Shown: one piece after another, positions 1 to 64,000 of the stretch
Numbering within the stretch: position 1 is the first letter of the stretch
Layout of the letters: the number at the start of each line of letters is the position of its first letter
Assembly: GCF_057098645.1 (NCBI RefSeq)
Contig: NZ_CM169472.1
Direction: 5' to 3' (one strand)
DNA: 64,000 nt
The notes under the pieces: model-generated
The model's database searches: none
What the model was told of the DNA's origin: nothing
What the model saw: the letters and a program-made list of their open reading frames with translations, nothing else
Position numbers and translations under genes: made by a program

Positions 1-8986: not shown

Positions 8987-9969
8987 TTCCTGATTATTTA
9001 ACTTTTATTCGCTTTCAGGATAAACGAAATCTGATATACATTTATGCTATTGGACTTATTCTGATAGGCTTTTATTGGAAAAATGCAGGGTTTACTTTTC
9101 CATCAGAGGATATTGGTGTAGTTAGTGGGATTCTGGCCCTGGTGCTGTATAATTTTATTTTTGATCTCAAGGCGTACTGGGCTTATAAATGCGTCACGAA
9201 GAATATCGATTTTTCGTGGTTTAAGAAAAAGCAGAACCACAAAATAGAATTATTTCTTACACAACCTCTGGTGGCAGGATTTCTGTCGTTAATCATGTTG
9301 AGTGCAATGAGTTGGGGGCTATACCAGCTTCTACCCTCGTTATATGCGCTGTTCCTGATTTCGTTACTTGGGCCGTTGGTCATCTTTCTGTTGTTTCGGA
9401 TGATCCGCACCAGTTATGTCAAGCAGGTCGCTATTTCAGTAGCGAAAAAAGTAAAATATAAAAGTCTGACTCGCTATGTGCTGCTTTCGGTGTGTATCTC
9501 AACGGTTGTTAACCTGCTTACTATCAGCCCGTTGCGTAACAGTGATTCTTTTGTGACAGAGGGGCAGTGGTTAACGTTTAAATCGATAATTGCATTGCTC
9601 ATTCTTTGTGGCGTAGTGTTGGCGATTAATCTATTTTTTCTGCGCTTCTCCAAGCGGTACGCTTTTCTGGGCAGGCTTTTTTTGCAGGAAATCGATCTGT
9701 TTTTCTCCAGTGAAAATGCGTTGTCGACCTTTTTTGCCAAGCCGCTTTGGCTTCGGTTATTCATATTGCTGGTTATTGAAGTGATGTGGATTACGCTGGT
9801 GTCGGTATTGGCAACGCTTGTGGAATGGCGGATTTGGTTTGAAGCCTATTTTTTACTCTGCTATGTACCGTGCTTAATTTACTATTTTTTCCATTGTCGG
9901 TTCCTCTGGCATAACGATTTTATGATGGCATGTGACATGTATTTCCGTTGGGGGCATTTTAATAAGTGA
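8983..9969 (+). CDS. ycdU: Polytopic inner-membrane protein YcdU
   Basis: 328 aa, multiple hydrophobic helices; ATGA overlap with the acyltransferase gene; position upstream of serX. Confidence 0.75.
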
Positions 9970-10120
9970 GGAAGTTACAGAAAGTGACCAGATAGCGCAT
10001 ATATGTTCTGTACTCTCTTGCGCATTTTGATTGTTGACTGAGCAATCAGACAGTTGATGTGCACGATTTCCCCTCGCCCTAACAGACGTGGGCGGGGGCT
10101 CCCGATGTGTGCAATATACG

Positions 10121-10148
10121 AAAAAAAAGCCCGTACTTTCGTACGGGC
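10121..10148 (-). terminator. Rho-independent terminator downstream of serX
   Basis: Plus strand A8 then GCCCGTAC-TTTC-GTACGGGC; on the minus strand this is a hairpin followed by a U-run just past the tRNA 3' end. Confidence 0.7.
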
Positions 10149-10161
10149 TCTTCTTTAAATA

Positions 10162-10249
10162 TGGCGGTGAGGGGGGGATTCGAACCCCCGATACGTTGCC
10201 GTATACACACTTTCCAGGCGTGCTCCTTCAGCCACTCGGACACCTCACC
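10162..10249 (-). tRNA. serX: tRNA-Ser (anticodon GGA), 88 nt with long variable arm and encoded CCA
   Basis: Reverse complement reads GGTGAGGTGTCCGAGTGGCTGAAGGAGCACGCCTGGAAAGTGTG...GGTTCGAATCCCCCCCTCACCGCCA; T-arm GGTTCGAATCC present. Confidence 0.9.
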
Positions 10250-10443
10250 AAATTGTCGTTCCTGTCTTGCTGGAACGGGCGCTAATTTAGGGAAATCATG
10301 ACCTGAGGTCAACAAACTTTTTGAAAAAATCGCGCGTTTATTCAAACTTCAATCAATATGTGGTTTTAATAAGCGAAATCTGCTTTTTTTGCCACCGACC
10401 ACGGATTTGTTATGCTGGTGGTCTTTGTAGATGATAACGATAA

Positions 10444-11421
<978 letters not shown>

Positions 11422-11475
11422 TAAAGCATCAGGATTCCTGCTATCCTTGGCGGGAATTGAATACAGGAGAGAGTT

Positions 11476-12213
11476 ATGTATCCCGTCGACCTTCATATGC
11501 ATACCGTTGCCAGCACACATGCATATAGCACATTGAGTGATTACATTGCCCAGGCCAAACAAAAGGGCATTAAACTTTTTGCGATCACCGATCATGGCCC
11601 GGATATGGAAGATGCGCCGCATCACTGGCACTTCATTAACATGCGTATCTGGCCGCGAGTGGTTGATGGGGTAGGGATCCTGCGCGGCATCGAAGCTAAC
11701 ATTAAAAATGTTGATGGTGAAATTGATTGCAGCGGTAAAATGTTTGACTCGCTGGATCTGATTATTGCCGGTTTTCATGAGCCGGTTTTTGCACCACATG
11801 ACAAAGCGACCAATACACAAGCGATGATCGCCACTATCGCCAGCGGCAATGTGCATATAATAAGCCATCCCGGAAATCCGAAATATGAAATAGATGTTAA
11901 AGCCGTTGCTGAAGCAGCCGCGAAACATCAGGTGGCGCTGGAAATCAATAATTCCTCATTTTTACACTCACGCAAGGGCAGTGAAGACAACTGTCGTGCG
12001 GTAGCCGCAGCGGTACGTGATGCTGGAGGTTGGGTGGCATTAGGCTCGGATTCTCACACCGCGTTTACCATGGGGGAATTTGAAGAGTGTCTTAAAATCC
12101 TCGACGCGGTAGATTTTCCGCCAGAGCGCATTTTGAATGTTTCTCCGCGCCGCTTACTGAACTTCCTTGAATCTCGCGGTATGGCACCGATTGCGGAATT
12201 TGCAGACCTTTAA
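11476..12213 (+). CDS. ycdX: PHP-domain phosphatase YcdX
   Basis: 245 aa; [17 protein letters not shown]is-rich PHP motif. Confidence 0.9.
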
Positions 12214-12236
12214 TTACTAGTAATGGAAATATATTA

Positions 12237-12791
12237 ATGAACGAGTTTTCTATCCTCTGTCGTGTGCTGGGTTCGCTCTATTACCGCCAACCACAAGATC
12301 CTTTACTGGTGCCGCTGTTTACTCTGATTCGTGAGGGGAAACTGGCTGCGAACTGGCCACTGGAGCAGGATGAGTTACTGACGCGTTTACAGAAAAGTTG
12401 TGATATGACGCAAGTCTCTGCCGATTACAATGCGTTGTTTATCGGCGATGAATGTGCCGTGCCGCCATATCGTAGCGCATGGGTTGAGGACGCAACGGAA
12501 GCGGAAGTGCGCGCTTTTCTTTCCGAACGAGGGATGCCACTGGCGGATACGCCAGCCGATCACATCGGCACATTGCTGCTTGCGGCTTCCTGGCTGGAAG
12601 ATCAGTCAACGGAAGATGAGAGCGAAGCACTGGAAACACTGTTCAGTGAGTATCTGTTACCCTGGTGTGGCGCGTTCCTTGGCAAAGTGGAGGCCCATGC
12701 AACCACGCCTTTCTGGCGCACCATGGCACCGCTAACCCGTGATGCCATTAGTGCAATGTGGGACGAGCTGGAAGAGGATTCTGAAGAGTAA
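12237..12791 (+). CDS. ycdY: Chaperone YcdY (redox-enzyme maturation protein family)
   Basis: 184 aa ORF immediately after ycdX; product recognised. Confidence 0.85.
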   Translation: MNEFSILCRVLGSLYYRQPQDPLLVPLFTLIREGKLAANWPLEQDELLTRLQKSCDMTQVSADYNALFIGDECAVPPYRSAWVEDATEAEVRAFLSERGMPLADTPADHIGTLLLAASWLEDQSTEDESEALETLFSEYLLPWCGAFLGKVEAHATTPFWRTMAPLTRDAISAMWDELEEDSEE

Positions 12792-12892
12792 ATGTGATCT
12801 TCGTCACTCATGACTGCAACGGATAATTTGTTGTTGCATAAAATGTGTGCTCGATCTCATTCATGGCCGCGTTTTCTGCTATCATGCGCGGC

Positions 12893-13384
12893 ATGAACAT
12901 ACTTCTCTCTATTGCAATCACAACAGGCATTCTCTCCGGTATCTGGGGATGGGTGGCTGTTTCCCTGGGCTTACTAAGCTGGGCGGGCTTCCTGGGCTGT
13001 ACGGCCTACTTTGCTTGCCCGCAAGGTGGGCTGAAAGGGCTGGCGATCTCCGCTGCAACCCTGCTTAGTGGCGTGGTGTGGGCGATGGTCATTATTTACG
13101 GTAGTGCACTGGCACCACATCTGGAAATTCTCGGTTATGTCATAACCGGTATTGTCGCGTTTCTGATGTGTATTCAGGCCAAACAGCTGCTGCTTTCATT
13201 TGTTCCGGGGACGTTTATAGGCGCATGCGCGACGTTTGCCGGGCAGGGTGACTGGAAACTGGTGTTACCTTCGCTGGCGCTTGGGCTGGTATTTGGTTAC
13301 GCAATGAAAAACAGCGGCCTGTGGCTGGCGGCGCGTAGTGCAAAGACGGCTCACCGTGAGCAGGAAATCAAAAATAAAGCGTGA
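12893..13384 (+). CDS. ycdZ: Inner-membrane protein YcdZ
   Basis: ATG 12893 (MNILLSIAITTGIL) inside ORF 12845..13384; hydrophobic throughout. Confidence 0.8.
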   Translation: MNILLSIAITTGILSGIWGWVAVSLGLLSWAGFLGCTAYFACPQGGLKGLAISAATLLSGVVWAMVIIYGSALAPHLEILGYVITGIVAFLMCIQAKQLLLSFVPGTFIGACATFAGQGDWKLVLPSLALGLVFGYAMKNSGLWLAARSAKTAHREQEIKNKA

Positions 13385-13411
13385 GGGGCACTCACGCTTT
13401 CGCTTAAACAG

Positions 13412-13445
13412 TAAAATGCCGGATTATTAATTCCGGCATTTTTAT
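13412..13445. terminator. Bidirectional terminator between convergent ycdZ and csgG
   Basis: ATGCCGGA-TTATTAAT-TCCGGCAT hairpin flanked by A-run upstream and T-run downstream. Confidence 0.65.
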
Positions 13446-13448
13446 CTG

Positions 13449-14282
13449 TCAGGATTCTGGTGGAACCGACATATGGCGGTATTTAACCAGAATGTCATTC
13501 TGCCGTTCTGCTTTGTTCTGCAAATCCCACAGACCACGGTCGATACCATCATTAATCAGGAAAATGACCCCTGTTTCGATAGCCGACATCAGGCACAGCA
13601 TAACGGGTTCGTTTGAGGTGTAACCCACTTCCCCTTCCAGCAAGCGCTGGTAGTCAATAAAGCGGAAAACCCCGGCCTGAACTTCATAGGAAAGTATCGT
13701 CTTACTGGTGTTCACCGAGGAGAGGATCTCACCGGTACTCACATTGACGACGCGCAGGTTCACGGCAATCTGATCGAGCTGGTATTGCGTATCGGCACCG
13801 ATCCCAAAATATCTTGCCCCAACCCCGCCAGATTTGACGTTGCTTTCATAACCGATAATCGAACCTTCAACCATGATATTTGCCGCCGTTAAAGATTGCA
13901 GCGGGATTCGGTTATTAATGGCAACCGTGCCGTTTTCTTGTGCCGCACGAATAATCTTGCGCTCGTTAAGAAGGTTTTGTAAGCCCTGGCGCTCCAGCGG
14001 TATAAACCAGCGAGAATCTTTCAATGCCGTGACCAGCATTGCCGTGGCGCTTTGCGGAACAGCAGTGGAGAAGTTACTTGCCGGGTAGGGTTTAAATTGC
14101 CCGGTTTCGTCCTGAATGTTGTATACCGAAACAAAGATCTTACCCGTCGGCGCTGGCAGATGGGTCAAATCTTTGTAGCTCTGAGCTCGAGGCATTAATG
14201 TCGGTCTGGCGGCTTCTTTAGGCGGGGCGGTTAAGCATCCGCTCAGTAACATGACGGCAACCAAAAGAAATAAGCGCTGCAT
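13449..14282 (-). CDS. csgG: Curli secretion channel CsgG
   Basis: 277 aa; lipoprotein signal LLSGCLTAPPKE; product recognised. Confidence 0.95.
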   Translation of the reverse strand: MQRLFLLVAVMLLSGCLTAPPKEAARPTLMPRAQSYKDLTHLPAPTGKIFVSVYNIQDETGQFKPYPASNFSTAVPQSATAMLVTALKDSRWFIPLERQGLQNLLNERKIIRAAQENGTVAINNRIPLQSLTAANIMVEGSIIGYESNVKSGGVGARYFGIGADTQYQLDQIAVNLRVVNVSTGEILSSVNTSKTILSYEVQAGVFRFIDYQRLLEGEVGYTSNEPVMLCLMSAIETGVIFLINDGIDRGLWDLQNKAERQNDILVKYRHMSVPPES

Positions 14283-14308
14283 GATTATTTTCCTTATGAG
14301 GCTGGGGC

Positions 14309-14725
14309 TTAAAAATCGGTTGAGTTATTTTGTAAACCCGAAACCTGGATGGTCGAGGTTTGTCCGGTTTTACGATCTGTCACGTTCAACTGCAATTGAC
14401 CATCGCGGTTAGCAATATCAACAATATAATCGTTGGTCACCATGCGGCCCGGTTTACCGGTATTAATATTCGACAGTAGCCCACCTAAAATTTGTGACTG
14501 GATGGCCTGAGTAAAGTTATCTAACGCTGAGGGTGTTTCAATACCAAAGTCATCGTTATAGCTCGGATCTTTATAAGAGTTTTGGGCCTGAGCGCTATTT
14601 AATAAAAAAGCGCCATTATTTGGGTTACCACCAAAGTTTGGATTACGGAACTGAAAAGTCATGGTTCCAGCCCAACTTAATGGCGAAATAAGCATGAGTA
14701 GAACTACTGCATGTTTGACACGCAT
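14309..14725 (-). CDS. csgF: Curli assembly protein CsgF
   Basis: 138 aa; recognised. Confidence 0.93.
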
Positions 14726-14749
14726 TGCAGCCTCCGAACAATTTTTTAT

Positions 14750-15139
14750 TTAGAATTCATCATGCGCCAAATCGCCCGTACTTAATAACGCCTGATTTAT
14801 CTGGCGACGATTTAGTGCTTCTTCAGTTTGAATCAGTGCAAAGACGACAGTTTTCTCGAAGTCTCTTTTCAACGGGAATAAAAAAGTCTGGAAAATAACA
14901 TCCTGATTAACCGTTATTGTGATCCAGCTTCCCCATCGTGCACTGGGCCTTTCATTAATCGTTAAGTTACCCGTATAGTCACTTTCCCATTTATCACTAA
15001 AGGCTCGGTAAAAATCATGGCCAATAGATGAAACAATATGGTCAGTTAACAATCCCGGGACTTCTACCTCAACGGCGTGAAGATTCCCTGCGGCGAACAG
15101 AAATTCTGCCGCCACAATCCAGCGTAAATAACGTTTCAT
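14750..15139 (-). CDS. csgE: Curli assembly/secretion protein CsgE
   Basis: 129 aa; recognised. Confidence 0.93.
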
Positions 15140-15143
15140 GGCT

Positions 15144-15794
<651 letters not shown>

Positions 15795-16547
15795 GATGAA
15801 ACCCCGCTTTTTTTATTGATTGCACACCTGACAGCTGCCTCTAAAATAGAAGCACCAGAAGTACTGACAGATGTTGCACTGCTGTGTGTAGTAATAAATC
15901 AGCCCTAAATGGGTAAAATATAAAACTAATGGATTACATCTGATTTCAATCTAGCCATTACAAATCTTAAATCAAGTGTTAAACATGTAACTAAATGTAA
16001 CTCGTTATATTAAAATGTTAACATTAAGGTTCTATTAAGTTTAGAAATGATAGAAAAGTTGTACATTTGGTTTTTATTGCACAATTTTAAAAAATCATAC
16101 AAATGGTGATAACTTACTAATAATGCATATAAAAAATATTTCGGTGTAGTCCTTTCGTCATGTAAAACGTTCTTTTTTTTTCTCCACACCTCCGTGGACA
16201 ATTTTTTACTGCAAAAAGACGAGGTTTGTCACGGCTTGTGCGCAAGACATATCGCAGCAATCAGCGACGGGCAAGAAGAATGATTGTCTGGTGATTTTTG
16301 ATTGCGGAAAACCGAAATTTAAAAGAAAACAAAATATTTTTTGCGTAGATAACAACGTATTTACGTGGGTTTTAATACTTTGGTATGAACAAAAAAAGAA
16401 AAATACAACGCGCGGGTGAGTTATTAAAAATATTTCCGCAGACATACTTTCCATCGTAACGCAGCGTTAACAAAATACAGGTTGCGTTAACAACCAAGTT
16501 GAAATGATTTAATTTCTTAAATGTACGACCAGGTCCAGGGTGACAAC
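15795..16547. promoter_or_regulatory. csgD-csgB divergent intergenic regulatory region (~750 bp, AT-rich)
   Basis: Long AT-rich non-coding gap between divergent csgDEFG and csgBAC; only short spurious ORFs inside. Confidence 0.85.
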
Positions 16548-17003
16548 ATGAAAAACAAATTGTTATTTATGATGTTAACAATACTGGGTGCGCCTGGGAT
16601 TGCAGCCGCAGCAGGTTATGATTTAGCTAATTCAGAATATAACTTCGCGGTAAATGAATTGAGTAAGTCTTCATTTAATCAGGCAGCCATAATTGGTCAA
16701 GCTGGGACTAATAATAGTGCTCAGTTACGGCAGGGAGGCTCAAAACTTTTGGCGTTTGTTGCGCAAGAAGGTAGTAGCAACCGGGCAAAGATTGACCAGA
16801 CAGGAGATTATAACCTTGCATATATTGATCAGGCGGGCAATGCCAACGATGCCAGTATTTCGCAAGGTGCTTATGGTAATACTGCGATGATTATCCAGAA
16901 AGGTTCTGGTAATAAAGCAAATATTACACAGTATGGTACTCAAAAAACGGCAATTGTAGTGCAGAGACAGTCGCAAATGGCTATTCGCGTGACACAACGT
17001 TAA
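16548..17003 (+). CDS. csgB: Minor curlin nucleator CsgB
   Basis: ATG 16548 (MKNKLLFMMLTILGAPGIAAA) inside ORF 16521..17003; 151 aa. Confidence 0.93.
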   Translation: MKNKLLFMMLTILGAPGIAAAAGYDLANSEYNFAVNELSKSSFNQAAIIGQAGTNNSAQLRQGGSKLLAFVAQEGSSNRAKIDQTGDYNLAYIDQAGNANDASISQGAYGNTAMIIQKGSGNKANITQYGTQKTAIVVQRQSQMAIRVTQR

Positions 17004-17043
17004 TTTCCATTCGACTTTTAAATCAATCCGATGGGGGTTTTAC

Positions 17044-17499
17044 ATGAAACTTTTAAAAGTAGCAGCAATTGCAGCAATCGTATTCTCTGGTAGCGCTCTG
17101 GCAGGTGTTGTTCCTCAGTACGGCGGCGGCGGTAACCACGGTGGTGGCGGTAATAATAGCGGCCCAAATTCAGAGCTGAACATTTACCAGTACGGTGGCG
17201 GTAACTCTGCACTTGCTCTGCAAACTGATGCCCGTAACTCTGACTTGACTATTACCCAGCATGGCGGTGGTAACGGTGCAGATGTTGGTCAGGGCTCAGA
17301 TGACAGCTCAATCGATCTGACCCAACGTGGCTTCGGTAACAGCGCCACTCTTGATCAGTGGAACGGCAAAAATTCTGAAATGACTGTTAAACAGTTCGGT
17401 GGCGGCAACGGTGCAGCGGTTGACCAGACTGCTTCTAATTCCACCGTCAACGTCACTCAGGTTGGCTTTGGTAACAACGCGACCGCTCATCAGTACTAA
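17044..17499 (+). CDS. csgA: Major curlin subunit CsgA
   Basis: 151 aa; five imperfect Gln/Asn-rich repeats. Confidence 0.95.
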   Translation: MKLLKVAAIAAIVFSGSALAGVVPQYGGGGNHGGGGNNSGPNSELNIYQYGGGNSALALQTDARNSDLTITQHGGGNGADVGQGSDDSSIDLTQRGFGNSATLDQWNGKNSEMTVKQFGGGNGAAVDQTASNSTVNVTQVGFGNNATAHQY

Positions 17500-17518
17500 T
17501 ACATCCTCTGTATTAAAG

Positions 17519-17545
17519 AAACAGGGCGCAAGCCCTGTTTTTTTT
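17519..17545 (+). terminator. Rho-independent terminator after csgA
   Basis: ACAGGGCGCAAGCCCTGT hairpin followed by T8. Confidence 0.8.
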
Positions 17546-17557
17546 CGGGAGAAGAAT

Positions 17558-17941
<384 letters not shown>

Positions 17942-17942
17942 G

Positions 17943-18322
<380 letters not shown>

Positions 18323-18416
18323 GTTTCTGAACAACTCACCTTGCTGAGCAGAAAAATGCGATTTAACCAAAAAGCCTGCTGTACACTTAAGAAACAAGAA
18401 GGTGTAAGGAGGCGTT

Positions 18417-18950
18417 ATGAAAACGCGTATTCATGTTGTGCAGGGTGATATTACCAAACTGGCCGTTGATGTGATTGTGAATGCGGCTAATCCGTCATTA
18501 ATGGGAGGCGGCGGCGTCGATGGGGCCATTCATCGCGCAGCGGGTCCGGCCCTGCTGGATGCCTGTTTAAAAGTCAGGCAACAGCAGGGCGATTGCCCTA
18601 CGGGGCATGCCGTTATTACGCTTGCAGGCGATCTTCCCGCTAAAGCCGTAGTGCACACCGTCGGGCCAGTCTGGCGTGGTGGTGAACAAAACGAAGACCA
18701 GCTTTTGCAGGATGCCTATCTCAATAGCCTACGACTGGTGGCGGCAAACAGCTATACGTCAGTGGCTTTTACTGCAATCAGTACTGGGGTTTATGGTTAC
18801 CCTCGTGCGGCAGCGGCTGAAATCGCAGTAAAAACCGTTTCAGAATTTATTACCCGTCACGCTTTACCCGAACAGGTATACTTTGTCTGTTATGATGAAG
18901 AAAACGCCCACCTCTACGAAAGACTCCTTACCCAACAAGGAGATGAATGA
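18417..18950 (+). CDS. ymdB: Macro-domain protein YmdB (O-acetyl-ADP-ribose deacetylase)
   Basis: 177 aa; macro-domain motifs [23 protein letters not shown]. Confidence 0.93.
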
Positions 18951-20373
18951 TTTGCCCCGGCTGGCGAGCGCGGTGCTGCCACTGTGTTCGCAACATCCCG
19001 GTCAGTGTGGTCTTTTCCCTCTGGAGAAAAGTCTGGATGCGTTTGCCGCCCGGTATCGTCTGGCCGAAATGGCAGAGCATACACTGGATGTTCAGTATTA
19101 CATCTGGCAGGACGATATGTCGGGTCGGTTACTGTTTTCCGCCCTGTTAGCCGCAGCAAAGCGTGGCGTTCGCGTCCGTTTGTTGCTGGACGACAACAAT
19201 ACACCCGGACTTGACGACATTTTACGCTTGCTTGACAGTCATCCCCGCATTGAAGTCCGGCTTTTTAATCCTTTCTCGTTTCGCTTGCTACGTCCGCTTG
19301 GTTATATCACCGACTTTTCCCGTCTCAATCGCCGTATGCACAATAAAAGTTTCACTGTCGATGGCGTGGTGACTCTGGTAGGGGGGCGAAATATTGGTGA
19401 TGCCTATTTTGGAGCAGGGGAGGAGCCACTTTTTTCGGATTTAGATGTCATGGCAATAGGACCAGTTGTAGAGGACGTTGCCGATGATTTCGCCCGCTAC
19501 TGGTATTGTAAATCGGTTTCACCCTTACAGCAGGTGCTGGATGTCCCGGAAGGTGAAATGGCGGATCGCATCGAGTTACCCGCCTCCTGGCATGACGATG
19601 CCATGACGCATCGTTATTTACGCAAAATGGAATCCAGCCCGTTTATAAATCATCTGGTTGATGGAACGTTGCCGCTTATCTGGGCGAAAACACGTTTATT
19701 AAGTGATGATCCGGCGAAAGGGGAGGGCAAGGCAAAACGGCATTCACTGTTACCGCAGCGCCTGTTCGATATCATGGGCTCACCCAGTGAACGCATCGAT
19801 ATTATCTCTTCCTATTTTGTACCGACACGCGCAGGTGTGGCGCAACTCTTACGGATGGTGAGAAAAGGGGTAAAGATTGCGATCCTAACCAATTCTCTTG
19901 CCGCTAACGATGTTGCTGTCGTCCATGCCGGATACGCGCGCTGGCGAAAAAAATTGCTCCGCTACGGCGTGGAATTATATGAACTCAAGCCGACGCGTGA
20001 ACAAAGTAGTACGTTACACGATCGCGGCATAACCGGTAATTCCGGTGCCAGCCTGCATGCTAAAACCTTTAGCATCGATGGTAAAACGGTGTTTATCGGC
20101 TCTTTCAATTTCGATCCACGTTCGACATTGCTCAATACTGAAATGGGCTTCGTGATAGAGAGCGAAACGCTGGCACAGTTAATTGATAAACGCTTTATTC
20201 AGAGCCAGTATGATGCGGCCTGGCAGCTCCGTCTGGACAGGTGGGGGCGGATCAACTGGGTTGATCGTCATGCAAAGAAAGAGATTGTTCTCAAAAAAGA
20301 ACCCGCCACCAGTTTCTGGAAGCGGGTTATGGTCAGACTGGCGTCGATATTGCCCGTGGAATGGTTATTGTAA
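18943..20373 (+). CDS. clsC: Cardiolipin synthase C (phospholipase D family)
   Basis: ATG 18943 (MNDLPRLAS) overlapping ymdB stop by 8 nt; two HxK motifs (RMHNKSF, LHAKTF). Confidence 0.88.
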
Positions 20374-20380
20374 ACGCGGC

Positions 20381-21538
20381 TTAACGGGCTGGTGCTTTAT
20401 CGTTCTCACGCTTAACAACCGGTTTACCAGAGAACAAAAACTTCAGTAACGGGATGCGCAAATGAATTTCATACAGAATTATCGCAATCCCTACTACGAA
20501 TATCAGGCCACAGAGAAAACCAAGCCAGTTGGAGGTGATGTGCGGTGTAATGTATGCGCCGAAAAACAGCGTTAACGGGTGGTGAACCAGATAGATAAAC
20601 AGCGATGCGTTAACAAAATAAGTCACCCGCGCTGACTGGAAGTTAAGCAAACGGTGGCCAAAGGAGAAGACCACATTCACCATCCACAGACCGAGGACCA
20701 TGGTGATCACCGACTCGGTTTCGTACATCCAGGCATCGCCACTGCCATAGCGCTGGTTGAGTAAATAAGCGACAAACGCCAATGCTGCTGCAAGGGTACA
20801 GCCACGAGACGGCGTGGTAAACAAGGCTTTAAGATGAGGGAAAATGAAAGCCAGTGCGCCGAGGATAAAGAACGGCAAATAAAATAGCGTTTGCATGACA
20901 ATAAAATTGAACATGCCGTTACTCAGAATGGGCGGATACACAATAAAAATCGTTCTTCTTATTACCGCATAGCCGATGCCGAGGCACAAAAAAATCACCG
21001 ATAGTTTTACCATCGAGAATTTTTTATTCGTTTTATCAGAATTTTCTAAATTATTTCTGATGCGTTTGAATATCCAGACGCACAGCGTCGTCATGACCAC
21101 TAACACCAATAAAAACCACAGGTGCGATATTAATTCCCAGGCTAACGTATTATATTTGTCATACAATGACAGCCCAGGCCAACTTTCCGCTTTCCCTTTG
21201 ACGTATTGCAGCATAATAAATTGCGGCAATGTCAGTAGGGGGATGGCTGTTAACATCGGGATCCCTACACGTTCGACACGTACTTTCCACCATTTTTTCA
21301 AGGGATAGCGTAAAAAAAGCATGTAGGAAAAGTACCCGGATATAACGAAAAATACCTGCATGCGGAACGAGTGGATGAAGTCATTAAAAAGGGTCAGCCA
21401 CAATGACGGTTCGGCGCTATTCACATGCCATGTATGGCTCGAATAGATTAAAGAAATATGAAAAGGGATCCCTAACAACATCAGCCAGGCGCGGATGGAG
21501 TCGAGGAAATATTCACGTTGCGCGGGTACTGGATTCAT
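20381..21538 (-). CDS. opgC: Osmoregulated periplasmic glucan succinyltransferase OpgC
   Basis: 385 aa polytopic membrane acyltransferase; recognised. Confidence 0.9.
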
Positions 21539-21820
21539 ATATGGTTAACTAATCTCGGATTTTTCGTCTTATCCCTGTCGGGTTATGCCTTTAGGCTTGT
21601 TGCCATAGCGACACCGACCTGACCGCGCCAGGCGCAGGCTTCAAGGTTTTTATGCATAGCATCATCGCTACCACTAACCAGAATGGAAGCGTCTGTAAGA
21701 CGGTTGATAAATAAATTTGCTGGCAAACCCTACACGAAGTCGATGCTTCTGTCTTTAGGAGAAGCACGGAAAGTGAAAACGGTTGCAATCAGGTGCTTAA
21801 TCCATGAGCCAGCGTGCTGA

Positions 21821-26003
<4,183 letters not shown>

Positions 26004-26013
26004 AAACGTAGTT

Positions 26014-26113
26014 GCCTGATGCGCTACGCTTATCAGGCCTACATCGTTCCTGCAATTTATTGATTTTGCAAGATTTTGTAGGTTGGGTAAGGCGTTCACG
26101 TCGCATCTGGCAA
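26014..26113. repeat. RIP/BIME element: two REP palindromes flanking an IHF-type spacer
   Basis: GCCTGATGCGCTACGCTTATCAGGCCTAC ... CAATTTATTGATTTTGCAAG ... GTAGGTTGGGTAAGGCGTTCACGTCGCATCTGGCA. Confidence 0.8.
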
Positions 26114-26130
26114 AAACAACGAGCCAATAA

Positions 26131-26160
26131 AAATACCGGCGTTATGCCGGTATTTTTTTA
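26131..26160 (+). terminator. Rho-independent terminator after opgGH
   Basis: ATACCGGCGTTATGCCGGTAT hairpin followed by T7. Confidence 0.75.
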
Positions 26161-26175
26161 CGGAAGAGGTATCAA

Positions 26176-26403
26176 ATGCGTTTAATTGTGGTGAGCATCA
26201 TGGTGACCTTGCTGAGTGGCTGTGGCAGCATCATTAGCCGCACTATACCGGGGCAGGGGCATGGCAACCAATATTATCCCGGTGTGCAATGGGATGTGCG
26301 TGACTCCGCCTGGCGTTATGTCACAATCCTTGATCTGCCATTCTCCCTGGTTTTTGATACTTTACTGCTGCCGATCGACATTCATCATGGCCCGTATGAG
26401 TAA
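26176..26403 (+). CDS. yceK: Lipoprotein YceK
   Basis: 75 aa; lipobox LLSGC. Confidence 0.85.
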   Translation: MRLIVVSIMVTLLSGCGSIISRTIPGQGHGNQYYPGVQWDVRDSAWRYVTILDLPFSLVFDTLLLPIDIHHGPYE

Positions 26404-26778
26404 TTAACGTTCATCCCACTCATCAGCTGCTGCGCGTCCTTCCTCGGTATCCAGCGGTGGCTCAAGCTGAAATTCCCCCTCGTCCCATTCATGTAATGTA
26501 TTCTCTTCCTGCCACTCCTGGCGGATCTCTATCTCATCATAGTCGCCATTAAAAACACTTTGCGCGGCTTCACCGCTAAGCATAGGTAAACATTCACCTT
26601 CTTCACCTTCGTCGGCAAAAAACTCAACTTGCCACATGATGTCGCCGTCCTGCAAAACGTATTTTTGGGCATTGAACTGTTGCACATTCGCATCTTCGGC
26701 GTCGATGCCGGGGTTGTCTGCAAGAAATTCTTCGCGTGCAGCGTCAATGGCTTCTTCAAGCGTTGCGTACATGGTCAT
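26404..26778 (-). CDS. msyB: Acidic protein MsyB
   Basis: 124 aa, very acidic; start MTMYATLEEAID. Confidence 0.9.
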   Translation of the reverse strand: MTMYATLEEAIDAAREEFLADNPGIDAEDANVQQFNAQKYVLQDGDIMWQVEFFADEGEEGECLPMLSGEAAQSVFNGDYDEIEIRQEWQEENTLHEWDEGEFQLEPPLDTEEGRAAADEWDER

Positions 26779-26860
26779 CACGATTCTCCCTTTGAGTTGA
26801 TGAGGTTTCAGGGAAAAGGATAGCTGATTCTCCGCTTTTGCAAGTATGAAAGGCGAAAAA

Positions 26861-28087
26861 TCAGTTCGATACCTGGGGTATTCGACGACGACGTAGACTG
26901 TTCCATGAATAGACTGCGTTGAATAACACTACGCCAGCGGTGACGAGAAATACCGCTCTGAAACCGTAGTTCGCTGAAATCGCTGCTCCCATCAATGGTC
27001 CGGTAACGTTGCCAATATCACGAAACGATTGGTTATAGCTGAAGATACGTCCGGCGATTTGGTTGCTCGAGTTGTAAACCAACAGGGTCTGTACGGCGGG
27101 GAGTAGTGCACCATCGGCGGCACCGAGCAAAAAACGTAAAATCCCAAGTTGTAATGGCGTCTGAACGTATGACATTGGGATCAACAGCAGTACAGAAAAG
27201 ATCAGCGCCGTAATCAGGATCTTTTCGGGGCCGATTCGATCGCCAAGTTTGCCGAGTCGTGGTGCACTCAGCAGAGCCGCCACGCCTGGCACCGAGGCGA
27301 TCATGCCACTGATAAAGGCGACGTTACTGACGTTACCCGCCAGTTCGCGGACATACAGCGTCAGAATGGGGGCTATTGAGCCCGTCGCCACCTGGATGAT
27401 TAACGTAGTGACAAACAGGCTGAGTACCAGTTTCGGGTTTTTAAGTGATGTCACCACTTCCCGCATGTGCAGCATCTCTTTTTTGCTGACCGGCTGGAAT
27501 TTTTCTCTGATGCAAAAGAGGGTGACGAAAAAGCAGAGTATGAGCACACTGGCGGTAATAAAGAATACCGGACGTAAGCCGTAGCTATCGGCGAGCAGGC
27601 CGCCAGCCATTGGGCCGAGCAACGCACCGCTAACGCCGCCTGTGGAGAGCGTACCCAGTGCCCAGCCGCTTTTATTACGCGGTACTTGTGTGGCGATAAG
27701 AGCATTAGCGTTGGGGACAAATCCGCCAAGTAACCCAAGAAGCGCCCGTAGGATCAAAAACTGCCAGATATTTTGTGCCAGCCCCATCAACACCATCACG
27801 ATGCCCATGCCGAGAGCAGAGCGTAATAGCATGAGTTTTCGGCCTTTACGGTCGGCGAGTCCACCCCAAAACGGTGAGGCGATGGCCGAAAATAAAAATG
27901 TAATGCTGAAGACAATACCGGACCACATATTCAGGGCGGAGTGGCCGGTAACGCCAAGCTGCTCAACGTAGAGGGGTAAGAAGGGCATTACCAGACTGAA
28001 GGCGGCACCGGTAAGAAAACAGCCTAGCCAGGCGACGATCAGGTTTCGTTTCCAGTTTATAGGGGTGTCATTTTCACAGGGTGACAT
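26861..28087 (-). CDS. mdtG: MFS multidrug efflux transporter MdtG
   Basis: 408 aa polytopic MFS protein; recognised. Confidence 0.9.
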
Positions 28088-28258
28088 AGCAATTCGCTGT
28101 TGGTGCGCCAGGCGCGGTGAACATAAGAAGAAAAGATAAGCACACTAATTATGCGCCCGACTTCCAGGGGGCGCAATCCAGAGAGCTTTTATCGCTAAAT
28201 CAGGGGGATTTGCTGTGGTAATGCCGGATGCCATTCTGAAGCATCCGGCATGGAAGAT

Positions 28259-29179
28259 TTAATAGCGTGAAGGAACGCCTTCCGGGCGTGTTTTAAAGCG
28301 ACGGTGTAACCACATATACTGCTCTGGTGCCATCATGATGCATTTTTCGACCACTTTGTTCATCCACGCGGCGGTAGTTTCGGCATCATCCAGTGGCGGA
28401 GAACACTCTGGCGGCAGCATAATCAATTGATACCCTTTGCCATCTGGCTTACGGCGTGGAACGAAGGGCACCAGACATGCGCCGGACATCCGTGCCAGCA
28501 TCCAGGTTCCGGTCGTGGTCGCAGCCTGCTCAACGGCAAATAACGGGACGAAAACGCTTGAGCGCGGGCCGTAATCATGATCCGGTGCGTACCAGACCAC
28601 TTCGCCTTTTTTCAGGGCTTTAATCATGCCTTTTAAATCTTTGCGGTCGAGCATCGATTTATTTGAGCGCAAACGGCCCCAGGTTTGTAGCCAGTCAATC
28701 AGTGGATTATCGTTCGGGCGGTAAACGCCAATCCCCGGTTCCTGCATACCAAACTGCCGCGCGCCCAGCTCCAGTGTCAGAAAATGGATGCCAACTAACA
28801 GGATGCCGCGTTTTTGCGCCTGCACGTCACGAATGTGTTCCATGCCGATCACTTCCGTCCAGCGGGCGATTCGGCGGTCCGGCCAGAACCACGCCATGCC
28901 GGTTTCCATCAGGCCCATGCCAACGGATTCGAAATTCTTCACCACCATTTTACGGCGTTCTTGTTCGCTCATTTCCGGGAAGCACAGTTCCAGGTTGCGA
29001 TGCACAATTTTTGCGCGTCGTTTCATAAAACGTAACGCCAGTTTTCCTAATCCACAACCGAGGCGGTAGATAACCGGGTAGGGCAATTGCACGACCAACC
29101 AAAGTACGCCAATACCCAACCAGGTTAACCAATAACGCGGATGAAGCAGTGCGGTGGAGAACTTGGGTAGATTCGTCAT
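28259..29179 (-). CDS. lpxL: Lipid A lauroyl acyltransferase LpxL
   Basis: Start [17 protein letters not shown] at 29179 inside longer ORF to 29242; 306 aa. Confidence 0.9.
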
Positions 29180-29403
29180 ATCAATCCTGTTTTTCAACCT
29201 ATACGGGCAATTGTATGTATTGTCGCATTTTTTCGTCCGCAACCAAAATTTGTGACTGAAGACTGGGCGAAATTGCCGCGCTTGTAAATAACAAATAATT
29301 TTTAATGCGCAAATGTAGCGTAAAATGTGTGGATGTTAATTATCGATAATTGCTATATCATGCCGCGGATTTTTACTTTCCCATCTCGCAGGAACCGTAC
29401 ACC

Positions 29404-30456
29404 ATGCCAGTGTTACACAACCGCATTTCCAACGACGCGTTAAAAGCCAAAATGTTGGCTGAGAGCGAACCGCGAACCACCATTTCGTTTTATAAGTATT
29501 TCCACATCGCCGATCCTAAGGTGACCCGTGACGCTTTATATCAGCTGTTTACCGCGCTGAATGTTTTTGGGCGAGTGTATCTGGCGCATGAGGGCATTAA
29601 CGCGCAAATCAGCGTACCAGCGAGCAATGTTGAAACATTTCGCGCGCAGCTCTATGCCTTCGACCCGGCTTTAGAGGGTTTACGCCTGAATATCGCGTTG
29701 GATGATGACGGGAAATCCTTCTGGGTACTGCGCATGAAGGTACGCGATCGCATTGTTGCCGACGGTATTGACGATCCTCACTTTGATGCCAGCAATGTTG
29801 GTGAGTATCTGCAAGCGGCGGAAGTGAACGCCATGCTTGACGATCCCGATGCACTATTTATCGACATGCGTAACCACTATGAGTATGAAGTGGGGCACTT
29901 TGAAAACGCGCTCGAAATTCCGGCAGATACCTTCCGTGAGCAGCTGCCAAAAGCAGTCGAGATGATGCAGGCACATAAAGATAAAAAAATCGTTATGTAC
30001 TGCACCGGCGGCATTCGTTGTGAAAAGGCCAGTGCCTGGATGAAACATAACGGATTCAACAAAGTCTGGCATATCGAGGGCGGAATTATTGAATACGCCC
30101 GTAAGGCGCGCGAGCAGGGCTTGCCGGTGCGTTTTATTGGCAAAAATTTTGTTTTTGACGAGCGGATGGGCGAACGTATATCTGATGAGATTATCGCGCA
30201 TTGCCACCAGTGCGGTGCGCCGTGCGACAGCCATACCAACTGTAAAAATGATGGCTGCCACCTGCTGTTTATTCAGTGTCCAGCATGTGCGGAAAAATAC
30301 AAAGGTTGTTGTAGTGAGATTTGCTGCGAAGAAAGCGCGTTACCGCCAGAAGAACAGCGACGCCGTCGGGCAGGACGTGAAAATGGCAATAAGATCTTTA
30401 ATAAGTCTCGTGGACGTCTGAATACAACACTGGGCATTCCTGATCCAACAGAATAA
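29404..30456 (+). CDS. trhO: Rhodanese-domain tRNA uridine hydroxylase YceA (TrhO)
   Basis: ATG 29404 ([17 protein letters not shown]); 350 aa; Cys-rich C-terminus. Confidence 0.88.
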
Positions 30457-30463
30457 ATATCAT

Positions 30464-30487
30464 TGCCGGATGCGTGCCATCCGGCAA
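30464..30487. terminator. Stem-loop between convergent yceA and yceI (possible terminator)
   Basis: TTGCCGGATG-CGTGC-CATCCGGCAA palindrome; no clear T-run on either side. Confidence 0.4.
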
Positions 30488-30497
30488 CATTTCACTC

Positions 30498-31073
30498 TTA
30501 CTTCTGCTGTACGCCTTCCACTGAAATAATCAGATCCACTTCCTGAGAAGCTGGACCTAAATCTGTCTTGATATTGAAGTCCTTGAGCTTAATTTTGCCT
30601 TCGGCCTCGAAGCCTGCACGTTTACCACCCCACGGGTCGTCGCCCTGACCAATTAATTTCGCTTCCAGCGTGACGGGTTTGGTTACACCATTCAGCGTCA
30701 GATCGCCGGTAATATCCAGTTCGTCACCGTCTTTCTTCACGCTGGTGGAGGTGAATGTTGCCTGTGGATATTTTGCGGTATTGAGAAAATCCGCACTGCG
30801 AAGATGTTTATCGCGTTCGGCGTGGTTAGTATCGACGCTGGTGGTGTTAATTGTCACATTCACTTTATCGGCAGCCGGATTTTTTTCATCAAAGGTAAAA
30901 GTACCGTCGAAATCTTTAAAGGTGCCGTATAACCAGCTATAGCCAAGATGCTGGATGCGGAAGTTAACAAAGGCGTGCTGACCTTCTTTGTCAATTTTGT
31001 AATCGGCGGCAACCGCTGAACCGGCAGAGAACATCAGGGACGCGAAGGTTAAACCAAGCAGGCTTTTTTTCAT
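30498..31073 (-). CDS. yceI: Periplasmic polyisoprenoid-binding protein YceI
   Basis: 191 aa with signal peptide; recognised. Confidence 0.9.
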
Positions 31074-31076
31074 TTT

Positions 31077-31553
31077 TTATACTCCATAGTCAGATGACGA
31101 CTTTCCCAGCATGCGCTTCAGAGTGTCGTCTTTATCGATGAAATGATGCTTCAGGGCCATAAATCCGTGCATAACGGACAGTACTACGACGCTCCACGCG
31201 AGCCAAAAATGCAGGGCACCGGCAAAGTCTGCCTGTGCGCCAGCGTCGGCAAGGGTCGCGGGGACGTCAAACCAGCCAAAAACGCTGATCGGTTTACCAT
31301 CGGCAGTTGAGATCAGATAGCCGCTGATGCCGATGGCGAACAGCAATAGGTACAATGCGAGATGTCCAGCTTTTGCGGCAAGACGAGTCATGGGCGAATA
31401 ACTCGGCAGCGGACCCGGCGGTGGAGATATGACGCGCCACAGAACGCGAATAACCAGCCCCATCATTAACAAAATACCGATGCTTTTATGCAGTTCGGGT
31501 GCTTTGTGATACCAGCCATCGTAATAACTGAGCGTGACCATCCACAGACCTAA
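31077..31553 (-). pseudogene. yceJ: yceJ (cytochrome b561 homologue) 3' fragment, separated from its 5' end by IS5
   Basis: Annotated ORF 31077..31643 takes its first 30 codons from inside the IS; authentic yceJ sequence begins at the CTAA duplication (31550-31553). Confidence 0.8.
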
Positions 31554-32749
<1,196 letters not shown>

Positions 32750-32753
32750 CTAA

Positions 32754-32843
32754 AGCAAACATGCCGTAGACAATAATTGCGCTTAGCCAATGGAAGGCCG
32801 CAGATATAACACCATAGCGTTCAGGGGTATTTGTGAATGACAT
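32754..32843 (-). pseudogene. yceJ: yceJ 5' fragment (first ~30 codons)
   Basis: ATG 32843 (MSFTNTPERYGVISAAFHWLSAIIVYGMFAL) runs into the IS end; joining it to the 3' fragment across one CTAA copy restores an in-frame gene (...YGMFALGLWMVTLSYYDGW...). Confidence 0.8.
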
Positions 32844-33103
32844 AAGTGCATCCAAAACGAATTTGCGAGAGAAAGAAAATGGCGTGTCGGAGAATGAATT
32901 GCAACACAAAAATAACAAATTGAATGATATTTATTTTTATTTCAATAATTTTGAATTAATAATGAAAGAATCTTCATAAGTTTAGTGGGTTCAGCATCAG
33001 AGATGTCTGGTGAGTGCTGTAGAAGCAGGAATAATCTCATTCAATTTTTCACGCTAAATGAAAGGGAGATTAAATATTTGTCAGTTTATGTCAGTGCGGA
33101 AAA

Positions 33104-33217
33104 CTAAAAATAAAACACATAGTTCAGATCCATAATTGCCAACAATCCCCAGAGAAAAAGATAAAGCATCAGATGCTCGCGAATATTATTGATGAGATAG
33201 TGCAACAGCCGACGCAT
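33104..33217 (-). CDS. yceO: Small hydrophobic protein YceO
   Basis: ATG 33217 with AGGAG 7 nt upstream; 37 codons ([37 protein letters not shown]). Start assignment uncertain. Confidence 0.55.
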
Positions 33218-33264
33218 TAAATACTCCTGTAAAAACGGCCTCATTCTGGAGGCCGTAATGATGA

Positions 33265-34383
33265 TTATTGGAAGCGGGAAAGCCTGAATGAGGTCAAATC
33301 AAAATCGCTTTTTTTGTTTTGCGCAAAATCGGCAGCTATTTCCCCTAAAACTGACGCAAATTTAAAACCGTGCCCACTCAGGCCGGTAATGAGCAGTGTA
33401 TTATCGTGGTCGGGTAGGGTATCGATAATAAAATCTTCGTCAGGCGAATTATCATAGGTGCAGGCAGCGCCGTACAGGCAGCAACCGATACCCGGCAATA
33501 CATTGCGCAAGAACGGGAAGGCTTCTGACCCATCACTGGCCACTTCCGCAAACGGAACACGTTCATCCGCTGAATGGATAACCTGGCCTCCGTTATGTTT
33601 GCCAATCTTCAACGCGTCGTTTTCTGCCGGAAAACCATAATATTGATCGCCATTGGGCAGTTCACCGGTAAACGCCGGGAATTTATTCTTCACGCTATAG
33701 CGGCCATCGGCCTGATACCAGGCAAATACTTTACGTACGGGCTGGACAGGCAGCTCCGGGAGCAGGTCTTTTACCCATGTTCCCGCGCAGACAATCGCTT
33801 TTTTCGCCTGATACTCACCGTCAGCCGTTTCAATAGTTACACCATCATCGTCATGACGAATTGCGGTGACCGGGCAGTTGAACAGTTGCGCACAGCCCGC
33901 TTCCTTCGCCAGTTGGATCCAGGTTTTAATCGCCAGTTCGCTGCGCAAAAAACCGGAATCAGTCTCAAATAAGCCGATGTAGTTGTCCGGGACGCGTATT
34001 TCTGGCCAGCGGGCCATAATCCCTTGCGCATCGAGCTTTTCAACGTTGAGTTGCCACTGTTCGGCGCTGTGGGCGACGTTGGCGAGAAATGCGGAGTCAG
34101 CCGGGCCGAGGTTAATGACACCAGAGCGTACAAAAATGGGATCATCTTCGTTGTGGCGGGAGAGCTCATCCCACAGTGTTTGCGCGCGGAGGACCAGTGG
34201 GACATACTTTTCGCCTTCACCATAAGCATGGCGAATTAATCGCGTATCGCCGTGGTGGCTGCCGTGTTGATGCGGTGGCATATGGGCGTCGGTCATTAGC
34301 ACGTTTAAACCGGCGCGGGTTGCATAATACCCGGCGGCAGCGCCTACGGAACCGCTGCCAATAATGATGAGATCGTATTTCAT
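33265..34383 (-). CDS. solA: N-methyl-L-tryptophan oxidase SolA
   Basis: 372 aa; FAD motif [18 protein letters not shown]. Confidence 0.92.
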
Positions 34384-34497
34384 TTTTTTCTCTCTGCTCT
34401 CATGGTTTAAGCAGAGTAATTAACTGAATGCAGATATACAACCCAGAAATGGTAAAGGCACCGGTGAGGTGCCTTTTGGGTGGATGGTCATGTCATG

Positions 34498-34752
34498 TTA
34501 ATGACGCCGATACTCGTTTACCTGGAAATCACCGGATTCAATTTTGGCGATTCCTGCTTCTAATATCGAAATAAATTGTCTGGCAACATCAGTGGTTAAC
34601 CAGAGCGTCTGACCAACTTCAGTCCCTTCCTGCTCGGACTTATTTGGGGTCTGGTAGTGCAAACGCAACATCAGCGCATCATAGCTATCAACGGTGCTGA
34701 TGTCCCACCCTACGAGCGGATGAGTCTGAATGACTTCATTATTTTTTTCCAT
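34498..34752 (-). CDS. bssS: Biofilm regulator BssS
   Basis: 84 aa; MEKNNEVIQTHPLVGWDIS. Confidence 0.88.
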   Translation of the reverse strand: MEKNNEVIQTHPLVGWDISTVDSYDALMLRLHYQTPNKSEQEGTEVGQTLWLTTDVARQFISILEAGIAKIESGDFQVNEYRRH

Positions 34753-34995
34753 CATGGCCCCCTAATTCGTGTTACTAGACAACGTTATTCGAGGTTCAAT
34801 GCGTTTTTATCTGAAGCAACTTCAGTATACCAATAAGTAAGGGTATTCACCGAATTTTTAAAGGGGGAAATAGATAAATTTCTGCTTTTAAGATTTATAT
34901 GAACAATAAAACAGCATCTCATTCATATTTTTTTAGCATATTGTGCAATTATTTTGAGGAAGTGTAGAAATTTTGTACTCAAAATTCGTAAGTAA

Positions 34996-35020
34996 AATAA
35001 AAAAGCCGGGGCGACCCGGC
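34996..35020 (-). terminator. Rho-independent terminator downstream of dinI
   Basis: GCCGGGGCGACCCGGC hairpin preceded on plus strand by an A-run (U-run on minus strand). Confidence 0.7.
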
Positions 35021-35041
35021 AAAAACAAAAATCACTGCATA

Positions 35042-35287
35042 TTATTCGCTGACAAACCAGTCATCGGCGCTTTCCCACGTTTCCTGGAGAATTTCGCTAA
35101 TGCGCTGTTTATCTTCTTTTGTCGCGCCAATAACCGATAAATTATTCGCTGCGGCGTAACGTACCGATACGTGGCCTTCATTATCAGGAAACGCATACTG
35201 AATACGGCGGGAAAGTTCGCCAGCCAGGGCGTCAATAGCCCCAGCTGGCAATGGAGAAGTTTTCGCTATGGTGACTTCAATTCGCAT
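35042..35287 (-). CDS. dinI: DNA damage-inducible protein DinI
   Basis: Start MRIEVTIAKTSPLPAGAIDAL at 35287 inside longer ORF; 81 aa. Confidence 0.9.
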   Translation of the reverse strand: MRIEVTIAKTSPLPAGAIDALAGELSRRIQYAFPDNEGHVSVRYAAANNLSVIGATKEDKQRISEILQETWESADDWFVSE

Positions 35288-35308
35288 AATAGCCCCCTGT
35301 TGAATATA

Positions 35309-35324
35309 CTGGTTATTTATACAG
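35309..35324. promoter_or_regulatory. LexA (SOS) box upstream of dinI
   Basis: CTGGTTATTTATACAG (rc CTGTATAAATAACCAG) fits CTGT-N8-ACAG with one half-site mismatch, ~20-35 nt upstream of the dinI start. Confidence 0.75.
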
Positions 35325-35360
35325 GTAAAATAATCTAATGACAACAGGAAGCTACGATTT

Positions 35361-36407
35361 TTATTGTTTAACGGACCAGCGTACCGTTTCCCCGGCGAGG
35401 AATGGCACCAGCGTGTCATCAGTCAGTGCGATGCTTTCAGCAACCTGATGCTCTTCACGTACCAGTTCGATGAATGTGTCGTTGACCGGCAACCCATAGA
35501 ACTGCGGGCCATTTACAGAACAGAATGCTTCAAAGTGCTGCAGAGCATTCATCTCTTCAAAGACGGTAGCGTAACTTCCCAGCGCGGTTGGGGCGTTGAA
35601 GCAGCCCGCGCAGCCGCAACTGCTCTCTTTGCGATGACGTGCATGTGGCGCAGAATCCGTACCGAGGAATACTCGATTAAAACCGCTGGCGACCAGTTCA
35701 CGCAATGCCTGTTGGTGAATATTGCGTTTGAGGATGGGTAGACAATACAGGTGCGGACGCACGCCTCCAACCAGCATATGGTTGCGGTTAAACATCAGAT
35801 GCTGCGGAGTGATGGTGGCAGCCAGCCGTTCATTTCCGTCACGGACATAGTCGGCAGCATCTTTGGTGGTGATGTGCTCAAAAACGACTTTCAGCGCAGT
35901 CAGGCGCTGGCGCAGAGGTTCCATCACGCTTTCTATAAAGCGCGCTTCACGATCAAAAATGTCGATATCTGCATGTGTCACTTCACCATGCACCAGTAGC
36001 GGCATACCGATTTTTTCCATGCGCTCAAGTACCGGCATGATTGCGTCAATTGACGTCACGCCGTGGCTGGAGTTAGTGGTTGCGTTTGCCGGGTAAAGTT
36101 TTGCAGCGGTGAACACGCCTTCGTTAAATCCGCGCTCCAGCTCATTAGGATCCAGCGAATCTGTTAAATAACAGGTCATCAATGGGGTGAAATCGTGCCC
36201 GGCAGGTACGGCGTCAAGAATACGTTGGCGATACGCCACGGCAGCCTCAATGGTGGTCACGGGCGGAGCCAGATTGGGCATTACGATAGCCCGTCCATAA
36301 ATTTCGCTGGTATACGGCACGACAGTTTTTAACATGTCGCCATCGCGGAGGTGAAGGTGCCAGTCGTCTGGGCGGCGGATCTTTAATACCTGGGATGGTG
36401 CAGTCAT
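35361..36407 (-). CDS. pyrC: Dihydroorotase PyrC
   Basis: 348 aa; recognised. Confidence 0.93.
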
Positions 36408-36458
36408 TAATCTCTATGCTCCGGCTGAAGGGATGTTTTTGCCGGACACAAAGGATAA

Positions 36459-36474
36459 GCGGAAACGTTTTCCT
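36459..36474. promoter_or_regulatory. Putative PurR operator upstream of pyrC
   Basis: GCGGAAACGTTTTCCT contains the palindromic AAACGTTT core of the PurR box. Confidence 0.5.
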
Positions 36475-36480
36475 TTGCAC

Positions 36481-36507
36481 GAAAAATAAAGGGCGCGAAT
36501 GCGCCCT
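36481..36507 (-). terminator. Rho-independent terminator downstream of yceB
   Basis: GGGCGCGAATGCGCCC hairpin with A-run on plus strand (U-run on minus). Confidence 0.7.
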
Positions 36508-36512
36508 CGTGA

Positions 36513-37073
36513 TTAATCAGTAAATGGAATGACAATTTCGCCTGGCTTCACTTCAATGCCTTTCGCCAGTTTTTTCGCCATTGCTTCGCCCTGGCTGCCA
36601 TCTTCGCGCAGGACGTAAGCAGGTTGCTGGTTAAAGTAATTGCGTAATGCCTGGTTCAGATAGGGAAGCAACGTTTGCATCACCGTTTGCATTTTTTCCG
36701 GTTGTACCGTCGCATCGACCACTTCCATCTCTTTCAGGAAGATCGCACCTTTTTCTTTATCAAACACGGGCAGCGCTTTCAGCTTCAGTTTCATGGTCGC
36801 TTTCTGACTACCGAACAGGGAGTTCATGTCCAGATTGGCGTCTCCGGTTAGGGTAACCTTATTCGGCTCTTCGCGACCAATTTGGCTGGTCAGGTTTGTC
36901 AGAACAATATGGGCGTCAGCCACGCCGGGTAAACCGATATCTTTTGAGAAATTATTATGTTTCGCAAGCGACTGGTTAATTTCTTGTTCGGTGATGGTGT
37001 ATTGGGTGAGTTGATTACAGCCAACGAGCAGGCCACTGACGATCAATGCAGCGGCAAATAAAAACTTGTTCAT
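36513..37073 (-). CDS. yceB: Lipoprotein YceB
   Basis: Start MNKFLFAAALIVSGLLVGC (lipobox) at 37073; 186 aa. The longer ORF to 37274 would overlap grxB. Confidence 0.85.
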   Translation of the reverse strand: MNKFLFAAALIVSGLLVGCNQLTQYTITEQEINQSLAKHNNFSKDIGLPGVADAHIVLTNLTSQIGREEPNKVTLTGDANLDMNSLFGSQKATMKLKLKALPVFDKEKGAIFLKEMEVVDATVQPEKMQTVMQTLLPYLNQALRNYFNQQPAYVLREDGSQGEAMAKKLAKGIEVKPGEIVIPFTD

Positions 37074-37206
37074 GGTAGTCCTCGACATGAAATCTGCGTC
37101 AATATCCTGACACAACGCAGCATGTGTCACCAGCGATAAACTCGCCAGCAGAAAAAACTGAAAACGGCGGCAACCCGCGAATACAGGCTGCCGCGGCGGG
37201 TCAGGA

Positions 37207-37854
37207 TTAAATCGCCATTGATGATAACAAATTGATTTGTGTCTGTTTCGCCATATTATCGCGGTAATCAGCAACGCGGCTTGGCCAGTTAATTCCGGCT
37301 ACCAGCGTCAGATTACGCAGTAGCGGGAATAGCTGAATATCATCTTCCGAAAGTTCGCCATTCACGGCGTTCGGTTTGACGATCAGTTTGTCCAGCGCAC
37401 GTAAATCATCGCTGATATTCTTAATCAGACCGTCAGAGTGGGCCAGCAGGTCGGCAAAATTACCCGCGCTGGCCTCTTTCTTGTCGACGAAATATTTGCG
37501 CGCGGCGGGAGTAGAAAACTCATCAAATGCCGATTTGGCAAAACGCGGCAACAGCAGTTTGTTGGCGTAGCCATTGACCTTGCGCAGCCACTCTTCAATT
37601 GCAGGGGAACGTTTGCCGGTCAGTAACGGTTTGCCGTCGAGTTTATCGACATAGTGAACGATATCCATGCTTTCTGGCATATAGCGGCTGTCATCTTTTT
37701 GCAGAATGGGAACCTGTTTTTGACCGACCATCCGGGTGGGTGTTTCTGCGTCGTCGTTGAGCAGAACATGTAATTCGACGGGGATATTTTTCAGGCCGAA
37801 AATCATGCGGGCTTTGAGGCAGTAAGGGCAGTGATCGTAAATGTATAGCTTCAC
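37207..37854 (-). CDS. grxB: Glutaredoxin 2
   Basis: 215 aa; CPYC active site in MKLYIYDHCPYCLKARM. Confidence 0.93.
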   Translation of the reverse strand: MKLYIYDHCPYCLKARMIFGLKNIPVELHVLLNDDAETPTRMVGQKQVPILQKDDSRYMPESMDIVHYVDKLDGKPLLTGKRSPAIEEWLRKVNGYANKLLLPRFAKSAFDEFSTPAARKYFVDKKEASAGNFADLLAHSDGLIKNISDDLRALDKLIVKPNAVNGELSEDDIQLFPLLRNLTLVAGINWPSRVADYRDNMAKQTQINLLSSMAI

Positions 37855-37917
37855 GTGACTCCTCCATTTGGCTGTCAGTTCACTTTCAGTATGGAGGAGT
37901 CAGGGGGGAGTATCAAA

Positions 37918-39126
37918 TCAGGCGTCGCGTTCCAGCAAACGACGCGCGGCGCGTTTCTGGCTAAACTGCCAACCCAGCGCAAGGAAAGTGAAGATGCCAA
38001 TAATGCCCAGCATCATCCACGGAAGCTCTGGCTGGTGCGCCGATTTGCCCAGGTCAAACAGCCAGCCGCCACCGATATAACCAATAGCGCCACCAATCGC
38101 CAGACCCAGACGGCTAAACCCCATATAGCTGCCGCGAGCTCTTGCGTCCGCCAGCGAAGCACTTAAGGTTTCACGCGCAGGCTCGGCAATGATCGACCCG
38201 ATATAAAACAAACAAATCAGGGTGAAAAGTTGTTGCAGGCCGCTGACCATGCCCACCGGCATCATGCTTAATGACATTATCAACAGCCCAGCCATCAACC
38301 GGTGTTCCAGACGAAAATGCTTTTCACTCCAGCGGGCGATAGGGTAGAGCAACGTTAACGACAGACACGCTTCAATGGCATACATCCATTTAACGGCAGA
38401 GGGCGCGCCCGCCACGTCGTTGACCATAATTGGCAGCATCAGCATCACTTGAACAGCCAGCATGTAGTAACCCGCCAGCGTCAGAACATAGGTGACAAAA
38501 CGCTTGTCACGCATCACGCGGGTCATGCCTTCGCGAACGGGCGTGCGTACGGTGGAGAGTTTCCATGCCGGTAATAACCACGCATTGAACGCTGCACACA
38601 GTACAAACAAAACTGCCCCTGTGGCGCAGACCAGGCGAAAGTCGTATTGCAACAGCCAGCTCCCCAACAATGCGCCAATGACCGCACCGGCACTGTCCTG
38701 CATCATCAACAGCGAGAAAAAACGACCACGTTGTTGTGGACGGATTAGTTTCACCACCAGCGCCGAACGCGGCGGATCAAACAACGTGCCGCCGAGTCCC
38801 GAGAGCAGGCATGAAAACCACAATAGCCACGGTTCGTGGGCGATACCCATTGTGGCGAATCCGGCGGCGCGCATCAGCATACCGGTAACAATCATCGGTT
38901 TGGCACCAAAGCGGTCGGCAATTGCGCCGCCGAAAATACCCAGACCTTGCTGAATAAATTGGCGTAGACCGAGAGCAATACCGACCATGACGGCGGCCCA
39001 GCCCATTTGATCAACGAAGCGGATAGAGATCAGCGGGAAGACAACAAAGAACCCCAGCACGACCAGCATATTATCGATGAGCAGGAAATATTTACCCAGG
39101 TTCCTCGCCTGCGACACGCGGGACAT
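37918..39126 (-). CDS. mdtH: MFS transporter MdtH
   Basis: Start [20 protein letters not shown] at 39126; 402 aa. Confidence 0.88.
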
Positions 39127-39361
39127 TTCCCCTCCCGGGAAATAAAAGATGAGCACTTTCTATTCTGCATTGCCGCTAAGACTTTTCCCATCACTTCGGG
39201 GACAATATTTTTTTATCAAAACGTCGCTTTGATAGAGAGTTTTTATCAAATATGTGAATAATGCAGACAATGGCATTTTGGACTTTTCACAGGGTCTGGT
39301 TGCGCAGGTATAGTAATATTTACAGCGTATTAAAGACGTTACGGGAAGGAGTAGGTATAGA

Positions 39362-40604
<1,243 letters not shown>

Positions 40605-40605
40605 A

Positions 40606-41529
40606 GTGAAAAAATTACGTATCGGCGTAGTGGGATTAGGCGGCATTGCGCAAAAAGCGTGGTTACCGGTGCTGGCGGCAGCGTCTGACTGGACGTTACA
40701 AGGAGCCTGGTCGCCTACGCGCGCGAAAGCCCTGCCAATTTGTGAAAGCTGGCGCATTCCTTATGCCGATTCGTTATCCAGCCTTGCCGCCAGTTGCGAT
40801 GCGGTTTTTGTACATTCCAGCACCGCCAGTCACTTTGACGTGGTCAGTACGTTACTCAATGCGGGGGTACATGTCTGTGTCGATAAACCGCTGGCAGAAA
40901 ATCTGCGCGATGCTGAACGGCTGGTGGAACTGGCGGCGCGGAAAAAACTGACGTTGATGGTCGGTTTTAACCGTCGTTTCGCACCACTCTACGGTGAGTT
41001 AAAAACGCAACTCGCCACCGCAGCCTCGCTAAGAATGGATAAACATCGTAGCAATAGCGTCGGGCCACACGATCTTTATTTCACGTTGCTGGATGATTAT
41101 CTGCATGTGGTGGATACCGCGCTGTGGTTGTCGGGCGGCAAAGCCTCTCTGGATGGCGGTACGCTACTGACTAACGACGCTGGCGAAATGCTGTTTGCCG
41201 AGCACCATTTTTCGGCCGGTCCTTTGCAGATCACCACCTGTATGCATCGCCGTGCCGGAAGTCAGCGTGAAACCGTGCAGGCCGTGACTGACGGTGCGCT
41301 CATCGACATTACGGAAATGCGCGAATGGCGTGAGGAGCGTGGGCAGGGTGTAGTGAATAAACCGATTCCTGGTTGGCAGAGCACGCTTGAGCAACGTGGA
41401 TTTGTCGGCTGTGCGCGGCACTTCATTGAATGTGTGCAAAATCAGACAGTTCCGCAAACCGCCGGCGAACAGGCAGTGCTGGCGCAACGTATCGTTGACA
41501 AGATCTGGCGCGATGCGATGAGTGAATAA
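40606..41529 (+). CDS. yceM: Gfo/Idh/MocA-family oxidoreductase YceM (MviM)
   Basis: GTG 40606 (VKKLRIGVVGLGGIAQKAW Rossmann motif) right after yceH stop; 307 aa. Confidence 0.85.
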   Translation: MKKLRIGVVGLGGIAQKAWLPVLAAASDWTLQGAWSPTRAKALPICESWRIPYADSLSSLAASCDAVFVHSSTASHFDVVSTLLNAGVHVCVDKPLAENLRDAERLVELAARKKLTLMVGFNRRFAPLYGELKTQLATAASLRMDKHRSNSVGPHDLYFTLLDDYLHVVDTALWLSGGKASLDGGTLLTNDAGEMLFAEHHFSAGPLQITTCMHRRAGSQRETVQAVTDGALIDITEMREWREERGQGVVNKPIPGWQSTLEQRGFVGCARHFIECVQNQTVPQTAGEQAVLAQRIVDKIWRDAMSE

Positions 41530-41551
41530 ACCCTGTAACATCTGGCGGTAG

Positions 41552-43174
<1,623 letters not shown>

Positions 43175-43213
43175 CAATGCATTCCGGCCTGCAGTGCAGG
43201 CCGGAGATAATCT

Positions 43214-43630
43214 TCAGATCGAAATCTTTTTACTGCCGCGATGGGTTGTTGAGGTCTGACCGTTCGCCCCATATAGCGTCGGTTCCTGATGCGGTTTCAA
43301 CATTTCCAGCGCCTGTTGATTGCGCTCAATCTGTCCTTCCAGTAACCAGCCGTTATGTTGATTCATTTGGCGTAGTTGCTGCGTTTTCACAGCAATTTCC
43401 TGCCAGCGTTGACTAATATCAACGCTATTTGCTGTATTGGGTTCTTTCCTGCGTAACTGTTCGAGGTAATCCAACGTTGCCAGCAGTGAGCTTTTTTGTT
43501 CTGTAATCCATTGCAACTGGCTGCCGTTGATCTGCCCCATAGAGAGATGTTGCTGCTCTTGATCCATTACCGTTTTGAGATCGTTAAGCACAGCGGACAT
43601 CTGGTCGAGGATCTCTGCAAGACGCGTCAT
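43214..43630 (-). CDS. flgN: Flagellar chaperone FlgN
   Basis: 138 aa; recognised. Confidence 0.92.
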   Translation of the reverse strand: MTRLAEILDQMSAVLNDLKTVMDQEQQHLSMGQINGSQLQWITEQKSSLLATLDYLEQLRRKEPNTANSVDISQRWQEIAVKTQQLRQMNQHNGWLLEGQIERNQQALEMLKPHQEPTLYGANGQTSTTHRGSKKISI

Positions 43631-43634
43631 ACGA

Positions 43635-43928
43635 TTAATTACTCTGCAAGTCTTGCTGCGCTTCGTTGATCAGCGCATCGGCAATTTTGCCGGTGTCCAT
43701 TTTTAGTTCACCGTTACGAATCGCCAGTTTTAACGCTTCGACACGTTCAAGATTGATATCACTGCTGCCGGGTTGCATCAGTTTTGCTTGCGCGTCGCTT
43801 AACGTCACACTGGTGCTGGTGGATGCTGTTGTTTTTGCCGCCCGGGTGTTCGTTACCGGCGCGTCAGTGGTTTCGCGCGGTTGAACGGTGCTTACGGGCT
43901 TCAGAGGCGAAGTGCGATCAATACTCAT
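43635..43928 (-). CDS. flgM: Anti-sigma-28 factor FlgM
   Basis: 97 aa; recognised. Confidence 0.93.
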
Positions 43929-43971
43929 GGTTTATTCCTCATTGAGGGCGCTTTTATCATGTGTTGCTTAT

Positions 43972-43998
43972 TTATCGGCAAGGGACGGGTAATCTTTA
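43972..43998 (-). promoter_or_regulatory. Sigma-28 (FliA) class 3 promoter for flgMN, within the flgA 3' region
   Basis: On the minus strand TAAAGATT - 11 nt - GCCGATAA, matching TAAAGTTT-N11-GCCGATAA, ~45 nt upstream of the flgM start. Confidence 0.7.
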
Positions 43999-44003
43999 AC
44001 AGC

Positions 44004-44663
44004 TTACAGGTTTATAAGAATATTCCCATCTGCATCAACAACGCCGCTGACTACCTGTCCAGATACCATGCGCACCCGCGCATTCTGTGCGACGGCTGCA
44101 TTGTTCAGCGCCTGACCTTCAGCGTTGGCGCTAAACCCATCACCGCTGGCGATCACATTGACGCGTTGTCCCGCTTTTACCCGCCATGCCTGGCGAAACT
44201 GGGTTAACTGGATAGGTTGATCGGGTGATAGATCGCGCAGGCTAACGGCATCAACAAGTTGATTGATATCCAGCACCGTACGCGGTGGCAGGGTATCCAG
44301 CCGTCCGCGTTTTAGTTTGACATTGCCAGCTTCCAGCTTTCCTCCCCGCACAATGGGCATCGCGGCAACCACATAATTTCCTGTGGCCTGCACATTAACC
44401 TGTAAATATCGTTTGTCGTTACCGCAGCGTGCCAACACATTCACATTGCCCCACAGGCGGGAATTATTGCTCATCGAAAGCAATGGCTGCTCGCACGGCG
44501 GTAGTAGATTGGGCGCTGTACGAATAGAAACACGAACCTCATCACTTATCCCTGCGAGCTGGGAGCTAAAAAAGGTTTGCAATTGCGATGTGAGATTGCT
44601 CGCCGCACTTAACGGACTGAACAGTATCGCGATGATCGCCACGCTACGTTTTATTGCCAGCAT
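44004..44663 (-). CDS. flgA: Flagellar P-ring assembly chaperone FlgA
   Basis: 219 aa; recognised. Confidence 0.92.
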   Translation of the reverse strand: MLAIKRSVAIIAILFSPLSAASNLTSQLQTFFSSQLAGISDEVRVSIRTAPNLLPPCEQPLLSMSNNSRLWGNVNVLARCGNDKRYLQVNVQATGNYVVAAMPIVRGGKLEAGNVKLKRGRLDTLPPRTVLDINQLVDAVSLRDLSPDQPIQLTQFRQAWRVKAGQRVNVIASGDGFSANAEGQALNNAAVAQNARVRMVSGQVVSGVVDADGNILINL

Positions 44664-44817
44664 TTTCGCCCCCAGCCATTTCTACAACGTGAATTGTACC
44701 TGTCCGCAATGACCATCAACGGCATAAATAGCGACCCATTTTGCGTTTATTCCGCCGATAACGCGCGCGTAAAGGCATTTAAGCTGATGGCAGAATTTTG
44801 ATACCTGCGGAGGAGAT
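44664..44817. promoter_or_regulatory. flgA-flgB divergent class 2 promoter region
   Basis: 154-bp intergenic region between divergent flgAMN and flgBCDEFGHIJ; FlhDC dependence is established knowledge, no box called. Confidence 0.7.
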
Positions 44818-45234
44818 ATGCTCGATAAGCTCGACGCCGCCTTACGTTTTCAACAAGAGGCGCTCAATCTGCGCGCCCAGCGTCAGGAAGTGCTGGCAGC
44901 AAACATCGCCAATGCCGATACCCCTGGTTATCAGGCGCGCGATATCGATTTTGCCAGTGAACTTAAAAAAGTCATGCAACGTGGACGGGATGCAACCAGT
45001 GTGGTTGCTCTGACGATGACCTCAACGCAACACATTCCGGCGCAGGCGCTGACGCCTCCTACCGCAGAACTGCAATACCGTATTCCGGACCAGCCTTCGC
45101 TTGACGGTAATACCGTCGATATGGATCGCGAACGCACCCAGTTTGCCGATAACAGCCTGCAATACCAGATGAGCCTTAGTGCGTTGAGCGGGCAAATCAA
45201 AGGCATGATGAACGTTTTACAGAGCGGAAATTAA
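44818..45234 (+). CDS. flgB: Flagellar basal-body rod protein FlgB
   Basis: 138 aa. Confidence 0.93.
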
Positions 45235-45237
45235 CGG

Positions 45238-45642
45238 ATGGCACTGCTGAATATTTTTGATATCGCCGGATCGGCGTTAACTGCCCAGTCCCAGCGCCTG
45301 AACGTGGCGGCCAGTAATCTGGCGAATGCTGATAGCGTGACCGGTCCCGATGGACAGCCATATCGGGCAAAACAGGTGGTATTTCAGGTTAACGCTGCAC
45401 CAGGTGCTGCGACAGGCGGCGTAAAGGTTGCCGATGTTATAGAAAGTCAGGCCCCGGACAAACTGGTTTATGAACCGGGTAATCCGCTGGCGGATGCAAA
45501 GGGCTACGTAAAAATGCCGAACGTTGATGTTGTCGGAGAGATGGTTAACACCATGTCGGCGTCACGCAGCTATCAGGCCAATGTTGAAGTGCTCAACACG
45601 GTGAAAAGCATGATGCTGAAAACCCTTACGCTCGGTCAATAA
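45238..45642 (+). CDS. flgC: Flagellar basal-body rod protein FlgC
   Basis: 134 aa. Confidence 0.93.
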
Positions 45643-45653
45643 AGGAGAAAGCT

Positions 45654-46349
45654 ATGTCCATTGCGGTAACCACCACCGATCCGACAAATACCGGCGTCAG
45701 TACCACCAGCAGTAGTTCGCTCACGGGCAGCAACGCCGCAGATTTACAAAGCAGTTTTCTGACTTTGTTGGTGGCGCAGCTGAAAAACCAGGACCCGACC
45801 AATCCAATGGAAAACAACGAGCTGACGTCGCAATTGGCACAAATCAGCACGGTCAGCGGGATTGAAAAACTCAATACCACGCTCGGATCTATTTCCGGAC
45901 AGATTGATAACAGCCAGTCGTTACAGGCCAGTAACCTGATCGGTCACGGCGTGATGATCCCCGGCACCACTGTTCTTGCGGGAACCGGCAGTGAAGAAGG
46001 GGCTGTGACCACGACCACGCCGTTTGGTGTTGAGCTGCAACAGGCGGCAGACAAAGTTACGGCCACCATCACCGATAAAAATGGCGCGGTTGTGCGCACC
46101 ATTGATATTGGTGAACTGACCGCCGGAGTCCACAGTTTCACCTGGGACGGTACGTTGACTGACGGCAGCACTGCGCCGAACGGTTCTTACAACGTAGCGA
46201 TTAGCGCCAGTAACGGTGGTACACAACTGGTTGCCCAGCCGCTGCAGTTTGCTCTGGTGCAGGGTGTGATCCGCGGCAACAACGGTAATACGCTGGATCT
46301 CGGCACTTACGGCACCACCACCCTCGACGAAGTACGGCAGATAATTTAA
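45654..46349 (+). CDS. flgD: Flagellar hook capping protein FlgD
   Basis: 231 aa. Confidence 0.92.
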   Translation: MSIAVTTTDPTNTGVSTTSSSSLTGSNAADLQSSFLTLLVAQLKNQDPTNPMENNELTSQLAQISTVSGIEKLNTTLGSISGQIDNSQSLQASNLIGHGVMIPGTTVLAGTGSEEGAVTTTTPFGVELQQAADKVTATITDKNGAVVRTIDIGELTAGVHSFTWDGTLTDGSTAPNGSYNVAISASNGGTQLVAQPLQFALVQGVIRGNNGNTLDLGTYGTTTLDEVRQII

Positions 46350-46373
46350 GCCTTCACATTTCAGGAGTCAGTC

Positions 46374-47579
46374 ATGGCCTTTTCTCAAGCGGTTAGCGGA
46401 TTAAACGCTGCCGCCACCAACCTCGATGTTATTGGCAACAATATCGCCAACTCCGCCACCTACGGCTTTAAATCAGGCACGGCCTCTTTTGCCGATATGT
46501 TTGCCGGTTCGAAAGTGGGACTGGGGGTAAAAGTTGCCGGTATCACTCAGGACTTTACCGATGGCACGACCACCAACACCGGGCGTGGTCTGGACGTTGC
46601 TATCAGCCAGAACGGTTTTTTCCGTCTGGTAGATAGCAACGGTGCGGTGTTCTACAGCCGTAACGGACAATTTAAGCTGGATGAAAATCGTAACCTGGTG
46701 AATATGCAAGGTTTACAGCTGACGGGTTACCCGGCAACCGGTACGCCGCCGACTATTCAGCAAGGGGCGAATCCGACTAACATTTCGATCCCGAATACCC
46801 TGATGGCAGCGAAAACTACCACCACGGCGTCGATGCAGATCAACCTGAATTCCAGCGATCCGCTTCCCTCTGTTAACGCATTTGATGCCAGCAATGCGGA
46901 TAGCTATAACAAAAAAGGTTCGGTGACTGTTTTCGACAGTCAGGGTAATGCTCATGACATGAGCGTGTACTTTGTGAAGACCGGGGATAATAACTGGCAG
47001 GTCTACACCCAGGATAGCAGTGATCCAACAGGCACAGCTGACCATGCAATGACGCTGGTGTTTAATGCCAATGGCGTTCTGACGTCAAATCCAACAGAGA
47101 ATATTACAACTGGCGCAATTAACGGCGCAGAACCCGCCACGTTTAGCCTGAGCTTCCTCAACTCCATGCAGCAAAATACCGGCGCTAACAACATTGTGGC
47201 AACCACCCAGAATGGCTACAAACCGGGCGATCTGGTGAGTTATCAAATCAATGATGACGGTACGGTTGTCGGCAACTATTCCAACGAACAAACCCAACTG
47301 CTGGGGCAGATTGTACTGGCGAACTTTGCCAACAACGAAGGTCTGGCATCCGAAGGCGGCAACGTCTGGTCTGCGACGCAATCTTCTGGCGTGGCGCTGT
47401 TGGGGACAGCCGGGACGGGCAACTTTGGCACCCTGACCAACGGTGCGTTGGAAGCGTCCAACGTCGATCTCAGTAAAGAACTGGTCAATATGATCGTTGC
47501 CCAGCGTAACTATCAGTCTAACGCCCAGACCATCAAAACCCAGGACCAGATCCTCAACACGCTGGTTAACTTACGCTAA
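46374..47579 (+). CDS. flgE: Flagellar hook protein FlgE
   Basis: 401 aa; conserved N- and C-termini. Confidence 0.93.
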   Translation: MAFSQAVSGLNAAATNLDVIGNNIANSATYGFKSGTASFADMFAGSKVGLGVKVAGITQDFTDGTTTNTGRGLDVAISQNGFFRLVDSNGAVFYSRNGQFKLDENRNLVNMQGLQLTGYPATGTPPTIQQGANPTNISIPNTLMAAKTTTTASMQINLNSSDPLPSVNAFDASNADSYNKKGSVTVFDSQGNAHDMSVYFVKTGDNNWQVYTQDSSDPTGTADHAMTLVFNANGVLTSNPTENITTGAINGAEPATFSLSFLNSMQQNTGANNIVATTQNGYKPGDLVSYQINDDGTVVGNYSNEQTQLLGQIVLANFANNEGLASEGGNVWSATQSSGVALLGTAGTGNFGTLTNGALEASNVDLSKELVNMIVAQRNYQSNAQTIKTQDQILNTLVNLR

Positions 47580-47598
47580 TCGCTGACGGGATAGCTCA

Positions 47599-48354
47599 AT
47601 GGATCACGCAATTTATACCGCGATGGGAGCAGCCAGCCAGACGCTGAATCAACAGGCGGTAACCGCCAGTAATCTGGCCAATGCCTCTACGCCCGGTTTT
47701 CGCGCGCAGTTAAACGCCTTGCGCGCAGTGCCGGTGGAAGGGCTTTCACTGCCCACGCGCACGCTGGTAACGGCGTCAACACCGGGTGCAGACATGACGC
47801 CCGGCAAGATGGATTACACCTCGCGCCCGCTGGACGTTGCATTGCAGCAGGATGGCTGGCTGGCCGTGCAGACCGCTGACGGCAGCGAAGGGTATACGCG
47901 TAATGGCAGCATTCAGGTTGATCCCACCGGACAACTGACAATTCAGGGGCATCCGGTGATAGGCGAGGCGGGGCCAATTGCTGTGCCGGAAGGGGCGGAA
48001 ATCACTATTGCTGCCGATGGCACAATCTCGGCGCTGAATCCGGGCGATCCGGCAAACACGGTTGCGCCAGTAGGGCGTCTTAAACTGGTGAAAGCCACGG
48101 GCAGCGAAGTGCAGCGCGGTGACGACGGCATTTTTCGTTTAAGCGCAGAAACCCAGGCCACGCGTGGGCCGGTACTGCAGGCAGATCCAACCTTGCGTGT
48201 GATGTCGGGTGTTCTGGAAGGCAGTAATGTCAATACCGTTGCGGCAATGAGCGACATGATTGCCAGCGCGCGGCGTTTTGAAATGCAGATGAAGGTGATC
48301 AGCAGCGTCGATGATAACGCAGGCCGTGCCAACCAACTGCTGTCGATGAGTTAA
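47599..48354 (+). CDS. flgF: Flagellar proximal rod protein FlgF
   Basis: 251 aa. Confidence 0.92.
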   Translation: MDHAIYTAMGAASQTLNQQAVTASNLANASTPGFRAQLNALRAVPVEGLSLPTRTLVTASTPGADMTPGKMDYTSRPLDVALQQDGWLAVQTADGSEGYTRNGSIQVDPTGQLTIQGHPVIGEAGPIAVPEGAEITIAADGTISALNPGDPANTVAPVGRLKLVKATGSEVQRGDDGIFRLSAETQATRGPVLQADPTLRVMSGVLEGSNVNTVAAMSDMIASARRFEMQMKVISSVDDNAGRANQLLSMS

Positions 48355-48380
48355 TTGAAAGGATACATGACAAGTATAAG

Positions 48381-48481
<101 letters not shown>

Positions 48482-48507
48482 AGAAAACATATGCACTTTG
48501 TCACTAA

Positions 48508-49308
<801 letters not shown>

Positions 49309-49360
49309 GGCATAATCGGTGGCAGGTTCACCGGTTTATTGATTTTTGAAGATGATAGCC

Positions 49361-50059
49361 ATGCAAAAAAACGCTGCGCATACTTATGCCATTTCCAGCT
49401 TGTTGGTGCTTTCACTAACCGGCTGCGCCTGGATACCCTCCACGCCGCTGGTGCAGGGGGCGACCAGTGCACAACCGGTTCCCGGTCCGACGCCCGTCGC
49501 CAACGGTTCTATTTTCCAGTCTGCTCAGCCGATTAACTATGGCTATCAACCGCTGTTTGAAGATCGTCGACCACGCAATATTGGCGATACGCTGACCATC
49601 GTGTTGCAGGAGAACGTCAGCGCCAGCAAAAGCTCCTCTGCGAATGCCAGCCGTGACGGTAAAACTAATTTTGGCTTTGATACTGTGCCGCGCTATTTGC
49701 AGGGGCTGTTTGGTAACGCTCGTGCCGATGTCGAAGCCTCCGGTGGTAACACGTTCAACGGAAAGGGCGGGGCCAATGCCAGCAATACCTTTAGCGGCAC
49801 GTTGACGGTGACGGTTGACCAGGTACTGGTCAACGGCAACCTGCATGTGGTGGGTGAAAAACAGATTGCCATTAATCAGGGTACCGAATTTATTCGCTTC
49901 TCTGGCGTGGTTAATCCACGCACCATCAGCGGCAGCAATACCGTACCGTCTACTCAGGTGGCGGATGCGCGCATTGAATACGTAGGCAATGGCTACATTA
50001 ACGAAGCGCAAAATATGGGCTGGTTGCAGCGTTTCTTCCTTAACCTGTCGCCAATGTAA
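49361..50059 (+). CDS. flgH: Flagellar L-ring lipoprotein FlgH
   Basis: ATG 49361 ([22 protein letters not shown] lipobox); 232 aa. Confidence 0.92.
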
Positions 50060-50070
50060 GTGAGGCTGTG

Positions 50071-51168
50071 GTGATTAAATTTCTCTCTGCATTAATTCTT
50101 CTACTGGTTACGACGGCGGCTCAGGCTGAGCGTATTCGCGATCTCACCAGTGTTCAGGGGGTAAGGCAAAACTCACTGATTGGCTATGGTCTGGTGGTGG
50201 GGCTGGATGGCACCGGTGACCAGACAACCCAGACGCCGTTTACCACACAAACGCTTAATAACATGCTCTCACAGCTGGGAATTACCGTTCCGACGGGCAC
50301 CAATATGCAGCTAAAAAACGTCGCTGCGGTAATGGTGACAGCGTCACTTCCTCCGTTTGGACGTCAGGGGCAAACCATCGACGTGGTGGTTTCTTCCATG
50401 GGTAATGCCAAAAGCTTGCGTGGAGGTACGTTGTTGATGACTCCGCTTAAGGGCGTTGACAGTCAGGTGTATGCGCTGGCGCAGGGCAATATTCTGGTTG
50501 GCGGCGCAGGAGCCTCCGCTGGCGGTAGCAGTGTTCAGGTGAACCAATTGAACGGTGGACGGATCACCAATGGTGCGGTTATTGAACGTGAATTACCCAG
50601 CCAGTTTGGCGTCGGGAATACCCTTAATTTGCAACTTAACGACGAAGATTTCAGCATGGCGCAGCAAATCGCTGACACCATCAACCGCGTGCGTGGATAT
50701 GGCAGCGCCACCGCGTTAGATGCGCGGACTATTCAGGTGCGCGTACCAAGTGGCAACAGTTCCCAAGTCCGTTTCCTTGCCGATATCCAGAATATGCAGG
50801 TTAATGTCACCCCGCAGGACGCTAAAGTAGTGATTAACTCGCGCACCGGTTCGGTGGTGATGAATCGCGAAGTGACCCTCGACAGCTGCGCGGTAGCGCA
50901 GGGGAATCTCTCAGTTACAGTCAATCGTCAGGCCAATGTCAGCCAGCCAGATACACCGTTTGGTGGTGGACAGACTGTGGTTACTCCACAAACGCAGATC
51001 GATTTACGCCAGAGCGGCGGTTCGCTGCAAAGCGTACGTTCCAGCGCCAGCCTCAATAACGTGGTGCGTGCGCTCAATGCGCTGGGCGCTACGCCGATGG
51101 ATCTGATGTCTATTTTGCAATCAATGCAAAGTGCGGGATGTCTGCGGGCAAAACTGGAAATCATCTGA
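50071..51168 (+). CDS. flgI: Flagellar P-ring protein FlgI
   Basis: GTG 50071 ([19 protein letters not shown]) with TGAGG 5 nt upstream; GTG 50068 is an alternative start. Confidence 0.9.
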
Positions 51169-52109
51169 TGATCAGCGACAGCAAACTACTGGCAAGTGCG
51201 GCCTGGGATGCGCAATCACTCAACGAACTAAAGGCGAAAGCGAGCGAAGATCCGGCGGCAAATATCCGTCCGGTGGCCCGTCAGGTGGAAGGGATGTTCG
51301 TGCAGATGATGTTGAAAAGCATGCGCGACGCTTTACCAAAAGATGGCCTGTTCAGCAGCGAGCACACTCGCCTGTATACCAGTATGTATGACCAGCAGAT
51401 TGCCCAACAGATGACGGCGGGCAAAGGTCTGGGGCTTGCAGAGATGATGGTTAAGCAGATGACGCCAGAACAACCATTGCCAGAGGAGTCCACGCCAGCA
51501 GCACCGATGAAATTCCCGCTCGAAACCGTGGTGCGTTATCAAAATCAGGCGCTTTCGCAGCTGGTGCAAAAGGCCGTGCCACGTAACTACGATGATTCGC
51601 TGCCAGGTGACAGTAAAGCATTCCTCGCGCAACTCTCGCTGCCCGCCCAACTGGCAAGCCAGCAAAGCGGTGTGCCACATCATTTGATCCTCGCTCAGGC
51701 GGCGCTGGAATCTGGCTGGGGGCAACGGCAAATCCGCCGCGAAAACGGCGAGCCGAGCTATAACCTGTTTGGTGTCAAAGCCTCTGGCAACTGGAAAGGG
51801 CCAGTCACTGAAATCACCACGACTGAATATGAAAATGGCGAAGCGAAGAAAGTAAAAGCGAAGTTTCGGGTCTACAGCTCGTATCTGGAAGCATTGTCGG
51901 ATTACGTTGGGCTGTTAACACGTAACCCGCGCTACGCCGCCGTGACGACCGCCGCGAGTGCGGAGCAGGGGGCGCAGGCCCTACAGGACGCGGGCTATGC
52001 CACCGATCCTCACTATGCCCGTAAACTCACCAACATGATTCAGCAGATGAAATCGATAAGCGACAAGGTGAGCAAAACCTACAGTATGAACATTGATAAT
52101 CTGTTCTGA
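51168..52109 (+). CDS. flgJ: Flagellar rod assembly protein / peptidoglycan hydrolase FlgJ
   Basis: ATG 51168 ([14 protein letters not shown]) overlapping flgI stop by 1 nt; 313 aa. Confidence 0.92.
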   Translation: MISDSKLLASAAWDAQSLNELKAKASEDPAANIRPVARQVEGMFVQMMLKSMRDALPKDGLFSSEHTRLYTSMYDQQIAQQMTAGKGLGLAEMMVKQMTPEQPLPEESTPAAPMKFPLETVVRYQNQALSQLVQKAVPRNYDDSLPGDSKAFLAQLSLPAQLASQQSGVPHHLILAQAALESGWGQRQIRRENGEPSYNLFGVKASGNWKGPVTEITTTEYENGEAKKVKAKFRVYSSYLEALSDYVGLLTRNPRYAAVTTAASAEQGAQALQDAGYATDPHYARKLTNMIQQMKSISDKVSKTYSMNIDNLF

Positions 52110-52114
52110 ATAAC

Positions 52115-52141
52115 TCAAGTCCGGCGGGGCGCTGCCGATAA
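52115..52141 (+). promoter_or_regulatory. Sigma-28 class 3 promoter for flgKL
   Basis: Strong -10 GCCGATAA at 52134-52141; weaker -35-like TCAAGTCC 11 nt upstream; ~35 nt before the flgK ATG. Confidence 0.55.
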
Positions 52142-52174
52142 TACTCTGTAATTGAAGGCTTATAAGGAACCTCC

Positions 52175-64000: not shown

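Follow-up and report, generated by a model that had tools for sequence, protein, structure and literature searches.

In the window, the 64,000-nucleotide stretch of contig NZ_CM169472.1 (RefSeq assembly GCF_057098645.1) analysed here, the open reading frame list and the sequence place a spacer of 753 bp (15795-16547) between the divergent curli operons csgDEFG and csgBAC. It is bordered by csgD (15144-15794, - strand, 216 aa) on one side and by csgB (16548-17003, + strand, 151 aa) on the other. The first-pass annotation had described about 750 bp of AT-rich, non-coding DNA separating the two operons, and this is exact. At 33.7%, the GC content of the spacer is below the 50.4% of the whole window and is the lowest value among all its 753-bp stretches; the 0.5% of such stretches that are equally AT-rich every one overlap the spacer, and in the csgD-proximal promoter part (209 bp) the GC content drops to 23%. 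The corresponding spacer of K-12 MG1655 (NC_000913.3 1103197-1103950) measures 754 bp, the length also given in the literature (PMC12713406), and has the same flanking genes in the same orientation, the same core elements and 98.4% identity. In the O157:H7 strain F6667, a member of the sister lineage, the spacer is also 753 bp long with the same architecture and carries 16 substitutions (2.1%). In the homologous 40 kb of strain C325, as annotated, no other gap between features is as long as the spacer; the runner-up measures 393 bp. Of 5,426 complete E. coli genomes, 5,371 match the spacer, in the same place and with 95-100% identity, and 5,329 contain at least 80% of its length. The other 55 genomes searched have no match whatsoever, and in one complete genome (strain P30_L1_05.20, NZ_CP085060.1) an IS1 element lies inside the spacer. 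Gene arrangement, an AT-rich length of about 750 bp and homology to K-12 all identify the region as the canonical divergent control region of the curli locus, long known as a regulatory hub.

The genes on either side are complete. csgG, csgF, csgE, csgD, csgB, csgA and csgC all have the K-12 length with intact stop codons. In csgE, csgF and csgG (13449-15139, - strand), which are full length, the sole amino-acid change relative to K-12 is CsgE T35I. CsgD differs from K-12 by S19P and S110A, and this protein allele (WP_000481500.1) is common to O157, O111 and others. On the + strand, CsgB carries V70F and S98N (window 16755-16757 and 16839-16841), which are specific to the O145 lineage; among the records fetched, the CsgB allele WP_001401245.1 occurs only in those of the O145 lineage. 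The same substitutions are given as F79 and N107 by Chen et al. 2013 (PMC3874044). csgA (17044-17499, + strand, 151 aa) encodes S134T and csgC (17558-17890, + strand, 110 aa) encodes T3A, V24M and P81Q. Downstream of csgA lies an intrinsic terminator (17515-17545, + strand) formed by a GC-rich hairpin of 13 pairs running into a U8 tract. Its predicted fold has an energy of -23.4 kcal/mol (z = -5.0), and 0 of 200 shuffled sequences fold as well. A simple promoter and terminator scan missed this terminator, since the stem extends into the T-run, and also missed the known csgD promoter (8/12 match); the scan was set aside as evidence and the csgA terminator was checked by folding instead. The earlier statement that both operons and the csgA terminator are intact is thus borne out.

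All core elements of the spacer are unchanged relative to K-12 in the alignment, comprising the -10 and -35 hexamers and start site of csgD, the OmpR repeats, the MlrA repeat and the CsgD box, together with the Shine-Dalgarno sequence, the A-tract and the distal sRNA site. The csgD core promoter (15948-15975, - strand) consists of a -10 hexamer TAGATT (15948-15953) and a -35-like TTGATT (15970-15975), an assignment that we take to be that of Hammar 1995 and Uhlich 2001. The start site is at 15941/15942 (- strand), where 15941 is the 5′ end of an Rfam match described below. The MlrA box (16054-16088, -112 to -146) is an imperfect inverted repeat, AAAAGTTGTACA-N12-TGCACAATTTT, identical to K-12; its consensus is presumably that of Ogasawara 2010. 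RM13514 has a C to T change at the equivalent of 16064, within the TGTACA half-site of this box, and RM12581, whose spacer has an equal identity to the window, probably shares it. Upstream of csgB, the CsgD box CGGGTGAGTTA (16413-16423, + strand) is likewise identical to K-12; the consensus is CGGGKGAGNKA, which we take to be that of Brombacher 2003.

The OmpR D1 site (15984-16004, - strand), identical to K-12, contains two copies of GTTACA in direct repeat, between about -42 and -62, in keeping with a published position near -51 (PMC13304067, PMC10002515). O157:H7 F6667 is altered in the OmpR repeat region at 15995 and 16003 and, unlike the window, has a perfect MqsA palindrome. The published IHF footprint extends from -37 to -96 and that of H-NS from +28 to -201 (PMC4894380); the coordinates for CpxR, IHF and H-NS are second-hand, via Soo and Wood 2013. 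H-NS binding to the spacer region is reported in two sources (PMC4894380, PMC3535384). On the basis of published K-12 footprints and of sequence identity at the core sites, binding of OmpR, MlrA, IHF, H-NS, CpxR and CsgD and transcription by sigma-S are predicted for the window. The - strand would then carry the csgDEFG promoter, dependent on sigma-S and sigma-70, activated by OmpR, MlrA and IHF and repressed by H-NS, CpxR and RcsB. Its transcript would begin with the 147-nt leader of csgD, a target of Hfq-dependent sRNAs, and the + strand would carry a CsgD-dependent csgBAC promoter.

The csgD 5′ untranslated leader occupies 15795-15941 (- strand). Its 147 nt agree with the published length of 147-148 nt, and the earlier description of it as an sRNA target holds for several sRNAs at once (PMC6061853, PMC4152358), the list comprising McaS, RprA, GcvB, OmrA/B, RydC and RybB. 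The first 92 nt of the leader (15850-15941) match the Rfam family ES056 (RF02752) over the whole model (1-92/92) with a score of 119.7 bits, above the gathering threshold of 43, and E = 2.8e-23. What Rfam lists as the ES056 sRNA is the 5′ portion of the leader of csgD and no independent gene, its 5′ end being the csgD start site. The distal sRNA pairing site, UUACUACACACAGCAGUGCAA (15874-15894, - strand), is identical to K-12 and complementary to the sRNAs, with predicted duplexes of -30.6 kcal/mol for McaS and -24.6 kcal/mol for RprA, calculated with the K-12 sRNA sequences and not those of the source strain. This distal McaS site is the only one needed in vivo (PMC6061853).

The sole difference from K-12 in the leader is a G to A substitution in the mRNA at -27 from the AUG (15821, - strand). 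Position -27 is the first base 3′ of the stem-loop SL1 (-83 to -28) and the start of the downstream RprA/McaS region (PMC4152358). An A is found here in 31 of 5,298 genomes, and every Escherichia and Citrobacter species representative fetched has a G. In folding predictions the A(-27):U(-84) pair has a probability of 0.65 compared with 0.16 for G.U, so that SL1 gains one base pair. The minimum and ensemble energies of the leader are equal within 0.2 kcal/mol between the two alleles, and the predicted openness of the Shine-Dalgarno sequence is little altered. Duplexes computed between whole leaders and sRNAs were unrealistically long, with the alleles no more than 2 kcal/mol apart, and local 23-nt targets were used instead; with these, the McaS, RprA, RybB and RydC duplexes shift by 0.4-1.8 kcal/mol. 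Because the position is invariant among these species representatives and the pairing probability rises from 0.16 to 0.65, the change at -27 need not be neutral.

Over the entire spacer, the window differs from K-12 by 11 substitutions and one 1-bp deletion. Identity to K-12 had been set beforehand as the outcome that would speak against strain-specific regulation, and the alignment, with its 12 differences, does not give it. In a comparison with 12 other alleles, eight of the positions are specific to the O145 lineage (15821, 16023, 16032, 16175, 16303, 16313, 16316 and 16355), although the change at 16303 is also found in one unrelated strain. The difference at 16284 is common to the window and one other strain, and those at 16294, at about 16336 (an extra T) and at 16391 are K-12 peculiarities or alleles shared by a minority. 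Among the 13 alleles the variable sites cluster between -50 and -450 of csgD. The most conserved parts of the spacer are the leader, with four variable sites, and the csgB-proximal 147 bp, with three. The spacer diverges by 1.6% from K-12 and by 2.1% from O157:H7, and the flanking genes by 0.4-2.9% and 0.2-5.5%, respectively. The spacer falls inside both ranges and therefore gives no sign of accelerated change or import.

Two of the lineage-specific substitutions lie close together in the block from -68 to -102 (16010-16044), where two CpxR boxes and part of an IHF site accompany the MqsA palindrome (16020-16031), with site coordinates taken from PMC4894380. The block reads AACATTAAGGTT in the window and AACCTTAAGGTT in K-12. 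The C to A change at 16023 alters the proposed MqsA operator at -78 from AACCT-TA-AGGTT to AACAT-TA-AGGTT (16020-16031), so the perfect AACCT/AGGTT arms are lost. The T to C change at 16032 falls on the outermost base of the CpxR box that spans -90 to -102. Both positions lie inside the IHF and H-NS footprints (coordinates from PMC4894380). Across the 5,426 genomes, the 38 bp around the palindrome occur in the exact K-12 form in 2,151, in a form with AATCT in 2,197 and in the form of the window in 25; the palindrome is perfect in about 40% of genomes, and AATCT is found in about 41%. Among 31 species representatives, conservation is lacking even between Escherichia clades, and in strain YJ6 the A at 16023 occurs by itself in an otherwise K-12-like sequence. 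These observations suggest that the CpxR/MqsA/IHF block is weakly constrained. The relevance of the MqsA site is disputed in any case: control of csgD by MqsA was not reproduced with low-copy expression or deletion (PMC6918082), and a csgBA reporter was unchanged by deleting cpxR, mqsR, basR, rcdA, rstA or btsR (PMC12713406). As modest independent evidence, the population counts favour the view that the operator proposed for MqsA at csgD is an unconserved site.

Further upstream of csgD, the lineage-specific G to T change at 16175 creates a run of nine T residues (16173-16181). The initial RcdA footprint, -192 to -308 (PMC3535384), corresponds to 16134-16250 of the window and includes 16175. 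The run is T8 in Z1323HEC0399, and the T9 form is a newly slippage-prone tract in the RcdA/H-NS region. The remaining differences, eight of the 12, are in a variable middle segment (16284-16391) at 16284, 16294, 16303, 16313, 16316, about 16336, 16355 and 16391. Among 13 E. coli alleles this is the most polymorphic part of the spacer; the difference at about 16336 is a 1-bp deletion in a T-run. No published footprint in the literature available matched the differences of this segment. In scans with the consensus sequences of Cra, IHF, Fis, RcdA and CsgD, only weak matches changed in score, each by one position, and these changes are regarded as noise.

The spacer allele is rare and belongs to the O145:H28 lineage or its close kin. 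Of about 5,370 complete E. coli genomes, 26 carry it at full length with at least 99.7% identity, the next best match being 98.7%. The spacer is identical in three of these genomes (the O145:H28 strains RM12761 and RM13516, and strain C325), and the others at this level comprise O145:H28/NM strains together with a few relatives that have no serotype assigned. Over 25 kb, Z1323HEC0399 and UTME-3 come closest among the complete genomes, neither of them identical. The csg locus of about 6 kb differs from that of the ST32 strain RM9872 at a single place, a run of A residues at 16126-16131 (about -185 of csgD) that is A6 in the window and other E. coli and A5 in ST32 O145:H28. The A5 form is found in RM9872, RM13514 and most other ST32 O145:H28 genomes. 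RM12761 is distinguished from the window by an IS3-family element within csgC and by an integrative element at tRNA-Ser (serX); the window has neither. In this outbreak strain the IS3-family element (21764-23410 of its locus) splits csgC, which is intact in the window.

The region is thus an ordinary one, a textbook hub, and its strain-specific allele too has already been described and assayed. Chen et al. 2013 sequenced the csgD-csgB spacer of 19 non-O157 STEC (PMC3874044). Two O145 strains formed a separate cluster, promoter types E and F, which are 1 bp apart (PMC3874044; GenBank KF680304-KF680323) and are accompanied by V to F and S to N changes in CsgB and three synonymous changes in csgD (PMC3874044). 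The CsgB changes and the 1-bp difference match the window and the A6/A5 pair, so that the allele of the window is presumably E or F and the A6/A5 difference at 16126-16131 may be the one that distinguishes them. Both types were active as multicopy csgD::lacZ fusions in a K-12 host (PMC3874044), assayed under conditions that do not induce curli (LB, 37 C). The strongest promoters were type E and that of O157, about 30% above the others, and promoter sequence variation was considered by the authors to play a small role (PMC3874044).

The first-pass annotation had concluded from the intact locus that curli production should be possible. This does not follow, because an intact locus in cis is by itself insufficient: curli production also needs MlrA, RpoS, OmpR and IHF (PMC12713406), each of them encoded outside the window. 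In O145:H28, mlrA is a prophage integration site, and at most one of seven complete genomes has it unoccupied (PMC7067040). The O145 strains of Chen et al., with alleles like that of the window, have prophage insertions in mlrA, are white on Congo red and are curli-negative (PMC3874044). They were not rescued by mlrA in trans and their RpoS is wild type, a result that the authors left unexplained (PMC3874044). A cause in cis, by which the csg alleles of the lineage would themselves make O145 STEC curli-negative, is decidedly unlikely; candidates for it would be the G to A change at -27, the paired changes in the CpxR/IHF block and the CsgB nucleator substitutions V70F and S98N. The practical caution is that an intact curli locus is no predictor of curli where mlrA is usually interrupted by a prophage.

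With a probability of about 85%, the region is best read as the canonical curli control region in the allele of the O145:H28 lineage, whose differences from K-12 most likely leave csgD expression unaltered or change it by a small amount. The 12 differences lie in poorly conserved or accessory sites, and every core element is as in K-12. The anatomy, the identity of the core elements, the distribution of the allele and the placing of its differences against published footprints are shown directly; functional neutrality we infer from the O145 reporter fusions, the absence of conservation where the changes lie and the small predicted changes in RNA energy. Counting against it are the change at -27, the two substitutions that fall together in the CpxR/MqsA/IHF block, the use of multicopy fusions in a K-12 host in the published assays and the unexplained curli-negative state of the O145 strains tested. 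The csg spacer of Salmonella (S. Typhi and invasive non-typhoidal strains) likewise carries a few fixed lineage SNPs in regulator sites (PMC13304067, PMC6611641). Some of those hit OmpR D1 or the promoter, with effects that have been shown, whereas the core sites of the window are untouched. It is unlikely that the lineage SNPs instead rewire csgD control, in which case O145:H28 would regulate curli unlike K-12. On that account the changes at 16023 and 16032 would weaken repressor sites between -78 and -102 (MqsA, CpxR and BasR-like) and relieve repression, and the change at -27 would extend SL1 and alter access of sRNAs or ribosomes. It is favoured by the altered MqsA palindrome and the substitution at the CpxR box edge, by consensus scores that fall from 10/10 to 9/10 for MqsA and from 11/12 to 10/12 for a BasR-like site, by the conservation of G(-27) across Escherichia and Citrobacter with the change in pairing probability, and by the place of O145 type E among the two most active promoters (PMC3874044). 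Yet the palindrome is polymorphic in the species (about 40% perfect, about 41% AATCT), the control of csgD by MqsA was not reproduced (PMC6918082), deletions of cpxR, basR, rcdA and mqsR had no reporter effect (PMC12713406), the differences between promoter types are about 30% and minor according to the authors (PMC3874044), and the predicted energy changes are small. The best candidate for such rewiring, at low probability, is the change at -27.

The length and the base composition of the spacer could each be given another explanation. An unannotated gene for a small protein or a further sRNA, which would account for the length, is a very remote prospect, even though the open reading frame list contains spacer frames of 63, 47, 82, 42 and 41 aa and a hairpin followed by a T-run stands at 16183-16198. 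The 82-aa frame (16206-16454) spans the 1-bp indel between K-12 and the window and the 63-aa frame spans the A-run and T-run indels that vary within the lineage, so that these frames are not maintained between strains. With permissive settings, an Rfam scan of the spacer returns ES056 alone, and terminator-like matches are not enriched (4 against 2.4 +/- 1.4 expected from shuffles). A hidden gene was rejected on the unconserved frames and the Rfam scan. The terminator-like element itself is an inverted repeat, TCCAC-N6-GTGGA, with a T-run (16183-16198, + strand) in the middle of the spacer. More remote still is the proposal that the AT-rich spacer is foreign DNA acquired horizontally, as a GC content 17 points under the window mean and the binding of H-NS might suggest. 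The spacer occupies the same place in nearly all E. coli (5,371 of 5,426, with 95-100% identity), the core of the leader adjoins csgD in 31 other species representatives, and the spacer has no mobile-element features and a divergence like that of its neighbours. Foreign origin is excluded on its conserved position and on the presence of the leader in those other species. The canonical control region in its O145:H28 form thus remains the preferred reading; its significance hardly goes beyond annotation, and its use is as a precise map of the allele differences from K-12.

Other features of the window set it apart from or ally it with particular strains. Positions 1-10250 are without the serX-associated integrative element (cah island) of RM12761 and C325. 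The tRNA-Ser gene (10165-10249) is adjoined by a beta-ketoacyl-synthase/ABC-transporter/ACP-malonyltransferase cluster and ycdU, a neighbourhood that is the same in Z1323HEC0399, UTME-3, O55:H7 and O157:H7. An IS5-type insertion sequence (31553-32749), with a transposase open reading frame at 31701-32681 on the - strand, lies between yceJ and yceO and is not present there in RM12761 or C325. Elsewhere in the window, Rfam matches at gathering level are found for ES036 (26035-26077, - strand), the PyrC leader (36408-36457, - strand), the rne 5′ UTR (58189-58525, - strand) and SraB (60387-60555, + strand).

Follow-up and report, generated by a model that had tools for sequence, protein, structure and literature searches.

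Translation of clsC in the window, the whole stretch of 64,000 nucleotides analysed here, probably depends in cis on translation of the upstream gene ymdB, whichever start codon is used. Each of the candidate clsC starts has a poor Shine-Dalgarno (SD) sequence, poor spacing or poor accessibility, and a strong autonomous site is not apparent. The lack of a good autonomous ribosome-binding site (RBS) at any candidate, combined with zero initiation in vitro, points to this cis dependence. Regarding the start itself, we infer that E. coli uses a conserved ATG pair at 18892/18895, inside ymdB, as a genuine and probably the principal clsC start, an assignment that we hold tentatively and regard as almost evenly balanced against its negation. 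Dual starts are common, and the candidate clsC starts are thus not mutually exclusive.

The two genes and the candidate clsC starts

The ymdB coding sequence (18417-18950, plus strand) begins with ATG, comprises 177 codons and ends with TGA at 18948-18950. Its SD sequence TAAGGAGG (18405-18412, plus strand) is separated from the ATG by 4 nt and forms a duplex of -12.1 kcal/mol with the 3' end of 16S rRNA; this start was seen by both INRI-seq and in vivo Ribo-RET. Profile matches identify the 177-aa product as a macrodomain O-acetyl-ADP-ribose deacetylase. Residues 21-137 match Pfam PF01661 (Macro) with 150.6 bits, residues 1-177 match the NCBIfam equivalog NF001660 with 372.3 bits (cut-off 271), and N25 and D35 (GGGVDG) are both present. 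The YmdB of the window carries Thr at the position of Pro119, a residue invariant in 22 other sequences, and reads AFTAISTG versus FPAISTG.

The longest ATG-initiated frame of clsC (18892-20373, plus strand) ends with TAA at 20371-20373 and encodes a phospholipase D (PLD)-type cardiolipin synthase. Pfam PLDc_2 matches the protein in two stretches with 138.6 bits, and the two HKD motifs, HNKSFTVD and HAKTFSID, are encoded at 19339-19362 and 20056-20079 on the plus strand. With 99% tblastn identity to the MG1655 locus, it is the orthologue of E. coli K-12 ClsC (b1046), one of three E. coli cardiolipin synthases, whose activity is given in the literature as the formation of cardiolipin from PE and PG. 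The pairing of a macro-domain protein with a PLD-type cardiolipin synthase, as proposed in the first-pass annotation, is therefore borne out by the Pfam and NCBIfam profiles and the two HKD motifs. The region of the two genes shows 100% identity to E. coli O145 chromosomes and is found in 5423 of 5426 complete E. coli genomes, and the gene order csgC-ymdA-ymdB-clsC-opgC is the same as in MG1655.

The literature calls the ymdB-clsC pair an operon, and its expression is induced in stationary phase, on cold shock or at high osmolarity. A consensus scan of the plus strand from 18417 to 19100 found no promoter-like or terminator-like sites, which favours a single transcription unit; an internal clsC promoter within ymdB was rejected, as none was predicted.

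Open from 18883, the clsC frame offers five in-frame start codons ahead of the conserved protein, namely TTG 18883, ATG 18892, ATG 18895, ATG 18943 and TTG 18952. The ATGATG at 18892-18897 (plus strand) is made from the ymdB codons Tyr159-Asp160-Glu161. Its two ATGs, at MG1655 1106295 and 1106298, precede the K-12 TTG by 60 and 57 nt (-60 and -57) and would give ClsC of 493 and 492 aa, overlapping ymdB by 59 and 56 nt, respectively. The ATG at 18943-18945 (plus strand) consists of bases 2-3 of the ymdB codon Asp176 (GAT) and base 1 of Glu177 (GAA); it corresponds to MG1655 1106346, and starting there, ClsC would have 476 aa. Since the YmdB C-terminal motif G-D-E yields this ATG automatically when Asp is encoded by GAT, its mere presence is not beyond chance. 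The TTG at 18952-18954 (plus strand), 1 nt past the ymdB stop, is the curated K-12 start and gives 473 aa.

Four ClsC N-termini thus coexist in public databases for one DNA sequence. From identical K-12 DNA, ClsC is recorded with 473 aa in at least 1000 contigs, with 493 aa in at least 1000, with 476 aa in 72 and with 492 aa in 25; the 493-aa form is larger than those of 476 or 473 aa by about 2 kDa. The curated MG1655 record ends ymdB at 1106353 and starts clsC with TTG at 1106355, leaving a gap of 1 nt, and no experimental basis was found behind this curated TTG start. PGAP places the start at ATG 18892 (59-nt overlap, 493 aa) in all seven records inspected, among them the O145 record and a K-12 derivative, and also in strain H1827/12. 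The first-pass annotation had let clsC begin at ATG 18943 and overlap ymdB by 8 nt. The sequence does contain this ATG in frame ahead of the TGA at 18948-18950, and the arithmetic of the overlap holds if translation starts there. As a start codon, however, it is used by neither the curated K-12 record (TTG 18952) nor RefSeq/PGAP (ATG 18892), and it has zero SD spacing and no signal in the published start-site maps. A downstream clsC start with an RBS of its own, which the same annotation had named as contrary to its claim, exists as a proposed annotation, the curated K-12 model of TTG 18952 placed 9 nt after AAGGAG.

Initiation signals and published start-site maps

AAGGAG at 18937-18942 (plus strand) is the sole good SD-like sequence at the ymdB-clsC junction. 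It directly abuts ATG 18943 with 0 nt of spacing, and lies 4 nt from ATG 18947 and 9 nt from TTG 18952. The out-of-frame ATG 18947 has the best SD spacing and opens an ORF of 67 aa; it was rejected as a start, the INRI-seq signal being absent. The upstream pair at 18892/18895 has almost no SD (-3.8 kcal/mol at a spacing of 13 nt), and lies in A/U-rich surroundings followed by AAG AAA. The AAGGAG can pair with CUCCUU (18924-18929) within ymdB, forming a hairpin at 18924-18942 on the plus strand with 6 bp, a 7-nt loop and a stability of about -6 kcal/mol. As a conserved SD-masking element this hairpin was rejected, for it is found only in E. coli and the closest clade, and its z-scores of -0.56 and -1.41 are not significant.

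Initiation at the junction was covered by INRI-seq, in which a synthetic transcript spans about -30 to +150 around the TTG and thus holds the hairpin, ATG 18943 and TTG 18952, with the -60 site lying outside. The annotated TTG gave 0 CPM in five of five replicates, with the transcript plentiful (316 CPM) and ymdB strong. Among alternative starts, none was called at -9 (ATG 18943), and the sole call for clsC, a CTG at +69 in a single replicate, stayed below threshold. The in vivo Ribo-RET signal at the annotated clsC start was also 0. The translational coupling proposed in the first-pass annotation thus keeps its plausibility as cis coupling, in that the junction transcript by itself did not initiate in vitro, but it is not tied to an 8-nt overlap.

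Tetracycline profiling (TetRP) in E. coli K-12 (Nakahigashi et al. 2016) screened in-frame NTG codons less than 60 nt upstream of annotated starts, which includes the -9 position and excludes -60. The study lists ymdC among the genes with new starts and calls the ATG at -57, which is 18895 in the window. The signal was weak, with 0, 30.1 and 16.1 at -57 versus 0, 0 and 5.7 at the annotated TTG, and no call was made at -9 though it was screened. The -57 call was graded 'not conclusive' by Nakahigashi et al. 2016, as the site lies inside the strongly translated ymdB. The TRAINSPOTTER N-terminomics supplements make no mention of clsC. Taken together, the -57 call, the zero INRI-seq signal at both the TTG and -9, and the use of ATG 18892 by PGAP favour the upstream pair, whereas the inconclusive grading of the TetRP call and the near-absent SD weaken it.

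Sequence differences among E. coli genomes do not tell the clsC starts apart. The segment 18880-18969 is identical in 3392 of 5423 E. coli genomes, and the sampled variants miss all start codons. An allele survey with 45-mers centred on the mutated base recovered the control 18932C>T in 737 genomes. Silent changes able to abolish a start (18893T>C, 18896T>C, 18944T>C and 18952T>C) were absent from the E. coli genomes surveyed; absence at a single site is not significant. One genome of 5426, that of isolate H1827/12, has TTA in place of TTG 18952 with clsC otherwise intact.

Comparison across species and the rival starts

A comparison of 80 ClsC loci from species-representative genomes showed that ymdB directly adjoins clsC at 21 loci, all of them in Enterobacteriaceae. 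Most other ClsC orthologues, from Erwiniaceae and beta- and gamma-proteobacteria, have no adjacent ymdB, and in Mixta ymdB lies 83 nt upstream and clsC has a separate SD and ATG. The homologue of the 18892 start, (A/T)TG, is the only start common to all 21 ymdB-adjoining loci. Nine of these loci, from six genera (Leclercia, Pseudescherichia, Superficieibacter, Enterobacter, Atlantibacter and Kosakonia), contain no in-frame ATG, GTG or TTG within 15 nt of the ymdB stop. The only start they have in common is the ATG in the YmdB motif C-Y-D-E-E-N, the homologue of 18892, from which the frame is open, so that in these genera clsC has to start some 65 nt within ymdB. A non-canonical junction start at the nine loci was considered and rejected, since the stop-N is followed by ACG, ACA, ACC or TCC, a variable codon.

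The third base of YmdB codon 159 is T in 23 of 23 ymdB sequences, either as the T of ATG or as that of TTG where Tyr is replaced by Phe, and codon 159 is among only two of 166 degenerate ymdB columns with an invariant wobble position. If the YmdB sequence is kept and its synonymous codons are randomised, an ATG at this position together with an open frame arises with a probability of about 0.18. In Phytobacter, the complete ymdB ends 181 nt before clsC, and a relic of the ymdB 3' end is still attached to clsC, collinear with Leclercia at 29 of 34 nt; the ATG is kept and encodes MTIKMP. The nine loci with no junction start, the invariant T and this relic all favour the pair at 18892/18895. Other observations weaken it. 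The wobble T also occurs in Mixta and in the full-length ymdB of Phytobacter, both without overlap, and the comparative support is strongest outside Escherichia. Synonymous-site conservation across the whole overlap was not significantly raised (p=0.10), and no purifying selection on the overprinted peptide was detected (p=0.10), the extension being poorly conserved. If the extension is translated, selection seems to fall on the start codon only.

Junction starts are found in other members of the family. At all five Citrobacter loci an ATG occupies the position of the E. coli TTG, in the form TGA-T-ATG or, in C. werkmanii, ATGA. Stops in the upstream frame make the junction start the only one possible in C. 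werkmanii, so ClsC without the extension is viable, which further weakens the upstream pair as the principal start. In Dryocola, Cedecea and Buttiauxella, ymdB is shorter and the junction reads stop-N-GTG. A perfect AAGGAG accompanies TGA-T-TTG in E. coli; in E. albertii these sites read AAGGCG and TTA, but the ATG at -9 and the upstream ATGATG are retained. From these arrangements, the clsC start appears to have shifted from an ATG deep inside ymdB to the stop/start junction on more than one occasion, with both types kept in Escherichia.

The main competitor of the upstream pair is the curated K-12 model, in which clsC is translated from TTG 18952 by coupled re-initiation at the stop-N-start, with AAGGAG 9 nt before it, to give 473 aa. 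The SD would be masked by the CUCCUU of ymdB and freed once a ribosome reaches the ymdB stop. We consider this a substantial possibility, though one clearly short of an even chance. The MG1655 annotation and the UniProt length agree on it, and the predicted SD duplex is -8.5 kcal/mol at a spacing of 8-9 nt. The recurrence of stop-N-start, with ATG in Citrobacter and GTG in Dryocola, Cedecea and Buttiauxella, is in keeping with it. The joint presence of AAGGAG and TTG in E. coli, both missing in E. albertii, looks like a functional unit and likewise weighs against the upstream pair. The SD-sequestering hairpin, which is present on the INRI-seq transcript, would explain the zero signal there; yet that hairpin is short and unconserved, its z-score is not significant, and the predicted cost of opening the site is 16.2 kcal/mol. 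TTG is moreover a weak start codon, it is replaced by TTA in E. albertii as well as in the one E. coli isolate, and its TetRP signal of 5.7 was obtained in only one of three samples.

The ATG at 18943 is the least supported start, and we consider it improbable. Here a ribosome ending at the UGA of 18948 would slip back 2 nt and re-initiate, producing the 8-nt overlap. The codon is in frame, is the only junction start shared by E. coli and E. albertii, and has a homologue, arising from G-D-D/E, at four of five Citrobacter loci. AUG is also stronger than UUG, and at termination only 2 nt would separate it from the codon in the P site. No E. coli genome surveyed has the silent T>C by which it would be lost, and 72 public contigs use it. 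Against this, the SD spacing is zero, neither TetRP, although it screened the site, nor INRI-seq records a start, and the homologue is absent beyond Escherichia and Citrobacter. It arises as a by-product of the GAT codon of Asp176, which makes its presence no sign of function, and it is unused by curated K-12 and RefSeq.

Cis dependence, YmdB protein and known systems

With the principal start at 18892/18895, we propose the following arrangement. The two genes would form one transcription unit, with the whole clsC initiation region within the last 60 nt of ymdB. The start would lie 59/56 nt inside ymdB in another frame, so that the first ~20 residues of ClsC would be overprinted on the C-terminus of YmdB. 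Ribosomes translating ymdB would unfold the region, including the CUCCUU/AAGGAG hairpin, and bring ribosomal subunits to the clsC start. Re-initiation after termination at UGA 18948 may, in addition or instead, use ATG 18943 and above all TTG 18952 with its preceding AAGGAG.

This arrangement bears on the effect of ymdB on ClsC. The statement in the first-pass annotation that ClsC activity was reported to need YmdB co-expression agrees with the literature: according to papers citing Tan et al. 2012, ClsC reaches its full activity or level only when ymdB is co-expressed. According to a 2021 review, clsC clones that include the neighbouring ymdB yield increased ClsC 'by an unknown mechanism', which is listed there as an open question. 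The higher ClsC from ymdB-carrying clones is most likely due to cis dependence and not to a requirement for YmdB protein; these clones, together with the title of Sawasato & Bogdanov 2024, favour cis dependence as the best explanation. In a stronger form, the 'ymdB requirement' of ClsC would be a cis effect of a mis-placed start. The 5' end of clsC in Enterobacteriaceae would overlie the final ~60 nt of ymdB and lack an RBS of its own, so that the 473-aa clones would be missing the native initiation region. The start would then have migrated at least two to three times, independently in Citrobacter (ATG), in Dryocola/Cedecea/Buttiauxella (GTG) and in Escherichia (ATG/TTG). This stronger form is possible, but we regard it as unlikely.

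Alternatively, YmdB protein may act on ClsC in trans, either as a subunit or activator (a 'ClsC1-C2 complex') or through RNase III and mRNA stability, with the junction only ensuring co-expression. Papers citing Tan et al. 2012 do call YmdB required for the full activity of a ClsC-YmdB complex, and the adjacency of the two genes is kept in the 21 Enterobacteriaceae loci. On the other hand, the title of Sawasato & Bogdanov 2024 refers to ClsC substrate specificity without a need for the ymdB product, and the review speaks of 'increased levels of ClsC'. In addition, clsC mRNA changed only 1.1-fold on YmdB overexpression, most ClsC orthologues have no adjacent ymdB, and A. tumefaciens Cls1 (41% identical) works without YmdB. 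An action in trans therefore seems rather improbable to us.

If clsC starts inside ymdB and depends on it in cis, the boost of ClsC by ymdB reduces to a simple matter of where translation starts and how that start is annotated. Deleting ymdB cleanly would then also take away the clsC start, which bears on the design of clsC constructs and ymdB knock-outs.

The ymdB-clsC operon of Tan et al. 2012 consists of the same two adjacent genes, and ymdB is likewise reported to enhance ClsC. As far as the papers citing it convey, the effect was ascribed to YmdB or left open, and the position of the clsC start is not discussed in them. The genes, their adjacency and their functional link are already known, and the junction is an ordinary overlapping or abutting operon junction.

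UGAUG/AUGA junctions of the trpE-trpD and trpB-trpA type in E. coli show termination-reinitiation coupling. They resemble the TGA-T-ATG/ATGA of Citrobacter and the TGA-T-TTG of E. coli in being same-strand junctions with the start a few nt from the stop. In contrast, the junction start of E. coli clsC would be a weak UUG or an AUG without SD spacing, and coupling here is a prediction. At atpH-atpA, the downstream initiation region is reportedly masked by mRNA structure and opened by upstream translation. Similarly, AAGGAG pairs with CUCCUU inside ymdB and the isolated transcript is silent in vitro, whereas the ymdB-clsC hairpin is a stem of just 6 bp that occurs in E. coli alone and does not stand out statistically. 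In dcm-vsr of E. coli, the start of the downstream gene is said to lie several codons within the upstream gene, in another frame, and to need upstream translation. The ymdB-clsC overlap would be longer (56-66 nt) and the dependence is one that we infer, but the likeness to dcm-vsr would extend to a start embedded in the upstream coding region, a poor independent RBS and cis dependence on the upstream gene.

Start codons of clsC and the ymdB-clsC junction

Comparison of the ymdB-clsC junctions of L014, L017, L019, L005-L008 and L046, loci fetched from species-representative genomes, revealed clade-specific clsC start codons. In Dryocola, Cedecea and Buttiauxella, clsC starts with GTG behind a ymdB cut to 174 aa; Citrobacter uses ATG where E. 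coli has TTG, and an ATGA is found at the junction of C. werkmanii. These differences suggest that the clsC start has moved repeatedly to a stop/start junction. The start is also annotated inconsistently, as public protein collections hold four ClsC lengths (473, 476, 492 and 493 aa) for the same K-12 DNA (window 18892-20373), with RefSeq PGAP giving 493 aa whereas the curated MG1655/UniProt entry gives 473 aa.

At the junction, a 6-bp hairpin (window 18924-18942) pairs CUCCUU with the Shine-Dalgarno-like AAGGAG. The CUCCUU, encoded by two rare Leu codons (CUC and CUU), is an exact mimic of the 16S anti-Shine-Dalgarno sequence, and the hairpin is restricted to E. coli and its closest clade. 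The best spacing from AAGGAG, 4 nt, belongs to the out-of-frame ATG at 18947, from which a third-frame ORF of 67 aa runs (window 18947-19150). No signal for this ATG was reported in INRI-seq, the published in vitro start-site map.

Variation of ymdB and the flanking genes

The sole difference of the O145 YmdB from that of K-12 is found at codon 119 (window 18771-18773), which is ACT (Thr) instead of Pro. The residue sits in the macrodomain motif AF-P-AISTG, and Pro at this position is invariant in the 22 other aligned sequences. The enzyme YmdB may be affected by Thr119.

In Phytobacter massiliensis (L018, 2317-2495), clsC lies 181 nt after the end of a complete ymdB and is still fused to a relic of about 35 nt of a ymdB 3' end that contains the conserved ATG, the homologue of window 18892. 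This relic suggests that ymdB was replaced or inserted in this species, with the old 5' end of clsC being kept.

Downstream, the clsC stop codon (20371-20373) is separated by only 7 nt from the end of the convergent opgC/mdoC ORF at 20381. The 3' end of opgC holds a small hairpin (window 20377-20391). This convergence (window 20371-20391) shows no obvious bidirectional terminator. The gene ymdA (window 18011-18322) is variously named 'protein YmdA', 'YmdA family protein' and 'type 1 fimbrial protein' among PGAP records. In INRI-seq, its annotated ATG gave no start, and an out-of-frame alternative start was detected at +122.

The N-terminus of distant ClsC homologues

Distant ClsC homologues from beta- and gamma-proteobacteria and Oligoflexus (L043-L049, L057, L070 and L078) carry N-terminal signal peptides, some 150 nt before the match. 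Most of these contain a lipobox (LTGC, LGGC, LILGC or LIAC), and the signal peptide is followed by a conserved LP-x-L-E/D-x-R motif. In contrast, ClsC of Enterobacterales is without a signal peptide. Judged from these sequences, the difference implies that location or topology has changed within the ClsC family, which touches the question of the orientation of the ClsC active site.

Follow-up and report, generated by a model that had tools for sequence, protein, structure and literature searches.

A probable intrinsic terminator of opgC inside the clsC coding sequence at a 7-nt convergent gene junction of Escherichia coli

Overlapping bidirectional terminators, reportedly described by Ju and colleagues in 2019, are said to be single hairpin regions, located downstream of both stop codons, that define the 3′ ends of both transcripts of a convergent gene pair. 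The clsC–opgC locus of Escherichia coli has several features in common with such elements (Wang et al. 2022, 10.1101/2022.10.23.513370), namely two convergent genes whose 3′ ends overlap and a hairpin within that overlap. However, the locus falls outside this class because its hairpin precedes the clsC stop codon and, unlike the bidirectional elements, the hairpin appears to serve opgC only, there being no U-tract on the clsC strand. With canonical Rho-independent terminators the opgC element shares a GC-rich stem, a 3-nt loop, a U6 tract and a transcript end within that tract; unlike them, it sits wholly in the coding sequence of the opposite strand rather than in intergenic DNA, and each of its bases is therefore also bound by the codons of ClsC.

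The closest published description of the pair is found in the ExcludonFinder study (Sanmartin et al. NAR 2025, PMC12288877), where convergent excludons are pairs whose transcripts overlap in at least 50% of 58 MG1655 transcriptomes. There, clsC-opgC is entry 40 of the 165 convergent excludons in Table 1, and 146 of the 165 have a terminator, predicted by TransTermHP, that falls within the neighbouring transcription unit. Two other pairs located in the DNA analyzed here, yceK-msyB and murJ-flgN, are also among them. The clsC-opgC pair does not differ in kind from these pairs and has the structural feature of an excludon, transcript overlap; its overlap is real, ordinary and already known. The published survey gives no locus-level anatomy, and what is added here is the placement of the terminator to the nucleotide, its connection to a Term-seq end and the apparent constraint on synonymous sites.

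The clsC–opgC junction and its convergent gap

The locus was analyzed in a stretch of 64,000 nucleotides (the window; contig NZ_CM169472.1 of RefSeq assembly GCF_057098645.1), to which all coordinates refer unless stated otherwise. The gene pair and its surroundings are as follows:

18417–18950, plus strand: ymdB, O-acetyl-ADP-ribose deacetylase and RNase III regulator, directly upstream of clsC
18952–20373, plus strand: clsC (ymdC), cardiolipin synthase C, with the K-12 start
20371–20373, plus strand: TAA stop codon of clsC, by direct reading
20374–20380, no strand: 7-nt spacer ACGCGGC separating the two stop codons
20381–21538, minus strand: opgC (mdoC), OPG succinyltransferase, with its stop codon at 20381–20383

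The plus-strand reading frame encodes a PLD-type cardiolipin synthase and ends in TGG TTA TTG TAA. On the other side of the spacer, the TTA at 20381–20383, read on the minus strand, is the TAA that ends opgC, a 385-codon reading frame on that strand with a score of 637 bits for the MdoC/OpgC equivalog NF003014 (NCBIfam; cut-off 338). RefSeq names the genes clsC and mdoC on identical DNA, and MG1655 has the same geometry (clsC at 1106355–1107776, opgC at 1107784–1108941). An earlier note on this DNA had placed the two stop codons, named the two genes and reported 7 nt between them, and it was correct in all three respects. The start of clsC differs by annotation: PGAP places it at 18892, giving 493 aa and a 59-nt overlap with ymdB, and the K-12 start gives 473 aa and lies 1 nt past the ymdB stop. 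The MG1655 annotation of ymdB is regulator of RNase III activity.

This layout is core to E. coli: 5422 of 5426 complete genomes contain the 131-nt junction without a gap. In the O157:H7 strain ECP19-198 (NZ_CP066759.1) the junction matched at two separate sites with a best coverage of 56%, a split that points to an insertion in, or a rearrangement of, the 3′ end of clsC or its vicinity. The spacer reads ATGTGGC in K-12 versus ACGCGGC here (two differences, at 20375 and 20377), and the embedded opgC terminator described below, 46 nt from the spacer, is identical between K-12 and the window; the 7-nt spacer itself appears unconstrained.

To place the gap among others, genes were remapped onto the window and the seven mappable convergent pairs of coding sequences were compared:

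yceK/msyB: gap of 0 nt
clsC/opgC: gap of 7 nt
murJ/flgN: gap of 39 nt
trhO/yceI: gap of 41 nt
ycdZ/csgG: gap of 64 nt
rluC/yceF: gap of 111 nt
flgL/rne: gap of 195 nt

A 7-nt convergent gap is thus not exceptional. The tighter pair, yceK/msyB (window 26124–26404), has yceK ending on the plus strand at 26403 and the stop codon of minus-strand msyB beginning at 26404. The sole terminator-like site for msyB is a minus-strand hairpin at 26132–26154 followed by a T-tract; it lies 273 nt downstream of the msyB stop, on the far side of yceK. As at clsC/opgC, the terminator-like site of the minus-strand gene lies beyond the small gap, but the msyB 3′UTR would span the whole of yceK (273 nt), as compared to the last 80 nt of clsC for opgC. 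Published RNA-seq values for yceK are 3.1 RPM sense versus 150.6 RPM antisense. In contrast to clsC/opgC, the 64-nt ycdZ/csgG gap (13375–13441) has a conventional bidirectional intergenic layout, with two palindromes that provide a hairpin and T-tract on either strand (approximately −13 to −14 kcal/mol each).

We also compared the pair across species, using ClsC as the query in 40 Enterobacteriaceae and Erwiniaceae genomes (the 80 loci of the full comparison include neither Salmonella nor Klebsiella nor Enterobacter cloacae). In all 40 Enterobacterales loci clsC and opgC are convergent neighbours, with gaps that range from −24 nt, an overlap of the coding sequences, to +168 nt; the gap is 7 nt in Escherichia, 15–20 nt in Citrobacter, 0 in Atlantibacter and 1–2 nt in Pseudescherichia. 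In the loci examined beyond Enterobacterales, opgC does not adjoin clsC.

A probable opgC terminator within clsC

We propose that the gap is as short as it is because opgC terminates outside it, at a Rho-independent terminator embedded in clsC, with clsC transcription running on antisense to opgC in a routine layout, an explanation that we regard as probable. The terminator, a 29-nt GC-rich hairpin followed by U6, would be encoded on the minus strand within the last 26 codons of clsC, and its parts are as follows:

20300–20328, minus strand: opgC terminator hairpin of 29 nt, AACCCGCUUCCAG-AAA-CUGGUGGCGGGUU, opposite clsC codons −24 to −15
20293–20298, minus strand: U6 tract of the terminator, opposite the clsC codons AAA AAA (Lys-Lys)
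20294–20380, minus strand: opgC 3′UTR of 87 nt, from the Term-seq 3′ end

The GC-rich stem has 12 pairs with one internal mismatch and is capped by a 3-nt loop. Its predicted folding energy is −18.5 kcal/mol, and the 61-nt context folds to −22.4 kcal/mol (z = −3.2 against 200 shuffles). The hairpin gives way immediately, on the minus strand, to C and then UUUUUU (20299–20293). A scan for consensus terminators overlooked this element because of the one internal U·U mismatch. The same scan returned a weak plus-strand hairpin at 20377–20391 (−3.6 kcal/mol), which is absent in K-12 and was rejected, and an Rfam scan of 19800–21950 gave no match near the gathering score.

A transcript end has been mapped to this element in vivo. 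The Term-seq data of Adams et al. (2021, eLife, PMC7815308; supplementary file 1, M63 0.4 sheet) contain a curated 3′ end at MG1655 1107697 on the minus strand, with an average of 45,967 reads, the class 'antisense to clsC' and the flanking sequence ACGCCAGTCTGACCATAACCCGCTTCCAGAAACTGGTGGCGGGTTCTTTTTTGAGAATAAT. We checked this string and found it to be exactly positions −50 to +10 around MG1655 1107697, a base that maps to window 20294, the fifth U of the tract. The end was curated in M63 only, one of three conditions, and comes from K-12, in which the element is identical to that of the window strain. It lies 87 nt beyond the opgC stop and 80 nt into clsC; this gives the opgC mRNA a 3′UTR of 87 nt, 80 nt of which (20294–20373) face the last 26 codons and the stop codon of clsC in antisense orientation and represent the minimal overlap of the mRNAs. 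The locus thus has the tested features of an intrinsic terminator: a hairpin, a U-tract and an in vivo 3′ end.

The earlier note had argued that the junction leaves no room for an intergenic terminator, so that the transcripts must overlap at their 3′ ends, and had proposed 3′ end mapping of both. The opgC end inside clsC bears this out, since a clsC mRNA extending as far as the clsC stop codon overlaps the opgC mRNA, and the ExcludonFinder listing of the pair is independent of that end. For opgC the mapping already exists in the published K-12 end past the opgC stop. What the note overlooked is the probable cause, a strong and conserved intrinsic terminator of opgC within the clsC coding sequence.

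Apparent constraint on clsC synonymous sites

Read on the clsC strand, the element is AAA AAA GAA CCC GCC ACC AGT TTC TGG AAG CGG GTT, encoding 12 residues. To assess how readily such a structure arises in this peptide, we generated 10,000 recodings in which the peptide was fixed and synonymous codons were drawn according to their usage in 54 window genes. A single recoding of the 10,000 was as stable as the real minus-strand terminator (−18.5 kcal/mol), with 0.5% reaching −15 kcal/mol and 5% reaching −12 kcal/mol. The stem contains the rare codons CCC, CGG and AAG, whose usage in the 54 window genes is 0.14, 0.08 and 0.22, respectively.

Comparison between species points in the same direction. 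The opgC hairpin is conserved in Escherichia and Citrobacter, between which ClsC is approximately 80% identical. Nine genomes of these two genera were compared over the last 99 codons of clsC: no variation occurs at 7 of the 11 degenerate codons within the element, whereas 5 of the 81 outside it are unchanged (Fisher p = 2.4e-5). The invariant codons include the AAA AAA of the U-tract, and the variable codons of the element fall in the loop and inner stem. From these sequence comparisons, the synonymous sites of clsC appear to be constrained to preserve the hairpin, beyond the requirements of the protein.

Different hairpins occupy the equivalent clsC position in further genera: Cedecea (−24.3 kcal/mol) and Buttiauxella (−21.3 kcal/mol), with a 5′ arm shifted by two codons, and also Kosakonia, Dryocola and Phytobacter. 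Across Enterobacterales, an antisense terminator-like site of −14 kcal/mol or stronger is present in the last 150 nt of clsC in 15 of 39 loci (38%), as compared to 4% of 273 windows drawn as controls from elsewhere in clsC; the genomes are related and the counts not phylogenetically independent, so the p-value of this 39-locus comparison overstates independence. The Erwiniaceae have an unrelated hairpin approximately 17 nt deeper into clsC: in Pantoea, Erwinia and Izhakiella a clsC-embedded hairpin with a T-tract lies approximately 91 nt before the clsC stop, at these loci:

Locus L022: embedded hairpin, region 4330–4422
Locus L025: embedded hairpin, region 1509–1599
Loci L032 and L052: embedded hairpin

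The reading frames of clsC and opgC share 24 nt in L022 and L025. The Erwiniaceae would seem to have solved the same problem independently with their hairpin.

Beyond annotation the meaning of these observations is slight; they provide a clean, nucleotide-resolved case of a terminator written in the coding sequence of the opposite gene. Such embedded terminators may pass for codon-usage oddities, the rare CCC, CGG and AAG codons being kept for RNA structure, and codon optimisation or a clean clsC deletion would destroy them. A clsC deletion that removes 20293–20328 would also take the opgC terminator, which could confound the phenotypes of clsC mutants.

The clsC strand and a possible role of the overlap

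Folded as clsC-strand RNA, the palindrome reaches −18.7 kcal/mol in context, which is not unusual against shuffles (z = −1.9). The hairpin cannot be the clsC terminator because it lies 43–71 nt upstream of the clsC stop and is followed on the plus strand by AUGGUCAG instead of a U-tract. A custom scan of the plus strand found no hairpin with a U-tract for 1.24 kb past the clsC stop:

20374–21616, plus strand: stretch past clsC, antisense to opgC, with no hairpin and U-tract site in the custom scan
21617–21655, plus strand: first terminator-like candidate past clsC, a hairpin of −10.2 kcal/mol followed by UUUUAUGC, in the opgC–opgG intergenic region

The ratio of C to G downstream of clsC reaches 1.4 at 20414–20494 and 1.8 near 21100, with no clear rut site. 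Published transcript data for this strand are sparse. The tables of Adams et al. (PMC7815308) contain no plus-strand 3′ end at the locus, and their supplementary file 2 lists no bicyclomycin-sensitive or Rho region for clsC, possibly due to poor clsC expression. The SMRT-Cappable-seq supplements contain no mention of clsC or opgC. In the total RNA-seq of Huang et al. 2020 (PMC7373196, Table S1c) the two strands of mdoC are at similar levels, 6.2 and 10.2 RPM, which fits clsC readthrough, and these sense and antisense values are to be taken with caution, as the strand column of Table S1c is inconsistent with Table S1b.

Together, these observations are consistent with the following course of events. 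The opgC polymerase would cross its stop codon and the spacer, enter clsC and release its RNA 87 nt downstream, at the end seen by Term-seq in K-12. The embedded element would be unidirectional, serving opgC only; clsC transcription presumably passes the hairpin, because the plus strand has no U-tract and the region is under translation. With no intrinsic terminator ahead of it, the clsC polymerase would then proceed antisense into opgC, where its untranslated RNA is most likely ended diffusely by Rho, whose involvement we assume, or by head-on encounters. With opgC ending inside clsC and clsC running into opgC, the two mRNAs would therefore be complementary over at least 80–87 nt. Any regulatory cross-talk would probably be weak, given how little either gene is expressed, and the arrangement is a routine compact convergent layout for E. 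coli.

The overlap might instead work as an excludon, in which a 3′ duplex or polymerase collisions, together with RNase III cutting, make clsC expression and OPG succinylation mutually exclusive. Besides the listing of the pair in the published excludome, the convergent adjacency kept in 40 of 40 Enterobacterales loci speaks for such a role, as do the site of action of both genes, the envelope, and the p19-captured RNase III products found on both (122–232 and 16–180 RPM); the position of ymdB directly upstream on the clsC strand would supply an attractive link. However, no increase of either mRNA is seen in rnc-14 and rnc-38 mutants (ymdC at 32.3, 28.8 and 15.0 RPM; mdoC at 6.2, 6.8 and 4.1 RPM). 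The p19 dsRNAs listed for clsC are 85–110 and 620–645 nt from its start, outside the 3′ overlap, and the excludon authors were themselves unable to validate convergent pairs by p19 data (PMC12288877). In addition, the gap, and hence the geometry of the overlap, drifts between genera from −24 to 168 nt, and polymerase collisions should be rare because both genes are weakly expressed. We therefore consider a working excludon unlikely. A large effect of the antisense interference that the earlier note had raised as a possibility is likewise not favoured by the rnc mutant values.

The p19-captured products on clsC, 21–22 bp in length, are at MG1655 (U00096.2) 1105660–1105689 and 1106199–1106222, corresponding approximately to window 19033–19062 and 19572–19595. 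They lie well upstream of the embedded terminator and thus point to antisense RNA along the clsC body, produced either by readthrough of that terminator or by an antisense promoter within clsC. This bears on the nature of the 20294 end, as a 3′ end borne by a hairpin could in principle reflect exonuclease trimming instead of termination. A longer opgC RNA would then be trimmed back to the hairpin, making the end a decay intermediate and the element mainly a stabiliser of the mRNA. The dsRNAs deep in clsC do indicate antisense RNA past the hairpin, clsC antisense reads amount to approximately 18% of sense reads, and Term-seq cannot tell termination from processing. On the other hand, a hairpin followed by U6, with the transcript ending inside that tract, is what characterises intrinsic termination, and the AAA AAA codons of the tract are conserved as well, although trimming would not need them. 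Trimming is in our view a less likely explanation than an excludon, and termination at the embedded element remains the reading that we prefer.

More doubtful again is a broader scheme in which the overlap of ymdB-clsC with opgC forms a conserved osmotic or stationary-phase switch, clsC readthrough silencing opgC upon induction of ymdB-clsC, the opgC 3′UTR destabilising clsC and YmdB, an RNase III inhibitor that would be made from the clsC transcript itself, tuning the cutting of the duplex; if this were true, the ymdB-clsC operon would carry its own regulator of its 3′-end antisense interaction. Finally, it is highly improbable that the hairpin belongs to the Ju and Wang type of bidirectional terminator, pausing both polymerases so that collisions end both transcripts: such terminators are reported to be widespread between converging genes in E. 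coli (10.1101/2022.10.23.513370) and the hairpin does fold on the plus strand too, but its plus-strand fold is unremarkable and lacks a U-tract, a clsC transcript ending there, ahead of the stop codon, could only be a truncated non-stop mRNA, and no plus-strand 3′ end is recorded at the hairpin in the Adams tables.

Several other features of the window were noted. An IS5-family element at 31554–32748 interrupts yceJ, a cytochrome b561 homologue; its transposase (326 aa, 31701–32681, minus strand) scores 367 bits against NF033581, and yceJ is intact in the closest RefSeq strain. The window genes are, one by one, approximately 100% identical to those of E. coli O145:H28 RM12761, yet the strain is a different one: csgC (17558–17890) is intact in the window and disrupted by IS3 in RM12761, approximately 10.3 kb (1–10300) are not collinear with RM12761, and the best 25-kb match among RefSeq complete genomes is only 98.8%.

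Follow-up and report, generated by a model that had tools for sequence, protein, structure and literature searches.

Two copies of the BIME-1 (RIP) repeat in the opgH-yceK and flgF-flgG spacers of an Escherichia coli chromosome: insertion and decay

The window analyzed here is a 64,000-nt stretch of an E. coli chromosome that extends from ycdU to fabG (RefSeq assembly GCF_057098645.1, contig NZ_CM169472.1). Two related repeats, both extragenic, are found in this window and are referred to below as elements 1 and 2. Element 1 is located in the 3' UTR of opgH (mdoH), between the stop codon of this gene (26001-26003) and the start of yceK (26176). The whole copy was matched on the minus strand at 26002-26126 by an nhmmer profile of the repeat family (profile positions 9-133; 120.6 bits; E = 1.3e-36) and, read on this strand, it consists of an A-like flank, a Y REP, an L linker, a Z1 REP and a B-like flank. 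The Z1-type REP GCCTGATGCGCTACGCTTATCAGGCCTAC (26014-26042, plus strand) has the same sequence as the short Z REP in canonical BIME-1 copies; it starts 10 nt past the opgH stop codon and folds as DNA with a predicted energy of -8.4 kcal/mol (z = -4.3). The L linker (26043-26077, minus strand) forms a small TGCAA...TTGCA hairpin according to the family alignment and to Rfam RF02751, and it carries the IHF core AATCAATAAATTG (26053-26065, minus strand), an exact match to WATCAANNNNTTR. Together with its 30-nt context, this core was found unchanged in 4,234 of 5,426 E. coli genomes (78%); the element itself is present in nearly all of E. coli, which fits function as well as recent common ancestry. 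The Y-type REP GTAGGTTGGGTAAGGCGTTCACGTCGCATCTGGC (26078-26111, plus strand) is decayed: it shares 82% identity with its counterpart in element 2, and its predicted DNA fold when taken alone is only -2.0 kcal/mol (z = 0.02), against -8.7 kcal/mol for the K-12 allele. Outside the repeat itself, and given here as its context, lies the intrinsic terminator of opgGH (ATACCGGC GTTAT GCCGGTAT followed by a T-run; 26133-26159, plus strand), which appears in the fold as a hairpin with a U-run. This terminator is kept in E. albertii, E. marmotae, Salmonella, Citrobacter and Kluyvera, whether REPs are present upstream of it or not.

Element 2 occupies the spacer that follows the stop codon of flgF and precedes the ribosome-binding site of flgG. 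It is a 158-nt insertion (48356-48513, minus strand) that holds a whole copy of the same repeat (profile match at 48373-48503; 95.1 bits; E = 9.4e-29), and against Salmonella, Enterobacter, Pseudocitrobacter and one further taxon the extra sequence aligns as a clean insert flanked by TAAT and ACAGGACATTTTATG. Its Z1-like REP GCCCGATGCGCAAGCTTATCGGGTCTAT (48383-48410, plus strand) differs in the stem by changes that preserve pairing in the alignment, with a predicted DNA fold of -6.4 kcal/mol (z = -2.4). The L linker (48411-48446, minus strand) has an 18-mer in common with element 1, and the IHF core AATCAATAAATTG (48422-48434, minus strand) is again an exact match, which is the minority allele at this site. 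The Y-type REP GTAGGCCGGATAAGGCGTTTACGCCGCATCCGGC (48447-48480, plus strand) is canonical; it folds as DNA at -12.2 kcal/mol (z = -4.6) and is also matched by the Y half of Rfam naRNA4, though without reaching the gathering score. The original prediction had placed two REP palindromes at each locus. This is true of element 2, where both REPs fold, but at element 1 only the left one (Z1) is still a palindrome. It had also placed the two loci at 26014-26113 and 48381-48481, but the profile shows a longer unit in both cases.

The near-identical central motif reported at these two loci was confirmed. The longest exact word common to both elements is the 18-mer GCAATTTATTGATTTTGC, whose sole places in the window are 26052-26069 and 48421-48438. 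The 17-mer CAATTTATTGATTTTGC likewise occurs twice, at 26053 and 48422, and no third copy was found in the window even when allowing up to three mismatches. On the minus strand, both cores (AATCAATAAATTG) match the IHF core consensus WATCAANNNNTTR at 13 of 13 positions, and the window as a whole presents nine sites of this consensus versus 2.8 expected. The motif could in principle be a chance likeness between two AT-rich spacers, since 64 kb should contain approximately 0.24 exact 17-mer repeats by chance, and a single common 17-mer, taken alone, is only mildly unlikely. However, the likeness spans the whole elements, approximately 130 nt, with 94 of 134 aligned columns identical, and each element matches the family profile (E of 1e-36 and 9e-29). 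We consider chance to be refuted, and its remaining probability to be negligible.

The profile was built from 41 elements of other enterobacteria composed of a Y REP, an L linker and a Z1 REP, and its full-length matches in the window are restricted to 26002-26126 (E = 1.3e-36) and 48373-48503 (E = 9.4e-29). Because this Y-L-Z1 profile matches at both loci, we assign them to BIME-1: judged by alignment, both stretches are ordinary copies of this long-known intergenic repeat of E. coli, also called RIP (repetitive IHF-binding palindromic element) or RIB (reiterative IHF BIME). Among the bacterial interspersed mosaic elements (BIMEs) of E. coli, it forms the single-copy class. The assignment to the RIP type (REP-IHF-REP) was therefore right, each locus having a Z1 REP, an L linker with an IHF core and an inverted Y REP, in single copy. 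Membership was judged by alignment because the RefSeq record of K-12 lists no curated repeat_region or RIP features; a search for a GenBank-style RIP note also found none. The comparison with known REP/BIME sequences that had been proposed as a check was thus made against the 41 foreign Y-L-Z1 copies rather than against curated sets, and it was passed.

BIME-1 has been described as a combination of one z1 and one y REP with a long conserved L linker, often with an IHF site, in single copy (PMC3333891). In each element, a Y REP (decayed in element 1) and a Z1 REP, inverted relative to each other, flank an L linker, of 35 and 36 nt respectively (approximately 35 nt in the family), that aligns to the family L consensus. 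The IHF consensus inside L is exact in both copies, and each locus holds a single unit with no tandem iteration. They further resemble BIME-1 in their extragenic site, their conserved outer flanks and their membership of a dispersed family with many copies. The unit is an imperfect palindrome of approximately 125-158 nt, made of a Y REP, a linker L of approximately 35 nt, an inverted Z1 REP and short conserved outer flanks. Relative to the BIME-1 norm we found no essential difference. Element 1 departs from it by its Y REP, which is decayed in this strain, and element 2 by lying inside an operon, in the gap that separates two cistrons, whereas element 1 does lie at the 3' end of its transcription unit. 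Both copies also possess a less common L variant, GCAAAATCAATAAATTGC, with a perfect IHF core, whereas the majority of BIME-1 copies present GCAAATTCAATATATTGC, with one mismatch.

The dispersed nature of the family was apparent in several genomes. Matches to the L pattern numbered 15 in the representative genome of E. albertii and at least eight in Pseudocitrobacter, nearly all of them flanked by REPs, and canonical BIME-1 copies are found in K-12 between cueO and gcd and between ymdF and rutG. We scanned 100,044 species genomes with a degenerate L core: nearly all the matches in Escherichia and Pseudocitrobacter stood between a Y REP and a Z1 REP, and in the same scan no REPs were found beside the chance matches in unrelated taxa. 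A BLAST search of the 43-nt L linker against 28 Gb returned approximately three places per genome, a number limited by the E-value and no measure of family size. The finding is thus already known, and the two stretches should be labeled as BIME-1 (RIP) copies and not as new regulatory sites; for genome annotation, this is a tidy negative.

The L linker is also recognized by an Rfam family of small RNAs, ES036 (CssrF; RF02751). On element 1, this model matched 26035-26077 on the minus strand with 47.9 bits, above its gathering score of 37.6, and this match would suggest that the linker is a small-RNA gene and that the REPs are incidental. The match to element 2 is partial and remains under the gathering score (18.9 bits). 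Moreover, the match on element 1 lies on the non-transcribed strand, antisense to the opgGH and yceK transcription units, with no promoter-like site, and the model also matches the L linker in eight of 13 unrelated E. albertii copies of BIME-1, which indicates that it models the repeat and not a gene. Indeed, the ES036 consensus AAAuUUGUGCAAAUUCAAUAAAUUGCAGGAaAUACGUAGGCCU corresponds to the L linker plus the beginning of the Z1 REP. Because the model recognizes many BIME-1 copies, its match here is no sign of a dedicated small-RNA gene, an explanation that we rejected as highly improbable. By its consensus and its matches, the ES036 family would be in effect the BIME-1 L linker, and curators may note that it acts as a detector of this linker. 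A literature search on ES036/CssrF gave nothing relevant.

We further analyzed the origin of the two copies. Alignments across genera show both of them to be insertions specific to the Escherichia lineage into short spacers that existed before. Element 1 is inserted after the opgH stop codon and ahead of the conserved intrinsic terminator, and element 2 after the stop codon of flgF and ahead of the Shine-Dalgarno sequence of flgG. The flgF-flgG spacer measures only 8-15 nt in Salmonella (13 nt), Enterobacter kobei, Pseudocitrobacter and one further taxon, and a divergent Escherichia (L073) possesses the insertion with its Y REP partly deleted. After opgH, no REP was found in Citrobacter (C. 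braakii), and the opgH-yceK spacers of Salmonella and Kluyvera contain unrelated hairpins. Within Escherichia, the spacer of E. marmotae retains L and Y alone, and that of E. albertii holds decayed remnants.

The flgF-flgG site is strongly dimorphic among the 5,426 E. coli genomes: 3,476 carry BIME-1 and 1,944 (36%) carry another repeat, so that a structured spacer of either kind is present in 5,420 of them. The IHF core is intact in just 155 genomes and broken (TTGAT to TCGAT) in 3,144, which represent 90% of the BIME-1 carriers at this site; the broken-core allele, AATCGATAAATTG, is the form of K-12. Because the intact core is so rare at flgF-flgG (155/5,426), the near-identity of the central motif in this window appears to be partly a peculiarity of the lineage. 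The other repeat uses the same insertion point and has its outer ~20 nt on each side in common with the BIME-1 allele, but its interior, CCCTCGCCCCTTTGGGGAGAGGGTTAGGGTGAGGGG, is unrelated: it is a GC-rich palindromic sequence without REP or IHF core. It is dispersed in enterobacteria as well, and it is probably of the Box C type, named in the surveys of E. coli repeats by Bachellier and colleagues. On the aligned sequences, the flgF-flgG junction is a natural allelic series composed of spacers with no insert (in related genera), intact-core BIME-1, broken-core BIME-1 and the GC-rich repeat. Across both loci, the comparison of alleles shows copies that are decaying or being replaced.

IHF occupancy was assessed with the K-12 ChIP-chip data of Myers et al. 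2013 (Table S4; PMC3688515), obtained in anaerobic glucose minimal medium. The check that the original prediction had proposed gave a negative answer: in this one strain and one condition, no IHF peak of the table lies over either locus, the nearest one being approximately 350 bp from the L motif of opgH-yceK and more than 1.5 kb from that of flgF-flgG. Read with no coordinate offset, the table would put the opgH-yceK core inside the peak 1113036-1113658. However, the ndh FNR site is 777 bp lower in these coordinates than in NC_000913.3, and when 14 perfect IHF cores were scanned over a range of offsets, the maximum came at 700-800 bp (six of 14 in peaks, versus three of 14 at zero); for these two reasons we rejected the zero-offset reading. 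The K-12 alleles differ from those of the window by an A-tract base at element 1, where K-12 has AAAG, and by a core base at element 2. For the family, a sample of eight elements with an L linker was taken from 392 kb of K-12, and four of them fall in IHF peaks, relative to ~14-16% expected from peak coverage. Array probes located over repeats may also perform poorly. Given these differences of allele and the single strain and condition, IHF may still bind in the strain of the window.

These data bear on the proposal that both copies are functional architectural sites, at which IHF would bind L between REPs that extrude or interact with gyrase and would thereby shape topology, or insulate supercoils, at the end of opgGH and in the flg operon. 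In this strain, both copies possess a perfect IHF core, and in element 1 the window allele presents, upstream of it, the A-tract ACAAAATCTTGCAAAATCAA that is seen in copies within ChIP peaks; the occupancy of half of the sampled K-12 elements and the in vitro binding of IHF to RIB/RIP elements, as reported by Boccard & Prentki 1993, point in the same direction. Under the reading favored below, too, these perfect cores make it probable that IHF is able to bind and bend both L linkers here. However, K-12 has no peak at either locus despite the perfect core of its element 1, and the flgF-flgG core is broken in 3,144 and replaced with its element in 1,944 of the 5,426 genomes. Both elements are absent from the equivalent sites of Salmonella, Citrobacter, Enterobacter and Pseudocitrobacter, the Y REP in element 1 has, by its predicted fold, lost the ability to extrude on its own, and gyrase favors BIME-2 over BIME-1 (PMC6379681; PMC1475751). 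The dimorphism of flgF-flgG and the loss of its IHF core argue against a conserved IHF role there, and nothing indicates that IHF binding is needed at these two sites. What is supported is the occupancy of the BIME-1 family by IHF, not that of these two copies, and we consider their architectural role unlikely.

We estimate at roughly 85% the probability that the two elements are BIME-1 copies inserted in Escherichia that persist as decaying passengers, with effects that are mostly exerted at the RNA level. They would be passengers left by the dissemination of REPs and BIMEs, which is usually attributed to the RayT/TnpA-REP tyrosine transposase acting on single-stranded hairpins. Both copies would be co-transcribed with the upstream gene, on the plus strand, and would form very stable RNA hairpins: the predicted RNA folds reach -61.4 kcal/mol (z = -5.6) for element 1 and -60.7 kcal/mol (z = -4.4) for element 2. 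In element 1, the decayed Y REP is still predicted to pair with the Z1 REP in the RNA, forming one long hairpin. It is from this co-transcription and from the stability of the hairpins that present-day effects are expected at the RNA level. Such a hairpin would constitute a barrier to 3'-to-5' exonucleases and would favor the upstream mRNA (flgB-F and opgGH). At opgH, it would also hamper terminating ribosomes, because the structure begins 4-10 nt past the stop codon (4 nt in the predicted fold, 10 nt for the REP itself). The flgG Shine-Dalgarno sequence is unpaired in the predicted fold. A promoter scan found no promoter-like sites in either element, and a terminator scan returned one weak match, on the minus strand at 26123-26140.

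The functional part of the original prediction, IHF-bound architectural or mRNA-stability elements, thus holds only in part. Given where the copies lie and how they fold, mRNA stability or translation could plausibly be affected. REPs have been reported to protect upstream mRNA, to mark stable 3' ends and, within less than 16 nt of a stop codon, to lower translation (PMC6061677; PMC12306157). The additional 3' protection of opgGH by REPs may nevertheless be redundant, because the operon has its own conserved terminator hairpin downstream. These RNA-level effects are most likely incidental, and both copies look dispensable rather than new.

A stronger version would hold that the copies have been co-opted and selected as post-transcriptional regulators, the flgF-flgG copy setting the ratio of flgB-F to flgG-J, by stabilizing the upstream mRNA or by attenuating transcription, and the opgH copy lowering OpgH synthesis by stalling terminating ribosomes. 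Both copies lie within operons or 3' UTRs, are transcribed and have very stable predicted folds; the insertion spared the flgG Shine-Dalgarno sequence; and at opgH both the REP (10 nt past the stop) and the predicted helix (4 nt) fall within the reported limit of <16 nt. Stabilization of mRNA by REPs and attenuation by BIMEs have precedents, cited in PMC6061677, and the other repeat found at flgF-flgG is a GC-rich palindrome as well, which leaves a structured spacer in 5,420 of the 5,426 genomes. Against this, a junction of 8-15 nt suffices in other genera, and the decay of the REPs and the replacement of alleles suggest a weak constraint, or none, on the specific sequence. We consider selected co-option possible but doubtful, and we favor passengers with incidental effects.

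The dimorphism of the flgF-flgG spacer may be of broader use: two unrelated repeats occupy one insertion point and most of the BIME-1 alleles are without an intact core. Such natural variants lend themselves to testing whether RIP elements have any effect inside an operon. It could be imagined that the alleles differently tune the expression of the proximal (flgB-F) versus distal (flgG-J) genes, or an IHF-dependent topology of the operon. This is speculative and, in our view, rather improbable. If true, the turnover of 'junk' repeats would translate into heritable variation in motility, and the TGACA...TGTCA termini common to both alleles would reflect one mechanism of insertion or replacement for two repeat families.

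The elements can also be compared with REPINs, the doublets associated with RAYTs. These are similar in that two inverted REPs form one long hairpin, as predicted for the RNA of element 1, and also in being non-autonomous, in their lineage-specific insertion and decay, and in their link to a single-copy rayT flanked by BIMEs. The rayT gene of K-12 (247637-248134) indeed has BIMEs on both sides. The generic definition of REPINs differs by being without the conserved L linker and the IHF site of BIME-1.

Finally, a third REP cluster, a pair at 59726-59800, is located between rluC and yceF, two convergent genes. It had been described as having no central motif, and this was borne out: the family profile reaches only its Y-REP part (59726-59759; E = 4e-7), and neither the profile nor the core scan detected an L motif or an IHF core in it. 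A full BIME-1 located between rluC and yceF in Pseudocitrobacter was considered as a relative of this cluster, but the two do not align and common descent is unsupported. BIME-2 and atypical BIMEs are assembled from the same REP family, and the third cluster resembles them in its two inverted REPs and short linker. BIME-2 combines Y with a long Z2 REP, short S-type linkers and tandem arrays, and is the preferred target of gyrase, whereas elements 1 and 2 have Z1, L and a single copy. We rejected an assignment of the cluster to BIME-2, which requires Y and long Z2 REPs, short linkers and tandem iteration: no Z2-type REP GCCTGATGCGACGCTGGCGCGTCTTATCAGGCCTAC was found in it, and it is a single pair with no iteration. 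Its first REP (59726-59759) has Z-like stem ends and a Y-like interior, and is followed by a short linker of 14 nt and then by a shortened Y-like hairpin (59774-59800); their predicted DNA folds are -12.9 and -10.4 kcal/mol. The cluster is best called an atypical REP pair, and it is nearly identical in K-12.

The two predicted elements lie in intergenic spacers. Placing the clusters with the annotation of RM9872 and K-12, we found the first (element 1, 26014-26113) between the mdoH/opgH stop codon (26001-26003) and the yceK start (26176), the second (element 2, 48381-48481) between the flgF stop (48352-48354) and the flgG start (48527) within the flgBCDEFGHIJ operon, and a third (59710-59801) in the spacer of rluC and yceF, which converge. 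The 801-base stretch surrounding the finding was matched over most of its length in 5,389 of 5,426 complete E. coli genomes, with 100% identity in several O145:H28 strains.

The 17-mer CAATTTATTGATTTTGC occurs at exactly two places in the window (26053 and 48422), with no further copy there at up to 3 mismatches; the sharing of such a word is only mildly unlikely by itself (chance expectation in 64 kb: ~0.24). The longest word common to both elements is the 18-mer GCAATTTATTGATTTTGC, their similarity extends across ~130 nt (94/134 aligned columns identical), and the minus strand of each carries AATCAATAAATTG, which matches the IHF core WATCAANNNNTTR exactly. The near-identical central motif announced in the original prediction is thus present at both loci. 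We scanned one genome per species (100,044 species) with the degenerate core GCAAAWTCAATAWATTGC, which listed at least 120 stretches. Among the matches listed, at least 15 fall in Escherichia albertii and at least 8 in a divergent Escherichia, and two Pseudocitrobacter genomes are also represented. With few exceptions, these Escherichia and Pseudocitrobacter matches present a Y-type REP (TGCCGGATGCGGCGTGAACGCCTTATCCGGCCTAC) on one side and a short Z1-type REP (GTAGGCCTGATAAGCGTAGCGCATCAGGCA) on the other, with additional conserved flanks beyond the REPs. Because the search pattern contains no REPs, their presence beside the core constitutes an independent test. Also among the matches listed, the single ones in unrelated phyla have no REPs beside them, and a few enterobacterial ones fall in a conserved coding sequence.

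A profile HMM derived from 41 copies with the layout Y REP, L linker, Z1 REP yielded only two full-length matches in the window, both on the minus strand: 26126..26002 (120.6 bits, E 1.3e-36) at element 1 and 48503..48373 (95.1 bits, E 9.4e-29) at element 2. BIME-1 elements are defined by z1 and y REPs, a long conserved L linker that often holds an IHF site, and their occurrence as single copies (Ton-Hoang et al. 2012, PMC3333891). Both elements fit this layout and their classification as REP-IHF-REP (RIP) elements is therefore correct. The repeat unit is longer than predicted (26002-26126 and 48373-48503). The finding is real, correctly classified and already known, the BIME-1 repeat family having been recognized since the early 1990s.

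Nothing in the anatomy of the two elements departs from this family. On the plus strand, element 1 consists of a Z1 REP (26014-26042) that folds well (-8.4 kcal/mol as DNA, z -4.3), the L linker (26043-26077) and a Y REP (26078-26111) that has accumulated changes in the window strain and alone no longer folds (DNA -2.0 kcal/mol, z 0.02; -8.7 for the K-12 allele). Element 2 comprises a Z1-like REP (48383-48410) whose stem changes retain pairing (fold -6.4 kcal/mol), the L linker (48411-48446) and a canonical Y REP (48447-48480; fold -12.2 kcal/mol, z -4.6).

Element 1 is recognized by a current Rfam model, RF02751 ('ES036 (CssrF) sRNA'), which matches 26035-26077 on the minus strand with 47.9 bits (gathering score 37.6); element 2 scores 18.9 bits against the same threshold. 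The consensus of RF02751 corresponds to the L linker plus GUAGGCCU, and among 13 BIME-1 copies of E. albertii (L006-L018), 8 have an L linker that scores above the gathering score. In practice, this model is in effect a detector of the BIME-1 L linker. We rejected element 1 as an ES036 sRNA gene because its match runs antisense to the transcription units around it and nothing resembling a promoter was found at the locus. Matches to RF02751 should not be taken for sRNA genes unless backed by expression data.

The flgF-flgG spacer measures 13 nt in Salmonella enterica, 15 in Enterobacter kobei, 8 in Pseudocitrobacter and 11 in a further relative. Alignment with relatives shows that E. coli has a 158-nt stretch (48356-48513) cleanly inserted between TAAT and ACAGGACATTTTATG, with the flgG Shine-Dalgarno sequence kept intact. 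In a divergent Escherichia (L073; flgG 91.6% identical), the insertion is present and its Y REP is partly deleted. Across the 5,426 complete E. coli genomes, 3,476 carry the BIME-1 allele and 1,944 an unrelated GC-rich palindromic repeat (CCCTCGCCCCTTTGGGGAGAGGGTTAGGGTGAGGGG), which we take to be probably of the 'box C' type. This repeat, represented by E. coli STEC1589 (L143, 156-292), has exactly the same insertion point as BIME-1 (window 48356-48513), and the two alleles have ~20 nt of outer flank in common on each side (ATGACA ... CTTGTCACTAATCCACT). Neither repeat is found at flgF-flgG of Salmonella, Enterobacter and Pseudocitrobacter. A metagenome contig (L134, FlgF 91% identical) ends 8 nt past the flgF stop codon; this end resembles an assembly break at a repeat, and this relative may also carry one at the site.

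Only 155 genomes with BIME-1 at flgF-flgG, the window lineage included, possess an intact IHF core (TTATTGATT), versus 3,144, K-12 included, with a broken core (TTATCGATT = AATCGATAAATTG). The deciding base is T at window 48431 (TTGAT, core complete) and C in K-12 (TCGAT, core broken; L004 ~17635). Since L073 has T at this base, C looks derived and is now the majority allele. It is therefore only in a minority lineage that both loci show the near-identical motif, and the core at flgF-flgG is clearly free of strong constraint.

At opgH-yceK, an intrinsic terminator (ATACCGGC..GCCGGTATTTTTTT) is kept in every genus examined. Between the opgH stop codon and this terminator, we found no element in Citrobacter braakii, unrelated hairpins in Salmonella and Kluyvera, L and Y without Z1 in E. 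marmotae, and decayed remnants in E. albertii. Of the 5,426 E. coli genomes, 4,234 have an exact copy of the 30-nt context of the element 1 core. The comparisons at both sites show that the two copies were inserted, within the Escherichia lineage, into short spacers that already existed, and later decayed.

The check proposed with the original prediction, IHF ChIP data, was run on the K-12 ChIP-chip peaks obtained in anaerobic glucose minimal medium (Table S4 of Myers et al. 2013, PMC3688515). Their coordinates follow an older sequence version (U00096.2): an FNR site at 1165158 in that paper and at 1165935 in NC_000913.3 gives an offset of 777, and overlap was highest at an offset of 700-800 bp when 14 perfect IHF cores were slid against the peaks. 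In these data, which represent one condition and one strain and in which the array probes may do poorly over repeats, neither locus is among the called peaks: the opgH-yceK core (old coordinate ~1112680) lies 351-357 bp from the nearest (1113036-1113658) and the flgF-flgG linker >1.5 kb from any. K-12 differs from the window by one A-tract base in element 1 and by the core base in element 2. The peak nearest to element 1 (window ~26410-27033) spans msyB and the msyB-mdtG spacer, with no perfect IHF core under it. We calibrated the data set on 392 kb of K-12 in which every L-bearing element was located with the profile: 4 of 8 (mutT/yacG, cueO/gcd, nlpE/yaeF and ymdF/rutG) fall in IHF peaks, against ~14-16% expected from peak coverage. 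Perfect IHF cores were in peaks in 10/14 and 6/14 cases in two sampled K-12 regions. This supports IHF occupancy in vivo at the level of the BIME-1 family and the capacity of the data set to detect such elements. A selected DNA-architectural role would accord with this family-level occupancy; with both loci outside the peaks and one core mostly broken, we consider it unlikely. IHF could probably bind both copies in the window strain, yet would be unneeded there. The preferred gyrase target is BIME-2, not BIME-1 (PMC6379681; PMC1475751).

Each element lies on the strand that is transcribed in its operon, and the predicted folds of both RNAs are far more stable than shuffled controls. The element 1 region (-61.4 kcal/mol, z -5.6) is predicted to form a single long Z1-Y helix starting 4 nt past the opgH stop codon, with the L hairpin at its tip, followed by the terminator. 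For the element 2 region (-60.7 kcal/mol, z -4.4), three hairpins closed by outer-flank pairing are predicted, with the flgG ribosome-binding site free. REPs shield upstream mRNA against 3' exonucleases and act as markers of stable 3' ends (PMC6061677) and, according to work that PMC12306157 summarizes, a REP whose distance to the stop codon is <16 nt lowers translation of the upstream gene. Element 2 might thus bring some stabilization of flgB-F relative to flgG-J, and element 1 some lowering of OpgH translation. These folds make a selected post-transcriptional role possible; with decay at both sites and an unrelated repeat at flgF-flgG in many genomes, it remains rather doubtful. We favor, with a probability of roughly 0.85, the reading that both elements are BIME-1 passengers of REP/BIME spread whose present effects, if any, would be mainly at the RNA level. 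This reading and the two selected roles are not mutually exclusive and can hold together. The most useful by-products of the analysis are that the flgF-flgG spacer is dimorphic, that most E. coli have lost the IHF core and that ES036 amounts to the BIME-1 linker.

The third cluster contains a REP, Z-like at its stem ends and Y-like inside, together with a 14-nt linker and a shortened hairpin that resembles Y. Its profile match is limited to the Y REP (59726-59759, E 4e-7), and no Z2 REP, L motif or IHF core was found in it, as expected from the prediction that it lacks the central motif. It is an atypical REP pair, neither BIME-1 nor typical BIME-2. A Pseudocitrobacter metagenome-assembled genome (L077, ~8600-8835) has a full Y-L-Z1 BIME-1 in the rluC-yceF spacer, the spacer that in E. 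coli holds the L-less pair. Failure of these two spacers to align suggests that the same convergent region was colonized independently.

Several other features of the window were observed. From 10155 onward, it is 99.97% identical to strain RM9872, except for a 1,195-bp insertion (31555-32749) missing in RM9872 and K-12. This insertion breaks up yceJ (cytochrome b561) in its 5' part, has a minus-strand ORF of 326 aa and is flanked by a CTAA duplication; its ends (GGAAGGTGCGAATAAG / CTTGTTCGCACCTTCC) are presumably those of IS5. The left part (1-10154; ycdU, beta-ketoacyl synthase genes and an ABC permease) directly adjoins tRNA-Ser (serX, 10165-10249). In RM9872, the neighbor of serX is an island with cah, a dynamin-like gene and toxin-antitoxin genes, and in RM12761 (O145:H28) the counterpart of the left 10 kb lies ~113 kb upstream of opgH-yceK; the window strain therefore lacks that island. 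Rfam matches to expected families comprise the ES056 sRNA upstream of csgD (15850-15941), the PyrC leader (36408-36457), the RNase E 5' UTR element (58189-58525) and the SraB sRNA (60387-60555). Finally, perfect short hairpins with REP-like arms (GCCGGATGC...GCATCCGGC) are located at the 3' ends of lpxL/mdtG (28223-28249) and trhO/yceI (30465-30486), and look like terminator hairpins akin to half-REPs rather than full REPs.

What the first reader, a model, noticed from the sequence alone, without database searches (positions are those of the whole stretch)
36459..36474. PurR-box-like operator in the pyrC leader
GCGGAAACGTTTTCCT carries the AAACGTTT palindromic core of PurR operators, about 50 nt upstream of the pyrC ATG.
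Basis: partly seen in the sequence, partly recalled or inferred. Interest (0 to 1): 0.2.

Follow-up and report, generated by a model that had tools for sequence, protein, structure and literature searches.

The report
Known PurR operator in pyrC promoter
This 16-base palindrome is the purine-repressor (PurR) binding site of the E. coli pyrC gene, first described in 1990; it lies in the promoter rather than in the transcribed leader, so the finding is correct but ordinary.

Summary
The sequence is present as reported (36459-36474). On the strand of pyrC (minus) it reads AGGAAAACGTTTCCGC and ends 51 nt before the ATG. The 8-bp core alone is no better than chance. A PurR matrix built from 28 ChIP-derived sites that exclude pyrC scores it 16.5 bits. 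That is the best hit in the 64-kb window and the only strong hit outside an ORF. It fills the spacer between the -35 (GTGCAA) and -10 (TATCCT) hexamers, at -29 to -14 from the start site. It lies outside the Rfam PyrC_leader match (36457-36408), so "leader" is a misnomer: this is a promoter-occluding operator. The box sits in the same register in all 17 Enterobacteriaceae pyrC promoters examined. The 40-nt promoter block is identical in 5373 of 5422 E. coli genomes. Held papers cite Choi & Zalkin 1990 and Wilson & Turnbough 1990 for direct, modest PurR repression of pyrC, although a 2011 ChIP-chip missed the site. One small new observation: other Enterobacterales families share the promoter skeleton but lack the left half-site, while several keep a right-half-like TTT(C/A)CGC. 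This may explain why the operator is non-consensus. Verdict: already known, low interest.

The parts
36459..36474 (-). PurR operator (PUR box), AGGAAAACGTTTCCGC on the gene strand. It occupies -29 to -14 relative to the C7 start, centre -21.5.
   Evidence: Scores 16.47 bits on a 28-site PurR matrix and is the top hit in the window. Geometry. Conserved in 17/17 Enterobacteriaceae. Literature: PMC3159470, PMC6245113.
36475..36480 (-). -35 hexamer GTGCAA, with a 17-bp spacer to the -10 hexamer
   Evidence: (G/A)TGCA(A/T)-N17-TAT(C/G)CT is conserved in 32 Enterobacterales pyrC promoters. This is inferred from conservation and spacing. The generic promoter scan did not call it, because it matches only 3 of 6 consensus positions.
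36452..36457 (-). -10 hexamer (Pribnow box) TATCCT
   Evidence: Places C7, C8 and G9 on CCGG, as described for pyrC in PMC6524683. Nearly invariant in alignment A1. The Rfam PyrC_leader model begins here.
36443..36445 (-). Alternative transcription start sites C7 (36445), C8 (36444) and G9 (36443), the basis of CTP/GTP-sensitive start-site selection
   Evidence: Positions derived from the sequence plus the description in PMC6524683. Start sites were not measured here.
36408..36457 (-). PyrC leader region as modelled by Rfam RF02372. The 5' hairpin arm CCGGC is at 36445-36441, the 3' arm GCCGG at 36425-36421, and the Shine-Dalgarno GGAG at 36422-36419.
   Evidence: Rfam match of 68.7 bits against a gathering score of 50, E = 6e-11. 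Predicted folding energy is -8.7 kcal/mol for the C7 transcript, -5.6 for C8, -5.8 for G9 and -3.0 for G10. Both arms are invariant in A1.
35361..36407 (-). pyrC coding sequence (dihydroorotase, 348 aa), the regulated gene
   Evidence: ORF. RefSeq annotation of identical DNA.
36482..36508 (-). Intrinsic terminator of the upstream gene yceB. It bounds the pyrC promoter region on its 5' side.
   Evidence: Terminator scan: 8-bp stem with 6 GC pairs, followed by a T-run. Coordinates.

Best explanation
This is the PurR operator of the E. coli pyrC promoter. PurR is a LacI-family dimer that binds DNA when loaded with hypoxanthine or guanine. It recognises this 16-bp imperfect palindrome, which fills 16 of the 17 bp between the -35 hexamer (GTGCAA) and the -10 hexamer (TATCCT). 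A repressor bound there excludes RNA polymerase and lowers transcription initiation when purines are plentiful.

The repression is modest. The left half-site is optimal, but the right half-site (GTTTCCGC) departs from consensus at two well-conserved positions: position 13 is C, where 27 of 28 reference sites have G, and position 16 is C, where 23 of 28 have T.

This purine control is layered on a separate and stronger pyrimidine control just downstream. There, CTP/GTP-sensitive choice between start sites C7/C8 and G9 decides whether a 5' hairpin (CCGGC/GCCGG) sequesters the ribosome-binding site.

Shown here: the sequence, the matrix score, the geometry relative to the promoter and leader, and the conservation. 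Taken from the literature: PurR binding and PurR-dependent expression. Inferred: steric exclusion of polymerase, and that the weak right half-site is the cause of the weak repression.
For: (1) The matrix built from 28 ChIP-derived PurR sites, which do not include pyrC, gives 16.47 bits. That is the best hit in 64 kb, and it falls within the leave-one-out range of genuine sites, 7.4-25.1 bits.
(2) It is the only hit of 10 bits or more that lies outside a long ORF.
(3) The box lies at -29 to -14, between the -35 and -10 hexamers. Cho et al. describe this as the general location of PurR sites, found at 14 of 32 regulated promoters.
(4) Rfam PyrC_leader matches 36457-36408, so the box is upstream of the transcribed element.
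(5) All 17 Enterobacteriaceae promoters carry the box in the same register, while the flanking terminator region and the hairpin loop vary freely.
(6) The 40-nt promoter block is identical in 5373 of 5422 E. coli genomes, against 3694 of 5258 for the adjacent 40-nt control.
[quoted passage not shown] Its repression is described as comparable to the three- to fourfold effect at carAB P1 and far weaker than at pur genes (PMC6245113). A RegulonDB-derived network lists purR -> pyrC (PMC8265036).
Against: Cho et al. 2011 did not detect PurR at pyrC by ChIP-chip, with or without adenine, and could not say why. By score alone, a 16.5-bit hit somewhere in 64 kb is not improbable: 28% of dinucleotide shuffles reach it. 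The whole core promoter is conserved along with the box, so conservation alone cannot separate a PurR constraint from a promoter constraint. I could not read the two primary 1990 papers, which are not held. Binding and fold-repression therefore rest on secondary citation and on my recollection of about twofold. Start sites were not measured here.
Confidence: 0.93

Rival explanations
1. The palindrome is just the pyrC promoter spacer. On this view it is conserved for promoter function, such as spacer geometry or polymerase contacts, and resembles a PUR box by chance. PurR would have no real role here.
For: The score alone is not significant at the scale of the window. ChIP-chip did not detect PurR at pyrC. 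The right-half-like TTT(C/A)CGC next to the -10 hexamer is kept in families that have no box, so part of the sequence is constrained by something other than PurR.
Against: Among the 17 Enterobacteriaceae promoters examined, the left half A(C/G)GAAAAC is identical in 14 and differs at one base in 3. It scores 11.5 bits on average, better than the 8.2-bit mean of genuine sites. The same spacer positions in 15 other Enterobacterales that share the promoter skeleton are indistinguishable from random, at -11.7 against -11.0. The promoter therefore works without that sequence, so promoter function does not explain its conservation. The literature also reports direct repression.
Confidence: 0.03
2. 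The site is mainly an operator for a different LacI/GalR-family repressor whose operator has a similar AAACGTTT core. The obvious candidate is the PurR paralogue RbsR. PurR binding would then be secondary.
For: The right half CGTTTC resembles, from my memory, the RbsR operator half-site (GAAACGTTTC) more closely than the PurR consensus CGTTTG. No tool result supports this idea directly.
Against: The full 16-mer matches the PurR consensus ACGNAAACGTTTGCNT at 11 of its 14 specified positions; at position 2, G is as common as the consensus C, which makes it 12. By my count from memory it matches the rbs operator at about 11 of 16. The literature attributes purine control of pyrC to purR. No RbsR matrix was available here, so the idea was not scored.
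Confidence: 0.03
3. The site lies in the transcribed leader. It would then act after initiation, either as a roadblock to elongating polymerase (as at purB and purR) or as an RNA hairpin.
For: PurR roadblock operators do exist at purB and purR. The sequence is palindromic, so it could fold if it were transcribed.
Against: [quoted passage not shown] With TATCCT as that box, the starts fall at 36445-36443, which is 14 to 16 nt downstream of the box's 3' end at 36459. The Rfam PyrC_leader match begins at 36457. The yceB terminator lies immediately upstream, so read-through transcripts should be rare.
Confidence: 0.01

Closest known systems
PurR operator of E. coli pyrC (Choi & Zalkin 1990, J Bacteriol 172:3201; Wilson & Turnbough 1990, J Bacteriol 172:3208)
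   Same: It is the same object: the same gene, the same species and the same 16-bp sequence upstream of pyrC. The flanking DNA is 100% identical to many RefSeq E. coli genomes. Cho 2011 and Charlier 2018 cite it as a characterised, directly repressed PurR target.
   Different: Nothing differs in substance. The primary papers could not be read here, so the coordinates relative to the promoter are my own derivation.
Canonical pur-regulon operators (purF, purHD, purT, purL and others; consensus ACGNAAACGTTTGCNT)
   Same: A 16-bp palindrome with a central CpG, placed between the -35 and -10 hexamers as at many PurR-controlled promoters.
   Different: The right half is non-consensus: C at position 13, where 27 of 28 sites have G, and C at position 16. 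The score of 16.5 bits is below the median of about 19 bits for ChIP-detected sites. Repression is reported as modest rather than strong, and the site was missed by ChIP-chip.
PurR operator of pyrD (CGGAAAACGTTTGCGT)
   Same: This is the sister case: a pyrimidine-biosynthesis gene under modest PurR repression that also uses CTP/GTP-sensitive start-site selection.
   Different: The pyrD box keeps the consensus G at position 13 and was detected by ChIP-chip in the presence of adenine. The pyrC box has neither property.
Rfam PyrC_leader (RF02372), the start-site-selection and RBS-sequestering hairpin
   Same: It is the adjacent element in the same regulatory region. Together the two elements set pyrC expression.
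   Different: The operator is DNA-level, protein-bound and purine-responsive. The leader is RNA-level, needs no protein and is pyrimidine-responsive. The operator lies entirely 5' of the Rfam match.

Membership tests
PurR (PUR box) operator | A 16-bp imperfect palindrome with a central CpG that matches the PurR position matrix or consensus ACGNAAACGTTTGCNT | tested here: met
   Scores 16.47 bits on a matrix of 28 independent sites, within the leave-one-out range of 7.4-25.1 bits, and is the top hit in the window. It departs from consensus at positions 13 and 16.
PurR (PUR box) operator | Located in the control region of a nucleotide-metabolism gene, typically between the -35 and -10 hexamers | tested here: met
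   The box lies at -29 to -14 of the pyrC promoter. Cho 2011 describes this as the general location. The start-site positions come from the literature description plus the sequence and were not measured here.
PurR (PUR box) operator | Conserved in orthologous promoters of related species | tested here: met
   Present in 17 of 17 Enterobacteriaceae promoters in the same register, while the flanks vary. Absent from 15 other Enterobacterales promoters that share the promoter skeleton.
PurR (PUR box) operator | Bound by PurR with its corepressor, in vitro (gel shift, footprint) or in vivo (ChIP) | not testable with these tools
   Secondary citation only. [quoted passage not shown] The primary papers are not held.
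PurR (PUR box) operator | PurR-dependent, purine-responsive change in expression of the downstream gene | not testable with these tools
   From the literature: pyrC is among the pyrimidine genes affected in a purR-deletion transcriptome, and its repression is described as comparable to the modest effect at carAB P1.
PyrC leader (Rfam RF02372) | The sequence lies within the transcribed 5' leader or the Rfam model | tested here: not met
   The Rfam match spans 36457-36408, and the box at 36474-36459 lies outside it. The start sites at 36445-36443 are downstream of the box.

The most novel reading that the evidence does not exclude
The pyrC operator may be a gain specific to Enterobacteriaceae, built on an older Enterobacterales promoter. 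The skeleton (G/A)TGCA(A/T)-N17-TAT(C/G)CT and the CCGGC/GCCGGAG hairpin predate it. So does a right-half-like TTT(C/A)CGC abutting the -10 hexamer. Enterobacteriaceae added only the left half-site A(C/G)GAAAACG. On this reading the non-consensus right half is inherited from the promoter and constrained by it. That would fix the operator at low affinity, and would explain both the modest repression and the failure of ChIP-chip to detect the site. Vibrionaceae appear to have acquired a consensus box at pyrC independently.
Probability: 0.45. Interest if true: 0.25.

Novelty: already known. Interest (0 to 1): 0.08.

Why it matters
It matters little as a discovery. The PurR-pyrC link has been textbook material since 1990 and is recorded in RegulonDB-derived networks. 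It is a valid positive control for the scan, since a reader with no tools recognised a genuine operator from the sequence alone.

Two modest points add value. First, the position is corrected from leader to promoter spacer, which changes the implied mechanism from roadblock to exclusion of polymerase. Second, the comparative data suggest how a weak operator can arise by adding one half-site to a promoter spacer that already resembled the other half. This also offers a sequence-level reason why genome-wide ChIP missed this validated site.

Tried and rejected
1. Enrichment of the 8-bp core AAACGTTT: not above chance, 3 matches against 1.73 expected, so I moved to the full 16-bp matrix.
2. Generic sigma-70 promoter scan: it found no promoter in 36300-36620. 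The pyrC promoter is too far from consensus, so it was defined from the literature description and from conservation instead.
3. Reading the primary papers PMC209125 and PMC209126, and the Turnbough & Switzer review PMC2415746: none is held.
4. Supplementary tables of Cho 2011, for the pyrC fold-change: not held.
5. Search for later ChIP-exo or iModulon evidence of PurR at pyrC: nothing relevant was found in the held library.
6. Rfam PyrC_leader in 20 non-Enterobacteriaceae loci: no match at the gathering score. Direct inspection nevertheless showed the promoter and hairpin skeleton in 15 of 17 other Enterobacterales, so the Rfam negative reflects a narrow model, not absence.
7. Transferring annotation from O157:H7 record NZ_AP018488.1: the window is not collinear with it throughout, so I checked hit contexts against the window's own ORFs.
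8. Fur box: a RegulonDB-derived network lists Fur as a regulator of pyrC. The best match to the 19-bp Fur consensus in the 161-nt upstream region is 12 of 19, it overlaps the PUR box, and 13% of shuffles reach it. This gives no support for a Fur site.
9. Other PurR-matrix hits in the window (28548, 15154, 15170, 5351, 57515, 773 and others): all lie inside long ORFs and score 14.4 bits or less, so I treated them as chance.

Full report
**What is there.** Window 36459-36474 (+) reads GCGGAAACGTTTTCCT, exactly as reported. The neighbouring gene is on the minus strand: a 348-aa ORF at 36407..35361. RefSeq annotates it as pyrC, dihydroorotase, in E. coli genomes whose DNA is 100% identical over this stretch, and 5425 of 5426 complete E. 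coli genomes hold the region. On the gene strand the site reads AGGAAAACGTTTCCGC. Its 3' end is 51 nt upstream of the ATG. Upstream lies yceB, whose stop codon is followed by an intrinsic terminator at 36508-36482. The pyrC control region is therefore confined to about 75 nt.

AAACGTTT occurs 3 times in the window against 1.73 expected, and 24 of 100 shuffles do as well.

- I built a position matrix from the 28 16-mers listed under ChIP-chip peaks in Table 1 of Cho et al. 2011 (PMC3159470). pyrC is not among them, so the test is independent.
- The pyrC site scores 16.47 bits on the gene strand. It is the best hit in the 64-kb window on either strand; the next best is 14.4 bits.
- It sits inside the leave-one-out score range of the genuine sites (7.4-25.1 bits, median about 19).
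- The exact per-position probability is 1.25e-6. That gives 0.16 expected hits per window under an iid model. Dinucleotide shuffles give 0.34, and 28% of them reach this score.

So the score alone would not be convincing. What makes it convincing is context. Only 2.5e-4 such hits are expected in a given 100-bp promoter. Every other hit of 10 bits or more lies inside a long ORF, whereas this one is intergenic.

[quoted passage not shown] At low CTP/GTP it starts two bases further downstream with G. The two extra C residues allow a 5' hairpin that sequesters the ribosome-binding site.

- On the sequence, TATCCT (36457-36452) is followed by TTGTGT and then CCGG. This puts C7, C8 and G9 at 36445, 36444 and 36443.
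- The 5' arm CCGGC (36445-36441) pairs with GCCGG (36425-36421), which overlaps the Shine-Dalgarno GGAG (36422-36419).
- The predicted folding energy is -8.7 kcal/mol for the C7 transcript, -5.6 for C8, -5.8 for G9 and -3.0 for G10.
- The leader is thus 36-38 nt long, and the PUR box occupies -29 to -14 (centre -21.5). It fills 16 of the 17 bp between GTGCAA (36480-36475) and TATCCT.

Rfam gives independent confirmation. The curated PyrC_leader family (RF02372) matches 36457-36408 at 68.7 bits, above its gathering score of 50, and the box lies entirely 5' of that match. This is a promoter-spacer operator. Cho et al. describe that position as the general one for PurR sites, found at 14 of 32 regulated promoters.

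**Conservation.** I fetched 80 pyrC loci from one genome per species. All 16 Enterobacteriaceae loci have a PurR-matrix hit of at least 14.7 bits, 49-74 nt upstream of the ATG. Coding-sequence control segments of the same loci average about 1-2 bits.

An alignment of 16 of these Enterobacteriaceae promoters, including the window's own, shows a sharp footprint. TGCAAA, the box, TATCCT and CCGGC are invariant or nearly so. GCCGGAGC is invariant again further downstream. The terminator region and the hairpin loop between these blocks are free to vary in both sequence and length.

Within E. coli, the 40-nt block from the -35 hexamer to CCGGC is identical in 5373 of 5422 genomes. The adjacent 40-nt control is identical in 3694 of 5258. 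One natural variant, strain SC476, has G->A at box position 3. G occupies that position in 25 of 28 reference sites and A in none.

**A small new observation.** Fifteen of 17 loci from other Enterobacterales families share the same promoter skeleton: (G/A)TGCA(A/T)-N17-TAT(C/G)CT, a C-rich start, and GCCGGAG before the ATG. These families are Yersiniaceae, Erwiniaceae, Pectobacteriaceae, Hafniaceae and Morganellaceae. None of these loci has a PUR box. I scored the two half-sites separately at the orthologous spacer position:

| Group | Left half (bits) | Right half (bits) |
|---|---|---|
| Enterobacteriaceae (n = 17) | 11.5 | 4.7 |
| Other Enterobacterales (n = 15) | -11.7 | -6.5 |
| Random expectation | -11.0 | -17.7 (sd 7.3) |
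| Genuine PurR sites, mean | 8.2 | 11.6 |

The left half in the other families is indistinguishable from random. Their right half is well above random, because Yersinia, Pectobacterium, Brenneria, Rahnella and Hafnia keep TTT(C/A)C(G/C)C next to the -10 hexamer.

The simplest reading is that the promoter and the hairpin control are older than the operator. Enterobacteriaceae would then have created the operator by acquiring the left half-site on a spacer whose right end already resembled a half-site. On this reading the operator's non-consensus position 13, which is never G in any of the 17, is inherited from the promoter and constrained by it. This is inference from 32 promoters, not a tested phylogenetic reconstruction.

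It does offer a sequence-level reason for two facts in the literature: repression of pyrC by PurR is modest (PMC6245113), and the site was missed by ChIP-chip 'for unclear reasons' (PMC3159470).

**Mechanism.** From established knowledge of the family, PurR is a LacI-family dimer that binds DNA only with hypoxanthine or guanine as corepressor; PMC6245113 says as much for the carAB PUR box. Bound at -29 to -14, it should exclude sigma-70 RNA polymerase and reduce initiation when purines are abundant. The steric-exclusion step is inferred from geometry.

This purine input acts on initiation frequency. The pyrimidine input acts immediately downstream, on which nucleotide initiation starts with, and hence on translation. 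The two controls are physically adjacent but mechanistically independent.

**What is known.** Cho et al. state that pyrC is 'directly repressed by the PurR', citing Choi & Zalkin 1990 and Wilson & Turnbough 1990. They count it among 15 regions characterised by in-vitro DNA binding and in-vivo mutational analysis, and they list it among pyrimidine genes affected in a purR-deletion transcriptome. Charlier et al. 2018 and a RegulonDB-derived network paper say the same.

I could not read the two primary papers. The fold-repression of about twofold is my recollection. It is consistent with the review's statement that repression is comparable to the three- to fourfold effect at carAB P1.

**Rivals.**
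- A pure promoter-spacer explanation fails. Fifteen related promoters function without the left half-site, yet the left half is identical in 14 of the 17 Enterobacteriaceae promoters and differs at one base in the other three.
- An operator for another LacI-family protein such as RbsR cannot be formally excluded, but no result here supports it.
- A leader or roadblock reading is contradicted by the start-site geometry and by the Rfam match.

**Verdict.** The element is already known, and interest is low.

Noticed in passing
L017:2070-2085, L018:2070-2085, L021:1396-1411 (nt 570-585 of the pyrC coding sequence): Two Yersinia species and Erwinia endophytica lack the promoter PUR box. They nevertheless carry a strong PurR-matrix hit inside pyrC, on the antisense strand: AAGAAAACGATTGCCT at 20.1 bits, and AAGGAAACGATTGCCT at 18.6 bits. 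The hit overlaps codons for G-N-R-F-L. It is absent in Erwinia psidii, Rahnella and E. coli. It could be a purB-style roadblock operator or a coincidence of codon usage.
   Followed up: partly
L078 (Vibrio hannami), box ending 66 nt upstream of the pyrC ATG; L060 (Photobacterium piscicola), box ending 97 nt upstream: Vibrio hannami has a near-perfect consensus PUR box, GCGTAAACGTTTGCGT (21.6 bits). It is followed by TT and a -10-like TATACT, and there is no CCGG hairpin downstream. Photobacterium has CAGCAAACGATTGCTT (15.3 bits). This suggests PurR control of pyrC arose separately in Vibrionaceae, with a stronger operator.
   Followed up: partly
window 31554-32748: An insert of about 1.2 kb, relative to other E. 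coli genomes, interrupts yceJ (cytochrome b). Matching records annotate it as an IS5-like (ISKpn26 family) transposase. Only 3 of 5426 complete genomes cover at least 80% of the 2.4-kb query spanning the insert and its flanks.
   Followed up: partly
window 1-10155: The left end of the window is an accessory segment next to the serX tRNA and ghrA. Matching records annotate beta-ketoacyl synthases, an ABC transporter permease, ycdU and hypothetical proteins. It is fully present in only 381 of 5426 E. coli genomes. The O157:H7 record compared here carries a different island at this position, with dynamin-like, patatin and CbtA/YeeU toxin-antitoxin genes.
   Followed up: partly
window 15154-15185 (+): Two PurR-like 16-mers lie back to back: AGGTTATCGTTTGCCC (14.3 bits) and AGGAAACCGCTTGTGT (13.95 bits). 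They sit at the 3' end of the 216-aa ORF that corresponds to csgD. They are intragenic and below the pyrC score, so they are probably chance.
   Followed up: partly
L016-L034 (non-Enterobacteriaceae Enterobacterales pyrC loci), the ~130 nt upstream of each ATG: Rfam PyrC_leader (RF02372) does not reach its gathering score in any of these loci. Yet 15 of 17 show the same -10 hexamer, C-rich start and GCCGGAG hairpin skeleton, with longer loops. The Rfam model seems too narrow to capture the family's real taxonomic range.
   Followed up: partly
L082:61-100 (E. coli SC476, NZ_LR778151.1): This natural E. coli variant has G->A at position 3 of the PUR box (AGAAAAACGTTTCCGC). G occupies that position in 25 of 28 reference sites and A in none, so the change should weaken PurR binding by roughly 6-7 bits on the matrix. 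In all, 49 of 5422 genomes carry a mismatch somewhere in the 40-nt promoter block.
   Followed up: partly
window 36400-36560 (-): A RegulonDB-derived network lists Fur as a second regulator of pyrC (PMC8265036). The best match to the 19-bp Fur consensus in the upstream region is only 12 of 19. It overlaps the PUR box itself, and 13% of shuffles reach it. The TGATTAATCA palindrome at the yceB stop codon (about 36519-36510) did not score better.
   Followed up: partly
L025:548-1277, L026:886-1283, L032:615-1329: In Photorhabdus and Arsenophonus (Morganellaceae), the region upstream of pyrC holds tandem arrays of two or three tRNA genes with near-identical Rfam scores. Enterobacteriaceae have yceB at this position.
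   Followed up: no
window 36300-36700: Five of the matches to the yceB-pyrC region in the E. coli collection lie on records labelled as plasmids. These may be mislabelled replicons or large chromosomal segments carried on plasmids.
   Followed up: no

Follow-up and report, generated by a model that had tools for sequence, protein, structure and literature searches.

We are very nearly certain that the motif at 43972-43998 on the minus strand is the class 3, FliA-dependent promoter of flgMN, acting together with read-through from flgA and in feedback on FliA, and that the motif at 52115-52141 on the plus strand has the same role for flgKL. Our reading of the flgM promoter is based on its motif, its position, its identity with the Escherichia coli K-12 sequence, its conservation, and the lack of a terminator-like site. 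FliA binding, FliA-driven expression, and read-through at the two sites are presumed from the K-12 literature, and the strain itself was studied through its sequence. The sigma-28 promoters of flgMN and flgKL and their dual class 2 and class 3 control are textbook knowledge, both sites are included in genome-wide maps of K-12, and nothing in this respect is new here. What was gained is a correction, namely that the flgM promoter is intergenic and not embedded in flgA.

The whole 64-kb stretch of DNA that was analysed, called the window below, is a segment of the E. coli chromosome. The region around flgA-flgM was matched in 5,425 of the 5,426 complete E. coli genomes, and 1.2 kb around the site showed 100% identity to O145:H28 strains, which are the closest complete genomes. 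Strain RM9872 differed from positions 34000-54200 at 3 of 20,201 bases. Gene names were taken from the RefSeq annotation of RM9872, moved by a fixed offset, and used only where the alignment holds; the left part of the window is not collinear with this strain. This transfer placed murJ at 41639-43174 (+) and flgB to flgJ at 44818-52109 (+). The list of open reading frames and RefSeq together placed flgN, encoding the export chaperone for FlgK and FlgL and co-transcribed with flgM, at 43214-43630 (-), and flgM, encoding the anti-sigma-28 factor of 97 amino acids, at 43635-43928 (-). The same two sources gave flgK (52175-53818, +) and flgL (53830-54783, +), which together form the flgKL operon (52175-54783) served by the second promoter. 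The limits of flgA (219 amino acids; 44004-44663, -) were taken from the list of open reading frames, the RM9872 annotation, the K-12 gene limits, and direct reading of the stop codon.

Some features of the window outside the flagellar genes were also recorded. Positions 1-10155 did not align to RM9872, in which a cah / dynamin-family / CP4-like island lies beside tRNA-Ser. A tRNA is present in the window at 10165-10249 (-) and, therefore, the island content at this tRNA varies among close relatives. An insertion of about 1.2 kb at ~31551-32752, which we take to be IS5 from its repeat sequence and sizes, has 19-nt terminal inverted repeats (TAAGGAAGGTGCGAATAAG / CTTGTTCGCACCTTCCCTA) and an open reading frame of 326 amino acids at 31701-32681 (-). 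This IS5-like element is missing from the otherwise near-identical RM9872; coordinate transfer puts it near the 5' end of yceJ, which it interrupts. Five Rfam families were matched at the gathering score: the RNase E 5' UTR element rne5 (58189-58525, -), the SraB sRNA (60387-60555, +), the PyrC leader (36408-36457, -), and the sRNAs ES056 (15850-15941, -) and ES036 (26035-26077, -). All five are as expected in this region of E. coli.

The flgM site consists of a sigma-28 -35 element, TAAAGATT, at 43998-43991 (-), an 11-nt spacer, ACCCGTCCCTT, at 43990-43980 (-), and a -10 element, GCCGATAA, at 43979-43972 (-). The -35 element agrees with TAAAGTTT at 7 of 8 bases and the -10 element is perfect (8/8), giving 15 of 16 positions and one mismatch against the consensus TAAAGTTT-N11-GCCGATAA. 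The original prediction of a near-consensus FliA promoter, TAAAGATT-N11-GCCGATAA, on the minus strand was thus exact in its coordinates. No other match with fewer than three mismatches to the consensus was found in the 64-kb window, and 0.0015 matches with at most one mismatch are expected by chance per window (analytic, both strands). A weight matrix was also built from 23 K-12 FliA ChIP-seq sites with FAT >4, from which the flgM and flgK sites were left out against circularity. With this matrix the flgM site scored 27.5 bits, a value close to the highest among the training sites (9.0-28.8). The best scores in 30 simulated windows were 14.6 +/- 1.7 bits and did not exceed 18.6. From the end of the -10 element it is 43 nt to the flgM ATG, on the sense strand and in a 75-bp spacer. 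The site therefore has what marks a sigma-28 class 3 promoter: both elements with an 11-nt gap, an above-chance match, a sense-strand position, and conservation.

Extra FliA promoters at 46052 (flgD, 18.0 bits), 31602 (in the IS5-like element, 15.1 bits), 4826, 57847, and 3108 were considered and rejected, as their scores fall within the null range or close to it and they are not among the K-12 ChIP-seq sites. The first of these, CAAAGTTA-N11-ACCGATAA at 46052-46079 (+), is the second-best matrix match in the window, at the upper edge of the null. It is in sense orientation within the flgB operon, and the equivalent K-12 position has no FliA ChIP-seq site.

Both promoters have been described in K-12. 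In the study of Fitzgerald, Bonocora and Wade (PLoS Genet 2014; PMC4183435), TAAAGATTACCCGTCCCTTGCCGATAAA is the FliA ChIP-seq site of flgMN, with a FAT of 48, and TCAAGTCCGGCGGGTCGCTGCCGATAAT is that of flgKL, with a FAT of 47 (their Table 2). The flgM 28-mer in the window is the same as the K-12 28-mer, and the flgK 28-mer is off by one spacer base. RpoF holoenzyme by itself also selected both places in vitro, with gSELEX peaks of 15.0 for the flgM-flgA spacer and 27.2 for the flgJ-flgK spacer (Shimada et al., PLoS One 2017; PMC5493296). The transcription start can be placed from the flgM fusion of Romilly et al. (RNA Biol 2020; PMC7549644), which runs from +1 to 105 and ends after the first 23 codons. 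Since 105 - 69 leaves a leader of 36 nt, +1 would be at 43964 (-). This description, mapped on the identical sequence of the window, gives a putative start at an A, 7 nt after the -10 octamer, and a 5' UTR of 36 nt.

In the mechanism that we propose, FliA-RNA polymerase would recognise TAAAGATT (-35) and GCCGATAA (-10), 11 nt apart, and begin transcription about 7 nt downstream, at ~43964, to give an flgMN mRNA with the 36-nt leader. Both flgM and flgN would also be carried on a longer flgAMN transcript from an FlhDC-activated, sigma-70 class 2 promoter upstream of flgA, with read-through from flgA into flgM because no terminator lies between the two genes. The class 2 transcript would allow FlgM to be made before FliA is active. 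After FlgM is exported through the finished hook-basal body, it would be made again under FliA from the class 3 promoter, as a negative feedback on FliA. The supply of FlgN would coincide with the synthesis of its clients, FlgK and FlgL, which have a class 3 promoter of their own. For flgKL, which follows the class 2 flgB-J operon, the site at 52115-52141 (+) would have the role that the flgM site has for flgMN.

Scans of the sense strand for terminators found no terminator-like site between flgA and flgM (43000-44900) or between flgJ and flgK (51800-52400). With no terminator before the class 3 promoter, flgAMN/flgMN and flgB-J/flgKL both have the layout of overlapping class 2 and class 3 operons. 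Sigma-70 scans at the flgA-flgM and flgJ-flgK junctions gave nothing on the relevant strands to alter this picture. When the class 3 leader and early coding RNA (43890-43964, -) was folded, it was no more stable than shuffled sequences (z = 0.95). In K-12, read-through across flgJ-flgK was shown by RT-PCR, and overexpression of FliA in delta-flhD cells regained the expression of flgM and flgK and not that of flgA (PMC4183435). The dual expression of flgMN that had been predicted, by class 2 read-through and from a class 3 promoter, is thus supported by the K-12 literature and by the terminator scan.

It is a serious possibility, although in our judgment a somewhat improbable one, that FliA does bind this genuine promoter, yet that the promoter matters little physiologically. 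The bulk of FlgM and FlgN would then come from class 2 read-through, and class 3 expression would serve filament repair, swarming, or fine FliA feedback. Several published data favor this. In K-12, flgM RNA was 451 in the wild type and 318 in delta-fliA, which was not a significant change, while the drop without FlhDC was more than 100-fold, with flgAMN RNA going from 319 to 3 in delta-flhD (PMC4183435). The same authors saw very little FliA-dependent contribution to dual-regulated transcripts under their conditions, and Salmonella work, as it is cited in their article, proposes functions in swarming and in the repair of sheared flagella. The share of the class 3 promoter in steady-state flgM RNA thus appears small in K-12 under the published conditions. 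On the other hand, the strict conservation of both elements in about 20 genera speaks for functional selection. Furthermore, a minor role concerns the magnitude of the effect and does not give the site another identity, and the site would still be the class 3 promoter of flgMN.

The flgM site may not be the only source of FliA-dependent transcription. In a recent article (NAR 2026; PMC12781870), additional sigma-28 promoters, flgAP2 and flgBP2, are reported in the flgA-flgB spacer, with flgBP2 activated by MarA. Therefore, FliA-dependent expression of flgM need not come from the flgM site alone, and FliA-dependent flgAMN transcription may also start upstream of flgA. In the window, the flgA-flgB spacer holds two divergent, weak sigma-28-like sites with a common -35 block (44715-44762). 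One is CCCATTTT-N11-GCCGATAA at 44735-44762 (+), which scored 11.2 bits and points towards flgB. The other is AAAATGGG-N11-GCCGTTGA at 44715-44742 (-), which scored 8.4 bits and points towards flgA. This layout fits the description of flgBP2 and flgAP2 in that article, and the two sites would probably correspond to them.

The position of the flgM promoter differs from what had been predicted. The original prediction put it inside the 3' end of flgA. The motif (43998-43972) does not overlap flgA, which ends with a TAA codon at 44006-44004, and the -35 element begins 5 nt past this stop. Therefore, the whole core promoter sits in the 75-bp flgA-flgM intergenic region (43929-44003, -), together with the 5' UTR. 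This region is 100% identical to that of K-12 MG1655, and with its flanks 96 of 96 positions agree. The K-12 gene limits are also as in the window (NC_000913.3: flgM 1129835-1130128, flgA 1130204-1130863). An intragenic FliA promoter has its core -35 and -10 elements inside an annotated CDS; here, in K-12, and in 78 of 78 related genomes the core is wholly intergenic.

An intragenic promoter that constrains the codons of flgA can hence hardly be what this site is. The idea draws on the closeness of the -35 element to the flgA stop, as the upstream edge of the polymerase footprint, at about -40 to -55, would cover the A+T-rich last codons (...AATATTCTTATAAACCTG TAA), and on the fact that 30 of the 52 FliA sites in E. 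coli are intragenic (PMC4183435). It is that upstream edge alone that would extend into flgA. The coordinates show no overlap and the RefSeq annotations concur. In addition, the alignment of the FlgA homologues extends to residue 219 in 78 of 78 cases, with the promoter 5, 6, 26, or 114 nt past the stop. Intragenic sites stand in parentheses in the table of PMC4183435, and the flgMN site, like the flgKL site, stands there without them; the gSELEX peak was likewise assigned to the spacer (PMC5493296). Our full-text literature search found no statement placing the flgM class 3 promoter 'within the flgA' gene. Because the site is intergenic, a change of GCCGATAA to GCCGGCAA at 43972-43979 alters no codon.

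Conservation of the intergenic flgM promoter was examined by scanning one genome per species with FlgM, which gave 80 loci from about 20 genera of Enterobacteriaceae, 78 of them containing both flgA and flgM. In all 78, the best matrix match in the 200 nt upstream of flgM scored 19.9-28.2 bits, was located at one of the four distances from the flgA stop given above, and overlapped the gene in none. Even the lowest score in this 200-nt search was above the best chance match in 128,000 positions. The first five bases of the -35 element, TAAAG, and the GCCGAT of the -10 element were invariant in 79 of 79 sequences, and the spacer differed among genera. Among the 66 distinct sequences, the information content was 1.80 bits per column for the -35 octamer, 1.82 for the -10 octamer, 0.95 for the spacer, and about 0.85 for the flanks. 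The profile was aligned on the best matrix match of each locus, so the conservation of the motif columns is somewhat inflated. It is the typical footprint expected of two separately recognised elements, as judged from the alignment. The flgA-flgM spacer of Atlantibacter (loci L073-L075) is 200 bp.

For the flgK site, seven longer loci were compared (Salmonella, Enterobacter, Citrobacter, Kosakonia-type, Atlantibacter, Cedecea, and Buttiauxella). All seven had TCAAGT(C/T/G)(C/T)-N11-GCCGATA(A/C) in the flgJ-flgK spacer, and in six the site was 5-7 nt past the flgJ stop. The presence of TCAAGT in all of them indicates that the non-consensus -35 element is itself conserved. The exception in distance was Buttiauxella, with a spacer of 272 bp. 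In Buttiauxella gaviniae (L088:1651-1922), this spacer, compared to 64-76 bp elsewhere, has a palindromic, repeat-like insert between the flgJ stop and the conserved flgK promoter.

A class 3 promoter starting 5-7 nt past the stop of the upstream class 2 gene was found at flgA-flgM in 65 of 78 loci, and at flgJ-flgK in the window as well as in those six of the seven other genera. We think it unlikely that this conserved abutment is functionally constrained rather than mere compaction. If it were, the last codons of flgA and flgJ might act as an upstream (alpha-CTD / UP-like) part of the promoter, or read-through polymerases or terminating ribosomes might modulate class 3 firing as a timing device.

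The site at 52115-52141 (+) is the published FliA promoter of flgKL. Its -35 element, TCAAGTCC, is at 52115-52122 (+), 5 nt past the flgJ stop (TGA, 52107-52109), and agrees with the consensus at 5 of 8 bases. Its -10 element, GCCGATAA, is at 52134-52141 (+) and agrees at 8 of 8. The elements are 11 nt apart, and 33 nt separate the end of the -10 element from the flgK ATG (52175), on the sense strand of the 65-bp flgJ-flgK spacer. A weaker FliA-like site with a strong -10 at 52134-52141, after flgJ and ahead of flgK, had been predicted. The place and the -10 element were right, and "weaker" is true of the match to the consensus only; it is not true of binding (FAT of 47 compared to 48; gSELEX peak of 27.2 compared to 15.0). 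The original prediction thus located both true FliA promoters to the base from the sequence alone.

With three mismatches, the flgK site scored 15.8 bits, compared to a best of 14.6 +/- 1.7 bits in the simulated windows, and 0.43-0.48 matches with at most three mismatches are expected per window. By sequence this is within the range of chance, so the significance of the flgK site comes from its position and conservation. That the flgM and flgK motifs, and the latter above all, are chance resemblances without promoter function is nevertheless extremely improbable. This score and the 8 occurrences of GCCGATAA by itself in the window speak for it. Against it, the flgM site scores far above chance, with hardly any such match expected, and each of the two motifs has sense orientation in a short spacer that immediately precedes an operon of the known FliA regulon. 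Both are also conserved across genera, and K-12 data on their binding, in vivo as well as in vitro, and on expression have been published.

Other observations concern the flagellar regulon in the window. The flgF-flgG spacer (48355-48525) is 171 bp, unusually long for the flgB operon, and contains a REP-like palindrome, GCCGGATAAGGCGTTTACGCCGCATCCGGC. A weak RpoF gSELEX peak of 6.7 has been reported in the flgF-flgG spacer (PMC5493296), and no FliA matrix match above 3.4 bits was found at 48355-48525. Directly after flgL, in its 3' UTR (54784 to ~54860), there is a stem-loop followed by a T-run (GCCTGC...GCGGGCATTTTTTT). FlgO is a sigma-28-dependent, Hfq-bound sRNA processed from the flgL 3' UTR (eLife 2023; PMC10578931), and this stem-loop is its expected source; no Rfam family matched this part of the window. 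A novel FlhDC binding site has also been described inside csgC, just upstream of the ymdA start site, at K-12 position 1104400 (PMC4183435). By coordinate transfer its equivalent is at ~17780, where it would be a second flagellar-regulon feature in the window.

The closest known counterpart of the flgM promoter is flgMp of E. coli K-12 (motif centre 1129409, NC_000913.2; Fitzgerald et al. 2014), in which the 28-mer TAAAGATTACCCGTCCCTTGCCGATAAA, the 75-bp spacer, the flanking genes, and the distances are all the same. There is no sequence difference, and only the strain background, with O145:H28 genomes as the closest, is another. K-12 flgKp (motif centre 1137556) has the same -35 element, TCAAGTCC, the same -10 element, GCCGATAAT, and the same position between flgJ and flgK, and differs in one spacer base (GGGGCG in the window, GGGTCG in K-12). 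The E. coli intragenic FliA promoters, which make up 30 of the 52 ChIP-seq sites and include the one inside flhC for motAB-cheAW, use the same sigma factor and motif. Like the flgM site, they serve a downstream gene and adjoin an upstream gene on the same strand, but they are in coding sequence, whereas the flgM site is 5 nt past a stop codon.

Salmonella has the same architecture of overlapping flgAMN/flgMN and flgB-J/flgKL operons, according to refs 56 and 57 as they are cited in PMC4183435 and to our comparison of the loci. The flgM site of Salmonella enterica subsp. arizonae and diarizonae reads TAAAGATT-N11-GCCGATGA, 5 nt past the flgA stop, and the flgK site of the Salmonella locus is TCAAGTCC-N11-GCCGATAA, 5 nt past the flgJ stop. 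The flgA-flgM region of Salmonella is about 16-18 nt longer (91-93 nt compared to 75 nt) owing to a longer leader. The spacer sequences also differ from those of the window, and the flgM -10 octamer ends in GA, not AA.
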